A stretch of 64,000 nucleotides of DNA from Vulcanimicrobiota bacterium (GTDB lineage Bacteria; Vulcanimicrobiota; Vulcanimicrobiia; Vulcanimicrobiales; Vulcanimicrobiaceae), in the NCBI GenBank assembly GCA_963714015.1, contig OY970223.1, positions 2,432,001 through 2,496,000 of the forward strand. The letters are read 5' to 3'. Under the pieces are notes generated by a model. The model had not been told where the DNA came from. It ran no database searches and was given only the letters and a program-made list of their open reading frames with translations. Positions 1-64,000 of the stretch are shown here, one piece after another; positions within the stretch are counted from its first letter, which is position 1; each line of letters starts with the position of its first letter. A program made the translations under genes and the position numbers.

Positions 1-486
1 CGCAAAGCCGTTGCCGAAGCGCAGCGCCTGCCCCGCTGTTATATCGACGGCATCGCTGGTCTCCGGATGCTCGGCATCCAGTCCGGTGTAGACCTGATCT
101 GCTTCGGAGGGAACGAGATCGTACTCTCGCACCGGATTGCTGCGCTGCAGCACATACGTTCGCGCGAGAATTGCTTGAGCTTGCAGCGCAGCCGCAGGCC
201 AGGAGTGCGGCATCTCGCGCGGCACGACGCTGTAGAGATACTGCTCGAGCGGGACGAGATTGACGATCTGCCCATCCGAGGTGCTCGAATAACTTCCGCG
301 GTAACGCCGCCCTTCGAATAGGATTGTCGAAGCGTCCAAGGTCCGAGCGCTGCCCCTTCCCAGAAGGACGCGCAGCGACTGCGCCTGCGAGACGGTCGCG
401 GGATCGTCCTGATCGGGCGCGTTTCGCAGTCCGTGCGGCACAATTCCGGCCGCAGCAATCGCTCTTACGAATTCGCTGCGGTTCAC
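1..486 (-). CDS. SpoIID/LytB domain protein (3' end runs off the window; not in the ORF track)
   Basis: Manual translation from GTG at 486 (GTGA overlap with ruvB stop): [14 protein letters not shown]...YRG...[38 protein letters not shown]...[14 protein letters not shown], the SpoIID signature; ruvB-spoIID adjacency is common. Confidence 0.85.
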
Positions 487-1572
487 AGCAGCCGTTCCTG
501 TGCGGGCGGCGGTGCCGCGGTTGCTTTCAAATGACTATATGCACGCGGTGTCGCTTTTCGTCCGCTCGCCGTTCGAACGACGAAGCCTTGCTTGAGCAGA
601 TACGGCTCCACGACGTCTTCCAGCGTCTCCCCGTCTTCCGTCAACGTTGCCGCAATCGCGCCTATTCCGACCGGGCCGCCGCGGTATTGCTCGACGATCG
701 TGCGCAAAAACGCGCGATCGAGCCGGTCCAGTCCGAGTTCGTCCACGCCCTTCGCGACGCAGTGCCTCGTCCGCAACTTCGCGCGTGATCCGCCCCTCCG
801 CGCGCACCTCTGCAAAGTCGCGCACCCGGCGGAGCAGCCTATTGGCGATTCGCGGCGTTCCGCGGCTGCGCGCAGCGATGGTGTGCGCGCCTTCCGCTTC
901 AATCGGAACGTTCAGCACGCTGCACGAGCGGCCGACGATCTGCTCCAATTCTTCCACGCTGTAGTAGTCCAAGTGATGCATGATTCCGAAGCGCTCGCGC
1001 AGCGGCGCGGAAAGCATTCCCGCGCGCGTCGTGGCGCCTACGAGCGTGAAACGTTTCAGCGGCAACTTGATCGTCTTCGCGTAAGCGCCCCGGTCGACGA
1101 CGAAGTCGATCTGAAAATCCTCCATCGCGGGATAGAGGAACTCTTCGACCACGCGGCCCAAGCGGTGAATCTCATCGATGAAGAGTACGTCGCCCTCTTC
1201 CAGAGACGTGAGGATTCCGACGAGATCTTTGGGTTTCTCCAGCGTCGGGCCGCTCGTCGGGCGAAGCGCTCTGCCCATGTCGCGCGCGATCAGCGCTGCG
1301 AGCGTCGTCTTGCCCAAGCCCGGCGGCCCGTAAAATAGCACGTGTTCGAGCGGTTCGTCCCGTCTGCGCGCCGCGTCGATGGCAATCTTCAGATTCTCGA
1401 CGACGGTCGTTTGACCGACGTATTCGTCGAACGAACGGGGACGCAGGCTTGCGCCGTAGACTTCGTCTTCCAGCGTGTCGTCGGGAGAGACCAAACCGCG
1501 CAGCGCGCTCTCGGAATCGAACGGCTGCACATCCTCGGGCCCGAGCAGGCGCCGCCGCGCGTCGTCGCTCAT
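483..1572 (-). CDS. ruvB: Holliday junction branch migration helicase RuvB (frameshift near 755)
   Basis: [43 protein letters not shown]-terminus GVDELGLD...GGPVG...EPYL in ORF 483..902. Confidence 0.97.
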
Positions 1573-2192
1573 TTTGCCGCGAGAGCCTTCTGCCGGTAAA
1601 TCTCGGCGAGCAACGTTTCGGAATCGTCGATTCGCGGCGCCGCCTCGAGCGTAGCGCGAATCATCTGCTCCGCTTCAGGCCGTTTGTATTCGAGCTGGAG
1701 CAGTACCGCGAGCGCTTCGTCCGCAAAATCGGGCATCTGCGCCTGCGGCGCCGGCTGCGCCTCTTGAATCAGTAAGAACTTAGCCACTTTTCCCTGGAGC
1801 TTCGCCACGATGTCCCGGGCTTTCTGCTGGCCGATACCCGGAAGACTCTTCAAGTACGTATGGTCGCCCCGGTCGATTGCGCCCGCGATGTGAGACATCG
1901 GACGCGAAAACGCGCGCGCCGCCGAACGAGGACCGATGCTGGCGACGCTTATCAGGGCCTCGAAAAACTCGCGCTCGATGGGATTGCCGAAACCGTAGAA
2001 CGTGTAGTGACCGGCGTTTCCTTCGATATTGAGCACCGCGTAGATCTCGAGCGCCACTTCGGTGCCGATTTGCGCATCGATCTTCTCGGCGACGCATGCA
2101 GGCAGAAATATTTCGTACGCGAGTCCTTGTACGTCGAGGACGACGCTGCAGTCGCCGCGTTCGACCAATTTGCCGCGGATTCGCGAGAACAT
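1569..2192 (-). CDS. ruvA: Holliday junction branch migration protein RuvA
   Basis: OB-fold N-terminus, YGF..ERE.F..LISV..IGP, LPGIG HhH motifs; between ruvC and ruvB. Confidence 0.95.
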
Positions 2193-2695
2193 CAGCGGCC
2201 GTTCCGGCTTGCGTACGCGAGCGCCAGCGCCAGCGCGTCGGAGACGTCGTTGGGCTGCGGGCGTTTGCGAAGACCCAGCAGCTGCGTCACCATGCGATTG
2301 ACCTGTTCTTTTCGCGCCGCGCCGGACCCGACGAGCGCGCGCTTCACCAGCGAATGTGCCAGTGTATGAACGGCAACGCCGTGCTGCGCGCCGGCTAAAC
2401 AGAGAACGCCGCGCGCGTGCCCCATCATAATTGCGGTGCGCGGGTTCTTGTACGTCGTGTAGAGTTCTTCCACGACCATGATCGCGGGACGGTGTGCCGT
2501 CACGACCGCCGTCAGGCCCGAATGGAGTTCGCGCAGCCGTTCTTCCAGCGTCCCGCGGGTGCGCGGAGCAATGATTCCCGCTTCAACGAGCCGCGCTCGA
2601 CCCGCCTGGAGTTCGACGACGCCGTAACCGGTGACGCGTAGGCCGGGATCGACTCCAAGGATTCTGCCGTTTTGTGCTTTTCCGTTCGCCGTCAC
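2192..2695 (-). CDS. ruvC: Crossover junction endodeoxyribonuclease RuvC
   Basis: ILGVDPGLRVTGYGVV, VEE, G.G.A.KEQV, D.SDALA. Confidence 0.96.
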   Translation of the reverse strand: MTANGKAQNGRILGVDPGLRVTGYGVVELQAGRARLVEAGIIAPRTRGTLEERLRELHSGLTAVVTAHRPAIMVVEELYTTYKNPRTAIMMGHARGVLCLAGAQHGVAVHTLAHSLVKRALVGSGAARKEQVNRMVTQLLGLRKRPQPNDVSDALALALAYASRNGR

Positions 2696-4761
2696 GGTTG
2701 CGCCGGCTGCGAGCTCGGACTGTTGTAGTAAATGTTGACCGGCGTTCCGAGCCGCGCTTCGGTTCCGACGTCCGGTTCCGTGCGAACGACGTTGCCGTCC
2801 GCGCCTTCGGCCGTCGGCACGAGATTGCCGATGGTGTAGCCGTGATTCAGCAGCACCTTCTTCGCGTCGTCGATCGACAGGCCGTTCGTATCGGGAATGG
2901 CGTTGTAGACGGAGTAGACGAGCTTGACGGTCGCGCCTTTTTCGGCCGGCGTATCGGCCGGAGGCGATTCGCTGATCACTTGCCCGCTGTCATTCGCCGA
3001 CGCTTGCGGATTGACGGCATACTCGGTATCGACGGTAAAACCGGCCTGCTGCAGCGCTTGCGTAGCCGTTACGAAATCGTCGCCGATGATATTCGGTACT
3101 TGTGCCAAGCCGCCGCCTGCACTGACCACCACGTTGACGACCCCCGATGCGGGAATGGTCCGGCCGGGCTGCGGATCTTGGGTCGCGATAACGTCCGGCG
3201 GAACGTTGCTCATGGTCGCCTTGGTTTGCGCAATCGTGAACCCTTCGCGACCGGCAATCGCCGTGGCGTCCTCCAGGGTCTTGCCGACAAGATTCGGGAC
3301 TTGAATCGGCGCCGGCCCGTTAGAGACAACGAGCGTGACGCTCGATCCTTCCCGTACTTTGGAGCCGGGAGCGGGCGACTCGCTCACCACGGTGTCTTTG
3401 GGCGATCGATCGTACCTGCGCGTTACCTTGACCTGCAGGTGCTGAGCGCTCAGATCTCGCTGCGCATCCCCCAGCGTGTAGCTGGTAAAATCGTTGAGCT
3501 CGAGGCTCGGCAATCCGGTGCTTACGTCGAGTACGACCGTGCCGCCCTTTTCGAGCCGGCTGCCGGGAGGCGGATTCTGTTGCGCGACGCGATTGTCGGG
3601 CACGGTCGAACTGGCGCCGCGGACGATTTTGTAGTTCAGTCCGGCGTTCACTATTGTTTCCTGCGCCTGTGCGTCGGTCATACCTACGTAATTGTCCAAG
3701 GTGATCCGAGGCTGTGAAGGCGGCCGCGTCGCAAAGTACCCCGCCGCCGCCGCAATGATCGCGGCGATCACCAGCAGCACGAAGATCGGTCCCATCGATC
3801 GCTGCGGCCGCTCTTCTTCGTCGACGATCGCCGTGGGGGTATCCGGCATGCGCGAGGGACGGGGCGGCGGAGCCGGTATTGCCTGCATCGTCTGCGTCGC
3901 CGAATCGTCTTGTTGCGCGTAAGCCGCCACGGTCGGGCGCTCGCGCGCTTCGCGCAGCGCCGAAGCCACTTCACTGGCCGAGTGAAACCGATGTTCCGGC
4001 TGCTTTTGCAGTAGACGGTTCACGATTGCGGCAAGCGCCGGACTCACGCCGCTCTCGGCCGGATCCATCACGGGAACCGGATCGGAGACGTGCTTGAGCG
4101 CGACGGTTACGGGCGACTCTCCGGTGTACGGCAACCTTCCGGCCAGCATTTGGTACAGCACGACGCCGATGCTGTACAGATCGGACGTTTCGTGAAGTTC
4201 CAGGCCCTGCGCTTGCTCGGGCGAGAGGTAGTAGACGCTGCCCATTACAAGACCCGGGCGCGTCATCGCCATCGTCTGCTGCGACATCGCCCGCGCGATG
4301 CCGAAATCGGAGAGCTTGACTACGTCGTCCTTGGTTATCAGAATGTTGGCCGGCTTGATATCGCGGTGCAGCAGTCCTTGCCGGTGCGCGTACGCCAAAC
4401 CGTTGCAGATTTGCGCGGCGTAGTCGATCGCTACCGGTTCGGGGAGCTTGCCGTCTGCGGCGATGATCTCGGCGAGCGATGGGCCGTCCACCAGTTCCAT
4501 GACGATGTAGTACGTTTCACCCTCCCGTCCCACGTCGTACGTGTTGACGATGTTGGGATGGGAGAGCCGGGCGGCGGACTCCGCTTCCTGATAGAAGCGC
4601 CGAACGAACTCTTCGTCCGAGGCGTATTGCGCGCGCAGCACCTTGATCGCGACGCGCCGGCGCAGCAGCGTATCGGTTCCGCAATACACCGTCGCCATAC
4701 CGCCCTCGCCAAGCTTGTTATCGAGCCGGTAGCGGTTGTTGAAAATATGCTGCTCGATCAT
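2692..4761 (-). CDS. pknB: Stk1/PknB family Ser/Thr kinase with TM helix and about 5 PASTA repeats
   Basis: GEGGMATVY, VAIK, HRDIKPAN, DFGIA, YLSPEQ; TM IFVLLVIAAIIAAAAGYF; repeated VPNLVG-type PASTA units. Confidence 0.95.
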   Translation of the reverse strand: MIEQHIFNNRYRLDNKLGEGGMATVYCGTDTLLRRRVAIKVLRAQYASDEEFVRRFYQEAESAARLSHPNIVNTYDVGREGETYYIVMELVDGPSLAEIIAADGKLPEPVAIDYAAQICNGLAYAHRQGLLHRDIKPANILITKDDVVKLSDFGIARAMSQQTMAMTRPGLVMGSVYYLSPEQAQGLELHETSDLYSIGVVLYQMLAGRLPYTGESPVTVALKHVSDPVPVMDPAESGVSPALAAIVNRLLQKQPEHRFHSASEVASALREARERPTVAAYAQQDDSATQTMQAIPAPPPRPSRMPDTPTAIVDEEERPQRSMGPIFVLLVIAAIIAAAAGYFATRPPSQPRITLDNYVGMTDAQAQETIVNAGLNYKIVRGASSTVPDNRVAQQNPPPGSRLEKGGTVVLDVSTGLPSLELNDFTSYTLGDAQRDLSAQHLQVKVTRRYDRSPKDTVVSESPAPGSKVREGSSVTLVVSNGPAPIQVPNLVGKTLEDATAIAGREGFTIAQTKATMSNVPPDVIATQDPQPGRTIPASGVVNVVVSAGGGLAQVPNIIGDDFVTATQALQQAGFTVDTEYAVNPQASANDSGQVISESPPADTPAEKGATVKLVYSVYNAIPDTNGLSIDDAKKVLLNHGYTIGNLVPTAEGADGNVVRTEPDVGTEARLGTPVNIYYNSPSSQPAQP

Positions 4762-5143
4762 TTGAAAAGGCGCTCCGGCCTAGCCTGCGCGCCCCCCAAC
4801 TGCGTTGGGGCCCCCACGACTTCATGGCGCGTAATGCCGGTCGCAAACGATCGCCTCCCCGAGGGCGCCGCCAAAATTTCGGTCATCCGTTTGAAAAGGC
4901 GCTCCGGCCTAGCCTGCGCGCCCCCCAACTGCGTTGGGGCCCCCACGACTTCATGGCGCGTAATGCCGGTCGCAAACGATCGCCTCCCCGAGGGCGCCGC
5001 CAAAATTTCGTCATCCTTTTGAAAAGGCGCTCCGGCCTAGCCTGCGCGCCCCCCAACTGCGTTGGGGCCCCCACGACCTCATGGCGCGTAATGCCGGTCG
5101 CAAACGATCGCCTCCCCGAGGGCGCCGCCAAAATTTCGCTCAT
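4758..5143 (-). CDS. Putative repeat-encoded protein, 3 x 43 aa (one 1-bp indel near 5010)
   Basis: ATG 5143 overlaps the PBP stop (ATGA) and TGA 4758 overlaps the pknB ATG (ATGA); unit M[ST]EILAAPSGRRSFATGITRHEVVGAPTQLGGAQARPERLFKR. Confidence 0.45.
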
Positions 5144-5146
5144 CCT
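4761..5146. repeat. Tandem repeat, 3 copies of about 129 bp, with internal hairpins
   Basis: Units starting tttgaaaaggcgctccggcc at 4761, 4890 and 5018; hairpin ccccaac-tgc-gttgggg; junction palindrome cctttt-g-aaaagg. Confidence 0.97.
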
Positions 5147-6546
5147 TTTACGTCTTCCAAGGCCGTCCTTAGCACGTCTTTGGCGATCGGAAGGGCAACG
5201 GCGGCGCCGTAACCGGCGTTTTCGACGACGACCGCAACCGCGACCCGAGGATGCTCCGCGGGCGCAAAGCAAACGAACCAGGAATGGGCGGCGCCAAGCG
5301 GATTGGTAGCCGTTCCCGTTTTTCCCGCCACCGTTATGCCGGGCAATCGCGCGCCCGTTCCGGTGCCGTATTGCACCACTGCAATCATCATCTTCTTCAC
5401 GTTCTCGGCCGTATCCGCCGACGCGGGATTCGCAAGCTCGCTTGCCCCGTAGCTGCTGGAAGCGCCGCCCGGCCAAACCACTTTGCGAACTACGTACGGA
5501 CGCGGCTCGGTTCCGTCATCGGCGATAGTCGAGGCGATCAGCGCCATCTGCAGCGGGGTCATCAAGAGCGCCCCTTGTCCAAAACCCATTTGGGCAAGCT
5601 CGCCCGGTACGATAGAAGATTGGGCAGGGACACGATCCCGTGAGGCAGGCAACTGGAAATCGAGGGATTGACCGATGCCCCAGCGATCCATGTACCGGTA
5701 AAACGTGTCCGTGCCCATCTTCAGCGCGATCTGTCCGAAATCGACATTGCTCGAGAGGGCAAAAGCCCCCGTAATATCCTGCGTTCCGGTCGCCTCGCTC
5801 TCGTCATCGTGCAGCGTAAAGTCCCCGATGACGTAATACCCGGGGTCGTACCACGTAGAATCCATGCTGACCGCGCCCGAGTCGAGCGCCGCCGTTGCCG
5901 TGAAGATCTTGAACGTCGATCCGGGCGGATAGAGTCCGTTGATGCTGCGGTTGAGCAGCGGACTGCTTTGATTTTGCGTGAGCGAGGGAAACTCCGCGAC
6001 CAGATCGTTGGGGTCGAAGCTCGGCACACTGGCCATGGCCAGGACTTCGCCGCTGCGCGGATCCAGCACGACGCCGGCGCCGCGCGCGTGCTCCGACAGA
6101 TCGGAGAACAGCTCGTTTTGAATTGCCGGGTCGATGGTCGTTACCACGTCGGCGCCTTGCGCGACGGAGCTTTTCCCCGAAAATGCCTCCACTATCTGAC
6201 TGAGCTGCGCGATCAGGCTGCCGGTTGTGTCCGGCGGCGTGAGCGCACTGTCATAAGCGTCTTCCAGGCCGCTCGTGCCGTAGCGCGCCGAAACGTAACC
6301 GACGGTTTGCGCGAGCGCCGGTCCGAGCGGGTACTCCCGTCGATCGCCGACCGTTTGCGCGAGAACCGTACCGTCACTTGCGAGAATTCGGCCGCGATGC
6401 GCGCTCATCAACGCGTGACGCGGATTATAGGGCTTGGCCGCAATGGATGGACCTTCGATCACCTGCACGTAAAACTGACGCACGCACAAAATCGCGAAGA
6501 GCACCGCAAAAAGGATCTTCAAATGTTCCGCGGTTCGGGAGCTCAT
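5140..6546 (-). CDS. Class B penicillin-binding protein (PbpA-like transpeptidase)
   Basis: RGRILASDG, PGSTFK (SxxK), SSN (SxN), KTGT; N-terminal TM helix. Confidence 0.93.
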   Translation of the reverse strand: MSSRTAEHLKILFAVLFAILCVRQFYVQVIEGPSIAAKPYNPRHALMSAHRGRILASDGTVLAQTVGDRREYPLGPALAQTVGYVSARYGTSGLEDAYDSALTPPDTTGSLIAQLSQIVEAFSGKSSVAQGADVVTTIDPAIQNELFSDLSEHARGAGVVLDPRSGEVLAMASVPSFDPNDLVAEFPSLTQNQSSPLLNRSINGLYPPGSTFKIFTATAALDSGAVSMDSTWYDPGYYVIGDFTLHDDESEATGTQDITGAFALSSNVDFGQIALKMGTDTFYRYMDRWGIGQSLDFQLPASRDRVPAQSSIVPGELAQMGFGQGALLMTPLQMALIASTIADDGTEPRPYVVRKVVWPGGASSSYGASELANPASADTAENVKKMMIAVVQYGTGTGARLPGITVAGKTGTATNPLGAAHSWFVCFAPAEHPRVAVAVVVENAGYGAAVALPIAKDVLRTALEDVKG

Positions 6547-7271
6547 TTTTCACGCAGGAGCGTGTAACCATCGGCGGTCTTGACCGCAAGGTACGCTCGT
6601 TCGGGCTCGGCGCGCAATATGACGTTGAGCGCATCTCGCGCGACGTCTTCCTTGACGCCGCCGATAACGAGAACCGCGTCCACGCCGGCTTCGTCTAAAA
6701 GAGGCAACGCGACGTACGCAGCCGCCGGGAGTGTATCAAAGTGCCGGTCCTCATACGGTCCGGCGTGCCAGGGCCCCCGCTTGCCGAAGACTTGCTTGTG
6801 ATAATCCCACGCGCACAGCTGACGCTCTTTCCACACGAAGTGATCGCGAACGCAAAGCCGGCGGCACGCACCGCACTGCACGAGAACCTCCGGCGGGTGC
6901 GCGAGCGCCTCGGCGATCTCTTCGGGCAAATCTTCGACGTTCAGTACGCTTGCGTCGTCTAAACTCTCAGGCGGCTCGACGTGCCAGTTGATTCGCGCAA
7001 GCAACTCGACGTCGCGGGCGGGCGCAACGAAGGCCCGCTCGTCGTCGAACGGAAACGTCGCGTCGATCCATTCCAGCAAGTTTGCAAGCGCGACGGTTAC
7101 GTTTTGCCGGCCGCTTCCGGCGACCGTTCCGATCGGCGTCTGAGCGAGCGGAACCAGGTGCGCCGTTACGCTTTCGGCGTCGGAGCGAAGGCTCGTGATG
7201 AAGGCTAGCGTGCTGGCGTTGCCGCCCAAAACGAAAGCGCGCGGAGCGCCTAAGTCCTGGCTTGCGCGCAT
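6543..7271 (-). CDS. Hypothetical protein with Cys/His cluster (possible Zn-binding)
   Basis: Probable start ATG 7271 (MRASQDLG); CGACRRLC...CAWDYH; stop overlaps the PBP ATG. Confidence 0.7.
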   Translation of the reverse strand: MRASQDLGAPRAFVLGGNASTLAFITSLRSDAESVTAHLVPLAQTPIGTVAGSGRQNVTVALANLLEWIDATFPFDDERAFVAPARDVELLARINWHVEPPESLDDASVLNVEDLPEEIAEALAHPPEVLVQCGACRRLCVRDHFVWKERQLCAWDYHKQVFGKRGPWHAGPYEDRHFDTLPAAAYVALPLLDEAGVDAVLVIGGVKEDVARDALNVILRAEPERAYLAVKTADGYTLLREK

Positions 7272-10200
7272 CGGTACTCTTGCAGGGTCCGCGGAGGGCC
7301 GGCCTCCACTTCCAACGCTTCCGCCAGAGCGCGGGCGGTGTCCAGACTGGTCAAACACGCGATATTCGCTTCGACTGCCGCCCGCCGAATCTTGTAGTTG
7401 TCGGAGATCTCGCGCGGGCCTTGCGCGTCATTGACGACCAAGTCGACGGCGCGCTGCGCAATCAAATCGAGCACGTGCGGCGAACCGGCGGCGATTTTAT
7501 TGATGCGTTCGCACGGAATGCCCGCGGACCGCAGCACCTCCTGCGTACCGGACGTGGCTGTCAAGCGATGGCCGAGGCCGACGTAGCGGCGCAACACCGG
7601 GATCGCTGCCTGCTTCTCTTCATCTGCGATCGAAACCAGGATCCGGCCGCCGCTGCTGGGCAGCCGGACGCCGGCGCCGATGAAACCTTTGCGCAGAGCG
7701 CCGCCGAACGTTTCATCGATGCCGAGGACTTCGCCGGTGGACTTCATCTCGGGTCCCAAGATCGTTTCAACGCCGCGCATCTTCGCAAAAGAGAATACGG
7801 GGATCTTCACGACGACGAACGGCGCGCGCGGCGTAAGGCCCGTGCCGTACTGCATCTGAGCGAGTTTTTCACCGAGCGCAATGCGGGTGGCCGCGGCAAC
7901 CAGATTGACCCCCGTGGCTTTTTGAATGATCGGTACCGTGCGGCTCGCGCGCGGGTTTGCCTCGATGATGTAGAGCCGGCCTTCGTGGATCACAAATTGA
8001 ATGTTGATCAGGCCGCGAATGTTCAGCTCGCGCGCAATCGAAGTGGTGACCTCGACGATCCGCTGCTCCATCTCAGGCGCGACGGTCTGGGTCGGATAGA
8101 CGCTGATCGAGTCTCCCGAATGAATCCCCGCGCGCTCGATGTGCTCGAACACGCCGGGAATCAGAATATCGGTTCCGTCGAACGCCGCGTCGACTTCAAC
8201 TTCCAAACCCCGCAAATATTTGTCGACCAGCAGCGGCGCGTCCGGCAGAATCGGCGGGGCGGATTCGGCATACGAGGCCAGCTGGCCCTCGTTGTAAACG
8301 ATTTCCATGCCGCGACCGCCGAGAACGTATGACGGCCTAACCAGCACGGGGAACCCGAGCTCGCGCGCGATAACGCGCGCCTCACGAAACGATCGGGCTG
8401 CTTTTCCCTGTGGACGCGCAACTCCCAGCCGATGAAGCGCCGCGTCGAATTTTTCCCGGTCCTCCGCCATGTCGAGACTGCGCCGGTCGCTTCCGACGAT
8501 GCGCACGTCGCGCCGCGCAAGCTCGTCAGCCAGATTGATCGCGGTTTGGCCGCCGAACGCGAGCATCACGCCGCGCGCCTGCGTCGCCCGGTACGCCGCT
8601 TCCACTTCGTCTGCACCCGGGGGCTCGAAGACCAGCACGTCCGAAATATCGAAGTCCGTCGAGACCGTTTCAGGATTGTTATTGACGACGACCGGCGAGC
8701 AACCCGCCTCGCGAAGCGCCCAGGCGGCGTGCACGCACGAATAATCGAACTCGATGCCCTGGCCGATGCGGATGGGCCCGCTGCCCACGACGACGACGGC
8801 TTCCTTCGACGGCCGGCGCATCTCGTTGCTCTCGTTGCGCGCGATATAGTAGTAGGGCGATTTGGCTGGGAACTCGGCCGCAGCGGTGTCTACCATTCGA
8901 AACGCCACGCCGTTGTGCGCATGGGCGCGTCCCGCGACGCCGGCCGAATACCCGTTCTCTAGGGCTTGCAGCGTGTCGGCGTTCGAGGCGCCGGCGCGAA
9001 TGCGTTCTTCCAGGCTTACGAGTTCTTGAACTCGTAGAGCCAGAAAGGATCGATTGCCGAAAGCTCCACGATCCGCTGGATCGGAATGCCCCTGCGCAGC
9101 CCTTCCGCTACCGCAAAAAGCCGCTCGTGATTGGGTCTTGCAATGACGGCTTCCAATTCCGCGTCGCTCCACTCGGCAAGCGCGCTTCCCGTCAGCGTTT
9201 CGCGTTTGAGATCCAGGCCGCGTACCGCTTTCATCAACGCAGCGCCAAAGGTGCGGCCGATGCCCATGGCCTCGCCCGTAGACTTCATCTGCGTTCCGAG
9301 CGTGGTGTCGGCAAGCGGAAATTTGTCGAACGGCCATCGCGGAATCTTGACGACGACGTAGTCCAGCGTCGGTTCGTAGGCGGCTTTCGTCACGCCCGTA
9401 ACGGGATTCGGAATTTCGTCCAGCGTCTGCCCGAGTGCGATTCGCGTGCTGATTTTGGCGATCGGATAACCGGTGGCTTTGCTTGCCAGCGCGGAACTGC
9501 GAGAGACGCGGGGGTTCACTTCGATGATCCGGTATTCGCTTCGCTCCGGATGCAGCGCGAACTGGATGTTGCAGCCGCCTTCGACGCGCAGCGCGCGAAT
9601 AACGTTCAAACTCGAACTGCGCAGCATCTGGTATTCCAAATCCGAGAGCGTCTGCGATGGCGCTACGACGATCGAATCTCCGGTGTGAACGCCGACGGGA
9701 TCGATGTTCTCCATGTTGCAGACGATGATGCAGTTGTTCGCCGCATCGCGCAGCACTTCGTACTCGATCTCTTTCCAGCCTAAAAGGGAAGTTTCCAACA
9801 GGACTTGATGAATGAGACTCGCCGCGAGTCCCGTTTCCAGCGTTTGAAGCAGTTCCCGCTCGTCATAGACGATGCCGCCGCCTGTTCCACCTAAAGTGTA
9901 CGCGGGGCGGACGACGAGCGGATAGCCGTGATCGGCGGCAAAAGCCAGACCTTCGTCGCTTCGCGTAACGATTGCGCTTTGCGGAACCGGCTCGCCGATC
10001 TCGATCATCTTAGCCTTGAAGCGCTCGCGGTCTTCAGCGAGCTTGATCGTCTCGACCGGAGTCCCCAGCAGCTGCACGCCGTAACGCTCGAGGATGCCCG
10101 CCTCGTGCAACTCGACCGCTAAATTGAGTCCGGTCTGGCCGCCGAGCGTCGGCAGCAGCGCGTCGGGCCGCTCCCGCTCGATGATGCCCTCGAGCGAAGC

Positions 10201-10401
10201 CGTCGTCAGCGGCTCCAGATACACGGCCTCCGCGATCTCGGGATCCGTCATGATCGTCGCCGGGTTCGAGTTGACAAGGATGACGCGGTGACCTTCCTCC
10301 CGCAAGGCACGGCACGCTTGCACGCCGGCATAATCAAATTCTGCGGCTTGGCCTATGACGATGGGGCCCGAGCCGATGACCAGTACGTTGCGGGGGGGCA
10401 T
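7250..10401 (-). CDS. carB: Carbamoyl-phosphate synthase large subunit (frameshift near 9025)
   Basis: [33 protein letters not shown]; second half [24 protein letters not shown]-terminal MGS domain. Confidence 0.96.
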
Positions 10402-10447
10402 TCTAGGCCACGTACGTTCCCGGATTCGTCACCTGTAGCCTGTCGAA

Positions 10448-10614
10448 GACTGCCCGGCATCTAGCCCCGCGGCGGATGATGCCGGGTCACGGGGATATCC
10501 GATATTTTTCGCCCAGCCAGGATGGCTGTTTTACAACTCGTTCTGCGGAAAATGCAGTGAAGCAGCGATTTGACACGACGTCAAATCGCGAGCGGCCCTC
10601 GTGACCCGGCGGTC
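10448..10614 (+). ncRNA. Candidate structured non-coding RNA (identity unknown)
   Basis: Long-range stem 10481-10494/10597-10610, stem 10525-10534/10557-10566, perfect 10-bp hairpin 10565-10589; G-U pairs favour the + strand. Confidence 0.3.
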
Positions 10615-10619
10615 AACCG

Positions 10620-11595
10620 TTAAGAACGGATCGCCGGTGCCGCGCCGTTCGGAACCGCGATGCTGCGGTACCACTCCACGGTGATGCGCAGGCCGTCTTC
10701 CAAACTGACGATCGGCTCGTACCCGAATGCCTCGCGGGCGGCGGTGATGTCTGCGAGCGAGTCGCGGACGTCGCCGAGGCGATCGCGATCGTAGTGCGGC
10801 GTTCCGGTGAAGCCCGTGATCGGCTTGAGCATTTCGAATAGTTCGTTCAGACTGCGCCGCTCGCCCATAGCCACGTTGAACGTGCGGCCCGCGACTTTTT
10901 CGGACGGTGCCGCAACCGCTTTGAGATTTGCGCTGACGACGTTGTCGACGTACGTGAAATCGCGGCTCTGCTCGCCATCGCCGAAGATAGTCGGCGCCTG
11001 ACCGGCGATCATACCGGTAATGAACTTCGAGAGCACGCCGGAGTATTGACTGCTCGCATCCTGACGCGGGCCGAAGACGTTGAAATAGCGCAGCGAAACC
11101 GTTTCCAATCCGTACACGCAATGAAACGACGCCGCGTAAAGCTCGCCCGTCAACTTCTGAACGGCGTAGGGCGAGAGCGGATTGGCTTTCATCTCTTCCC
11201 GCTTCGGCAGCGTCGCGCGTGTTTCCGTACGCTGAGGAAGACGCCGCATAGATCACGCGGCGAACGCCGGCTTCGCGCGCCGCCAAAAAGACGTTCAACG
11301 TTCCATCGATGTTGGCGCGGTGACTCGTCAGCGGATCGACGACGGACTTCGGCACGGACGGAATCGCCGCCTGATGCAGCACGTAGTCCACGTTCCGGAA
11401 GGCGCGGATCAGCGCGTCGAGATCTTTCAAATCGATCTCTTCGAAGGCGATCGCGTCCCAGTAACCGTCGAGATTCTCGCGCTTGCCGGTCTTGAAATTA
11501 TCGATCGCGCGAACGTCCTCATTGCGCTCGAGCAGGGCGCGGACCAGCGCCGATCCGATGAAGCCGGCCGCGCCGGTCACGAGGTACGTAGCCAT
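10620..11595 (-). CDS. NAD-dependent nucleotide-sugar epimerase/dehydratase, WbpP/GalE-like SDR (frameshift near 11225)
   Basis: TGAAGFIGS, HQAAIPSV, ASSSAYG, SPYAVQK (YxxxK), LRYFNVFGPRQD. Confidence 0.92.
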
Positions 11596-11627
11596 TCTGT
11601 GGAGCGATTGTACCGGCGCTGCCCCGA

Positions 11628-11674
11628 GGGACTAAAGTGCCGGCCAGGCCCGGGACGCGGGGCCTTGAGGTCCC
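11628..11674. promoter_or_regulatory. Candidate NarL/DosR-type operator boxes upstream of the epimerase
   Basis: GGGACTAAAGTGCC (11628-11641), GGGACGCGGGGCCT (11652-11665); minus-strand TACAAT -10 at 11607-11612. Confidence 0.4.
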
Positions 11675-11721
11675 TGGCTCTTCTCCGCGGCGGTGTCCAG
11701 GCCGGAAACGGGCCGGCCGCG

Positions 11722-12363
11722 TTAAGGCTGGAGGCGGCGCACGCTCCAGCCGCCGCGGGCACGCCGGAACTCGAGCCGGTCGTGCATACGGTTCGGCCGT
11801 CCTTGCCAGAATTCGATCATCTGCGGGCGCAAACGGTAGCCGCCCCACGAATGCGGCCTGGGTATCTCTTCGTCGCCGAACCGCTCCGTGAAGTCGAGCA
11901 TGCGCTGGTCCAGAATCGCGCGGCTCTCCACCGGTTCGCTCTGTTCGGATGCCCACGCGCCCAGTTGATGTCCGCGCGGACGGCCCGCGAAATACGCGTC
12001 CGATTCTTCCTCGGGCAACTTTTGCACGTCGCCTTCGATGCGTACTTGACGCTCGAGCTGCGGCCAAAAAAATACGGCGGCCGCGCGCGGCAAGCGCTCC
12101 AAATTGCGCCCTTTCCGGCTGAAGTAGCTCGTAAAAAACACCAGTCCCTGCTCGTCCAGTCCGCGAAGCAGGACGATTCGTCCGGCGGGATATTCCTCGC
12201 CCATCGTGCACAAACACATCGCGTTCGGTTCGTGCGAACCGGCGTCGTGCGCTTCATGCACCCAAGCCCGCAACTGCTCCGTCGGATTGGCGGAGACGTC
12301 TTCTTCGCGCAGCTCGGTTCGCTCGTAGACGCGGCGCATCGTCGCAATGTCGACGTCGCTCAC
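11722..12363 (-). CDS. pdxH: Pyridoxamine 5'-phosphate oxidase
   Basis: EPNAM.L.T, RIVLL, F.WPQLERQVRIEG, WASEQS, WGGYR, EFWQGRPNRMHDR. Confidence 0.95.
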   Translation of the reverse strand: MSDVDIATMRRVYERTELREEDVSANPTEQLRAWVHEAHDAGSHEPNAMCLCTMGEEYPAGRIVLLRGLDEQGLVFFTSYFSRKGRNLERLPRAAAVFFWPQLERQVRIEGDVQKLPEEESDAYFAGRPRGHQLGAWASEQSEPVESRAILDQRMLDFTERFGDEEIPRPHSWGGYRLRPQMIEFWQGRPNRMHDRLEFRRARGGWSVRRLQP

Positions 12364-13281
12364 GGAAAGCGCCCCGCTCCGATGCCGATGAAGATTGCGC
12401 ACGCAAGCGCCGCGGCGCCGGCGAGCGCCGAAATCAGCGAAATATCGACGTTGCGCCGTTCGAACAGCGTCGTCCGTCCGAGCTGCGCCAGTGCTTCCCG
12501 CAACTCCGTCGCGTCACCGGCGCGGCTATAAGCGCCCCCTGTGGCCGCCGCATAACTGCGCAACGCGTCTTCGTTGATGCCGGCAGTCTCGAGCGTTCCC
12601 GGAATCAGCGCGCCGCTATTGGTTCCGATGCCCACGGTATAGAGCGTTATGTGCGCGGCGCCGAGCGCCTGCGCCGCCTGCAGGGGATCGGTTCCCGAAT
12701 TGTTCTCGCCGTCGGTAATCAGCACGACGACGCGGCGATGCGCGCGGGGCAGAATGCGCTGCGCAAGCGACAATGCATCGCCGATTGCCGTAGCGCCGTT
12801 CGGCGCGGGAATCTCGTCGAGCGCGGAGCTCGAGCGCATCCCGGTCGCGTGTGGGCTGCACGATTGCCTGCGCGTCCCCGGCGAACGACACGATCCCAAT
12901 GGCGGTCCCCGCCGGCGTAGCGCCAATGAATGCGCGCATTGCCGAAAGAGCCGCCTGCGCGCGCGTCGGCTCCACGTCGGTCGCATTCATCGAGCCCGAC
13001 GTGTCGATGCAAAGCACTACGGCACCGTCGCGAACCGGAACTGCGGCATCGACGTGCGGTCCGCTGAGCGAAAAGAGCGCAAGCGCAACCGCCCCGACGA
13101 TGATTCCGTTCAGCGCGCGCGCCGGCCAGCGCGGCGCCGCGACGGCCGACACTAAAAACGTCAGGTTCGAGTACTTGATTTGCTGCTGCGAGCGCCGCCG
13201 GTCCGCATAGCGATACGCCGCAAAGAACGCCCACGTTCCCAGGACGGCGGCCGCGATCCACCACGGATGCGCGAACGTCAT
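12360..13281 (-). CDS. VWA domain membrane protein, BatA-like (frameshift near 12835)
   Basis: MTFAHPWW N-terminus, MIDAS DTSGS, TAIGDAL, LITDGENN; C-terminal TM helix. Confidence 0.88.
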
Positions 13282-14051
13282 CGCAGTCCGAACGCGCGCA
13301 GTAATGCGCCTGCGCCGTCTTCATGCCACTCGAGCGCTTCCACGCGCCAATTGGCCGAGCGCAGCGTTTCCATCAAGTGCGCTTCCCGATCGCGCGTGGC
13401 TTGCGCGTAGCGTTCTCGCTCGGCCGGTCCGATGTACAGTTGCGCCGAGATGCTGGTCTCCGCATCGCGGACGCGAACGAAACCGGAGAGCGGGAGGCCG
13501 TCGAACCAGGGATCGCGCGCGACCAGTGCCGTGCAGTCGAACCGGCGCCCGAGAAAAGCGAACAACTCGTCGCCGGGCGCATCCCAGAAATCGCTGATGA
13601 CCAGCAACGCCGTTCCGCGCGGCAGCACTGCGGCGGCAACGTTCAGCGCGTCCTCCAAAATGAAAGCAGCCGAACTCTCGAGCGGAAATTCGTACACGTC
13701 GTCGCTGAAAACGCGCAGCCGGCGATCCTCCCGATTGGCCGCGCTCTCCCAAAGCGCCAGTGCCTCAGCGGCGCCGGCGGAAAGCGCGCGCGTCCGGCCG
13801 GCCTGCATCGAATCGGAAGTGTCGACGAGAGCCGCCAGCGTGAGCGCCACGTCTTCCAGCACGACGCGTGTCTGCAGGGAACCCGAGCGCGCCGTCGCCG
13901 CCCAATCGATGCGCCGAACGTCGTCGCCGGGCGAGTACTGCCGCAGTTCAACGAACTCATATCCGTCGCCCCGGTAAAGCGTCGGCGAGCCGGAACCGCT
14001 GACGCGCGGGCGGCGGCGACCCAGCAGCAGCGCCTCGCGAAGCGCGTTCAC
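13278..14051 (-). CDS. DUF58 domain protein
   Basis: G.EFVELRQY.PGDDVRRIDWAATAR, DTSDSM, ISDF. Confidence 0.9.
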   Translation of the reverse strand: MNALREALLLGRRRPRVSGSGSPTLYRGDGYEFVELRQYSPGDDVRRIDWAATARSGSLQTRVVLEDVALTLAALVDTSDSMQAGRTRALSAGAAEALALWESAANREDRRLRVFSDDVYEFPLESSAAFILEDALNVAAAVLPRGTALLVISDFWDAPGDELFAFLGRRFDCTALVARDPWFDGLPLSGFVRVRDAETSISAQLYIGPAERERYAQATRDREAHLMETLRSANWRVEALEWHEDGAGALLRAFGLR

Positions 14052-14974
14052 GGCGCGGGAACGTCCGCAATGATTTGACCGACGACCTGTTCGGGATCCG
14101 CCCGCTCGATCAGCAGTTTGTGCGTGAAGCCGATGCGATGGCGCAGCACGGATGGCGCAATGCTTCGCACGTCGTCCGGAATGACGAAGTCGCGGCCGGA
14201 GATCAGCGCCTTGGCCCGAGCCACAAACACCATGGCGAGCGTCGCGCGCGGGCTAGCGCCGCGGTCGACGTACGGATTGCCGGCTCGCGTCGCCTGCACT
14301 AAGTCGACGATGTAGCGCTTGATCTTCTCGTCAACGTGGACCTCGTGGGCTTGCGCGCGCCAGGCTAAAACGTCGGCGAGTAAGGCCGCGCCCCGCACGA
14401 GCGCGGTACTATCGATTGCGAATCGATCCATGATCGCGCGCTCTTCTTCCCGCGAAGGAAAATCGAGTTTGACTTTCAGTAGGAACCGATCGAGCTGCGC
14501 AAGCGGCAGCGCGTACGTTCCGTCGGCGTCCAGCGGATTCATCGTCGCAAGAACGATGAACGGGTCCGGCAGGGGATGCGTCTGCGGACCGATCGTCACT
14601 TGCCGCTCCTGCATCGCTTCCAGAAGCGCCGACTGAACTTTTGCGGGCGCGCGATTGATCTCGTCCGCCAAGACGACGTTTGCGAAAATCGGACCGAGCA
14701 CGGTCGTGAAAACGCTCTCGCGCTGATCGAAGATGCGCGTGCCGACGATGTCTGCCGGAAGCAAATCGGGCGTGAATTGGACGCGCTTGAATTCGCCGTT
14801 CAGCGCAGCGGCGAGCGCACGGCACGAAAGCGTCTTCGCAAGACCCGGCGGCCCCTCCAACAGCACGTGCCCGTCCGCGATCAGGCCCAGCACGAGCGAT
14901 TCGACGACTTGGCGCTGACCGACGATCGTTTTGGTAAGCGCGTCCACTAAGGAGCGCGGCTGCGAGGCAATCAC
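14048..14974 (-). CDS. MoxR family AAA+ ATPase
   Basis: LEGPPGLAKT, RVQFTPDLLPADI, LADEINRAPAKVQSALLEAM, GTYALP.AQLDRF. Confidence 0.95.
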   Translation of the reverse strand: MIASQPRSLVDALTKTIVGQRQVVESLVLGLIADGHVLLEGPPGLAKTLSCRALAAALNGEFKRVQFTPDLLPADIVGTRIFDQRESVFTTVLGPIFANVVLADEINRAPAKVQSALLEAMQERQVTIGPQTHPLPDPFIVLATMNPLDADGTYALPLAQLDRFLLKVKLDFPSREEERAIMDRFAIDSTALVRGAALLADVLAWRAQAHEVHVDEKIKRYIVDLVQATRAGNPYVDRGASPRATLAMVFVARAKALISGRDFVIPDDVRSIAPSVLRHRIGFTHKLLIERADPEQVVGQIIADVPAP

Positions 14975-15777
14975 GCGATCGCGTTCTCGCCCAAATGCGC
15001 GAGCAGCTCGTCGATTGCGCCGGCCAATCGCCCGTCGTCCACGAATGCGGCGCGCTCGGCCGCAACGAGCGTCTGCCGAAACGACTCCGGCGCTCCGCGC
15101 GATCGCAAAAGGACGTCGCCAAGCGTCTCTCCCGAGCCGGCCCCGATCATCTGCCGGAGCGCGGCTCTCACCGCCAGAGCATTGGCGCGATTCCGGTGAG
15201 AACGAAGGTGCTCGACCGTCGTTCCCAACGTCTCGTGCGGTGGAGGCTCAGGCGGCGGCTGCGGCGCAACGGGCGCAGGCTGCGTCTGCGGCACAATTTT
15301 CGTCTGCAAACTGCCGCGAACGATGCGCACGCCGGCAAAGAACGCGATGCAGACAATTGCGAGCGTGAGGATCGCGCCGAGCACCATCCGCACCGGCGCC
15401 CAAAAATCCCCGACCGGTCCGCCTTCGACATACAGACGGAGCGCGTTCGTGAAAAAGCGTTTCGGCTTACCGTCGCGGGCGTCGATCGTGTCCATGTATC
15501 CCGGCGTAATGGTGAGCGGCCCGCGCGAGTGGGCTTCAAGCGTCAACGTTTCGCGGTAGAGCGTGCCCGCCGGCCCCTGCTGAACGCTGCGAACGTCGCC
15601 CAGCTCTTCCGGGCCGAAAAACGTGGGCAGATAGACGTCTTGGAGTTGGGCAACCTTCTCCCTGACACGAATTGAGACGGTGACGTTGAACGGAACGTCG
15701 AGCTGCGGGTGCTGCGTATCGGTGGTGAGCGTCATGCTGCGGACGTGCAGCGTCATCAAAGCAAGGGCTGCAACCAC
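14971..15777 (-). CDS. Hypothetical membrane protein, BatD-like Ig-fold N-terminal region
   Basis: Signal-like start, beta-rich domain, TM helix, Pro-rich linker; directly upstream of moxR-DUF58-VWA. Confidence 0.6.
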   Translation of the reverse strand: MVAALALMTLHVRSMTLTTDTQHPQLDVPFNVTVSIRVREKVAQLQDVYLPTFFGPEELGDVRSVQQGPAGTLYRETLTLEAHSRGPLTITPGYMDTIDARDGKPKRFFTNALRLYVEGGPVGDFWAPVRMVLGAILTLAIVCIAFFAGVRIVRGSLQTKIVPQTQPAPVAPQPPPEPPPHETLGTTVEHLRSHRNRANALAVRAALRQMIGAGSGETLGDVLLRSRGAPESFRQTLVAAERAAFVDDGRLAGAIDELLAHLGENAIA

Positions 15778-16829
15778 TGCGCAAAAAGCCTTCGGGCGTC
15801 AAAGGGACCGGGCGAGGCCTCCGGGTGGAACTGCACCGCGGCGATCGGTAGACTGCGATGGCGAAAACCTTCGTTCGTGCCGTCGTTGAGATTCACCATG
15901 GTTTGCTCGAGGATTTCCGGCATCGATTTTGCTTCGACGGCGTAGCCGTGATTATGTGCGGTAACGATGACGTCTCCGTGCTGCAGATCCTTCACCGGCT
16001 GATTTCCGCCGCGATGCCCGTACGGAAGTTTGAATGTCTGCGCGCCGCAAGCCAGCGCCAGCAACTGATGTCCCAAGCAGACACCGTACATCGGCCGCTT
16101 GCCGAGCAGCGCTCGCAGCGTCTCGATGGTCTGCGGCAAATCGGTTGGGTCGCCGGGCCCGGGCGAGATGAAGACGGCCTGGGCCTCGTGCTGCATGATC
16201 TCTTCGGCCGTCGCGTCATACGGCAATACCGTGACGTTCGCGCCCAAACTCGTCAGTTCACGGATGATCGCCTTCTTCACGCCGCAGTCCAGCAGCACGA
16301 TGCGCGGTCCGTCCGGATCTCCCGCCACGTGCTCCACGCGGGTTGCGACGCTGGGAACAAGATGCTTGGTGGTTGCGGTCCGAACGAATTGCGTCAGTTC
16401 GGATTCGGCCCGCGCCAAAGCTTGATCACCCACCGCAAGTGCAGCCCAGATCGTTCCGTGCTCGCGCAGCGCGATCGTAATCGAACGCGTGTCGGCATCG
16501 ACGAGCGTGGGAACTTCTTGGTCGTCGAGCCAGGACGGGAGGTCGATGCGAGCGGCATGATGCGAAGGATGGCGCGCAATGCGCTTGATCACCGCCCCGG
16601 CGACGCAGGCGCGCGGATACTGCGCGACCTCGCCGGAGATTCCGTAGTTGCCGATCATCGGAAACGTGAACGTCAGGATCTGCCCGGCGTATGACGGGTC
16701 CGTCAACGCTTCTTCGTAACCGGTCATCCCGGTGTAGAACACCGCTTCGCCCAACGCGAGGCCTTGGTAATTTAGTCCGGCACCGTCGAACTGCGTGCCG
16801 TCGGCCAAAAAGAGCGCCGCTTTATGCAC
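15756..16829 (-). CDS. carA: Carbamoyl-phosphate synthase small subunit
   Basis: GEAVF.TGMTGY.E.LTDPSY.GQ, GPGDP, GVCLGHQ, QFHPEA. Confidence 0.96.
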   Translation of the reverse strand: MHKAALFLADGTQFDGAGLNYQGLALGEAVFYTGMTGYEEALTDPSYAGQILTFTFPMIGNYGISGEVAQYPRACVAGAVIKRIARHPSHHAARIDLPSWLDDQEVPTLVDADTRSITIALREHGTIWAALAVGDQALARAESELTQFVRTATTKHLVPSVATRVEHVAGDPDGPRIVLLDCGVKKAIIRELTSLGANVTVLPYDATAEEIMQHEAQAVFISPGPGDPTDLPQTIETLRALLGKRPMYGVCLGHQLLALACGAQTFKLPYGHRGGNQPVKDLQHGDVIVTAHNHGYAVEAKSMPEILEQTMVNLNDGTNEGFRHRSLPIAAVQFHPEASPGPFDARRLFAQWLQPLL

Positions 16830-18079
16830 GTTCGTAAACCACTTCTCCGTCGACGATCGTGACGAGCACTTGGCGCGGCAGCGTCATCCCGGCAAAGGGC
16901 GTCGACTTGCCTTTCGATCGGAAGGCTTCCGGACGCACGGTCCATTCGCGGTCGGCAAAGATGGTGACGTCGGCGCGCGATCCCGGACGCAGCGAGCCGC
17001 CGGGCACGCCCAATATCCGCGCCGGATTAACGGAGAGCATCTCGACGAATCGCTTCACCGGAAGCTCCGGCAGCGCATACGCATAGGCCCCGACCGCAAT
17101 CTCCAGGCCGCTGAATCCGACCGCACCGCATTCCAGCGGCGCATGCTTTTCGCTTTCCGTATGAGGTGCGTGGTCGGTGGCAAAGACGTCGATCTCTCCA
17201 TCGCGCACCGCCTTGCGCAGCGCTTCGACGTCGTCGCGAGTGCGCAGCGGCGGATTGACTTTCGCGCACGAGCCCACGTTCTTCGATCTTTTCCTCCGTG
17301 AACGTCAGATGGTGCGGCGTCACTTCGCACGTTACGTTCACGCCGCGCTCTCGAGCCGCCGACACCATCCCGGCGGATTTTTTCGTGGACACGTGCGCGA
17401 TATGCCACGCCTTTCGCGTATCCGCGGCCAGCAAAAGATCGCGTGCGACGATCGCGTCTTCGGCAACTGCGGGACTGCCGCGCAGCCCCATGCGCGCTGC
17501 GGTAGGCCCTTCGCTCATGACAGCATCGCCTTTGAGCAGCTCATCCTCACAGTGAACGATGAAGCAGCCGCGAACTTCTCCCGCAGCGAGTGCAGCATCG
17601 CGCATCACCCGCGCATTCATTACCGTGCTGCCGTCATCGCTGAATGCCACGGCTCCGCTTCGTGCAAGCTCCGTGAAATCCACCGGGTCAACGCCTTGGC
17701 GGCCAACGGTGATAGCCGCTATTGGGTAGACGCGGCAAGCCGCGCCCTCGGCCCGCGCAACGTATGCAACCAGTTCGGCCGTGTCGATTGCAGGATTCGT
17801 ATTCGGCATTGCCGCGACCGCGGTGAATCCGCCGGTGACAGCCGCTGCCGTTCCGCTTGCCATCGTCTCCTTTTCCGGGTTCCCGGGATCGCGAAGATGA
17901 ACGTGCATGTCGATGAATCCCGGTGCTACGTAAGCGCCCTGCGCATTCAGCACGCGTTCGCCGGGTTCGGCTTGGAGATCCCGGCCGATCTCCACGACAG
18001 TCCCGGAGCGCACGCGCAGATCCCCGATCGTGTCCAGGTTTGCGGCCGGATCGATGATACGTCCCCCCTTAACCAGCAT
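16822..18079 (-). CDS. pyrC: Dihydroorotase (frameshift near 17280)
   Basis: DMHVHLRDPG, MPNT, EVTPHHL, KVNPPLR, ATDHAPH. Confidence 0.95.
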
Positions 18080-18082
18080 CCG

Positions 18083-19000
18083 CTACGCTGAAGCCAGCGT
18101 TCGCGCGCCGTTGACGAGAAAGTCCAACACGGCCATACGAACGCCGACGCCGTGCATGACTTGCCGCGCGTAACGCCAGCCCGCAAACTCCAGGACGGAA
18201 TCGTCGAGCTCCATTCCGCGATTGTACGGTCCCGGATGCATCACGATCGTATCCTCGCGCAAGCGGGCCAGGCGTCCGGAGTCCAGGCGGTACTTTTCGA
18301 CATATTCCCGATCCGAAAGCGGCATGGTCCGGAAACGTTCGCGTTGGATCCGCAGGAGAACAAGGGCATCCGCTTCGCCGAGAACCGCGTCCAGTTCGCG
18401 TTCGACGCGAACGCGCGGGCCCATGAAGTTGTCCGGCAAGAAACCCTCCGGCCCCACCAGGATCACTTCGGCGCCTAAATTCAGCAAGCCGGCGATACTC
18501 GAGTGCGCGACGCGGCTGTGCAGGATGTCGCCGATCAGCACGATCTTTCGCCCTCGGAGATCGCCAAATTCCTCGCGCAAGGTGTAGATGTCGAGCAGCG
18601 CTTGCGTGGGATGCGCATGTCCGCCATCCCCCGCGTTGACGACGTGGCCGTCGAACACCAGCGCGACGCGACGCGGAAACCCCGGTTCCGGATGACGGAT
18701 GACGAGCACGTTCACGCCCATTGCGGCGAGCGTGATCGCCGTGTCTTCCATCGTCTCTCCCTTGCTCAAGCTCGACATCGTCGGCCAAATCGTGATGACG
18801 TCGGCGCCCAAGCGCTGCTCGGCGAGCGTGAACGAGGTCATCGTGCGCGTGCTGTGCTCGAAGAACATATTCACGCACGCAATGCCGTCCAACGTCCGTT
18901 CGGGCCGCGCCGTTTCGAATTGCCGCGTGCGCTCGAAGACGTACTCGATCTCCTCGCCCTTTAGGTCGTCGAGGTCGATAAGACTACGCCTGGTCCGCAA
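18083..19000 (-). CDS. pyrB: Aspartate carbamoyltransferase catalytic subunit
   Basis: FFEHSTRT, NAGDG..AHPTQALLD, GDILHSRV, RIQRER, MHPGP.NRG. Confidence 0.96.
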   Translation of the reverse strand: MRTRRSLIDLDDLKGEEIEYVFERTRQFETARPERTLDGIACVNMFFEHSTRTMTSFTLAEQRLGADVITIWPTMSSLSKGETMEDTAITLAAMGVNVLVIRHPEPGFPRRVALVFDGHVVNAGDGGHAHPTQALLDIYTLREEFGDLRGRKIVLIGDILHSRVAHSSIAGLLNLGAEVILVGPEGFLPDNFMGPRVRVERELDAVLGEADALVLLRIQRERFRTMPLSDREYVEKYRLDSGRLARLREDTIVMHPGPYNRGMELDDSVLEFAGWRYARQVMHGVGVRMAVLDFLVNGARTLASA

Positions 19001-19529
19001 CGATCGCGACCTCGTCGGAGTCGGCAGGCGCCGAGCGCACGCTCACCGCCACCCGTTCTCGCCGGCTGGTCGGAATGAATCGCCCAACATAGTCAGCCTG
19101 AATCGGCAGCTCGCGCAAACCGCGATCGACCAGCACGCAAAGGCGAATTGCGGATGGACGGCCCAGATCGGTAACGGCATCGAGCGCCGAGCGGATGGTT
19201 CTTCCCGTGTACAGCACGTCGTCCACGATCACGACCATCTTGCCCGTGAGGTCGCCCGGAATCTGTGATTCCGGAAGCTCGTGCGAGATCGCGTCGTCGC
19301 GATAGAGATTGATGTTCAGGAATCCCAGCGCCGGCCTTCGGCGGCTGATCCGTTCGATGTGGTCCGCCAGCCGTTGCGCCACCGCTTCGCCGCCGCGGCG
19401 AATCCCGATGATGAACAGGCCTTCCTGCGCGTCCTCGGGTTCGAGGACTTGATGGGCGAGCCGGGCGAGAATGCGGTCGATCTCGGCATGTTCTACCAGA
19501 ACTCGCCGCTTTACGGCCGATGCCGTCAT
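18984..19529 (-). CDS. pyrR: Pyrimidine regulatory protein / uracil PRTase PyrR
   Basis: LYRDD, VDDVLYTGRTIRSALDA, VDRG.RELPIQADYVG. Confidence 0.94.
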   Translation of the reverse strand: MTASAVKRRVLVEHAEIDRILARLAHQVLEPEDAQEGLFIIGIRRGGEAVAQRLADHIERISRRRPALGFLNINLYRDDAISHELPESQIPGDLTGKMVVIVDDVLYTGRTIRSALDAVTDLGRPSAIRLCVLVDRGLRELPIQADYVGRFIPTSRRERVAVSVRSAPADSDEVAIVADQA

Positions 19530-22133
19530 CCCGTTTCTCCCATTTCCTCGAGTGCCGCCATAACTCGGGCGAGCTCGCTGCGATAGCCTTCCAACTTTGC
19601 CCGTTCCTTCGCCACGACGTCCTGCTTCGCTTTCGCCACGAATCGCTCGTCGGCAAGCTTGGCTTCTCCCCGTTCGACCTCGGCACGAAGGTGCTGTGCT
19701 TCCTTCTTATAGCGCGCGATCAGCACGGCGGCGGGTGCCGCGGCTCGGACGTCCGCCAGCGCTTGCTCCAAGGTTTGAGCCTCGCCGTCGACCCGCGTCA
19801 CCGTTCCCCATGCGTACATAGCGAGTAACGAGGCGAGCGAGTCCGGGACGGTTCGCGGCACGTGAAGCTCGAGCAACTCCCCGTTACGAAGGCCCATCTC
19901 GACGCGCAGATTTCGAATACGCTCTACGGTGCGCTGAAGCGCTTTGAACGTCTGGGCCGCCTCCCGATCGACGGGGATCTCGGCAAGATCGGGCCAGCTC
20001 GCGGTCATGATAGTCTGTCCGTCGTGCGGAAGCGTCAGCCAGACTTCTTCGGTAATGAACGGCTCGATAGGATGCAGCAGCCGCATGGCGTTGTTCAGCA
20101 CGAACGAGAGAACCGCCGCGCGCGTCGCCTGCGAATCGGGAACCTTCGTCGCTTCCACGTACCAATCGCAGAACTCGAGCCAGATAAAGCGCCAGAGCGC
20201 CTCCGAGGCTTTCTCGAAGTCGTAGCCCTCGAGCGCACCGCTCGCCCTCGCCGCCGTATCGTGCAACCGCGTCAGGATCCATTTGTCGGCGAGCGTCAGG
20301 GAACCGGCGGGCAGGGCCATTGCGGGAGGCAGACCTTCCGGCAGCGCCACCGTGTAGCGCAGCGCGTTCCAGATTTTGTTGTGAAACTTCGCCGCCTCTT
20401 CGCATCGCGATTCGTTGAACCGCACCTCCTGCGCGTCGACGTGCAGTTGGCGCATCATGCCCATCCGAAAGGCGTCGGCGCCGTACTTTTCGACGATGTC
20501 CATCGGATCTATCGCATTACCGAGCGACTTGCTCATCTTGCGGCCTTCCGCATCGAAGACGAGCGGCGTGATCAGCACCTCGCGGAACGGCACCTCACCC
20601 ATGAATTTCAAGCCGAGCATTACCATGCGCGCGACCCACAGAAAGATGATTTCGCCGCCGGTGACCATCACTTGCGAAGGATACCAATGCTCCAGTTCCG
20701 GCGTTTGCTGCGGCCAGCCCAGGATCGAGAACGGCCACAGACCGCTCGAGAACCAGGTGTCGAGCGTGTCCGGATCGCGGGTAAGCTCCGTCGTGCCATG
20801 CTGCTCTCGCGCGGTAGCCAGCGCTTCGTCCTGCGTTTCCGCGACCACGATCTCGCCTGAAGGCGTGTACCAAACCGGAAGTCTGATGACCCCACCAGAC
20901 TTGGCGCGAGACGTTCCAGTCCCGAATATTCGTCAGCCATTGCTCGTAGGTGCGGCCGGCGCGTTCGGGAGTGAAGCGGAGCCGTCCGTCCCGATAGGCC
21001 TCGAGTGCGGGCTGCGCGAGCGGCTGCATCGAGACGAACCATTGTAACGAGAGCAGCGGTTCGATTACCTCGCCCGTGCGCTCGCTGACGGCGACCGCAT
21101 GCCGGTACGGCTGCTCCTCCACGAGCAATTCCAGCGCTCGCAAATCCGCGATAATCTGCTTGCGCGCCTCGTAGCGATCGAGCCCTTCGTATTTACCCAC
21201 CGCAACGTCGGCAGCCGTTATGCAAGCATCGAGATCCAGCACCGAAGGCATCGGCAGATCATGCCGTCCGCCGATCTCGTAGTCGGTCGCATCGTGTGCG
21301 GGCGTCACTTTCACGGCGCCGGTGCCGAATTCGTGATCGACTGCCGCGTCCGCGACGATCGGAATCTCGCGCTCGAGCAGCGGCGGAAGGAGGACCGTTT
21401 TCCCGATCAGGTGCTTGTAACGTGCGTCGTCCGGGTGAACCGCGATTGCAACGTCGCCGAGCATCGTTTCGGGGCGAGTCGTCGCGACTTCGATTCCGTC
21501 CTTGGAATCGCGGGTGAACGGATAACGCACGCGCCAGAGAAACGCATCGCGTTCCTCGTGCTCGACCTCCGCATCGGAGATCGTGGTCTTCGCTTTAGGA
21601 TCCCAATTGATCAGCCGCTTACCGCGATAGATCAATCCGTCGCGATAGAGCTGTACGAAGACCTTGCGCACCGCAGCCGAGAGACCGTCGTCCATCGTGA
21701 AGCGGCTGCGCCGCCAATCGGGTCCGAAACCTAGGGCCCGAAACTGTTTGTCGATCGTGCCGCCGGTCTCGATCGACCATTTCCAAGCAAGTTCGAGATA
21801 TTTTTCTCGGCCGAGCGACTCACGTGATTTGCCTTCGGCGGCAAGTTGCCGCACGAGCACCGCTTCGGTCGCTATCGCCGCGTGGTCGGTGCCCGGTAAC
21901 CAGTCCGCGTTATCGCCGAGCATGCGCCGGTAGCGCGTAAGAATATCCATCGGCGTGAACGTCGAGCCGTGGCCGATGTGCGCCCGCGCCGTCACGTTCG
22001 GCGGCGGCATGCAAATGATGAACGGAGGCCTGGCGGGGTCCGGCTCCTCGTGAAAATAGCCGGCGCTCTCCCAGCGCGCATAGAGACGCGGCTCCACGCT
22101 CTTGGGCTCGAAGTGTTTGGGCAGTTCGCTCAC
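19526..22133 (-). CDS. valS: Valine--tRNA ligase (frameshift near 20880)
   Basis: PPPNVT..HIGH, DHAAIAT, TTRPET, DW.VSRQ.WWGH, DTWFSS, KMSKS; C-terminal coiled coil. Confidence 0.97.
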
Positions 22134-22237
22134 GGTGCCCGTTCTTTTGACGGCTTGCGCCCGTAGCCTTCGCGCCCCGCTCCGGCGGACTTCAGTCGAG
22201 GGCAGGCTCTTCTGCCGCTAGCCTGCCGCGAACGACT

Positions 22238-22654
22238 CTATGTCACGTTGCGCAGGCGAACGTCCGTAAAGGCGCCGGTGTCGATCATCTCGCGCAAACC
22301 GGCGACGACTTCGTCTTTGTCCGCAGCTTTCGTCAGCACGGCATTCGCGCCCGAGAAATGACAGGCTTTGGCCCACTCCGAGCTGCGCATACTGGTGTAG
22401 ACGGCGATCAGCGCTTTGGGCAATAGTGTCCGCAGCAACGTGATGAACTTGAGCGGCTCCTGCGCGGAGAAGTCCACGTCGATAAACACCAGATCCGGCG
22501 GATCTTCCAGCAGCTGCCGGAAGTTCGCTTCAGCGGAGAACCGATCCACAGCCATTCCGAGGCCTTCGAAGACCTCGGTTAGGCTGGAAACAAAGAGCTC
22601 TTGCGGCTCGATGACGTGTACTCTCACGCGCGTTAATCGTTGCTCAATCGTCAC
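22238..22654 (-). CDS. Stand-alone atypical NarL-type receiver domain protein
   Basis: VHVIEPQ, PDLVFIDVD, GANAVLTK; no DNA-binding domain; 16 bp after the wzc stop. Confidence 0.8.
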   Translation of the reverse strand: MTIEQRLTRVRVHVIEPQELFVSSLTEVFEGLGMAVDRFSAEANFRQLLEDPPDLVFIDVDFSAQEPLKFITLLRTLLPKALIAVYTSMRSSEWAKACHFSGANAVLTKAADKDEVVAGLREMIDTGAFTDVRLRNVT

Positions 22655-22670
22655 GTTATGTTTTCAACAT

Positions 22671-24819
22671 CTAAGCCGTTATCATCGGCTCTTCTTCAGC
22701 CGCGGATTCACCCGGGCCGAGCTCGTACGCGCCGTAGTCGGAGCGCCGCGGAACCACTCGGTTCAGGACGAAGCCCAGGACGTTCTTCACGCCGACCTGC
22801 TGTAGCCGGCGCAACGCTCCTTTGGCTTCGCGCAGATCCGTCTGGCCGGCGGAGAGGACGACCACCGTTCCATCAACTTTACGTGAGACGACTGCCGCAT
22901 CCAGATTCACGCTGAGCGCCGCCGTGTCGACGATAATGCAGCGGTAATGTTCGGAAGCCTCGCGCAGCAATTCATCCATCCGCTGCGATTCGAGCAGTTT
23001 GATCGGGTTCGGCGTCGGCGTTCCGCTCGTCAAGATATCGAGACCCGGATATTTCGTGCGTTGCGAGACCTCCGTAAGACGCGCGCGTCCGACCAGAACG
23101 TCGGAAAGCCCACGCTCGTTCTTCATATGAAGTCTTCGTGTGAATCGAAGCTCGCCGCAGGTCTCCGTCGATCAACAGCACGCGCGGCTCCAACTCGGCC
23201 ATGGCAAGCGCAACGTTCACCGAGATCGTGGATTTGCCGTCGCCTTGAGACGGGCTCGTTATCACGAGCGTCTCGAGCTTCGAATCGCTTGCGTACTTGA
23301 TCGACGTTACGAGTTGCAGGAACGACTCCACGGTGAGCGTGCGAACCCAAGGAAGCGCGGCGACGCCGTTCCGCATCCGTACCAGCGGTATCTGCGCCAG
23401 CGCAGGCAGCGCCAGCTCCTCTTCGACCTCGCGCTCGTCCTTGATGCTTCCGTCAAGGTAGTCCAGGATGAACGCGCCGACAATCGCCAGGGTAAGGCCC
23501 AGCAACGCGCCCAGCAGCACATTCAGCATCAGGTTCGGTGACACGCGGGCGCTGTTGGGCGTAGCCGGTTGGGTGACCGTTACATCGCTCAGGGCGGTGT
23601 CGCGCGCGATGTTCGCGTTATTGAATTTCTGCTGCAACGCCGTGTAGACGTCTTGCGCCGACTGTGAGTTACGCTGCAGGTCCGCCAACACCGCCGCTTG
23701 CCCGGGCAGCCGCTGCAGCGTCGGATTCATGTCGTCGCGCTGGTGCCTGAAGGCGCCGATTGCCGCCGTGTCCGACGCTACCTGCGCCTGATACTGGGCC
23801 TGCTGCTGCTGCAGTTGCTGGTACAGCGGGTTCGGCACCGTATTGGTGCTCGCCGTAACGGTCGCTTGTTGTCTTGCGATCTCGTTCTGCAGTTGCGTCA
23901 CTTGCTGCTTGAGAGCAATTACGGTTGGATGTTGATCGGTGTACTGCTGCTCCGCGGTCTTCAGTTGCACTTGGACCTGCGAGAGCTGCGTTTCCAAATT
24001 TTGCAGCACCGGATTGGCCGCGACGGTCGTACCTCCGGTTATCGTCGCCGGCGTGTGGGACAGCTGTGAGGACACGCTGGCAAGTTGGGCGCGCGACTGC
24101 TCTTCATCCGCTTGAGTCTTCCCGATGTTGCCGTCGAGGGTGGCCAGAGCGGCGATATCGGACTGCGTTTGTGCGCTAATGTCCGTGATATGGTGGCTCG
24201 CTTCGAACGCGGCGAGTTTCATTTGCGCATTGTGCATCGTGCGCTGCGCCGACGGAAGCTGCGTCTTCAAGAAGTCGATGGCTTGCTCCGCCTGCGCGGA
24301 GACCAGTTGGCGCTGGCGATCGATAACGACGGAGCCGAACTCGTTTGCGACGAGCGCAGACGTCTTCGGGTTCGACCACGTAACGGACAGGTCGATGATC
24401 GACGTGTTCGTAATGGGCTTGACCGCCACATGCGTGAGCAGTGAGTGCGGCGACACCCCGAGCCCGAGGTTTTGCGAGACTTGCTGAGCGACGGGCGTTT
24501 CTTGGAACAGTTCGACGTACGTCTCGGCGCTCTGCACGCCGCCGGCTTCCAGCAGCGCATTCAGCACGGGCAGCTGACTGTTCAAGTCGCTGTTGTCGGA
24601 CGATGGCGCGGCGCTCGAGTTGCCGACGATCAATTTTACGTCCGTCGTGTAGCTTTTCGGTACGAGCAGCGAGAATACGATCACAAGCGCGATAAAGCCG
24701 AGGAAGATTCCGATCATCGGACGGATCCGCCGCTGCAGCGTGCGCACGATCCCGTGCAACTGCTGGGGCGTTTCGGCCGCAGTGGTCGACGCTGGTTGCC
24801 CAGCAGGAAGCGAATACAT
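22671..24819 (-). CDS. wzc: Polysaccharide co-polymerase / tyrosine autokinase, Wzc/GumC-like (frameshift near 23130)
   Basis: Two TM helices flanking a coiled coil; Walker A TSPSQGDGKS, LLIDGDLRR, IIVDT, VLN. Confidence 0.9.
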
Positions 24820-24839
24820 AAGGGTGAGTTCCTCCAGCT

Positions 24840-25754
24840 TTACGGGATGAATCGCGATAGGATGTAGAGCAGTCCCGTCACGACGGAATCACTGTGACGC
24901 GGGGCCGACTGCGGTACGTAGATCGTGTCGCCCTTCTCGAGCGCCACGTTCGCCGCGGGATCGTTGCCCTGAAGCGCCTTATAAAGGTCTATCTCTTCGG
25001 TCGACTGCTTTCCCGACGAGTCCGCGCGCATGAGCCGGACGTGATTTAGATCGGCTTGAGCGTTTGCGCTGTTTCCGGCCTTCGCGATCGCGATGGCCAA
25101 CGTGTCACCCTGGTTAACCTGAATCGCACCCGGATGGTCGACGGCACCCGTCACGTTCACGTAGAATTGCGTCGGCCCCGGAACGTAGACGACATCGCCT
25201 TCAGCGAGCCGTTCGTCCAGTTGCGTGTCGCCCCCGCGCAGCAGTTTTTGCAGCGAAACATTTTGGACGTGACCGGCCGAATCGGAGACCCGGGCGTTCG
25301 GATATGCACCGTCGATGTCGGGCAGCCCGCCCGCCGCAGCTATCGCGTCGGAGAGTTTCGCGTCGGAGGGCAGCTGATATTTGCCCGGATTCTTGACGTC
25401 GCCGAGCACCATGACGTTCGGCTGAGCGAGCTGGCTAATTGCAACCGTAACGACGGGGTGCCGCACGTATTGCAGAAGCCGCGACTTTAGCGTCTCTGCC
25501 GCTTGCGCCGGGGTCTTGCCGGCAACCGGAACTTGGCCGATGAGCGGGTAAGCGATCGTACCGTCGTTGAGCACCGTGACGTTCTGGGTGAGGCTCTGGT
25601 CGCCGTAGACTTGGACGCTCAGTTGATCGCCCGGATGGATCGTCGTTCCCGTACTCTGCGCAAAAACGAGCCCTTGTCCCAGGCAGGACGCGAGGAGCGT
25701 CATGACTACGAGTGCGAGCAAGCGATGAGTTTGTCGTAACACGGGGTTCCCCAC
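24840..25754 (-). CDS. wza: Polysaccharide export protein, Wza-like with SLBB domains
   Basis: PGDQL.V.V, DGTI.YPLIG.V..AGKT, V.G.V..PG.Y, L..GD.IYVP. Confidence 0.9.
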   Translation of the reverse strand: MGNPVLRQTHRLLALVVMTLLASCLGQGLVFAQSTGTTIHPGDQLSVQVYGDQSLTQNVTVLNDGTIAYPLIGQVPVAGKTPAQAAETLKSRLLQYVRHPVVTVAISQLAQPNVMVLGDVKNPGKYQLPSDAKLSDAIAAAGGLPDIDGAYPNARVSDSAGHVQNVSLQKLLRGGDTQLDERLAEGDVVYVPGPTQFYVNVTGAVDHPGAIQVNQGDTLAIAIAKAGNSANAQADLNHVRLMRADSSGKQSTEEIDLYKALQGNDPAANVALEKGDTIYVPQSAPRHSDSVVTGLLYILSRFIP

Positions 25755-25929
25755 TTTCCAGTCGGCTCTGCTAATGGTACGCGCCGCTGAACTCTGCTCG
25801 TCAGATGGTATCGTCCCGCCCTGTTGAGCAAAAGGTCGTCCTCGGGGCGTCCGGTTAGTGCAGGAGGCCCAACGAGGTTTGCTCGCTTGGGTCTCGGCAC
25901 GCGGCCACGCTTTCTGTTAGAACGGGAAC

Positions 25930-26449
25930 ATGCGCATGGGCAACCCGTGGAAGGCGGCCGCAGTTGTGCTGCTGCTGGTGCTGGCAGCAGCAGCCCTACG
26001 GCATCACTACGCCCACCAGCGCGCGCTCGGGGTAGGCGACCGCCTCGTCCCGCTTTCATTTGACTCGCTGACCGGCGGCACGGTGACCATTGCGCCCTCG
26101 GGCCGGCCGCAGGTTATCAACGTCTTTGCGACGTGGTGCGGGCCGTGCCGGTTCGAGACGCCGCGGTTCGCGCACCTTGCCGATGAGTTGCTGGCGCGCG
26201 GGGTCAGCGTCATCGGCCTCGATCAACAGGAACCGCCCGCGGCGGTCGAGCGATTTCGCGCCGAGTTTTCGCTGCGGTATCCGGTGTACATCGACAACGG
26301 CGACGTCACGCATGCAGTTTTGGGCGCGCGCATGATTCCGGAAACCCTCTACGTCGACGCAGGCGGCACCATCCGCTGGATCCGGGAAGGGCCGCTGAGC
26401 GCGGCCGAGATTCGAAACTATCCGCGAGACCGCCGGGGCAGCCGTATGA
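25930..26449 (+). CDS. TlpA family thiol:disulfide oxidoreductase (frameshift near 26415)
   Basis: N-terminal TM helix, NVFATWCGPC, IPETLYVD; corrected stop TGA 26447-26449 overlaps the next ATG. Confidence 0.85.
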
Positions 26450-28310
26450 AGCGCGCGGTCGTCGTCGGCTTCGATTACTTCGCAAAGTTCTTGGCGGACC
26501 TTGATCAACGAGCATTCGTCTTCGTGGCGCCTCACCGCATTCGACAGTTCGCGCGTCGGGACGATGCGCGCGCTCTTTGCACTGCATCGAGCCGACGCGT
26601 CTGATTTGTTTCGGCGGTCCCGTCGCCGAACAGCGCATTGACCGAAGCGGCGCGCCGGCGAAACGTTCCCGTTTTCGTCATCTGGGCGGGCAGCGACGTA
26701 ATCAAAGCGCAAGAGGACCCGTTCGATTTAGAGATCATCAAGCAAGAAGGGTTCATTCATCTTGCCGTCGCGCATTGGCTCACCGACGAGCTGCGCGAAC
26801 TTGGCGTCGATTCGGAGTACATTCCGGCGAGCGCCGTACGCGACGATCCCGTCCTACCGCTCCCGCGCGAGTTTCGCGTGTTGACGTATCTGCCGGAACC
26901 GCGCCGCGATTTCTACGGCGCGCCGCTCGTTTATGACGTCGCTCGCGCCATGCCGGGCGTGCGATTCACGGTCGTCGGAAAAGGCGCACGCCCTCCGGAA
27001 GCTCCGGACAACGTCGAGTTTCTCGGGCACGTCACGGAAATGACCCGGACGATCGACGCATGCACGGTGCTGCTGCGCCAGCCGGAGCACGACGGCAAAT
27101 CGATGCTCGTGCTCGAAACGCTTGCGCGCGGCCGCCACGTCGTTTGGAATTACGAATTGCCCGGTGTCCATACCGCCCGCGGATTGGATGCCGTGCTCGG
27201 CCAGTTGCAGGAGCTTCGCCGGCTTCACGACGCCGGCGTCCTGCAAATCAACACGTTCGGCCGTGAGTACGTCATTGCAAATTTTAGGCGCAAAACGGTT
27301 GCCGACCGCCTCGAAGCGCGGCTCGACCGCGGCATTCGCGACAGCCGAAGCGCCAGCCGCGCGGCGCGCCGCGTTGCAATATCCGGTTTAGGGCTCTTCT
27401 GTGCCGAGATGGCGCAGGAACGTGAAGCAGTTTTGCCCGGAATGGGAACCGCGCGTCATGCGTACGGGTTCGCGCCTTGAAGTCCTAACGGCGATCAATG
27501 CGATACTGCTGGTGCGACGTCTGGTACTCGATCGGAAGCCCGATAACGGATCGCTGGGTGCATTTGCGCGGCACTCTCTCTGAGAAAACCGCACGTCGTG
27601 CATTGGGTCGGGTCGGATATCGCGTTTTTGAGCGAGTATCCGGGCATCCGCACCGCGCTTACGTCTCCCACTTACGTCGCACTTGGCCGAAGTCGAATGG
27701 ACGGCGGCGCAGCTCCGCGATCAAGGTTTTCAGGCGCGCATCGCACCGCTCCCTCCGCGACACAAGCCCGGCGGGACGCGCCCGCTTCCGGAGCAGTTTA
27801 CCGTAATGCTCTACGTGCCGCGCACGCGAGCCGATTTCTACGGACGACAATCCTTCAAGTTGCTGATGCGGCGCTTGGCCGACAAATCGATTCGCTATGT
27901 CGTCGTCGGCGGAGGCGACATCGATGCTCCCGCGGGAATATCGGTCGAGAACTTAGGCTGGCGCGACAATCTGCACAGCGTCTACGAAAACGCCACCGTG
28001 CTGATCCGCAATACGCCGCGCGACGGCCTCTCGTTGATGGTGCTCGAAGCGCTCTCGTACGGCCGGTACGTTCTGTGGACGCAAGATTTTCCGCACACGC
28101 GTGAGATTCACAGTTACAGTGACATGGAACGGGAGATTCGTGCACTCTATGCCGAGCACGAACGCGGCATCTTGCAGCCTCAAGCGGCGGCAGCGGAGAT
28201 GATCGCTGCACGCTACGGCGCCCGAGCGCTGCACCAAATCGATCGCGCAGGCGTGGACGGACGCGATTGCAGCCGGAGTCAAGACAAGCCTGGTGATGGA
28301 AACCCCATGA
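26446..28310 (+). CDS. Protein with two tandem GT-B (GT4-like) glycosyltransferase modules (several frameshifts)
   Basis: Half 1: WAGSDV, LPREFRVLTYLPEPRRDFYG, DGKSMLVLETLARGR; half 2: WVGSDI, LPEQFTVMLYVPRTRADFYG, DGLSLMVLEALSYGR. Confidence 0.7.
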
Positions 28311-29293
28311 TCGAACGCATCACCCTCGAGGAATGGCTGGCCTTCGACGCCGCGCATCCCGCGCCGACGTTTTTTGCGCGGCCGGCCTGGGCCAGGGCGC
28401 TTGCAAAATCGTACGGCAATATGGCTCCGGCGCCGCTGCGCGTGCGCGTCGGCGAAAAGTCTTTTATCCTGCCCCTTGTTCAGTTACATGGCGGAAGGCT
28501 ACGGTGGCGTGATTTTTGCGGATTTCCGCTCGGCGGCTACACGTGCTGCACGCGCGACGACGGCGCGCCGGCAACGACGGACGAATGGGATTCCGTACTG
28601 CAGCAGCTCGCGCGCTTTTGCGACACGTCAAGTTTCATCCCCTGGCCGCTGGCCGCGGGGCCGCGAGCCGGCATTGGAACGCCGCACGAAACCGGAGTCG
28701 TCGATCTCTCGCAGGGCATCGACGCTGCGCTTTCCGGAGTAGAGGGGATATTTCGCCGCATGGCCGGACAAGCGCAGCGCCGGGGCGTGATCTGTGCGCC
28801 ATCGCGCAGTCCGGACGCGGCCGACGTCTACTATGGTTTACTCGAGGCATCGGCAAAGCGCTGGGGATTGGACCGTCCGACGGTACCGAAGACGCTCATC
28901 GAGGCGATCGTCGAATACGGGGGAAACGACGTCGAGATCTGGTTTGCCCGGGCGGATGAGCGCGAGATTGCCGGCGGCGTGGTCTTTTACGGCGGGAAAG
29001 AGTTCTTTTTCTGGAGCGCGGCAATGCTCGCCGAATTCGGCCGTCTCCGGCCCAGCAACGCGCTGAATTTTGCGTTGATGCGCGCGGCCGCGGATCGCGG
29101 CATGCTTTGGTACAACTTGGGCTCGAGCGAAGGCCTTCCCGGCGTCGCGAGGTTCAAGCAAGAGATGGGCGCGCAAACCGTTGCCTATCGCGAGGTCCGT
29201 CTCACCGGCGTACGTTTCAATCTGTACACGCAACGTCCGGCGAATGCTCCGGGCTCCGGTCAGCGCTTAGACACTGGGAGGTTATCGAAATGA
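28307..29293 (+). CDS. GNAT / FemAB-like (Acetyltransf_6) acyltransferase
   Basis: ATG 28307 MIERITLEEW..F...P.W, RPSNAL.F, YNLGSS..GVARFK..MGA. Confidence 0.8.
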   Translation: MIERITLEEWLAFDAAHPAPTFFARPAWARALAKSYGNMAPAPLRVRVGEKSFILPLVQLHGGRLRWRDFCGFPLGGYTCCTRDDGAPATTDEWDSVLQQLARFCDTSSFIPWPLAAGPRAGIGTPHETGVVDLSQGIDAALSGVEGIFRRMAGQAQRRGVICAPSRSPDAADVYYGLLEASAKRWGLDRPTVPKTLIEAIVEYGGNDVEIWFARADEREIAGGVVFYGGKEFFFWSAAMLAEFGRLRPSNALNFALMRAAADRGMLWYNLGSSEGLPGVARFKQEMGAQTVAYREVRLTGVRFNLYTQRPANAPGSGQRLDTGRLSK

Positions 29294-30347
29294 TCGCGCA
29301 AGCTCATCAAACCATCTCGGCCGGCGTGCAAAGACGCGCATGCCGTCTTCCGGAACGGCTGGGGCGGCAATGGCGCACGCTGCTGTTATGCGGAGACGTC
29401 GCCGTCGTGCTCTTCGTATCGACGGTGGTGCTGGACGGAGACGGCAATCGTTTTGCCGCCGCCGTTCTTGCCTGCGCCATCATCGTCGGCATCTTTTGGT
29501 GCTGCCGTCTCTACCGCCGTTCGTTTGCCGTAACGCCCATGGACGAGGCATACTACGCGTGCGCCGGCATGGCGCTCGCGGCGATCCCGGTTGCGCTTCT
29601 GCTGGCGGTGCTCGGAAGCTTTACGCTGCTGTCGATCGCGCTTACGCTGGTTTTCTGCACAGTGGGAACGTCCGCACTGCGCGTCCGGCTGCACCTCGAA
29701 CGCCGCTCGAGCATCACCGTACGCAGGATTGGATTCCATTACGCCGGGTGCCTGGCACGACCGCGAATCGGCATCGTTCCGCGTCGGAAAGCGAACGTTC
29801 GACGTCATCGTTGCGCTTCTGGCGACGATCGTCTTCATGCCGGTTATGCTCGTGGCCGCGGCCGCCATCACCATTGAATCCGGTTCGCCCGTGCTGTTCC
29901 GGCAGGAGCGCATGGGAGAAAACGGCAGGCCATTCTGGATTCTGAAGTTCCGAACGATGCGCCACAACGCCGGCGCGCAATGGGCAAAGCCGGGCGACGA
30001 TCGGATAACGCGCGTGGGCGCGCTGCTGCGGCGTACCAGCTTGGACGAACTGCCGCAACTCTTCAACGTTCTGCGCGGCGAGATGTCGATCGTGGGGCCG
30101 CGCCCGGAGATGGTAACCTTTGCGGCGTCGTTTTCACGCAACGTTCCGAACTACGAGCAGCGTCACGTCGTTCCGCCGGGTATCACCGGCTGGGCGCAGT
30201 TGTATCTTCGCCGTAACCTCGATCCCTCGGAGATCCCCGGCGTTCTTCCTTACGATCTCTTTTACGTGGAGCACGCGTCACGTGCTGCTCGATTGCGCTT
30301 TGCTGTTCAAGACGGCCGTCGAAGTGGCGTTTCATCGGGCGGTTTGA
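29290..30347 (+). CDS. Priming polyprenyl-phosphate sugar transferase, WcaJ/WbaP family (frameshifts)
   Basis: KRTFDV, FRQERMG, KFRTM, DDRITRVG.LLRRTSLDELPQLFNVLRGEMSIVGPRPE, PGITGWAQ. Confidence 0.92.
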
Positions 30348-31676
30348 TGTCGCTTACCAACCGGGTGCTTTACGACGGTCTCTTTACGTTTGGTCTGCGC
30401 GTTGTGAACATCGTCTGCGCGATGGGCCTGGGAATCTTGACCGCACGCATGCTTGGGCCCGCCGGAAAAGGTCTGTATGCGCTGCCCAGCGTGGAAGCCG
30501 GTTTGATCGTTTCCGGATTCGCTGGTCTCGGCAGCGCGATGACGTATTTTCTGCTGCATCGCAAAACCGGTCCCGGAATCTTGCGGCCGGCTTTGCTCGC
30601 CGGCGCGCTTTTCGTCATCGCCGGAGCGGCGGCCATCGTGCCGCTCGCGTTTTTCTCCGGTCAGCGCTGGGCTGCGCTGCCCGCGATTCTCTCCCTGCCG
30701 TCGGGAGTTGCAATATGCCTGGCAACCGGCTACGCGATCGGCGTCAAGCGGGTTCGGTACGCCACCTCGCTGACCGCTGCAGTAACGGTCACGACGTTCG
30801 CCCTGATGCTCTGCGGCTTCTTCCTGATCGCGCGCACGCCCGGGATCGCCATTGCCGCCTGGATAGCCGGAAACACCGCTGTTGCGATTCTAGCGATTGC
30901 CGCAATAGCGATTCACGCTCGCAAACTGGAAGGCAGCGATATCCCTAGTTTAGGAGAGTTCACGAAGTTCAGCGTCAAGGTGGGACTCGTGCAACTCGTT
31001 TCGCTGCTGAACTATCGCGCCGATCTCTATTTAGTTGCGATTATGACGACCCCGGCGGCACTGGGCGTCTACACCGTCGCCGTATCCGCTGCGGAGAGCT
31101 TACTGCTTCCCACGCAAGTTGCGTCTCTGGTGACGTCGCCGCATATCGGCTCGTTCGAACGCGAGCCGGCGGCTGCCCTGGCCGCGCGCTGCGTTCGCAA
31201 CAATCTTCTCGTCGCACTCGTCGTCTGCGCCGCCATCTTCGTGTGCTGTTCGCCCATCGTCAAGCTGCTCTACGGCCCGGCTTTCATGCCCGTCATTCCG
31301 GCCTTACGAATCCTCCTGGCTGGAGTCTTTGCGCTCTCGCTGGCGAGCCCGATATCAAGCTATTTCACCCTAAAGCTGGGTCGGCCCTGAAGTTGCCCTC
31401 TGGTTGGCGGCAGGAGCGGCGATTATCTGCATAGCGGTTACGGTGACCCTGCTCCCGCGCTTAGGAATCATTGGAGCCGCCACCGGCTCCACGGTCGCAT
31501 ACGTGACTGGACAAATTGCCGCAATTTTATACTTTGCGCGTGCGACGAAGATCTCGCTGCGGACGATCCTGCTTCCGACCAAAGAGGATATTCAGGTCTA
31601 TACGGCCTTTGCTTTACGCGTATTCCAAGATGGACATCGACTGCTGCGCAGGGAGGCGGTCGCCCGCCGCGGTTAG
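30347..31676 (+). CDS. Wzx-type oligosaccharide flippase (frameshift near 31385)
   Basis: ARMLGPAGKGLY, many TM helices, LNYRAD, LGVYTVA, LGIIGAA. Confidence 0.88.
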
Positions 31677-31747
31677 GCCGACGTACCCAGCGTCCGTGCC
31701 CCTTGACCACTCACGCCGGTGGCGCAGTCCTTCGTACAATAATCCCG

Positions 31748-33152
31748 ATGGCCGTTAACATCAAATCGTGGGATCCGCAACAGCGGGCCACCGCGGTCGG
31801 CGTGGCTGTGATTGCCGTCTTGGGCATACTGGCCGCCTACGCCGAAGCCGCTTTCGGACACACGAAAACCGGCGTGGCACTTGCGCTCATTTTGACGATC
31901 GGGCCGCCGCTGCTGTACGCCGCGATCGTTCGGCCCGTCGTGTTTCCCTTTGCGCTGTATGCGATATTGACGCCGTTCGATACCCTGCTGGTATTTTCGC
32001 AGCTCGGCACGCTTTCCAAAATGCTGGGACTGGCGACTGCAGCCGCAATTCTGTTTTACATGCTGCGCACCAAGCGCTTCGGCGAACCGCCGCGTTCGGC
32101 TGCGTTTTGGATCCTCTACTATTTGTGGGCGACCGCTAGTGCGGGATGGGCGATCGATTCCCCCTCGGCGCTCACTCTGCTCCAAACGTCCTGGGCGCTG
32201 CTGGGACTGTACTTAGTAATGACGATGTTTCGCATCGATCTTCCCCGGCTCAACATTGCCGTATGCGCGGTCTTCGGCGGCGGCCTTGCGGCCTCGCTTT
32301 ACGGTCTTTACTTCTATCACGTCGCCGGATCCGAATTGAGCGCTTTCGGAGATCGGCTCTGGATTCAGACCGACACCACGCAGATCAATCCGGATCATTT
32401 CGGTAATGCGCTGCTGCTTCCAATTGCCATTGCGCTCGTTGCCGCGCTTTGGGCGCGGACGTCACTGCTTCGGATTTTCGCCGGCGGATCGCTCTTGGTG
32501 ATGCTCGCGGCTCTCGTGCTTACCGGTTCTCGCGGCGCAATGCTCGGCCTAGCTGGCAATCGTCGCTTTTCTGATTGTGCGCGACCGGAATCGCCTTCCG
32601 CTCATGCTCGTGAGCGCCGCGGGTCTCCTGGGAGTGCTCGCCTTTACGGGCGGGTCGCTGCTGCAGCGCTTTTCGGAAAGTTTCGCGACGGGCGGAGCGG
32701 GCCGCGTCTCGATCTGGCAGGCCGGTTGGCTCGCCTTTGAGGACAACTGGTTTTGGGGCGCCGGTTACGGTAATTTTCCCTTCGCCTACGATCGCGCGTA
32801 CATTCACGTCTTCCAGCTGCTCAATGCGCAGTGGCATCGTGCTTCGCACAATATCTTGCTTGGCGCGGGCGTCGAACTCGGGGTCGTCGGTCTCGGTCTA
32901 TTGATCGCGTCGTGGATCGGTACGTACAAATTGCTCTCGCCCATCGGTGAAGACGATCCGCGCTACCCAATCAAACTGGCGGTCCAAGCGGCCATCATCG
33001 GACTTTTCGTCGCCGGAATGTTCGCGGACATCATGATCACCAAATACGTCTGGCTTGCCTTCATTTTGGCTGCCCTGACGTACAATGCGGCGCCCGAGCG
33101 GCGACGCGCGCCCATTTACACTGCCGGCGCAGAGGCGGCAGCCCGTGCGTAA
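31748..33152 (+). CDS. Wzy polymerase / O-antigen ligase family protein (frameshift near 32555)
   Basis: Multi-TM; NPDHFG, LTGSRGA, R..IW...W, G.GYGNF, SHN. Confidence 0.85.
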
Positions 33153-34353
33153 CGACTTCTTACCATATTGCCGTCCGGACGTCGGCCAGGCTGAGATCGC
33201 CGCTATCACGGAATGCATTTCGAACGGCTGGCTCACGACGGGACCCAAAGTTCAAGAATTCGAGCGGCGATTTGCTGCGGCGGCCGGCGTCAAGTATGCC
33301 GTTGCGGTGAACAGCTGCACTGCCGCGCTTCACATTGGTCTTCTGGCGGCCGGCGTTCAGCCCGGAGACGACGTCGTGATGCCGTCGTTGACGTTCGTTG
33401 CGGGAGCGCAATGCACGCTGGAGATCGGTGCCCGCCCCGTTTTTTGCGACGTCGACGAAAAGACGCTGACCGCAAACGTAGCGGAGTTTGAAGCGGCGCT
33501 CACGCCTCGGACGCGTGCGATCATCGCGATGCCCTATGCGGGGCGTCCGATGAACGTCGGGTCGCTCGTACGATTTGCGAACGAACGAGGAATCGCCGTA
33601 ATAGAAGACGCCGCGCACGCTGCGGGGACGCTCGACGCAGGCGAGTGGGCCGGCACGCGCAGCGCACTCGCCGCGTACAGCTTTTATGCAACGAAGAACT
33701 TGACGACCGCCGAAGGCGGCGTGTTGCTCACGAACGACGACGAAATCGCCGGTCGCGTACGGGCGCTTTCACTTCACGGCATGGACAAAGACGCCTGGAA
33801 ACGCTACACCGCTCGCGGCTCTTGGCGCTATGACGTCCGTGAGCCGGGCTTCAAGTACAACATGCCCGACATCGCGGCAGCGATGGGAATCGTGCAGCTC
33901 GCTCGCCTGGAGGCAATGCAATCGCGCCGCGACCAAATTGCGCTCCGATACTTGTCGGGTCTAGCCGATACGCCGGGCATTACGTGCCAAGCGTTGCCGT
34001 CCGCGCCTGGGGACCGCCACAGCTGGTGCATGTTCGTCATTATGGTACACGAAGACGAAGCCGGCATCGGACGAGACGAGCTGATCGAGCATTTGAAGGA
34101 ACGGAACATCGGTACGAGCGTGCATTATATTCCAACGCACCACTTCTCGGCGTATCGATCGATCTGCGAGCAGCCCCTCCCGGTAACGGATCGGGTCAGC
34201 CGCGAAATCATTTCTTTACCGTTGTATCCGTCGATGTCGGATGCCGACGTCGAGGATGTGATCGATGCAGTAAATACCTGCATTTTCAGCGGGAAGCAGA
34301 CTAGCGACATGCTCGCCAGCCTAGACACGCGAACGACCCATTGCATGGGATGA
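33145..34353 (+). CDS. DegT/DnrJ/EryC1/StrS PLP-dependent sugar aminotransferase
   Basis: GWLTTGP, NSCTAALH, IEDAAHA, SFYATKNLTTAEGG, GFKYNMPD. Confidence 0.93.
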   Translation: MRNDFLPYCRPDVGQAEIAAITECISNGWLTTGPKVQEFERRFAAAAGVKYAVAVNSCTAALHIGLLAAGVQPGDDVVMPSLTFVAGAQCTLEIGARPVFCDVDEKTLTANVAEFEAALTPRTRAIIAMPYAGRPMNVGSLVRFANERGIAVIEDAAHAAGTLDAGEWAGTRSALAAYSFYATKNLTTAEGGVLLTNDDEIAGRVRALSLHGMDKDAWKRYTARGSWRYDVREPGFKYNMPDIAAAMGIVQLARLEAMQSRRDQIALRYLSGLADTPGITCQALPSAPGDRHSWCMFVIMVHEDEAGIGRDELIEHLKERNIGTSVHYIPTHHFSAYRSICEQPLPVTDRVSREIISLPLYPSMSDADVEDVIDAVNTCIFSGKQTSDMLASLDTRTTHCMG

Positions 34354-34417
34354 CGCGCTCACTCCCCTGTGGTATGGTGGCGCTGTAGCTCGCACGCCAC
34401 AAAAATGGGGAGGATTT

Positions 34418-36221
34418 ATGTATTACGTGCGCGCCGCAGCACTGCTTGCAGTGCTGGGGTCAATCATTGCTTTCACGGGGTGCAGCGGAGGATCGGGCGT
34501 TACGCCCGGCACGCTGCCCGCGGCGCCGGTCAATCAGAATCCGGCGGTACATCCAAGCAGTTTCGCAATAGAACCATCTCAGAGCAGCCTTTCTTTAGTA
34601 GAAGGGCCGATCGTGCTATTGCAGCCGAACAACGGATTTCAAATCAATGCCGGCGGAGCACATCGGTCACATCGACGTTGCCCGAACGCACAGACGCACG
34701 AGTTCTATGGCGGCTTGACGCCGAAGGTCGGCGAATATGCGGTGCTCGTGACGAGCAGCCCGCTGAATGGAAAGTACCTTACGCCGTTACGCGGTCTCGC
34801 TGTACTCTTCGAGCTCCGCCGTCGGGAACACTCACGGGCACCGTTGAGAGCTCGCAATCGTACGGCGTCGCGATCAGACTCGATTCAAACGGCTCATACG
34901 TTGCGGTCGGCATCAGCTCCTCGACGACAAATCTCCGGATCGATTTCGGTCGGACCGCACATCAACTCGAGCGGGTATGGGAGCGCCGCGACCGCAAGCT
35001 ATCCGAGCAGCATCACCGGGCGGGGTCGGTGGAACGCCTACACCCGCGCCTACGTCCACGCCGCAAGGGCGGCGTGCCGCAGCACCTTATCACTGCCGAT
35101 TATTTCGAGGGTGATGTTTGGGACGACCAAGGTTTCGCCGTCGCAAGCGGCTCCGTATCTGACGTGGGCCCAGACTGCGGCGAATGATGCTTCGGGGATT
35201 AAGGCCGCCGGCATTCACACGCAGATCTACGTCGATCCGAACCGCGTGGGAACAACGGATCCGCTTTACGGGTACATGAGCGAATCGGATTTCGCGCACA
35301 CTTGCTCCAACAGCCGCATTACGATTGGCGGATCGCAGTACATCACCAATTTCGGATATAGCGGCATGGCGCAAGTCGTGAACGAATATCTTACTTCCAA
35401 AGAGGAACAGGGGCCCATCGACAACGTGTTCATCGACAACGGCGGCGCGCTGTCGGCCTACGACGAGTATTCGAAAATAACGCCAAGTATGCCGTGCGGC
35501 TACTCCGATCGCCGAATGGACGCAATACGAACTTACGGCGTACCAATCGTTCAACAGACCGCTCATCGTCAACGGGCTGGAAGCCTTCACTGCGAGCGGC
35601 GGACTTTCGCCGGTGCTCTCACTCTTAGCGGACAGCAACGTCCAAGGCGGGGATTTGGAGGGATGCTACTCCGACGAGCAGCATGCGATAGAAGGCCAGG
35701 GCGCCTGGCCGCTCATCGAAAATACCGAGATCACCGTCAACAACGAAAACAAGACGTTCGAATGTATGGCGCGCGATCAGTCACCCGCGGACGAGTCATA
35801 CCCGGAACGCATCTTCAATCTGGCTTCGTTCTTGCTGACGTACAATCCAAACTACTCGATCTTTGCCGAAGAGTACGCTACGCCGGACGACTTCCACGTT
35901 TTCCCGGAAAGCGGCCTGGTCGCACTCAGTCCCGTCGTGGCCGAGCCGACCGATGTGCAAGGTGTCACAGCGCTGCGCACGTCGACCGGCGTCTATGGCC
36001 GTCAATACAATGCGTGCTATCTGCGCGGCGTCTCGGTAGGACCTTGCGCCGTAGCGATTTCGCGTGACTACGGCGCTCCGCACAGCTGGCCGTATTCCGG
36101 ATACGGGCACACGTTGACGCTTAGCGGAAACGGCGTCCTGGATGGAGGCACCGTCAGCGTGAACGGGCCCGCACCACCGTCGGTGATGCAGCCCTACACC
36201 GCCGTCATCGCCTTCAAGTAA
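34418..36221 (+). CDS. Secreted lipoprotein, paralog 1 of a Cys-rich putative glycoside-hydrolase-like family (multiple frameshifts)
   Basis: SD GGAGG, lipobox FTGC; TADY, LTWAQT, YVDPNR, FAHTC, VFIDN, EGCY, ENTE, ASFLLTY, HVFPES, GPC, GVLDGG shared with paralogs 2 and 3. Confidence 0.7.
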
Positions 36222-36239
36222 CAAGAACCGGAGCGCTGA

Positions 36240-36269
36240 AAAGAGCGTGCCGCATGCGGCACGCTCTTT
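36240..36269. terminator. Bidirectional intrinsic terminator
   Basis: Perfect 30-bp palindrome aaagagcgtgccgcatgcggcacgctcttt between convergent genes. Confidence 0.8.
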
Positions 36270-36304
36270 GTGTCTATCCACGCTTGGGTGTCGATAGTGC
36301 TTAC

Positions 36305-36944
36305 TTAAACGAGGCCCATTTTTATGGCGTGTACGGCTGCTTGCGTACGCGCGTAAATGTTGAGCTTGGAGAATATCCGGCTGACGTGGTTTTTTATCGT
36401 CTTTTCGGAGAGATTCAGCCGCGCTGCTGATTTCCTTGTTCGAAAGTCCTTCGGCAATGAGCCGGATGACTTCCGTTTCGCGGACTGAGAGTTCGTTGAT
36501 GTCCGGCCGTCCGTTGCTCATGCTGCGCCGCCGCAGCAGGCCGCCGGCCACGCGCGGATCGACGTACGTGTCGCCGGAGGCAACCATTTTGACGGCGCGG
36601 ATGAGTTCTGCGGGCGTAATGTCCTTGATGATGTAGCCGTCGGCACCTGCGGCAAGGCAGCATTGCATCATCTCGGCTTGCGGCCGCATGGAAAGGACGC
36701 AGACGCGCGCTTGGGGCGCGGCTTCACGGCACGCGGCCAGCGCTTCGCCTAGTTCGACGGCCCCCCCGTCGACGTCGAGAAGAATCAGGTCCGGCTTGGC
36801 TTTGGCAAGCGCGGCGGTGTAAACCGTTTCGGAATCGCCGACGATTTGCAGAGTCGGGTCCATCGAGAAAACCTGGCAGAGCGCTTTCCCAAAGAGAACC
36901 TGCCCCTCAATCACGTAAATGCGTGCGGTATCAGTGCTAATCAC
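36305..36944 (-). CDS. NarL/FixJ family response regulator, REC plus LuxR HTH (frameshift near 36425)
   Basis: PDLILLDVD, GADGYIIK, LSVRETEVIRLIAEGLSNKEI; shifted frame LSEKTIKNHVSRIFSKL..RTQAAVHAIKMGLV. Confidence 0.9.
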
Positions 36945-37046
36945 GTTGTTCCCTTCGCCTGAAACAGTGTGAGCTAGGTTGTTCACGATGGGCTCGTCGT
37001 GGGCAGTACGCCGAGTCTATCGGTGCAAGCATCCTTCCCAAAATTC

Positions 37047-37181
37047 AGGACCAATCACGCGTTGCTTCCCAAAAGGATGAGTTTGGGTACCCAATGGTCC
37101 CTGACTCGCTTGGGTCGCAAGTCCCGAAAACAAACGTTTTGGAGCACCGCTGGTTGCGTTGAGCCCAGGACTAAAATCATT
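37047..37181. promoter_or_regulatory. Cluster of candidate GGGAC-N4-GTCCC-like boxes in the divergent regulator/paralog 2 promoter
   Basis: GGGTCGCAAGTCCC 37112-37125, TACCCAATGGTCCC 37088-37101, AGGACTAAAATCAT 37168, AGGACCAATCACGC 37047. Confidence 0.4.
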
Positions 37182-37243
37182 AACGGAACGATCCGATACC
37201 GTTAGTGTCGAGCCTCCCTTCCTGTACGTGAAGGGTACCCTAA

Positions 37244-39342
37244 ATGAAATTCTGTTCACCGCAGCGCCGCTTGTTGAGTCTTACGGCCCTTGCTTTTGTC
37301 AGTGCGCTTACAGCATGCGGCGGCGGCGGAGGCGGAGGCGCATTGCCGGCCGCAACTCCGACGAAGGCGCCGGCTCAGCCGTTCCAGATAATTTCCCAGA
37401 ACGGAAACTCGGTTACCGCTTACCGGCATCGTGCCGGGATGATCGCCGGCGGTTTTCAGATTCAGGGCGGACAAGGTCTCGGCTATCTTCACATTTACGT
37501 GAACTCGTCAACCGATCATCGTCGGTCCGGCGCCGTATGTCGGCGAAAACGTCGAAGTAACGTCGGTACCGGATCTCTCAGACGTCGGCAAACATTACTG
37601 CGGTAAACGTCACGTCAGATTGCCTCGCACGTCCGCTCCCGAGCGCGTCGCCCACGCCTCAACGCCTCGCCGCAGCCGGCAGGCACCCGATACCAGTGCC
37701 GAGCGGACGTCGTCTCTGCCGGCGGCCCCGTCAGCAATCCCGGGTTCCGGAATATTCACGATCAATGCCGGCCGCAATTACGGCTCAATGCACATCTACA
37801 CGAACGGCTCTACGAACTTCGCCGGCGGTTCGCCGCAGAATGGACTATATGCGCTCGTTGTCGGGACCGGCCAACTTGGTTATTCACTCAATGCGGTCCA
37901 AGTGTCGATGTTTAGCGCGGCACCCGGTTCCGTTTCCGTTCAGGGCACTGTTTCCGCCGCCACGAGCTATGGATTCTCGCTGAACACGCCATCCGCTCAA
38001 ATACCGATCGTCTTGACGTCTTCAACGGTCGTGGGCGGCGCGCCGCTTACGGTCGGTTCGACCGTAACCGTCAGTGGAACCGGCTCGGCTTCCGTCGCGG
38101 TGCTCGCGGTACAGATCGTCGTTGCAGAACCGACTCCCAATCCGAGCTCCTCTCCTACACCAACTCCCGGTCCCATCGCCATGACGCACGTTCCGACGGC
38201 CGACTATCTCGGCGGTGATTTCGGTAAGACGCACTGGGCGCCGGGGCAATGGGGCGCCGGCAGCGCCGTATTTGACGTGGGCTCAAACGAACGCCGCGGA
38301 TTCGCTTACGATTTCGTCGTTCGGAATCAAGACGCAAGATTACGTCGATCCGAATCGCGTGGCGGTCGGCGATCCGATGTGGGGATACATCTACAACAAC
38401 GAAAACTCGTTCGCGCACACCTGCAGCGGTCTCGCGTGTCATGATGGGTAGCGCAGTACGTAACCGATCCGACGAACGGCACGCTCGAAAGCGAATTCAC
38501 GAACTACGTTACGAACGAATCCGCGGCGGGCCGCTTCAACATGATCTTCGAGGACAACGCAGGACCTCTCGGCGCGTATACGCCGTATGTGACCTTCACG
38601 CCGGGACTTCCGTGCCAGTACTCGGGCGGGAACGGTGACGCCCAATGGACGGCCGGAGAAGAAGCGCTGAACCAGGCGTCTTCTATACCGATTATGGTGA
38701 ACGGACTAGAGAGCCCGTACAACGGCGGGCCCGGGCCTTGTTCTTAACGTACTCTCCGGGAGCTCCAACACCGTGGGCGGCGACTTCGAGCATTGCTACT
38801 CCGACCAGTCACAGCCGAAAACGACGGGCGCGGAATGGAATATATCGGAGAATACCGAGCTCGTCGTCAACAACGAGAATAAGCTCTTCCAATGCATGCT
38901 GCGCAATCTCAACGACGGCGCGGCATCGATCGACGCGAGGATCTACGCCTACGCCTCTTTCTTAATGACGTACTCTGCGCAGAACGACATCTATTGGGAG
39001 GAGTTCGCGACACCCAGTGGTCTGCACGTCTTCCCGGAATCGCAGCTCGTCGCACTCAATCCCAAGGTCGCCGAACCGACCGACGTCAGCGCGCTGCAGC
39101 AGACGGGTGGAACCTACGGCCGTGAATACCAGGATTGCTACATTGCCGGAAACTTCGCCGGGCCGTGCGCAGTCGTGGTCAATCCGGACAATAACTCCGC
39201 GCACACCTTTCCGTTCCCGCAATACCAGCACACGCTGGTGCTGAGCGGCGAGGGCGTGCTGGACGGCGGGACGATGGCAACCAATGGCCCGCCTCCGCCG
39301 GCGTCGTTACCGTCGGGCGAGGCAGCAATCGTCTTCCCGTAG
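37244..39342 (+). CDS. Secreted lipoprotein, paralog 2, with N-terminal small beta-repeat (DUF5666/OB-like) modules and PT linker (multiple frameshifts)
   Basis: Lipobox LTACGGGG; repeated G.V..-F.I..G...I.V-TV.GTG modules; PTPNPSSSPTPTP; same catalytic-like domain as paralog 1. Confidence 0.72.
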
Positions 39343-39365
39343 CCGGTCAGCATGTGAGCACCACG

Positions 39366-39399
39366 AGGACCCGCGGCACCCGCCGCGGGTCCTTTCGTT
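39366..39399 (+). terminator. Intrinsic terminator-like hairpin
   Basis: aggacccgcggc-accc-gccgcgggtcct followed by ttcgtt. Confidence 0.6.
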
Positions 39400-39464
39400 G
39401 CGCCTGACTGGGGACGCGCTGCCCGCTGACAAGGACACGGGTTTTTGGGGTTTCATGAGCAAGG

Positions 39465-40647
39465 ATGAAGCATCGACGTCCGCATGCGCGCTGCTTGTTC
39501 TCGGCCGCTCGCGCTGCTTGGAGCGGCTCCAGCCCACGTTCAGACAGCCGACTACTGGGGCGGATACGCCGGCACGCACAAAGTCCCGGCCGCTCCAGCG
39601 GCCCGCTCGGCTTGACGTGGGCAGAAACGAGTCCGGCCGATTCCGCGACGCTGGCGCAGTTTAGGCGTCAAGACGATTCTCTACAGCAATCCGAACCGCA
39701 TCGAACCCGGCGACACGATGTACTCGATCGGGACGACGTGTTTACGCGCACACATGCGACGGCGTCCGCGTCACAACGCACAGCGAGTGCGCATGACGGA
39801 TCCGACGTCGCCGTCCCTCCTTGCACGATTGGAAGTCGTACGTTCAAAGTCACACGAGCGAGGGCACGTACACGGCGGTCTTTGAAGACGAAGCGGTCGG
39901 AACCGCCTATTCCGCGCAAGCAGCCCTGCGGGTATTCGCTGGACAAATGGATTAGCGGCGAAATCGCAGCTCCAGCGGCGCTCGGTTTTCCCGTGATCTA
40001 CAACGCGCTTTCGGACATGTCCGACCACGACGTCGCGCCAGGAGATCGCGCTCAACCGCACCGCGATCGGCGGCATGATGGAGCAGTGTTACGCGCAGTC
40101 CGCGCCGGATACGCGCTCGTCCGGCTGGCGCTGGACGGCAACCGAAAACACCGAGCTGCGGATGGACGCGCGAAAGGAAATACTTCTTCTGCTACGGCAA
40201 CGATCTGACGCCGGCGGATCGGGCGCTAGAGTCGCGGCGAATACGTCTACGCATCATTTCTGCTTGACTTACGATCCGGCGACCAGCGTGCTTTGGGAAT
40301 ACTACGGCACGCCGTCAGGCGGACACGTCATGCCCGAATCGCAGCTCGTTCCGCTCGATCCCGTTCGTTCATCGGTTGCGATCCGTAGACGATCTTCGAT
40401 CGCCCAGCGGCGTCTACATGCGCGAGTATCGCCGCTGCTTCATCGGCTCCCGTCCCGCCGGACCGTGCATCGTTGCGGTGAATCCTGACGCCGACGCATC
40501 GCATGAAGTCGATCTCTCGACGCTGGCGCCGCGCTGCTCGTGCTTCGCGGTTCGGGCGCCTTCGACGGCGGCAGCATTGCCGTACAAAGCACGTCACAAT
40601 GCCGCGCCTCGCTCGCACCGATGCAGGCAGTAATCGCCTTCCGCTGA
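39465..40647 (+). CDS. Secreted protein, paralog 3, catalytic-like domain only (multiple frameshifts)
   Basis: HVQTADY, LTWAET, YSNPNR, VFEDE, PCGY, EQCY, ENTE, LTYDP, HVMPESQLV, YMREY..C..GPC; ends AVIAFR. Confidence 0.65.
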
Positions 40648-40649
40648 CG

Positions 40650-41838
40650 ATGCGCGTTCTGGCTCTGCTTCGGGATTTTCCATCCGATGCAAATCCGCAA
40701 GCCGGCATCTTCATGCTGCGCCGTCTTCAGGCCGTTGCGCGTTTCGGGACACAGCGTTGAGGTCGTGCGCATCGTTCCCTATGCGCCGCCGCTCGGCGCA
40801 AAATGGGCATCGTATCGCTCCACTCCGGACGAAGAGATCGTCGAGGGCATTCCGGTCCGGGCCATTCGCGCGATCGTCCCGCCCCGTCTGATCGCAATGG
40901 AGACGATCGCCGCCCAAGTGCAGGAACGCTTGTCGCGCGAGATCGAGCGCTTCGGCGCCGACGTGCTGCATGCGAGTTTCCTGATTCCGTGCGGCCACGC
41001 GGCCGTAAGGCAAGCGGTGCCCACAGTGGTCACAGCGCACGGCGTCGACACCTACGGCTGGCCCTTTCGTCGCGCCGGGTTGCAGCGCGCGGCGCGAGAA
41101 GCCCTGCTCAAAGCAACTCGTTTGAGCGCTGTAAGCGGTTTTCTGGCTCGAACGATGCAGCAGCTGGCTCCGCGCGACGTGCGCGTGATTTGGAACGGCG
41201 CCGACGAGCGGCTCTTCCAGCCGTACGATCGTGGCGCTGCGCGCGACGCGCTCGGCCTTCCACGAGATCGGTTCGTCGTCGCGTATGCCGGAAATCTGCT
41301 GCGCGCAAAGGGCGTCTTCGAGCTGATTGAGGCCGCGAGGCAGATCCGGGATCGGAGGCCGCTGCTCTGCTTTGCCGGAGCCGGCGGCGACGAAGAGCAG
41401 CTGCGCGCCGCTGCTTTGAAACTGCAGGTCGATGCGCGATTTTTAGGGCGTCGCCCGCATTCAGAGGTCGCAACGGTTATGGCTGCGTGCGACGTCTTCG
41501 CTCTGCCGAGCTACTACGAGGGGCTGCCCAACGTCGTCTGTGAAGCGATGCTGTCCGCTCGCGCAGTCGTTGCTTCGACTGCGGGCGGCATTCCGGAGAT
41601 CGTGGAGCACGGCGTGACGGGGCTGCTCGTACCTCCTCGCGATGCGATGGCGCTCTCCCGCGCACTCGCCGATCTCGCCGGCGACGTGCAGCGGCGCGAG
41701 TTGTTCGGACGCGAAGCCCACAACTTTGCGACGCGTCATTTGACCTGGGCTGCCGCTTCGCGCAAGTACGAGTCGCTTTACGAAGAGGCGATCGCGGCCG
41801 GCACATCCACCGTGCGGCAGGCGCAAGAGGTCCGGTAA
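40650..41838 (+). CDS. GT4 family glycosyltransferase, TuaC-like (frameshift near 40740)
   Basis: TAHG.D, WNG.D, GNL...KGV, PSYYEGLPNVVCEAM, GGIPEIV. Confidence 0.9.
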
Positions 41839-43158
41839 TGAGCGGCGCGCCGATCGTCGAGTTCGTCAATCATTCGTCCTTCGTCCTAGAGTACGGCGGC
41901 GAACGGCTGATCTGCGATCCGTGGCTCACCGGCACCGCATTCAATCGAGGCTGGCGCCTGCTCTCGACCTCGACTTTTGCTGCGGAAGATTTTTCGACGA
42001 TCACGAAAATATGGTTTTCCCACCAGCATCCCGATCATTTCAGCCCCGGCGACCTGCGCCGCATTCCGCCGGAGATCCGAGCAAAGATCGGCATCCTTTA
42101 TCAGCGTACGCTCGACAAGAAGGTAGTACGTTACTGCGCGGGTCTGAAGTTCGCGAGCACTACCGAGCTTGCACCGCACCGGCCGCTCACGATTGCGGAC
42201 GGCTTCTCGGTGGAATGCAACCCATGGCCGGATCGCGACTCTTGGCTCGTGCTGCGCGCCGGAGATTTCACCGTTCTCAACATGAACGACTGCGTCGTGG
42301 AAGATGTCGAACAAGCGCGCCGCATCGCTCGGATCGTTGGGCCGGTAGACGTGCTTTTCACGCAGTTCTCATATGCGAATTGGGCCGGCAACCCCGGTGA
42401 TACCGAAGCGCACACGCGAGAGGCCCGGCGCAAGCTCGATCAGATCCGCCTGCAGGTCGAGCATTTCAGGCCAAAGTACGTGGTTCCGTTCGCCAGCTTC
42501 GTTTGGTTTTCGCACGAGGAGAACTTCTTCCACAATGCCGGTATGAACCAGGTGGGCGACATTGCCGCGTTTATAGAGCGGGAACTGCAATGCAAAGCAA
42601 TAGTGCTCTATCCGGCGGACCGTTGGCAGGTTGGAGCAGCTCACGATTCGACGATTGCCGTAGAACATTACGCTGCCGACTTCGATCGCGTGCTGGCGCG
42701 CGGGCCGGCGGACAAGGCGCCTTCGGTAGCGCTCGAGCGCATCGAGACCGCTATGAACGGCTATCTGTCGCGAATTAGACGCCGTAATCCGGTAATCGGC
42801 TACATTCCCCGTCTGCGAACGTCGGCGCTGCTGACCGACTACGGCCGCGCATTTGAATTCACGCTCCGGGGAATGCGCGAGATTTCTTCATCGAGCACCG
42901 TTGATTTGCACCTAAGTTCCGACAGACTTGCACTTCGTATTGAAAGCGCCTTGGGGTGTAAACGCCCTCTCCGTCAACGGACGGTTCGTCGTCCCAGACG
43001 GCGGCGATCGAGGGCGCTTCTTCCGCTTTTTCCGGGCCGGCGACTACAACGACCTCGGTTATACGTTCGACTATCGCTGGGCAGCGGGCCAGATCGCCAA
43101 AGCAGCGTCGCGGCGCTTGCGGAACGTCGCCGCTCCGGCAATCCACCCTAGCCCATAG
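41838..43158 (+). CDS. MBL-fold metallo-hydrolase, UlaG/CMAH-like (frameshift near 42925)
   Basis: NHSSF, CDPWL.G.AF..GW, SHQHPDH, NMND, PFAS. Confidence 0.8.
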
Positions 43159-44123
43159 GCGAGATGCATCGTCGCCAGCGCCGCCGGAACGCACCATGCG
43201 GACAATCGAATGCGCAGGTACGCATTGAGAGCAGCATTCAGCAAGAACAGGAAATAAAGCGCCGGCACAATCGCAGCCAGGGGACGCAGCGGCGTCGTGA
43301 CCAATAGGAGCGAAAGCGCTAGTCCTGCGATTAGCGTGGGCGGCGCCAGTGTACGCATCGGTACGGTTCGCGGGTGCAGCAACCGGGTCATGTTGCGCCA
43401 ATACCCGTAGCGGTACATCTGCCTGGCCAAGGCCCGCAGCGTACGCCGAACGTGATACTTCACCTGGATGTGCGGCGAGACCAGCAGCCGCCCTCCTGAG
43501 GCCGCTATCCGGTAATTCATTTCGGAGTCTTCGTCGAACGCGACGCGTTCATCGTACCCGCCTAATGCGCGCAGGACGTCCGCGCGCGTAAAGATGCAGA
43601 ACACGGAATCTGTTTCCGTTTCTTCCTTTGCATATCGGAACTGCGCGTTTCCGACGCCGTAGACGCTCGACATGCACCATGCCACCGCCGATCCGAGCAC
43701 ACCCTCGCCGATTGGTCTTTGGACGCCGCCGACCGCCGTCGTCCCGGTGCGCTGGATTACTTCCAAACACGAGGCCAAGTAGTCCGCGGCGTACTCCGCG
43801 TGTGCGACGATCATTGCGAAGTACTCGCCTTGCGCTTCACGCAGGCCGATGTTCCACGCGTGCACCTGCAATCGTTTCGGATTTTCGATCAAACGAATTC
43901 GCGTGCCGAACTCCGGCATGGCACGAACGAGCCGCGCAGTGCCGTCCGTACTCATTCCATCAATGACGAGAATCTCGAGCTCTCCCGGCAGTCCGCGCTG
44001 GTCCAACAGGCCCTGAAGACATTGCTGGATGTGCCCCTGCTCGTTGTACGTCGCGACGACCGCCGTGACGGTTATGCGATCTGGGCGTACAGGTTGCGCA
44101 GTTTCCGCGCTTCGTTGATCCAC
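43071..44123 (-). CDS. GT2 family glycosyltransferase, ExoA-like
   Basis: YNEQ, IDGMSTDGT, GGYDE...EDSE.NYRI, QMYRYG.W; C-terminal TM helices. Confidence 0.88.
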   Translation of the reverse strand: MDQRSAETAQPVRPDRITVTAVVATYNEQGHIQQCLQGLLDQRGLPGELEILVIDGMSTDGTARLVRAMPEFGTRIRLIENPKRLQVHAWNIGLREAQGEYFAMIVAHAEYAADYLASCLEVIQRTGTTAVGGVQRPIGEGVLGSAVAWCMSSVYGVGNAQFRYAKEETETDSVFCIFTRADVLRALGGYDERVAFDEDSEMNYRIAASGGRLLVSPHIQVKYHVRRTLRALARQMYRYGYWRNMTRLLHPRTVPMRTLAPPTLIAGLALSLLLVTTPLRPLAAIVPALYFLFLLNAALNAYLRIRLSAWCVPAALATMHLAYGLGWIAGAATFRKRRDAALAIWPAAQR

Positions 44124-45203
44124 TGATACCTCTCCAAAACGAGGTCGCGTCCGCGCCGGCCCATGGCTTGCGCGAGATCGGGGTTATCGACGATCCGGCT
44201 TACGGCTTCGGCAATCGCGTCCGGATCGAGGGGATTGACGGCCAGGCCGCAATCGAATTCGGTGACGAGCTCGCTGGCGCGGATCGTCTCCGAGATCACC
44301 ACCGGCAGTCCGGCAGCCATATATTCAAACAGCTTGACCGGCAGCGCATCGGTAAAGTTGGGCGCGGGCCGAAGCGTGATCAAGCCCGACGCGGGCGTGA
44401 CCGAAGAACGCGTGCGACGTCGGGGCGATTGCACCATCCCAAGAAATCGGCTTTCTGCCACGCCGGCATGGCACGAACGCGCTGCTCGAGGGTCTCGTCT
44501 TCGAATTGACCGGCCAAGCGTCAGACGGATTCCTTCGTTCATTTTCGGCGATGCGAACGCTTCCATCAGTTCGATGATGCCGCGCAATTCCGTGATGTTG
44601 CCTAAGATACACGGCGTGTCGCGGCCGGCTGGCGAAGTCACCGGCATCCGGTGATCTGCATTTCGTCCAGGCGCGGATAGTTGCAGACGACCACGGCGTT
44701 GCCGTCGGGAAAGAGTTTGGCGATACCGGGCGTTGCCGCAACGACAGCGCTGTAGCGCCCGTGCAGCATACGCAGCGCAGAATTTCGCCAGCGCGCCGAC
44801 GGTGCGCGCAAGGGCCGCGGAATCCAGTGTTTGTCGGCGATGTCGTTCGGGATGTCCTCATGCACGTCGAAGATGACGCGCGCACCGCGCATTTTCAGCA
44901 ATAGGCCGACGAAGATCAACTCGGGATCGTGAAAATGATAGAAGTCGGCGTCCTCTTCGATCGCCGCGCGCAGCAGCCGACGCATTGTGGACGTCATGCG
45001 CTCCAAGCGATTGCGCGGCAGCGGAAGCGAACGCAAACGAACGCCCGTCGGGAAGGCCGGTCGCTGAGCCGGGCGCGATCAGCACGACGTCATAGCCGGC
45101 TTCGGCCAAAGCCGCGCACTCGCGATACGCGATGCGCGTGTCCGCGGGTGTGTGAACCGACGTCAAGTGAGCGACCTTCTGTCTGCTTTGCGGCGCTGCG
45201 CAT
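44072..45203 (-). CDS. GT4 family glycosyltransferase (multiple frameshifts, start approximate)
   Basis: HLTSVH...[32 protein letters not shown]. Confidence 0.85.
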
Positions 45204-45318
45204 CTGCCGCTTTATCGTGTCAGACGCGACCCCGCAAAGGCGACGGGGAAAAGTCCTAGCAGGCGGGGTCCATCGGCGCCGACGTCGCGGGCGCCCGGCA
45301 CGGTAGACTTAGACCTGA

Positions 45319-46523
45319 ATGAAGCGGTTGCTCTTGATTGCGTATGCCTTCCCGCCGGACCCATCGCCCGGTGCGCAGCGGCCCGGATACCTGGCCAAGT
45401 ACCTGCCGCAATTCGGATGGGAAGCCCATGTAGTCACGCGGGCTTGCGGAGACACTAAATGGGCAGAACCACGCCCCGCAAAGCCGGCGCGCATATCGCC
45501 GAACTCGCCGCTGCGTACGTTCCTGCGCACCGCCAAGGAATCACTCCTTATCCCCGACCGCGCGGCGCCCTGGATTCCCTATGCCTTGAAAACCGGACGG
45601 CAACTGCTTGCGCGAGAGCGCTTCGACGCGATTCTCGGAACTGCGCTTCCGGCAAGCGTACACATCGTCGCGGCCATACTTGCCCGCGAAAGCGAACTCC
45701 CATGGATAGCGGATTATCGCGACCCGTGGACGGGAAATCGCTACGTTCGACGCAACGCGTTACGCCGCGCGCTGGAGTCTTCGGTCGAGAAGCGACTTCT
45801 GCGCAGAGCGGACGTCATAACGACGATTTCGCAGCCAATCGCCGATCAGTTGCAGAGCGTGCAGGGCGCAACGAAATCGTCGTAATTCCTAACGGATACG
45901 ATGCGTCGGAATGGCAGGGCTTGGCCGCGGAGCCGCCTGCCGGCTTTAGGCTTTGCTATACCGGCTCAATGTATGACGGAAAACGCACCCCGGATCTGTT
46001 GTTCGCCGCGATCGCCCGGCTTCGCGAGGAACGGCATCCCGCCGGCATGCAAGTCCGGGTCGACTTCTACGGACCCAGCAGCGACAACGTCATTCCCGCT
46101 GCCCACGAGCACCAAGTCGCAGACGCCGTTACGCACCATGGTATCGTACCGCGCACAAGAGCAATGCAAGCCCAAGCCGGCTCCGCGGGACTATTGATTT
46201 TTCTCAACATGGATCCGGGAACGGCATCGGAAACCGGGAGCAAGTACCTGGAATACCTCGGCGCCCGAAAGCCTATTGTGGCATTAGGGCCGCAGGAGAG
46301 CGTGATGCGCGGGCTCATCGAGCGGAATGGCCTGGGCTATTTCGCTTCGAACTCCGACGACGCCGCGCATGCCCTAAAGCTGCTCCACGATCGCTACGTT
46401 TCGGGCCACTGTTCGATCGATCCGGACCCACGTCAATTTCCGAACGCGATCGATCTAGCGGGCGCTTTCGCCGCGGAGTTGGACGAAGCGATTACCGCAG
46501 GAAGTCGCGCGCGCGTTGCATAG
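45319..46523 (+). CDS. GT4 family glycosyltransferase (frameshift near 45865)
   Basis: LLIAYAFPP, WIADYRDPW, IPNGYD, YTGSMY, KYLEYLGA.KPI. Confidence 0.85.
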
Positions 46524-46742
46524 ACGGCGCTTCCAATGCGCAGCGGCACTTAAAGCGTCACATTGACCGTGCAATCTCGGGCATTCTAAGCCGTCGCTGA
46601 CACAAGCGGGCTGTTGGTATCCAGACCCGCAGACGGGCCTCGTTTGTGCTTCTGCGCCATGGCCCCATTACGGGTTCCCTATTAGGCCCTTTTATTGGAA
46701 AGTTTACCGTGCTTCACTCTTTGCAGTTATGGGAGCGTGAAA

Positions 46743-47910
46743 ATGCGGCTTGCATCGTTATGCGCACCTTTGGTTGCCGGGTTAGTCCTTTCGGGCTGCT
46801 CCGGATCAGGCGGCGCAACGCCAACGTCGAGACTCAATTCGGGGCTGTACATGCCCGTGAGCGCCGGCACCGGCATTGCACAGGCCCCAGCCGAACGGCA
46901 AAACGCTCGCTCTTTGATAGCGATAAAAGAGATCAGCTTACCAGATCATATGTCCATGCCGCCTTTGCTTGCGGTTTCCGCCACCGGCGCCGTCTATTTT
47001 AATGAGGGGAATTCCGGAACGCGGTATTACCAAGGAAAATACCGCTTTACCAAATGCGCTCAAATCAAAGATTGGTCGCCTTTTTCATCAGAACCGCAGT
47101 TGATGGCGGTCGATGCTGGTGGTACCGCTTTCTGGACATGCACGTATCAATTTAACCGTTCAATGACAATCATGGGAACGATCCAGCGCGGCGCGAACGG
47201 CGGGTACGCAAAGGATTGGGCCGGCACGCAGATTGTGCAGAACCTGTCCGGAGCCGACAATCTACCGTATTTTGATATGTTTATCGACACGGCCGGTTCG
47301 GTCTGGATCGCGGGCGCCAGCGTCGACTATTCCAGTGCGCTTAACGTAGCGACCAAGAACGGCCAACTGTACGAAATCGATCCCCCTAAAGAGGCTGTCT
47401 CCAGTTTTGCCGAAGACGCCCATGGAAAGGTGTGGGCCTCCGCATTTATTTGTCCGAACGCCATTTACGAGTATGTCACGGGGTGTAGCGGTGAGATAGT
47501 CAACTTCGATACAACGGGCAACATCGTCCAACGCTTTTCGGTGTCAACCAGCGGAGTCGGCGGCATGACCTTCGACAAGGACGGAAACATCTGGTTCACG
47601 GACCAAGGAAACAATGAGATCGCTGAAATGAGCCCCGGCGGTACTCTGGAAAACGCGTACCCGATCCCGACCGCGTCGAGTATGCCGATGCGAATTGTCC
47701 TGGGGCCCGGCGGCGCGCTTTGGTTTACCGAAGCGGCTGCGAATAAGATCGGCCGGTTCTACCGCGGCACATTTACGGAATACCCGTTAACCGTGCCGAA
47801 CGCTCAGCCTTACGACATCGTCCTGTCGCCCTACCATCCAGCCGGCGGCGGCCGGCTGCTGTGGTTTAGCGAATACGATCACTTAGGGCGAATTACGATA
47901 AGGAGTGAGA
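46743..47910 (+). CDS. Lipoprotein with Vgb-lyase-like beta-propeller (3' end runs into an IS remnant)
   Basis: Lipobox LSGC; repeats DGNIWFTD..NNEI, GPGGALWFTE..ANKIGR, LWFSE...LGRIT. Confidence 0.75.
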
Positions 47911-47914
47911 TGCT

Positions 47915-48050
47915 GCCGAAATATGGCCGGGCGAATACAATGCGGAGCATCCACAGCGGCTCGGCGGGAAGACGCCTGAGGAATTCCTCGGAGTCTATGA
48001 AACTAAGCCAACTCCACAATTATGAGCTGCGTCATGACGGGGTCACCTTA
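47915..48050 (+). mobile_element. IS3-family transposase C-terminal remnant with degenerate right end
   Basis: From 47924: WPGEYNAEHPQRLGGKTPEEF...* resembles IS3 WR.EYN..RPH.SLG..TP.EF; followed by acggggtcacctta. Confidence 0.6.
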
Positions 48051-48391
48051 GACTGGAGTGCGTCGACCCAGTGTCATTCACAGCGGTTACGGACGACACA
48101 CACGAATACAGAAGTCGGCCGCGTCTTGGACCGGTATCACATGCGCGCCATGGCGGTCGATAGCATGTCGATCATGTGCCGCTGGCTTATCTGAGAGATA
48201 TTTGCCTCTCGCATAAGATCGTAGGCGGCGTTGGATACTATCCCGATGACGTGCACCTTCATATTGACTGCGGCCCGCGGCGGATTGGGAAGGACAGTGC
48301 ATTTAATCCGCATCCGCTCGTTGCCTTCTACGCAGCACCGCTGTCCGAAGAGAGCATCGTTCAATCCGCAAGGCTACGAAACTTTGCTTAG
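48051..48391 (+). pseudogene. Truncated YcbK/M15A-type Zn peptidase fragment
   Basis: Across frames: VIHSGY-RTTHTNTEVG...YHMRAMAVD-...GGVGYYP...HIDCGPRR; N-terminus missing at the IS end. Confidence 0.65.
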
Positions 48392-48461
48392 CCCGAGTTA
48401 CCCAACGCGTTAGGACGATCACCCCGTCGAAACGCGGCGATTACGGCACTATCTTAGATAT

Positions 48462-49412
48462 ATGTTCCGTTACACCTCAGGCACCGTCCTCGCGGCGGCG
48501 CTTTGCGCTTGTTCCTCACCCTTGGCAGCGCCAAATATCCTGCAGTCCCGTGCACAGCCCGAATCTGTAACGGCATCCGTTGCAAAAACGACCTGCACCC
48601 GGAATTGTCTGTACGTTACGGAACGGTTCGTGTGGCAACAATTCGCCCCGCCTTATAGCGCAGACTCGGCGCCGGTTTTCAGCCGCGACTCCAAAACGCC
48701 GCTCAGCGTAGCCGCCAGCGCGCAGTACCTGGCGGTTTCTCGCACCGGATCTGACGGCATCGAGCTCTACAAGCAACCGGCCGGCCCCGCGGCGCGCGTC
48801 TATGCAACGATCACAACGAGCGGCGTCCCGGGCTTCGGCGCATTTGACGCTCACGGGAACTTGTGGATTCCTATCGGCGGCGCGAAGGTGCAAGAGTTCA
48901 AGCCTCCGCTCTCCGGTACATCGAAGCCGGCAGTAACGATTTCGAAAGACGCCGCAGGTGCTGTAGCGGCGGTCGCGGATGCGTACGGGAATGTCTACGT
49001 CGTCGAGGACACGGGATCGAGTCCGCCGTCGATGCAGCTCGTCCGCTACTCGAAGCCCTACCCGGGTACGCCGATGATCATGCCGCTCAACGGCAACGCG
49101 TACGGAGAAGCTCTACGGGGCAAAACGCTCGCAGTCACCGAGTATTCCCAACCGGGATGCTACTGCTCCCAGCTCTACGTTTTCACGTTGCCGCTAACTC
49201 CGAACGACGGGTTTACAATCGGCTTGGGGAACGGAATACCCGGCGCTCCGGCTTTCGATGATCGCGGAGCATTCTTTCAGCCCTTTACGGAGGGACCGGT
49301 GGGTGGGACCGACCGCATCGACGTGTACACCTCATTGACCGCTTCAAGCAATCCCGCGTTCAGCATTACCAAAGGAATCACCATTCCGCACCAAGCTGCG
49401 TTCCTTCCCTAG
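48462..49412 (+). CDS. Secreted lipoprotein, NHL/beta-propeller-like
   Basis: Lipobox LCAC; repeats AFDAHGNLW, ADAYGNVYV, AFDDRG. Confidence 0.7.
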   Translation: MFRYTSGTVLAAALCACSSPLAAPNILQSRAQPESVTASVAKTTCTRNCLYVTERFVWQQFAPPYSADSAPVFSRDSKTPLSVAASAQYLAVSRTGSDGIELYKQPAGPAARVYATITTSGVPGFGAFDAHGNLWIPIGGAKVQEFKPPLSGTSKPAVTISKDAAGAVAAVADAYGNVYVVEDTGSSPPSMQLVRYSKPYPGTPMIMPLNGNAYGEALRGKTLAVTEYSQPGCYCSQLYVFTLPLTPNDGFTIGLGNGIPGAPAFDDRGAFFQPFTEGPVGGTDRIDVYTSLTASSNPAFSITKGITIPHQAAFLP

Positions 49413-49619
49413 TATAAGGAATTATCGCGATATGCGGGCCGGAAATCTCGAGCCGCCTGTGGAGGGCTTGCCGCAGCCTCGGCCGTCCGTACGTGCTGCG
49501 CGATTGCAAGTGCAGCGCTTCCGGTCGATCACCAAGCAGAATATCACTTTGTCGACGCTGCGAGGGCGAACGATTCAACCACGCATAGTAGCCCCTTGCG
49601 GAGACCTCAAAAAGAACGG

Positions 49620-49845
49620 AAGATCGTAGGAATCGATCGACGATTCCGGGCCTGGTACCCCTTCACAAATTCGAAGACCTGTTCGGCACGGGATTGGTTT
49701 CCCTAGCGAACGAGGCCGCGGCTTTTGCGAGGATGCCGGTTTCGAGCGCAAGGCGTTTATTCTCTTTGCGACTCAGTGCGGCGCGCTCATCGCTCGTTAG
49801 GCCATCGCTGCGAGATGCTGCATCCAAATCGATTTGCTTCGCAAT
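49620..49845 (-). mobile_element. IS3-family remnant (OrfA C-terminus / OrfB start junction)
   Basis: KQIDLDAA.RSDGLTSDERA.L.R.ENKRL.LE..ILAKAAA.FARE, then overlapping FEFVK.YQA. Confidence 0.7.
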
Positions 49846-49849
49846 CAAC

Positions 49850-50132
49850 GCACGAGACGCAGTTCGGCGAGGGTCGCACGTTGCTCGCATTGGCCAAAGG
49901 TGCCGACGGTAATATCTGGGGGTTCGGCAACACGAATAACTCGCTGTACGGCTACGAATTCAGAAGCAACGGAAGTATTGCGGTGCAATGTCCAATCGCT
50001 TCCCCGCTCAATGTTGGAGAAATCGCGGACGCGACGCCCCAGCGGCGCGGTGCATACATACAATCTGCCGTCGTACCTGATCCCCTATTCGTCGGCTGTT
50101 ATTACCAGCTTGTTGAGGTCACGAGCCCTTAA
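49850..50132 (+). pseudogene. Fragment of a Vgb-like propeller protein
   Basis: LAKGADGNIW motif; no N-terminus, abuts the IS3 remnant. Confidence 0.4.
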
Positions 50133-50141
50133 TAGACACCG

Positions 50142-52022
50142 TTAGGCGGAAATACGAATTCGGCGAGTCGTCGTGCTGCCGTTGTGGTGCTTCATCCAGT
50201 TTTCCAGAACGTACAAGTACCAGAGCTGCATAGGCGCGGTTTCGCCTTCGCGCAACGCCTGCAGCCTTCGTAGGACGGCCTGGCTTCGTATCCAGCCGTC
50301 GCGGTCCAGAATCGAATATTCGAACGCTTCCTCGACGTGTTTGCGCCATTTCCCTGCGATCCAGCGTTGCACCGGGATACCGAACCCGCGTTTTTTCCCG
50401 GATGCCAGGCGTTCGCCGATGTTTCTCCGCGCAATCTCGCGCAGAATTGCCTTCAATTTGCCGCGGTGCAACCGCACATCGTAGGGGAGCGCGCCGGCGA
50501 AGTTCCAGAGTTCTTGATCCAGGAACGGTGAGCGAGCTTCCAGACCGTGATACATTGTCGCGCCGTCGACCTTCGTCATGTACTCGCCGACGAATCGCGT
50601 CTCGCGTTCGTAGTCCAGGAAATCGCCAAGAACGTTGCGACCACTCTCGGCGCTCCAATTCAACTCTTTCAATGGCGAGCGAAGGCCGTCGAACTGCTCC
50701 CCAAGCATTCGATTGTGCGCGTACACCGCAAATTCATCTTGCGCGCTGATGATCGCTCCGAGGCCGCCGAATGCGTAATCCAGCAGATGCGCCGCACGCC
50801 CGGCGACGCTACGGCGCGGTACGATGGGCCGCATGACATTCCAAAGCGGTGCCGTGGCTCGGGGCATGGCTTGCCCAAGGCGTTGCGCCAGATAGAAATT
50901 CCGATGGCGTGGATAGCCTAGGAAAATATCGTCTCCGCCGTCGCCCGTGAGTACCACCTTCGCCTCGGTGCGGATGACTTTTGAGAGCGCCAGCATGCCC
51001 AAAGCCGAAGCGCAGGCGAACGGCTCCCCGAACGCAGCCGACAGGTCTCGTATGTTTTCAATCGTGTTGGGATCGGCGGTTAAGACGCGGTGACGAACGC
51101 CGAGTTCACGCGCCGTTTCACGCGCGTCGGCGGTCTCGTCCCATGGATCTCCGGGCGTGCCGATCGTGTACGTGGTGATATCGCCGCCTAAACGCGCCAC
51201 GGCCCAGCACAGCACTCCGGAGTCAATTCCGCCGCTCAATAATGCACCGACGGGGACGTCAGCGGACAAGCGCATCTCGACCGCCCGCAAGAACAGAGCC
51301 TCGGATTGCTCCACCGCTTCTTCAAAGTTGCTCTTCTGCTGCGAAGGGGCCGGCGGCTCCCAATAGCGCTGCAGGCTTAGGCGGCCGTTGCGAAATTCAG
51401 CGATGTGCGCCGCGGGAATTTTCCGAACGCCGCTATACACGCAACGGGCATCCGTCACGAATCCGAATTGCAGATACTCGGCGATCGCTTCGGGATCAAG
51501 CGGCCCGGCAAATCCGCCACACCGCAGCGCCTCTGCGGTGGATGCGAACGCGATGCCGCCGTCGCGCAGCGTGTAAAAAAGCGGCTTTACACCGAGCCGA
51601 TCGCGAACCAGAAAAAGCGCTTGCTCCGTCTCGTCCCAAAGAGCGAACGCGAACATGCCGTGCAGCCGAGCGACGAGTTCGTGCAAGCCCCACGCATCGT
51701 AACCGTGCACAAGCACTTCCGTGTCGGTTTCCGTACGAAAGTTGTAGCCGCGCGCTTCCAGCTGCCTTCGCAGATCGCGAAAGTTATAAATTGCGCCGTT
51801 GAACACGACGCCGAAGCATCCACCGGGCGCAACCATCGGCTGCGCGCCGGCTTCGCTTATGTCGAAAATAGCCAAACGGCGATGGCCCAGGACGGCCCGA
51901 TCCCATGTGCACAGACCGCCTCCATCGGGTCCGCGCCGCGAAAGCGTTTCGACCATCTGCTCGACGGCAAGAGACGTTTGGTGCGGATCGCCGTTAAGGA
52001 CGGCGCCGGCTATGCCGCACAT
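50142..52022 (-). CDS. asnB: Asparagine synthase (glutamine-hydrolysing) family amidotransferase, polysaccharide-associated
   Basis: MCGIAG, RGPD, GHRRL, NG.IYN, RDRLGVKPL, LSGGIDS, GDGGD, E.RSPFLD, KKRGF. Confidence 0.92.
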   Translation of the reverse strand: MCGIAGAVLNGDPHQTSLAVEQMVETLSRRGPDGGGLCTWDRAVLGHRRLAIFDISEAGAQPMVAPGGCFGVVFNGAIYNFRDLRRQLEARGYNFRTETDTEVLVHGYDAWGLHELVARLHGMFAFALWDETEQALFLVRDRLGVKPLFYTLRDGGIAFASTAEALRCGGFAGPLDPEAIAEYLQFGFVTDARCVYSGVRKIPAAHIAEFRNGRLSLQRYWEPPAPSQQKSNFEEAVEQSEALFLRAVEMRLSADVPVGALLSGGIDSGVLCWAVARLGGDITTYTIGTPGDPWDETADARETARELGVRHRVLTADPNTIENIRDLSAAFGEPFACASALGMLALSKVIRTEAKVVLTGDGGDDIFLGYPRHRNFYLAQRLGQAMPRATAPLWNVMRPIVPRRSVAGRAAHLLDYAFGGLGAIISAQDEFAVYAHNRMLGEQFDGLRSPLKELNWSAESGRNVLGDFLDYERETRFVGEYMTKVDGATMYHGLEARSPFLDQELWNFAGALPYDVRLHRGKLKAILREIARRNIGERLASGKKRGFGIPVQRWIAGKWRKHVEEAFEYSILDRDGWIRSQAVLRRLQALREGETAPMQLWYLYVLENWMKHHNGSTTTRRIRISA

Positions 52023-52024
52023 GG

Positions 52025-52974
52025 TTAGGCTGGACGCTCTCCTCGAGCGACGACTCCATTACCGCCGTACTCACACAAGATCTTGCACATTCCGAGATCT
52101 TCGAGCGAACGCCGAATCGCGCCGCGCGACCTCAGGTGTTTATACCAGTCCGTCAACGAATCGTGGGTGTCGAGCAACGACCATTCACGCTGCAAACGGT
52201 CCGAGAGTTCCGGATATTCGCGGTAATAGCAGCGAAGTGGTGAGATGCGCGACAGCAGCATGTTCAGGAACCGGTTATTCGCAAAGCGCTTGTGCCATGG
52301 GAGAAAAGCGTCCACGAGCGTATTCGTGACTTTTAGCGCGCGATCTGCGGGCAGGCGAATGAGCACTTGCCGCACGAGCGGAGCAATGTTGCTGAAGCGC
52401 CGCCACGTCAGCGCGTAGTGATCGATTACCAGGCTGCCACCCGCTTTTACGAACCGGAACAGCTGCCGTATAGTCTCCTCGGGACTTGGAGTGTGCTGAA
52501 TCACGCCCAGGCACAACACGACGTCGAACGTCTGATCGGCAAACGGTAGTTTCATAATGTCCGCCTGAGCGACGCGATGCTGCCGGCTAATCGGAAACTG
52601 CCGGGCGTTCGCATCTACTGCGTTGCTCAAATCCACGGACGTGACGAAAGCGCCGGTATCCAGCAGCACTTCAGTGAAGCGCCCGGCCCCGCAACCACAT
52701 TCCAGGATACTCTTGCCGGAGAGCGAGTCCCAAAGATCGGGTCCCATCGCGTGCTTCAATCGATTTCGAGTTATGGGCACGCCCGTGTACGAATCGAGTG
52801 CGTCCGATCGTAGACGTTCCATTGCAGGCCGAAGTGATCGACATACGTCGAGCTGCGTGCGAAGCGCGGAATGTCGCGGTCGATTGCGTAGGTGTGGCCG
52901 CCGTCGCAGCGAAGCGCGACGTTCCCGTCGAAGTGGAGGCGGCCCCCATCCTGCGGGCAATGCCAAGGCGGCAT
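52025..52974 (-). CDS. Class I SAM-dependent methyltransferase with N-terminal Trm112-like Zn ribbon (frameshift near 52810)
   Basis: CPQD...C..GH.Y.I...IPRF, FG.QW; LECGCGAGRF, FD.V.C.GVIQHTP. Confidence 0.85.
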
Positions 52975-53250
52975 ATGTTGCGACTCCTCAGGCTCAGTTG
53001 TCCGGACCGCGTCCACAAACATTCAGAATCCCCACTCCTGCCGCCGCAGCATTGTAAAGACACCCTCAACAATTGTAAAAAGCAAAAGCGCGGCCATCCA
53101 GACTCCAACAGGCAAATGAAGTGGGGTATTTGGACCCACCCTTGCGCCGGTAATGCGCCCGCAACGCTTTCTCTTCGCCTGAAGTCACCGGCCCTTAGGT
53201 CTTTTGGGCGGGGCTGCTCGTCCGGTCGTGCCGCGTTCCGTCAATTTTTA

Positions 53251-54324
53251 TTACGCTACAGCGGTCGTATACGAACCCGTGAGGGACTCGACGATCTTTT
53301 GCGCCGCGTGACCTTCGCCGTAGGGCGTGCCTTGACGCACCGGAGTAAGCCTTTTCGACGCTGCGGCGATGCGGCGAGGATCGCTGCCGGCAAGAACGTT
53401 CCAGCCGTCTTCCAGTGTCTCTAGCCACTCGGTCTCTTCACGAAGCGTGACGCACGGAACTTTCATCACGAAAGCTTCCTTTTGCAAGCCGCCGGAATCG
53501 GTGAAGACCGCGCAGGAACGTGCGACGAGCGCCATCATCTCGAGATACGGCTGCGGATCGCACAGAATGATGTTGTCGCCGTCTCCGGCGCCGGCTTCGA
53601 GTGCCACCGCCTTGGTACGCGGATGGACCGGAAAGACGATCGGAAAGGCAACGCTGCGCAGGCCTTCGAGTATGCGGCAGAATGTCTGACGATCGTCGGT
53701 ATTCGAGGCGCGATGCACGGTGGCTACGGCGTACTCGCGCGGACGCACGCCTAAACTGCTCAGAATTGCCGGACTATCGGGAATCTCGTGCGCCGCGCGT
53801 ATCGCCAAATCGACCATCAGGTCGCCGACGACCTGTACGCCGCGAGTGATGCCTTCCTTGGCGAGTTGCTCGGCCGCGCCCACGTTCGGCACGAAAAGCA
53901 TGTCGGCGACGTGATCGGCGACGATGCGGTTGACCTCTTCCGGCATCTCGCGGTTGAACGATCGCAGCCCGGCCTCCACGTGCGCAACCGGCACGTGTAA
54001 TTTCGCAGCGGCCAGCGCTCCGGCAAGGGTGCTGTTTGTATCGCCGTACACGAGCACCCAGTCAGGACGCTCTTCGACAATGACCGGCTCCAAGCGTTTG
54101 AGCATCTCGCCGGTCTGTGCGCCATGGCCCCCGCTTCCAACCGACAGATTGTGCTTCGGCTCCGGAATATGCAGCTGGCGGAAGAACACCTCCGACATCT
54201 CGGCGTCGTAATGCTGGCCTGTGTGAACCAAGACTTCGTCGACGCCGCGCCGCCCAAACTCGGCGCTCAGCAGCGCCGCCTTAACGAACTGGGGACGGGC
54301 ACCGACGACGCTCAGGACGCGCAT
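53251..54324 (-). CDS. wecB: Non-hydrolysing UDP-GlcNAc 2-epimerase family (WecB/WbpI)
   Basis: GARPQFVK, HTGQHYD, GDTNSTL, HVEAGLRS, PEEVNR, TDSGGLQKEA. Confidence 0.92.
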   Translation of the reverse strand: MRVLSVVGARPQFVKAALLSAEFGRRGVDEVLVHTGQHYDAEMSEVFFRQLHIPEPKHNLSVGSGGHGAQTGEMLKRLEPVIVEERPDWVLVYGDTNSTLAGALAAAKLHVPVAHVEAGLRSFNREMPEEVNRIVADHVADMLFVPNVGAAEQLAKEGITRGVQVVGDLMVDLAIRAAHEIPDSPAILSSLGVRPREYAVATVHRASNTDDRQTFCRILEGLRSVAFPIVFPVHPRTKAVALEAGAGDGDNIILCDPQPYLEMMALVARSCAVFTDSGGLQKEAFVMKVPCVTLREETEWLETLEDGWNVLAGSDPRRIAAASKRLTPVRQGTPYGEGHAAQKIVESLTGSYTTAVA

Positions 54325-55449
54325 CTACGCGCTGATTTTCTGCGCTAATCCGGACCGCACGGCATTCTGCACCGCCGCGATCACTTGATTCTGTACGTCC
54401 GCGCGCAGCTCCGGGAACATCGGGATCGAGATGACCTCCTCGGCGGCGCGTTCCGAGTGCGGAAAGGTTCCGCGCCCTTGTCCCAGCGACTCGTGCACCT
54501 TCTGCAGGTGCAGCGGCACCGGATAATAGACCATCGTGCTTACGCCGGCGTCGTGCAACTCACGCTGCACGCGATCCCGATCGCGGACGCGGAGCGTGTA
54601 CTGGTGGTAGACGTGCCGTCCCCCTTCCGGATCGGCGGGCGGCTGGATACCCAGATCCGCAAATGCCGCAGTGTATCGCGCGGCGGCGGCCCGCCGTTTC
54701 TCGATCCATTGGTCGAGGTGCGGCAACTTCACGCGCAAGACGGCGGCTTGGACCTCGTCCAGGCGGCTATTTACGCCGAGCTCTTCATGGTAGTACTTGA
54801 CGCGTCCGCCGTGCGCGCGCAGGCTTCGAGCACGCTCGGCGAGGGCTGAGTCGTTCGTGACCACCATTCCGGCATCGCCGTATGCGCCCAAGTTCTTGGA
54901 CGGAAAGAAACTGAAAGCTCCGAACTCGCCGAACGTTCCGACTGACCGGCGGCCGATCTTCGCCCCGATCGCTTGTGCGCAATCCTCGATGACCGCCAAG
55001 CCGTGCTTGGCCGCGATCTGCATAATGCGCTCCATCGGCGCAGGGCGGCCGTAAAGATGCACCGGAAGTATCGCTCGGGTGCGCGGCGTGATCGCGGCCT
55101 CGATGAGCTCCGGATCGATGTTGTACGTGAGCGGGTCGATATCGACGAAGACCGGCTTTGCGCCGACAATGCCTATCGCTTCGGTCGTCGCTACGAACGT
55201 GAACGGTACCGTTATGACTTCATCGCCCGCTCCGATGTCCAGTGCCCTTAGCGCCAAATGAAGCGCATCCGTGCCGGAGTTGAGGCCTACTCCGTAAGAG
55301 GCGCCGGCGTATGCGGCAACTTCCGTTTCCAGCGCCTTCACGTTGGCGCCGTTGATGAAGACGCCGCCCTCGAAGACGCGCTCCACCGCGTTCACCATGT
55401 CTTCGCGCAATGCGTGATACTGTTCTTTCAGATCGAGAATGGGGATCAC
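54325..55449 (-). CDS. DegT family aminotransferase, WbpE-like
   Basis: [43 protein letters not shown]. Confidence 0.92.
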
Positions 55450-56045
55450 TCAGACACCTTTCGTACGACGCCGTTTTGCTTTTCAAAGGCGCGGCCGCAG
55501 TCGCCGCACTCGGCTTCAGAGCCGTTGAATTCCAGCTTGACCCCGCATTCGCACGCGTAACCGTGAATCCGCGCCGGGTTACCGTACACGACCGCATAGG
55601 GCGGTACGTCCTTGGTTACTACCGAGCCGGCGCCGACGAACGCGTACTCGCCGATCGCGTTGCCGCAAACGATCGTTGCGTTTGCCCCGATCGATGCGCC
55701 CTTCTTCACCAGCGTCTTCAGGTAATCGCCGGCGGTGTTGCGCGGTGTGCCGCTGCGCGGCGTAAAGACGTTCGTGAAGACCATGCTGGGGCCGCAGAAC
55801 ACTTCATCCTCGAGCTCGACGCCCTCGTACACCGACACGTTGTTTTGAATCTTTACCCGGTTGCCGATGCGCACGCGAGGACCGATGACGACGTTCTGCC
55901 CGATGTTGCAACCGGCGCCGATCTCGCATCCCGGCAGGACGTGCGAGAAGTGCCAGATCTTCGTTCCATCGCCGATGTTGCTCGGCTCGTCCACGTACGA
56001 CGACTCGTGAACGAAAAACGCCTTCCTTTGCTCCGTAACGGTCAA
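55446..56045 (-). CDS. Hexapeptide N-acetyltransferase, WbpD-like
   Basis: [41 protein letters not shown]. Confidence 0.92.
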
Positions 56046-57046
56046 ACCAATGCCTCCAAAGTGAAAGAGTGAACCGTTGAACGCGCGTCGACCATCTCCA
56101 ATGCCTGAACGACTCGCAACCCTTCGTGGCCGTCCGTCGGGAACCGGCCGCCCCCGCGCAGCGCCCGCAGAAACGCCGCGAGCTCCAGCCGCAGCGGCTC
56201 GACGCTCTCGGCGCCGGGATCACCGAACTCCATCGCTTGCGTTTCCCCTCGCCAGAGTTCGGCTTCGCCGCGGGCGTTCAGGCGATCGCCGCACGGAGTG
56301 AACGTCAACGCCCCGCCCTCCCGATTGTCGATGAACGTGAGCGTACCGGCAGAGCCGAAAACGTCGATGCGCGAACTCTTATCGGGATCCAGCCAGCTCA
56401 CTTCGATATGAGCGCTTTGTCCGTTCGGAAAGGCGAAGTCGGCGTACGCGAAGTCGCCTACCCCCGGACGAACGAATTCACTCACCCAGCCGGTTGCGTT
56501 TACCGGCATATCCTCCATGATTGCGAGCATCAGCGCGCAGTCGTGCGGAGCGAAGCTCCACCAGACGTTCTCCTGGGACCGCAATCGTCCCCAACTCAGA
56601 CGTCGCGAGCGCAAATGCCGCGGACGGCCGATTTTACCGGCGTGGACGGCTTCAACGAGCGCGCTGACGGCCGGATGGTAGAGCAGCACGTGCCCGACGA
56701 AGAGCGTCACGCCCGCAGTATCCGCGGCTTCGACGACGCGTCTCGCATCTTCGACGTTCAGCGCGAGCGGCTTCTCGACGAAAACGTGTTTGTGCGCGGC
56801 GATCGCTTTGAGCGCAAGCTCGGCGTGCGCCGACGCCGGCGCTGCAATGATGACGGCGTCTACTTTGGCGAGCTGCAGCATCTGATCGACGTCCACGTAC
56901 AGTTGCACGCCCTCGTATTTGGCGCGCACGTCGTCGATCCGGTGCAAATCGGCATCGCACACCGCGGCGAGAACCCCCAGCTGATGACAGTTCCGGACCA
57001 GGTTCGCGCCCCAGTAACCGGCCCCGATAACGCCGACGCGCGGCAT
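56042..57046 (-). CDS. Gfo/Idh/MocA oxidoreductase, WbpB-like
   Basis: GAGYWG, HVFVEKP, VGH..LYHP, FAPHD. Confidence 0.88.
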
Positions 57047-57051
57047 TCGCC

Positions 57052-58386
57052 TCACAGCAAGACCACCTTCTCGCGGCCCACGGTGACGTTCTTGGTTGCG
57101 TTTCGCGTGTCGAGGACTAGTTTGGCCTGTTCGACCACGCGAGCGTAGTCGACATTGCTGTGATTGGTGAGGATTATCACGCAATCGGCTCGCTCGATGC
57201 GCTCCTTGGAAAGCGGGATCGAGTGCCACTGCCTTCCGTGTTCGACGAACTTTGCGACATACGGATCGTGATAGTCGATTCTCGCGCCGTCCTTGAGCAG
57301 CAGTTCCATCACTTTAACCGCAGGTGACTCGCGCCAGTCTTCGATGTCTTTCTTGTAAGCGACGCCCAACACCAGGATGTCGGCGTCCTTGAGCGGGCGA
57401 CCGATAGCATTCAGCGCGCGACTGAGCTTCTCACGCACGAAGTACGGCATGCCGATGTTGATCTCACCGGCCAGTTCGATAAAACGTGTGTGGAAATCGT
57501 ACTCACGCGCCTTCCATGCCAGATAGAACGGGTCCAGCGGAATGCAATGTCCGCCCACGCCCGGTCCCGGGTCGAAGCGCATGATTCCGAAGGGTTTGGT
57601 GCTTGCCGCGTCCAGCACTTCCCAAATGCTGATGCCCAACCGATCGCACAACAGAGCCATCTCGTTCACGAGCGCGATATTCACCGAGCGGAACGTGTTC
57701 TCGAACACCTTGCACATCTCGGCGACTTTCGGCGAGCTGACCTCGAGCACGTCGAGGATTGTCTGCTGGTAGAAGCAGCTGCCGACATCGCGGCAGGCCG
57801 CGGTGACGCCGCCCACGACCTTATTCGTGTTCTTTGTCGTGTACCGCGCGTTACCCGGGTCGACGCGTTCCGGCGAAAAGCAAAGAAAGAAATCTTCCCC
57901 CACTTTTAATCCCGATTGTGCGAGCAGCGGCAACAGCACTTCTTCAGTCGTCCCAGGGTACGTCGTGCTCTCTAGGCAGACGAGCTGCCCGGGACGCAAC
58001 TGGCCGGCGATCTGTTCCCCCACAGCTCGAATGTAAGAAATGTCCGGATCGAGGTTCGGGGTCAGCGGCGTTGGAACGCAAATGACGATGGCGTCGCACC
58101 GGGTGAGCGAATTGAAGTCCGAGCTTGCCAGAAGTTTGCCCGTCTCGACCATAGCGGCAAGTTCGCCATCGTCGACGTCGCGAATGTAGTTCAGACCTTC
58201 GTTGACTTGATCGACGCGCACGCTGTTGCGATCGTAACCGACGACGGTGAAGCCGACCTTGGCCTTTTCGACGGCAAGCGGCAGACCTACGTAGCCGATG
58301 CCGGCAACGCCGATCAGCGCAGTCTTTTCGGCAAATTTCTTCTTGAGTTGCTCGCGTAGACTTCCTGGGGCCTCAAGCAGTTCCAT
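57052..58386 (-). CDS. UDP-GlcNAc 6-dehydrogenase, WbpA-like nucleotide sugar dehydrogenase
   Basis: GIGYVGLP, ICVPTP, ESTTYPGTT, SPERVDPG, PGPGVGGHCIPLDP, AYKKDI.D.RESP. Confidence 0.93.
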   Translation of the reverse strand: MELLEAPGSLREQLKKKFAEKTALIGVAGIGYVGLPLAVEKAKVGFTVVGYDRNSVRVDQVNEGLNYIRDVDDGELAAMVETGKLLASSDFNSLTRCDAIVICVPTPLTPNLDPDISYIRAVGEQIAGQLRPGQLVCLESTTYPGTTEEVLLPLLAQSGLKVGEDFFLCFSPERVDPGNARYTTKNTNKVVGGVTAACRDVGSCFYQQTILDVLEVSSPKVAEMCKVFENTFRSVNIALVNEMALLCDRLGISIWEVLDAASTKPFGIMRFDPGPGVGGHCIPLDPFYLAWKAREYDFHTRFIELAGEINIGMPYFVREKLSRALNAIGRPLKDADILVLGVAYKKDIEDWRESPAVKVMELLLKDGARIDYHDPYVAKFVEHGRQWHSIPLSKERIERADCVIILTNHSNVDYARVVEQAKLVLDTRNATKNVTVGREKVVLL

Positions 58387-58393
58387 GGTTTTC

Positions 58394-60340
58394 CTATTGG
58401 GCGGGTGCCGGTGACATTAAAGGTTTGGCAATGACCTCCGTGGTCTCGCCGATTGAGTGTCGTGCTACCGTGCCTTGCACCGCAGGCGGGAGCAGATGCG
58501 CGCCGAGCGCATATTCCGGAACGAACTCGCGAAGCAAGTCCAGCGCCACACGCCAATCCGCGACGCGAATGGCACGCTGAATGCGCTCCATCGCGACACC
58601 GATCCGCTCGTAGTCGATGCGATCTTGCTTGGCAATGAAAAGCCGATGATGGCTCGTGCTGCAGACGCCTTCTCCGGCGGTGAGAATCTCCTCGAAGAGT
58701 TTCTCGCCGGGGCGGATCGACGTTTCGACGATGTCGATGTCCTTATAGGGCTCCAATCCCGAGAGCCGGATCACTTGCTCGGCCAAGTGCAGAATCTTGA
58801 TCGGGTCGCCCATGTCTAGGACGAAGACTTCACCGTCATTGCCCATGGACATCGCTTGCAGCACCAGCGAAACGGCTTCGGGAATCGTCATGAAATAGCG
58901 CTTCATATCGCGATGCGTGATTGTGACCGGTCCGCCGCTTGCCACTTGCTGTTTGAAGGTGGGCACTACGCTGCCCCGGCTTCCCAAGACGTTGCCGAAG
59001 CGGACCACCACGAACTCCGTGCTGCTGCTGCCCGAAAAGGACTGACAGATCAGCTCCGCCATGCGTTTGGTCAGGCCCATCACGCTGGTGGGGTTCACCG
59101 CCTTGTCCGTGGAGAGCAGGACAAACTTCGCGGTGCCCGATGCCGCGGCCGCAAGCGCCACGGATCGCGTTCCCATGACGTTGTTGCGAACGGCTTCGCA
59201 GATATTATCCTCGACGATTGGCACGTGCTTGTGTGCCGCCGCGTGAAAGACTATCCGCGGCCGGTACGTCGAGAACGCATTGCGGATCGCCGGACCGTCA
59301 GCGACGTCGGCGAGGATCATCTTCGTGCGCGTAAACTGGTATTTGTTGCGCAGCTCTTGGTCGATGGCGAACAGGCTGTTTTCACCGTGTCCGAGCAGCA
59401 GCAGCAGTTTCGGATCGAAGGTGACGATCTGCCGGCAGATCTCACTGCCGATCGAGCCGCCGGCACCCGTGACCAAGACGACTTGATCCTCGAGGTGCGG
59501 ACGAAGCGCCGCCGTGTCGACGACGACCGGTTCGCGCGCGAGCACGTCCTCCAACCGGATGTCGCGAATGCGCGAGATAGTGACTTTTTCGTTCAGAATG
59601 TCCACCGCATCGGGCAGCACCTTAACCGTGGTCGGCCGGTCGGCGCGGCTGGCGAGATCCTTGATGCGATTGATCACCGGCAGCGGCGCACCTGGAATCG
59701 CGACGATGAGCGAGTCGATTTGGTGCTTGGCTACGACGGCCGGAATCTCGTCAATGTTGCCCAGGATGCGAATGCCGTCGACGCGCCTGACTGCCAGGCC
59801 GTCGTCGATGCAGCCCACCAAGCGCATCGGCAGCGTGCGATCTTCTTGAATGGCCCGTATCAAGTTCAGCGCGGGCATGCCGACGCCGACCACCAGCACG
59901 CGCTGAGCGTTGGGGCGGCTGGTCAAAACGAACGTCCGCGCCAGCACGAGCGCTATTCGGAGAAACATGCGTAGAATGAAGCCGAGCATCGCCGCTATGA
60001 CGACCAAGCGCCCGGACGAATGTTCGAGTGGGCCGGGAAGGAGCCAGACACACGTCAATGCCAGCAAGGTTCCGCCGACGGCGCCGTAGAGTAGGCGCAG
60101 GACGTCGTGGAAGTCGAACGTGCGGGCGCTCTCATAGCGCCATTGCATGTAGGCGCCCGTCACGAACAGAAGCAACGTTATCAGCGCGAGCTGTACGGGG
60201 TGCGCGGAGTGGATGTCACCGACCGCCGTGGCCGACACGACGGCTATGAAGAGCAGGGCAAAGTCCGCTATGAGCAGTCCGAACCGAAGTCCCGGCCTGA
60301 TCCCTCGAACGGTCGTGTCCAAATCCGGTGTAAATTTCAT
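58394..60340 (-). CDS. Membrane-bound UDP-GlcNAc 4,6-dehydratase, PglF/CapD/WbpM family
   Basis: N-terminal TM helices; TGAGGSIGSE, HAAAHKHVP, STDKAVNP, RFGNVLGSRGSV, RPGEKL.EE. Confidence 0.94.
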   Translation of the reverse strand: MKFTPDLDTTVRGIRPGLRFGLLIADFALLFIAVVSATAVGDIHSAHPVQLALITLLLFVTGAYMQWRYESARTFDFHDVLRLLYGAVGGTLLALTCVWLLPGPLEHSSGRLVVIAAMLGFILRMFLRIALVLARTFVLTSRPNAQRVLVVGVGMPALNLIRAIQEDRTLPMRLVGCIDDGLAVRRVDGIRILGNIDEIPAVVAKHQIDSLIVAIPGAPLPVINRIKDLASRADRPTTVKVLPDAVDILNEKVTISRIRDIRLEDVLAREPVVVDTAALRPHLEDQVVLVTGAGGSIGSEICRQIVTFDPKLLLLLGHGENSLFAIDQELRNKYQFTRTKMILADVADGPAIRNAFSTYRPRIVFHAAAHKHVPIVEDNICEAVRNNVMGTRSVALAAAASGTAKFVLLSTDKAVNPTSVMGLTKRMAELICQSFSGSSSTEFVVVRFGNVLGSRGSVVPTFKQQVASGGPVTITHRDMKRYFMTIPEAVSLVLQAMSMGNDGEVFVLDMGDPIKILHLAEQVIRLSGLEPYKDIDIVETSIRPGEKLFEEILTAGEGVCSTSHHRLFIAKQDRIDYERIGVAMERIQRAIRVADWRVALDLLREFVPEYALGAHLLPPAVQGTVARHSIGETTEVIAKPLMSPAPAQ

Positions 60341-60488
60341 CGTCGTCTGGCCGAATTGTAGCGCGGCGCCCTGGGCGCCCGCAGGCTGCCGACGACCCCG
60401 AAACTGAGGCGAAGGCCCCAATCCGGCTGTCCGATTACGGACGCTTGGCCTAGGGCAAAATTGGAGGATTTCGGTTACTCTTGAATCC

Positions 60489-61098
60489 GTGGTACTGCTT
60501 GAAAGAATTCGGGCCGTTCCCGGTGCGGTGCGCCGGCAACTGCGTGACCTGATAAGCGACGAAGTCGAGCGCCGGCGTCTGCCGGGCGTCCATTACGCTA
60601 CCGGCGTGATCGTGCGCGGGGCCCGGCATATTACGGTAGGCAGCAACGTCTTCTTCGATCATCGCGCGTATCTGCAGGTCAACAACGTCAACGGTCAGCC
60701 CGGTTTTATCAGTGATCGGCGACAACGTCGAAATCGGCCCTTACAGCGCGATTTGGGGCGGCGGCGGCGTGACGATCGGCAGCGACGTGCACCTCGGCTG
60801 CCACGTGCACATCACGTCTATGGAAGGCGAGCAGGTTCCGGCCGACAATTTCGACGTCAACAAACCGCTCGAAATTGCTCGCGCACCGGTAGTCATCGGC
60901 AATCACGTCCTGATTTGTTCGAACTCAGTGATCGTGCCGGGCGTGACGGTCGGACATCATGCGATGATTGCCGCAGGAGCGGTCGTTACCGAAGACGTTC
61001 CACCGTATGCCCTCGTAGCCGGCGTGCCGGCGCGCGTGATCCGATACAATAACGGCAGCCCCAACGGGATCCCGGCGATAAAAGCCACTATCGGCTGA
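60489..61098 (+). CDS. Hexapeptide-repeat acyltransferase (frameshift near 60710)
   Basis: IGDNVEIG, VTIGSDV, PVVIGNHV, GAVVTEDVPP..LVAGVPARVI. Confidence 0.85.
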
Positions 61099-62704
61099 CC
61101 AGCCATAGCGTCAGCGCATCCGGATCACCGGCCGCCCCCTGGAATTGCGCCACTTGCGCGTTCACAAAACTGCTCGCGACGGCGCGCGCCGCGTGTCCCT
61201 GCAACATGGAGCGCGAATCAGCGGAATTTGCGATCAGATAGACCGCGTCGTACCCCCGAGGCACGCGCAGCGGTGCCGCGGTACGCGGGATCTCGATGCG
61301 CGCATCAGCATCCAGATAAAATGCCAGGTCCAGAGCGCGCGGCCATTGTCGCGGTACGACTATCAGCGCATGCGGTACCGTATTGATTTGCTCGGCCATC
61401 GCCGGCAATGCTCCGTCCTGGCGGTTGTCCCACCAAACGCTCGAGCGCGTGTCGACGAAACTAGAGACGGCTGCGAGTCCGAGCACGATTGCCGCGGCGA
61501 CGGCCCAGCTCGCGCGTTTCTCGGGAAATCGCGACGTTCGAATGCGGCAGGCCAAAAAGCCGGCAAGGCAAGTCAAGAGCGCGATCCACAGAGGTATCTC
61601 GTAGCGCGTCACACTGGAGCGGTGTTGGTGCAGCACAACGTCCGGTAACAGCAGCGTAACCGCCGGAACGGCAAGCGATGCCGCGGCAAAAATGCGCGCG
61701 CGGCGAGGCGCGCCGCTTAGACTCCATACAAGCGCAAACGCAACCAGAAGCCCGATGGGAATCAAGATCACTGCGAGCCAGAGGCGCAGGTACTCCAGGT
61801 CCCAGAGGCTCGTGCCGGCGTTGAACGCCCACTTTTCCAGAAGCTTTGTCAGGGGCCACGGACTTGCAGTCCACGCGTTCTCCGCGACGATCGCCGAGCG
61901 ATGAACGTAAATTTGCGCGGCCCAGGGCAGAAAGACCAGTATGGCGGCACTGCCGGCCGCGATGAAACCGCCGAGCCGCTTTCCGCGCAGCAGAACCGCG
62001 GCATACGCCGCATGAACGGCAATAGTGACCACGGAGAGCACGGCGGTGTAAAGCGACAACCCGGCGCAGACGGCGTATGCAATCCACCACGCGGGTCCAC
62101 CCGTTCGGCTTGCACGCAAAAATACAGCGTTCATTACGAGTATAGCGAGAGACCATGCGCTGTACTCCCGTGCTTGCAGCGAGTAAATGACGAGCACCGG
62201 CGATAACGCCGTGAGCCCGAACCCCAAAGCGGCTGCAAGCGCACTGGCATAGAGCTCCCAGCAGAGCCAGGCCGCCGCGAAGGGCACCAGCAAGCCGAAG
62301 ATCAGTGCCGGCAGACGAATTCCGGCAATCGACGCGCCCGTTACGCGCGTCCAAAGCGCGGTAATGACGTAATACACCGGAGGATGCTGCGCATCTTCGA
62401 GCGCCAGCGAACGAACCGCTGCAGTGACGCCCCGTTCGTCCCCGCGTCCCGCAAACCTAAGAATTTGCGAGACGGGATGCGCGCTTGCGCCGGTAGTTAC
62501 GGCCGTAAACTCCGCGCTCGTATGTCCCGAAACGCGCATTGCGGTTACCGCTTCATCGGACCAAAAAACTCGACCGGGCATTCCCGCGATGCGAAACGCC
62601 AGCCCTGCCAAGCCGAGCGCGACGCAGAGAAGCGCTGTCGCTAGAACCACCGAGCGGCGCTTGCTTTGCGGCACGTCCGCCGCATTCAGTACGCCGATGC
62701 GCAC
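61088..62704 (-). CDS. GT-C fold membrane glycosyltransferase (PMT/ArnT-like)
   Basis: FWSDE, HPP.YY, YS..AR.YS; multiple TM helices. Confidence 0.82.
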   Translation of the reverse strand: MRIGVLNAADVPQSKRRSVVLATALLCVALGLAGLAFRIAGMPGRVFWSDEAVTAMRVSGHTSAEFTAVTTGASAHPVSQILRFAGRGDERGVTAAVRSLALEDAQHPPVYYVITALWTRVTGASIAGIRLPALIFGLLVPFAAAWLCWELYASALAAALGFGLTALSPVLVIYSLQAREYSAWSLAILVMNAVFLRASRTGGPAWWIAYAVCAGLSLYTAVLSVVTIAVHAAYAAVLLRGKRLGGFIAAGSAAILVFLPWAAQIYVHRSAIVAENAWTASPWPLTKLLEKWAFNAGTSLWDLEYLRLWLAVILIPIGLLVAFALVWSLSGAPRRARIFAAASLAVPAVTLLLPDVVLHQHRSSVTRYEIPLWIALLTCLAGFLACRIRTSRFPEKRASWAVAAAIVLGLAAVSSFVDTRSSVWWDNRQDGALPAMAEQINTVPHALIVVPRQWPRALDLAFYLDADARIEIPRTAAPLRVPRGYDAVYLIANSADSRSMLQGHAARAVASSFVNAQVAQFQGAAGDPDALTLWLVSR

Positions 62705-62714
62705 CGTAGCGTCA

Positions 62715-63599
62715 CTAGTTTTCCGTCATGAACCGCACCTGCGGCAATCCGGCGGCCGGCATGGCGCCGACCACGAGCCAGTATGCGACGTGATGCTGCA
62801 GCAAAATTTGACTCGGCGCTTTGGCGCTCAGCGTGTAATTCGTCACCAGATCATTGCCTTGGCTGTCTTTGGACGTCGAATAGCCGACGTAAATCGCAAC
62901 CGGACCGTTGAAGGTAGCGAGCTGCGTCGCCGATATCGGCTCTCCCCATTCATCGAAAAGCGTTTGGAGCGACGCATAGGTGTAGTCGACGTTGAAGTTT
63001 TGGGGTTCCGTCGGGTCTTCGAGGTGAATGATTCCCGAATAGTCGTGCGTGTGCAGTTTGTAGAAACAGTCGGCCGTTAAAACTTCGTCGGTGTCGTTCG
63101 GCTGTCCGGACGCTTTGGGTTCGATCGGATTCTCCATGCCGATCGCTTGCGGAATCGCTTCCCAAACACCATTCGCATACAAACCGACGAATGCATGGAC
63201 GTGATAGCCCGTGCCCATGTTTCCCGTCAGGCAAGGAACCCCGCCGATCGTTTGCCCGAAACCGCCGGCGCGCGTGTCGCCGGCTTGATCCGTCCAAGAC
63301 GCCGTCCCTGAGGAATACCAACTCGTATTTCCGTTGATGAAGTTGATCTCTGCACTCACCACGACGTTGTTGGCCGGAATATTCCCGTTTACGGGTGCGG
63401 TGGTCGGCACGGCGGTCGGCGCAACGGTTGGGGACGGCGTCGGGCTGTTTGCCGGCGAGGTCGAGGGCGAAGGATTTCCGCCTCCGGGATTGTTCGTCGG
63501 ATTAGGAATCGGCGCACTGGCTGAGCCGCCTCCGCCGCCGCACGCTGCCAGAGCGATTGTCAGCGCAAAGAGTAATCCTACGACTCGTGACCTGTTCAT
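62715..63599 (-). CDS. Lipoprotein with PST linker and His-rich domain of unknown function
   Basis: Lipobox LAACGGGG; YHVHAFVG, IP.AIG, CFY.LHTHD.SGIIH.E, FDEWG. Confidence 0.8.
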   Translation of the reverse strand: MNRSRVVGLLFALTIALAACGGGGGSASAPIPNPTNNPGGGNPSPSTSPANSPTPSPTVAPTAVPTTAPVNGNIPANNVVVSAEINFINGNTSWYSSGTASWTDQAGDTRAGGFGQTIGGVPCLTGNMGTGYHVHAFVGLYANGVWEAIPQAIGMENPIEPKASGQPNDTDEVLTADCFYKLHTHDYSGIIHLEDPTEPQNFNVDYTYASLQTLFDEWGEPISATQLATFNGPVAIYVGYSTSKDSQGNDLVTNYTLSAKAPSQILLQHHVAYWLVVGAMPAAGLPQVRFMTEN

Positions 63600-63621
63600 T
63601 CAACCCTCATGAAAACGAAAT

Positions 63622-63647
63622 AAGGCCGGACGAAATCGTCCGGCCTT
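63622..63647. terminator. Hairpin (terminator or mRNA stabiliser) between two paralogous genes
   Basis: aaggccggacga-aa-tcgtccggcctt with T-rich flanks. Confidence 0.6.
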
Positions 63648-63661
63648 TTCGCGCGCGGAAT

Positions 63662-64000
63662 TTAGTACTCGACGTTCCACTCGACTTCGGGAAGTCCGAC
63701 AGTGCCGTCTTGTTGTTTGGGCATGGCGCCGATGACGATCCAGGTCGTGTTATGGTATGCCAGGGGCACCGCAGCTTGCCGAGCTCACTTGCGTGTACGA
63801 GTCGACGAGATGGCCGCCGTGCGGTCCGATATCGTTGCCCTGAACGCCGGTGTAGATTGCCACCGGGCCGGTCAAGTTCGTGCCGCCGGGGACGGTCAGC
63901 CCGGTTGCCGAGAGCGTCACGCCCCAGATATCCAGCAAGCTCTGCACCGACGGGCTGTACGAGAGCGGCGAGGTCGTTGACGTGCTCTGCGAGTAGTTCA
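63662..64000 (-). CDS. C-terminal part of a paralog of 62715..63599 (5' end off window, frameshift near 63775)
   Basis: SVQSLLDIWG, GPVAIYTG, HLVDSYT, WIVIGAMP..GLPEV match SLQTLFDEWG, GPVAIYVG, DLVTNYT, WLVVGAMP..GLPQV. Confidence 0.75.

What the first reader, a model, noticed from the sequence alone, without database searches (positions are those of the whole stretch)
4758..5146. 3 x 129-bp repeat forming a translationally coupled mini-ORF between the PBP gene and pknB
Seen: three near-identical units (periods 129 and 128). On the minus strand the array begins with an ATG overlapping the PBP stop and ends with a TGA overlapping the pknB ATG, both as ATGA, so coupling through the operon is kept. 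One unit is 43 codons. Substitutions between copies are synonymous (GAA/GAG Glu, CGG/AGG Arg) or conservative (Ser/Thr) in that frame. Units rebuild the AAAAGGATGA junction found at the PBP end and carry hairpins. Inference: either a selfish palindromic element (REP/MITE or Rickettsia RPE-like) that targets stop-start overlaps without polarity and amplifies in tandem, or a Ser/Thr-containing repeat peptide linked to PknB.
Basis: partly seen in the sequence, partly recalled or inferred. Interest (0 to 1): 0.8.

Follow-up and report, generated by a model that had tools for sequence, protein, structure and literature searches.

The report
Start-codon hairpin repeat relaying ribosomes
The three repeats between the penicillin-binding-protein gene and pknB are copies of a small hairpin-forming DNA element that sits on the start codons of many unrelated genes in one family of soil bacteria and likely lets ribosomes run through it on throw-away reading frames, much as MIRU repeats are reported to do in mycobacteria.

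Summary
The array is real: units of 129/128/129 nt with ATGA at both ends. It is not one mini-ORF. A 1-nt gap in unit 2 gives two chained ORFs (86 and 42 aa), and coupling holds with or without the gap. The unit belongs to a dispersed family: 25 loci in this genome, 20 ending 6-8 nt before a co-oriented start codon, and 72 of 172 genomes of one Vulcanimicrobiota family. Of 29 relatives, 12 have a bare 4-nt pbp-pknB overlap. A relay ORF spans 42 of 55 and 42 of 50 testable junctions (nulls 4-20). All three frames are used, so the PknB-peptide idea fails. Four helices covary. The central loop is often C(GNA)G, a DNA mini-hairpin motif, hinting at single-stranded DNA recognition. No mobiliser was found. 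It works like a MIRU; homology to MIRUs was not tested directly. The scan has noted this family before, in this genome and others. Verdict: new variant of a known kind.

The parts
5140..6546 (-). Penicillin-binding protein gene (upstream gene); its TGA stop is at 5142-5140
   Evidence: ORF; Pfam Transpeptidase and PBP_dimer_2
5140..5143 (-). Left ATGA: PBP stop overlapping the start of relay ORF A; one of two 4-nt direct repeats that flank the array
   Evidence: sequence
5015..5143 (-). Unit 1 (129 nt); family match at 5128-5018
4887..5014 (-). Unit 2 (128 nt); lacks one base near 5010 (real or assembly error, undecided); family match at 5000-4890
4758..4886 (-). Unit 3 (129 nt) and relay ORF B (42 aa), whose stop overlaps the pknB start; family match at 4871-4761
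   Evidence: no Pfam match
4883..5143 (-). Relay ORF A (86 aa as assembled); changes frame in unit 2 and stops on the ATGA that starts ORF B
   Evidence: no Pfam match
5026..5070 (-). Conserved 3' module of unit 1: central hairpin with a C(GCA)G loop, then a terminal hairpin with a 3x3 GNA/GNA internal loop
4898..4942 (-). Conserved 3' module of unit 2
4769..4813 (-). Conserved 3' module of unit 3; the pknB start codon follows 7 nt later
4758..4761 (-). Right ATGA: stop of ORF B overlapping the pknB start codon
   Evidence: sequence
2692..4761 (-). pknB, PASTA-domain Ser/Thr kinase (downstream gene)
   Evidence: ORF; Pfam Pkinase and PASTA

Best explanation
The array is three tandem copies of a non-coding, roughly 115-130-nt hairpin element that is inferred to have inserted at the overlapped pbp-stop/pknB-start and that likely survives there because short reading frames carry ribosomes from the PBP stop to the pknB start. 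Shown: the element family, its position just before co-oriented start codons, empty orthologous sites, four covarying helices, and open relay frames above chance in any of three frames. Inferred, step 1: a single copy inserted at the start codon, leaving ATG(A) at both ends. Inferred, step 2: its terminal hairpin ends 7 nt before the pknB ATG and covers a GGAG, so it would block initiation unless a translating ribosome melts it and reinitiates; selection therefore keeps copies with an open, coupled frame, whatever peptide results. Inferred, step 3: the three copies arose locally by slippage or unequal crossing-over at A-rich microhomology, because the internal junctions copy the last bases of the PBP gene. 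Least certain, about even odds within this explanation: the element is recognised and moved as folded single-stranded DNA of the coding strand by an unidentified enzyme, probably host-encoded or only transiently present.
For: Dispersed family: 42 profile hits in 25 loci of G000 and 47 covariance-model hits. 20 of 25 loci end 6-8 nt before a co-oriented start (19, one read). 67 of 123 GTDB loci and 65 of 124 metagenome loci have the start 5-8 nt after the terminal stem. Empty sites: 12 of 29 relatives have a bare -4 overlap, 14 a short spacer, 2 an element-derived insert, 1 unresolved. Patchiness: 32 of 1236 junction observations in the ribosomal protein operon of 61 genomes, never more than 7 of 58 at one junction. 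Relay ORF in 42 of 55 testable GTDB junctions; 1- or 2-nt deletion nulls give 4 and 7, shuffles 18 +/- 3, max 29 of 1000. In metagenome loci 42 of 50; nulls 10, 7 and 20 +/- 3, max 33 of 500. Frames used 30/8/4 and 26/14/2. Structure: 95% of cells paired, 10 of 20 pairs with two-sided changes, 0 of 500 shuffles reach the covariation score. 5' helix paired in 59 of 63 copies against a null mean of 22. G-T over A-C wobble 18:3 favours the coding strand. C(GNA)G loops in 23 of 83 distinct hairpins (48 of 128 cores) against 1 GNRA and 1 UUCG, 26 of 77 against 2 GNRA, and 2 of 344 other intergenic hairpins. Copies are 97% alike within arrays and 69% between loci.
Against: No mobiliser or gene-bearing parent was found. 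Y1, IS110, reverse transcriptase and TnpB families are not detected in G000, which is 89.6% complete. Y1 occurs in 8 of 201 and RT in 19 of 151 family genomes. None of 15 seed proteins hits the 248 element loci. Copies at different loci are only 69% alike, so recent movement is not shown. Some junctions are filled in several genomes (rplR-rpsE, infA/map-rpmJ), which fits inheritance as well as repeated insertion. 13 of 55 and 8 of 50 junctions have no single relay ORF. 23 of 123 GTDB loci lie antisense to the next gene. Translation and expression were not observed. Copies share ancestry, so loop and relay counts are not independent events, and the GTDB and metagenome sets may overlap. The relay windows were chosen by me after a looser first test (49 of 60; nulls 26, 29 and 32 +/- 3).
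Confidence: 0.75

Rival explanations
1. The element is a domesticated cis-regulatory RNA (a ribosome-recruiting or protein-binding leader) that the host keeps at selected operon junctions to tune the downstream gene.
For: Covarying helices and purine-rich internal loops on the transcribed strand; fixed 5-8 nt distance to the start codon and a GGAG about 10 nt upstream; many targets are core genes.
Against: Downstream genes share no pathway. Occupancy is patchy within genera. Copies occur antisense and in truncated or tandem forms. Loops are DNA-type C(GNA)G rather than GNRA or UUCG. No Rfam match at the element.
Confidence: 0.1
2. The element behaves as described but moves through an RNA intermediate (reverse splicing or template switching into translated mRNA, then reverse transcription).
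For: Strong co-orientation with transcription (96 of 119 GTDB loci with a called downstream gene). Orientation follows genes, not replichores (inferred). One related locus carries a 27-nt duplication of the junction including SD and start.
Against: No RT in G000 and RT in only 19 of 151 family genomes, 0 of 4, 0 of 3 and 1 of 10 in three element-rich genera. Loop types fit DNA better. At most other loci inspected by eye the end duplication is only ATG or ATGA.
Confidence: 0.08
3. The triplication, or the 1-nt gap, is an assembly artefact and the chromosome holds one copy or three intact 129-nt copies.
For: The assembly shows up to 16 apparent frameshifts in 107,720 compared coding bases, about a 5-6% chance of one in 387 nt. 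No reads span the array.
Against: The three units differ at diagnostic positions. 9 of 25 loci in this genome are arrays with their own periods. Tandem arrays occur in other assemblies. This rival touches only copy number and the gap, not the element.
Confidence: 0.05
4. The array encodes a functional Ser/Thr-containing repeat peptide that acts with PknB.
For: The 43-codon unit is open in one frame and its three substitutions are synonymous or conservative. Element inserts recur before pknB in three other genomes (L022, L026, L128).
Against: The frame is broken in unit 2. Relay ORFs use all three frames. The inserts at the L022 and L026 junctions translate into different peptides. Variable positions in the conserved core change amino acids in the main frame (read). 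No Pfam match. 26 of 29 relatives have no recognisable full insert.
Confidence: 0.02

Closest known systems
MIRU, mycobacterial interspersed repetitive units (Supply et al. 1997; original not held; seen only as passages in PMC12548453 and PMC3184786)
   Same: Short intergenic repeat, tens of copies per genome, at start codons in operons; internal ORF whose ends overlap the neighbours; filled and empty sites; 4-nt direct repeats at this locus; GC-rich internal inverted repeats; tandem amplification (MIRU-VNTR, recalled).
   Different: Longer (115-130 nt, variants near 190, against about 40-100 bp). Found in one family of Vulcanimicrobiota. Coupling is not only -4 (16 of 42 at -4, the rest mostly 0 to +3). 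Several exchangeable 5' modules on one 3' module. No terminal inverted repeats seen. Sequence relation to MIRUs was not tested directly.
REP/BIME with TnpA-REP, and IS200/IS605 ends (PMC8266576, passages)
   Same: Imperfect hairpins with conserved mismatches that favour one strand; a conserved short tail after the last hairpin (A at +6 in 113 of 123); non-autonomous and host-resident.
   Different: No GTAG tetranucleotide before the palindrome; no Y1 gene in the genome or beside any copy; position at start codons and relay ORFs are not REP features in the passages read.
Rickettsia palindromic elements (RPE) and other repeats fused in frame to genes (PMC3184786, passage)
   Same: A related three-hairpin form lies in frame inside dxr in L178; some copies extend the upstream protein, for example nuoM in G000.
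   Different: Most copies, including this one, are intergenic and carry separate relay ORFs.
IS900-type IS110 elements that insert between ribosome-binding site and start codon (recalled; the search found no paper)
   Same: Preference for translation start signals.
   Different: No IS110 transposase in G000, and no bridge-RNA-like match to the target was noticed on inspection.

Membership tests
MIRU | Short repeat dispersed at tens of intergenic sites in operons | tested here: met
   25 loci in G000; up to 56 matches of the terminal hairpin pattern in another genome
MIRU | Sits at start codons with an internal ORF coupled to the downstream gene | tested here: met
MIRU | Filled and empty orthologous sites with tetranucleotide direct repeats | tested here: inconclusive
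   Met at this locus (ATGA both sides; 12 of 29 relatives with a bare -4 overlap). At other junctions the shared letters are often only ATG, which may be element-encoded.
MIRU | Length about 40-100 bp | tested here: not met
   115-130 nt core element, 129-nt unit here
MIRU | Sequence homology to mycobacterial MIRU units and presence in Mycobacterium | tested here: inconclusive
   No MIRU sequence was at hand. The model hit 0 of 120 other genomes sampled from the phylum of G303 (titled as an actinobacterium); whether mycobacteria were among them is unknown.
MIRU | Co-transcribed in the polycistronic mRNA | not testable with these tools
   no RNA holder listed
REP/REPIN (TnpA-REP) | Conserved GTAG tetranucleotide before the palindrome | tested here: not met
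   alignment A1 and cores
REP/REPIN (TnpA-REP) | Cognate Y1 (RAYT) gene flanked by the repeats | tested here: not met
   0 in G000. Of 19 Y1 loci from 8 of 201 genomes, none carries the element; one has a weak one-mismatch hit.
MITE (DDE-mobilised) | Terminal inverted repeats shared with a resident IS | tested here: not met
   Left and right ends are not complementary; no element match in the three DDE_Tnp_1 loci of G000.
Known structured RNA (Rfam) | Match to a curated covariance model | tested here: not met
   nothing near a gathering score over the element

The most novel reading that the evidence does not exclude
Start-codon relay elements of the MIRU type are a class of mobile single-stranded DNA structures. 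They are capped by C(GNA)G mini-hairpins, need no transposase of their own, and are cut and joined by a housekeeping enzyme on the exposed coding strand of transcribed operons. This family, with covarying helices and hundreds of copies, would then be the handle for finding how MIRU-like repeats move.
Probability: 0.2. Interest if true: 0.75.

Novelty: new variant of a known kind. Interest (0 to 1): 0.45.

Why it matters
The reviews read describe start-codon insertion with a coupled internal ORF for mycobacterial MIRUs only, and the passages I read name no enzyme that moves them. This family shows the same design in a distant uncultured lineage, with enough divergent copies to measure it. The open frame, not the peptide, is conserved, and the fold carries a DNA mini-hairpin signature. 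That gives a concrete substrate for finding the mobiliser and natural test cases for translational coupling across a strong hairpin. For pknB itself the array is probably a tolerated passenger. Its tandem copy number could serve as a strain marker.

Tried and rejected
Reads: no RNA holder listed; the best DNA holder (X1) has 0.38 of the words and no listed piece spans the array. A locus-specific 32-nt pattern found nothing in metagenome contigs. No match in viral contigs, plasmids or phages. Autonomous parent: 20 left ends without a nearby right end were fetched; they were longer multi-hairpin variants, truncated copies or chance matches, none enclosing a gene. Flanking proteins (57 of 96 downstream and 59 of 116 upstream sent to Pfam at strict E-values) gave housekeeping families or no family, and no mobile-element family. 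A longer form in genus g5 is the module nested in another repeat. Unusual anti-Shine-Dalgarno: my 16S probe found no match in the assembly, so this was not tested. A one-sided G/T mutation zone beside the element (lead from e1-9742956) was not seen: G+T at fourfold sites differed by -0.011 (p 0.24) downstream and -0.006 (p 0.73) upstream over 24 filled junctions; T/(T+C) downstream was slightly lower (p 0.03, one of six tests). Orientation by replichore was rejected by inspection. The first relay test included five mis-called upstream stops and allowed chains and fusions; it was replaced. Literature searches that found no description of this family: (listings only).

Full report
Observation. 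Tandem Repeats Finder gives a 129-nt, three-copy array at 4761-5149. On the minus strand the units are 5143-5015 (129 nt), 5014-4887 (128 nt) and 4886-4758 (129 nt). The flanking genes are a penicillin-binding protein (5140-6546) and a PASTA kinase, pknB (2692-4761). ATGA overlaps both ends as described. The single-ORF reading is wrong as assembled. Unit 2 lacks one base, so the ORF from 5143 shifts frame and ends at 4883 (86 aa) on an internal ATGA, which opens a 42-aa ORF that ends on the pknB start. If the gap is an error there is one 128-aa ORF; coupling holds in both cases. The assembly shows up to 16 apparent frameshifts in 107,720 compared bases, so an error is possible. Reads did not decide it.

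A dispersed family. An iterated profile finds 42 hits in 25 loci of the genome, and a covariance model finds 47 hits. A few further variants lie before gyrA, rplK, rplJ and a dehydrogenase subunit (gene names from my reading of the translations). At 20 of the 25 loci a co-oriented start codon follows the terminal stem by 6-8 nt (19, one read). Two more have it at 0 and 13-16 nt, and three lie among tRNA genes. Downstream genes read as atpA, gyrB, lpxA, prfA, nuoN, fliG, five ribosomal protein genes and others. Nine loci are arrays; copies are 97% alike within arrays and 69% between loci, and 9 of 16 periods are multiples of three. The internal junctions here copy the last bases of the PBP gene, which points to local duplication at A-rich microhomology rather than repeated insertion (inference).

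Range and empty sites. Of 80 listed titles, 67 name Eremiobacterota, Vulcanimicrobiota, WPS-2 or their genera, 8 are unnamed bacteria and 5 name other groups. Within the phylum it matches 72 of 172 genomes of the window's family and 0 of 78 others (the tally includes unpublished G021, G023, G036, G211, G242 and G256, two of them with matches). At the pbp-pknB junction of 29 relatives, 12 have a bare -4 overlap (2 of these from unpublished G021 and G023), 14 a short spacer, 2 an element-derived insert and 1 was unresolved. Both inserts keep a chain of frames to pknB with different peptides. In the ribosomal protein operon of 61 genomes, 32 of 1236 junction observations carry the element, spread over 12 of 21 junctions, with filled and empty neighbours in the same genus.

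The relay test. In 67 of 123 GTDB loci and 65 of 124 distinct metagenome loci the start codon lies 5-8 nt after the terminal stem. I kept junctions with such a start (4-9 nt) and a called same-strand upstream stop 25-200 nt before the core: 55 GTDB and 50 metagenome loci. One ORF runs from the upstream stop to the downstream start in 42 of 55 and 42 of 50. Removing 1 or 2 nt in silico gives 4 and 7, and 10 and 7; shuffling the interior gives 18 +/- 3 and 20 +/- 3. The frames used are 30/8/4 and 26/14/2, so no peptide is conserved. A looser first test gave 49 of 60 against nulls of 26-32. The two sets may share source data. PMC12548453 (passages) reports that coupling is best at -4 to +3 spacing and that translation of the upstream ORF can unfold a hairpin that otherwise blocks the downstream start. 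This is the mechanism I infer here; it was not observed.

Anatomy. Four helices covary in 29 copies from this genome: 95% of cells paired, 10 of 20 pairs with two-sided changes, well above shuffled and slid controls (tandem copies inflate the counts). The terminal stem holds a 3x3 purine loop and is followed by a conserved six-base tail ending in A in 113 of 123 loci. At least four 5' modules join the same 3' module, and one has a sharp left end beginning ATG or ACG. The ends can therefore rebuild a start codon on both sides, with or without a true target duplication; I could not separate these. Wobble pairs (18 G-T against 3 A-C) and folding energies favour the coding strand. The central loop is C(GNA)G in 23 of 83 distinct hairpins, against one GNRA and one UUCG, and in 26 of 77 in the second set. 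Only 2 of 344 other intergenic hairpins of this genome have it. The copies in this array have C(GCA)G. PMC13037366 (abstract start and passages) describes GCGNAGC-type mini-hairpins as extraordinarily stable in DNA, the RNA counterparts as much less stable, and such motifs at single-strand replication signals and the N4 promoter. This supports, but does not prove, recognition as folded single-stranded DNA.

Mobiliser. None was found. G000 has no detected Y1, IS110, RT or TnpB family member (89.6% complete). It has a few DDE_Tnp_1 genes whose surroundings do not match the element. Y1 is in 8 of 201 and RT in 19 of 151 family genomes. No seed of these classes hits 248 element loci, and there is no match in viral, phage or plasmid collections.

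Comparison. It works like a MIRU as summarised in PMC12548453 and PMC3184786 (passages; the 1997 paper is not held). It exceeds the MIRU size range and homology was not shown, so I do not file it as a MIRU. It fails the REP and MITE tests (GTAG, cognate Y1 gene, terminal inverted repeats; PMC8266576 passages) and has no Rfam match. My searches found no paper on this family (listings only; supplements were not read). Earlier notes of this scan describe the same family in this genome and similar designs in other phyla. I reached the MIRU comparison before reading them, and they are not independent support.

Verdict. A real, tandemly amplified copy of a MIRU-like start-codon element, new as a sequence family, with a measured relay signal and a DNA-hairpin signature, but no mobiliser and no expression data. 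New variant of a known kind; interest 0.45.

Noticed in passing
L178 (dxr), L177 (mfd-like gene), L179, L180, L184: A three-hairpin form of the element lies in frame and antisense inside dxr (about 37 extra residues against the G000 protein), apparently in frame inside an mfd-like ORF, and joins nuoE to nuoF in one ORF in L179. In L180 and L184 its last bases supply the GTG start of the next gene.
   Followed up: partly
ribosomal protein operon loci L239-L298: At least two other, apparently unrelated ~100-120-nt hairpin repeat families fill the same junctions (rplW-rplB, rplB-rpsS, rplN-rplX, rplX-rplE) in other genera; several begin with an ATG next to the upstream stop.
   Followed up: no
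G000:C1:1505140-1505480: [quoted passage not shown]
   Followed up: partly
G000:C1:3491206-3492720 and 161007-162378: The upstream gene reads into or through the element: a C-terminal extension of a nuoM-like gene, also seen at the same junction in L160, and another gene that stops on an ATGA inside the element.
   Followed up: partly
G000:C1:1950415-1950575 and 1539724-1539773: Short tandem runs of only the 5' part of the element (30-nt units) or of its leader precede full copies before the fliG-like and sufU-like genes.
   Followed up: no
G000:C1:2500331-2500394 and 2740119-2740284: The three loci not at start codons lie between or beside tRNA genes (Gly/Leu; Arg/Ser); two of them are inverted relative to each other.
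   Followed up: partly
L242 (G050), secY-adk junction: The element is inserted antisense at this junction, yet the antisense strand still gives an open frame from the secY stop to the adk start (read by hand).
   Followed up: partly
window 483-1572, 7250-10401, 10531-11595: A ruvB-like, a carB-like and an NAD-dependent epimerase-like ORF each appear split by a frameshift; probably assembly indels.
   Followed up: no
L174, L175, L176 (genus g5): The 3' module is nested inside another dispersed repeat with long arms, which also occurs many times without it.
   Followed up: partly
L182 and L183 (G142): Two near-identical loci have the 3' module alone upstream of small genes and two membrane proteins that look like a photosynthetic reaction-centre cluster (my reading of the translations, not searched).
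   Followed up: no
G303:C8:792460-797142: The only two model hits among 121 genomes of that phylum lie on one contig near a flagellin gene; possibly a mis-binned contig.
   Followed up: no
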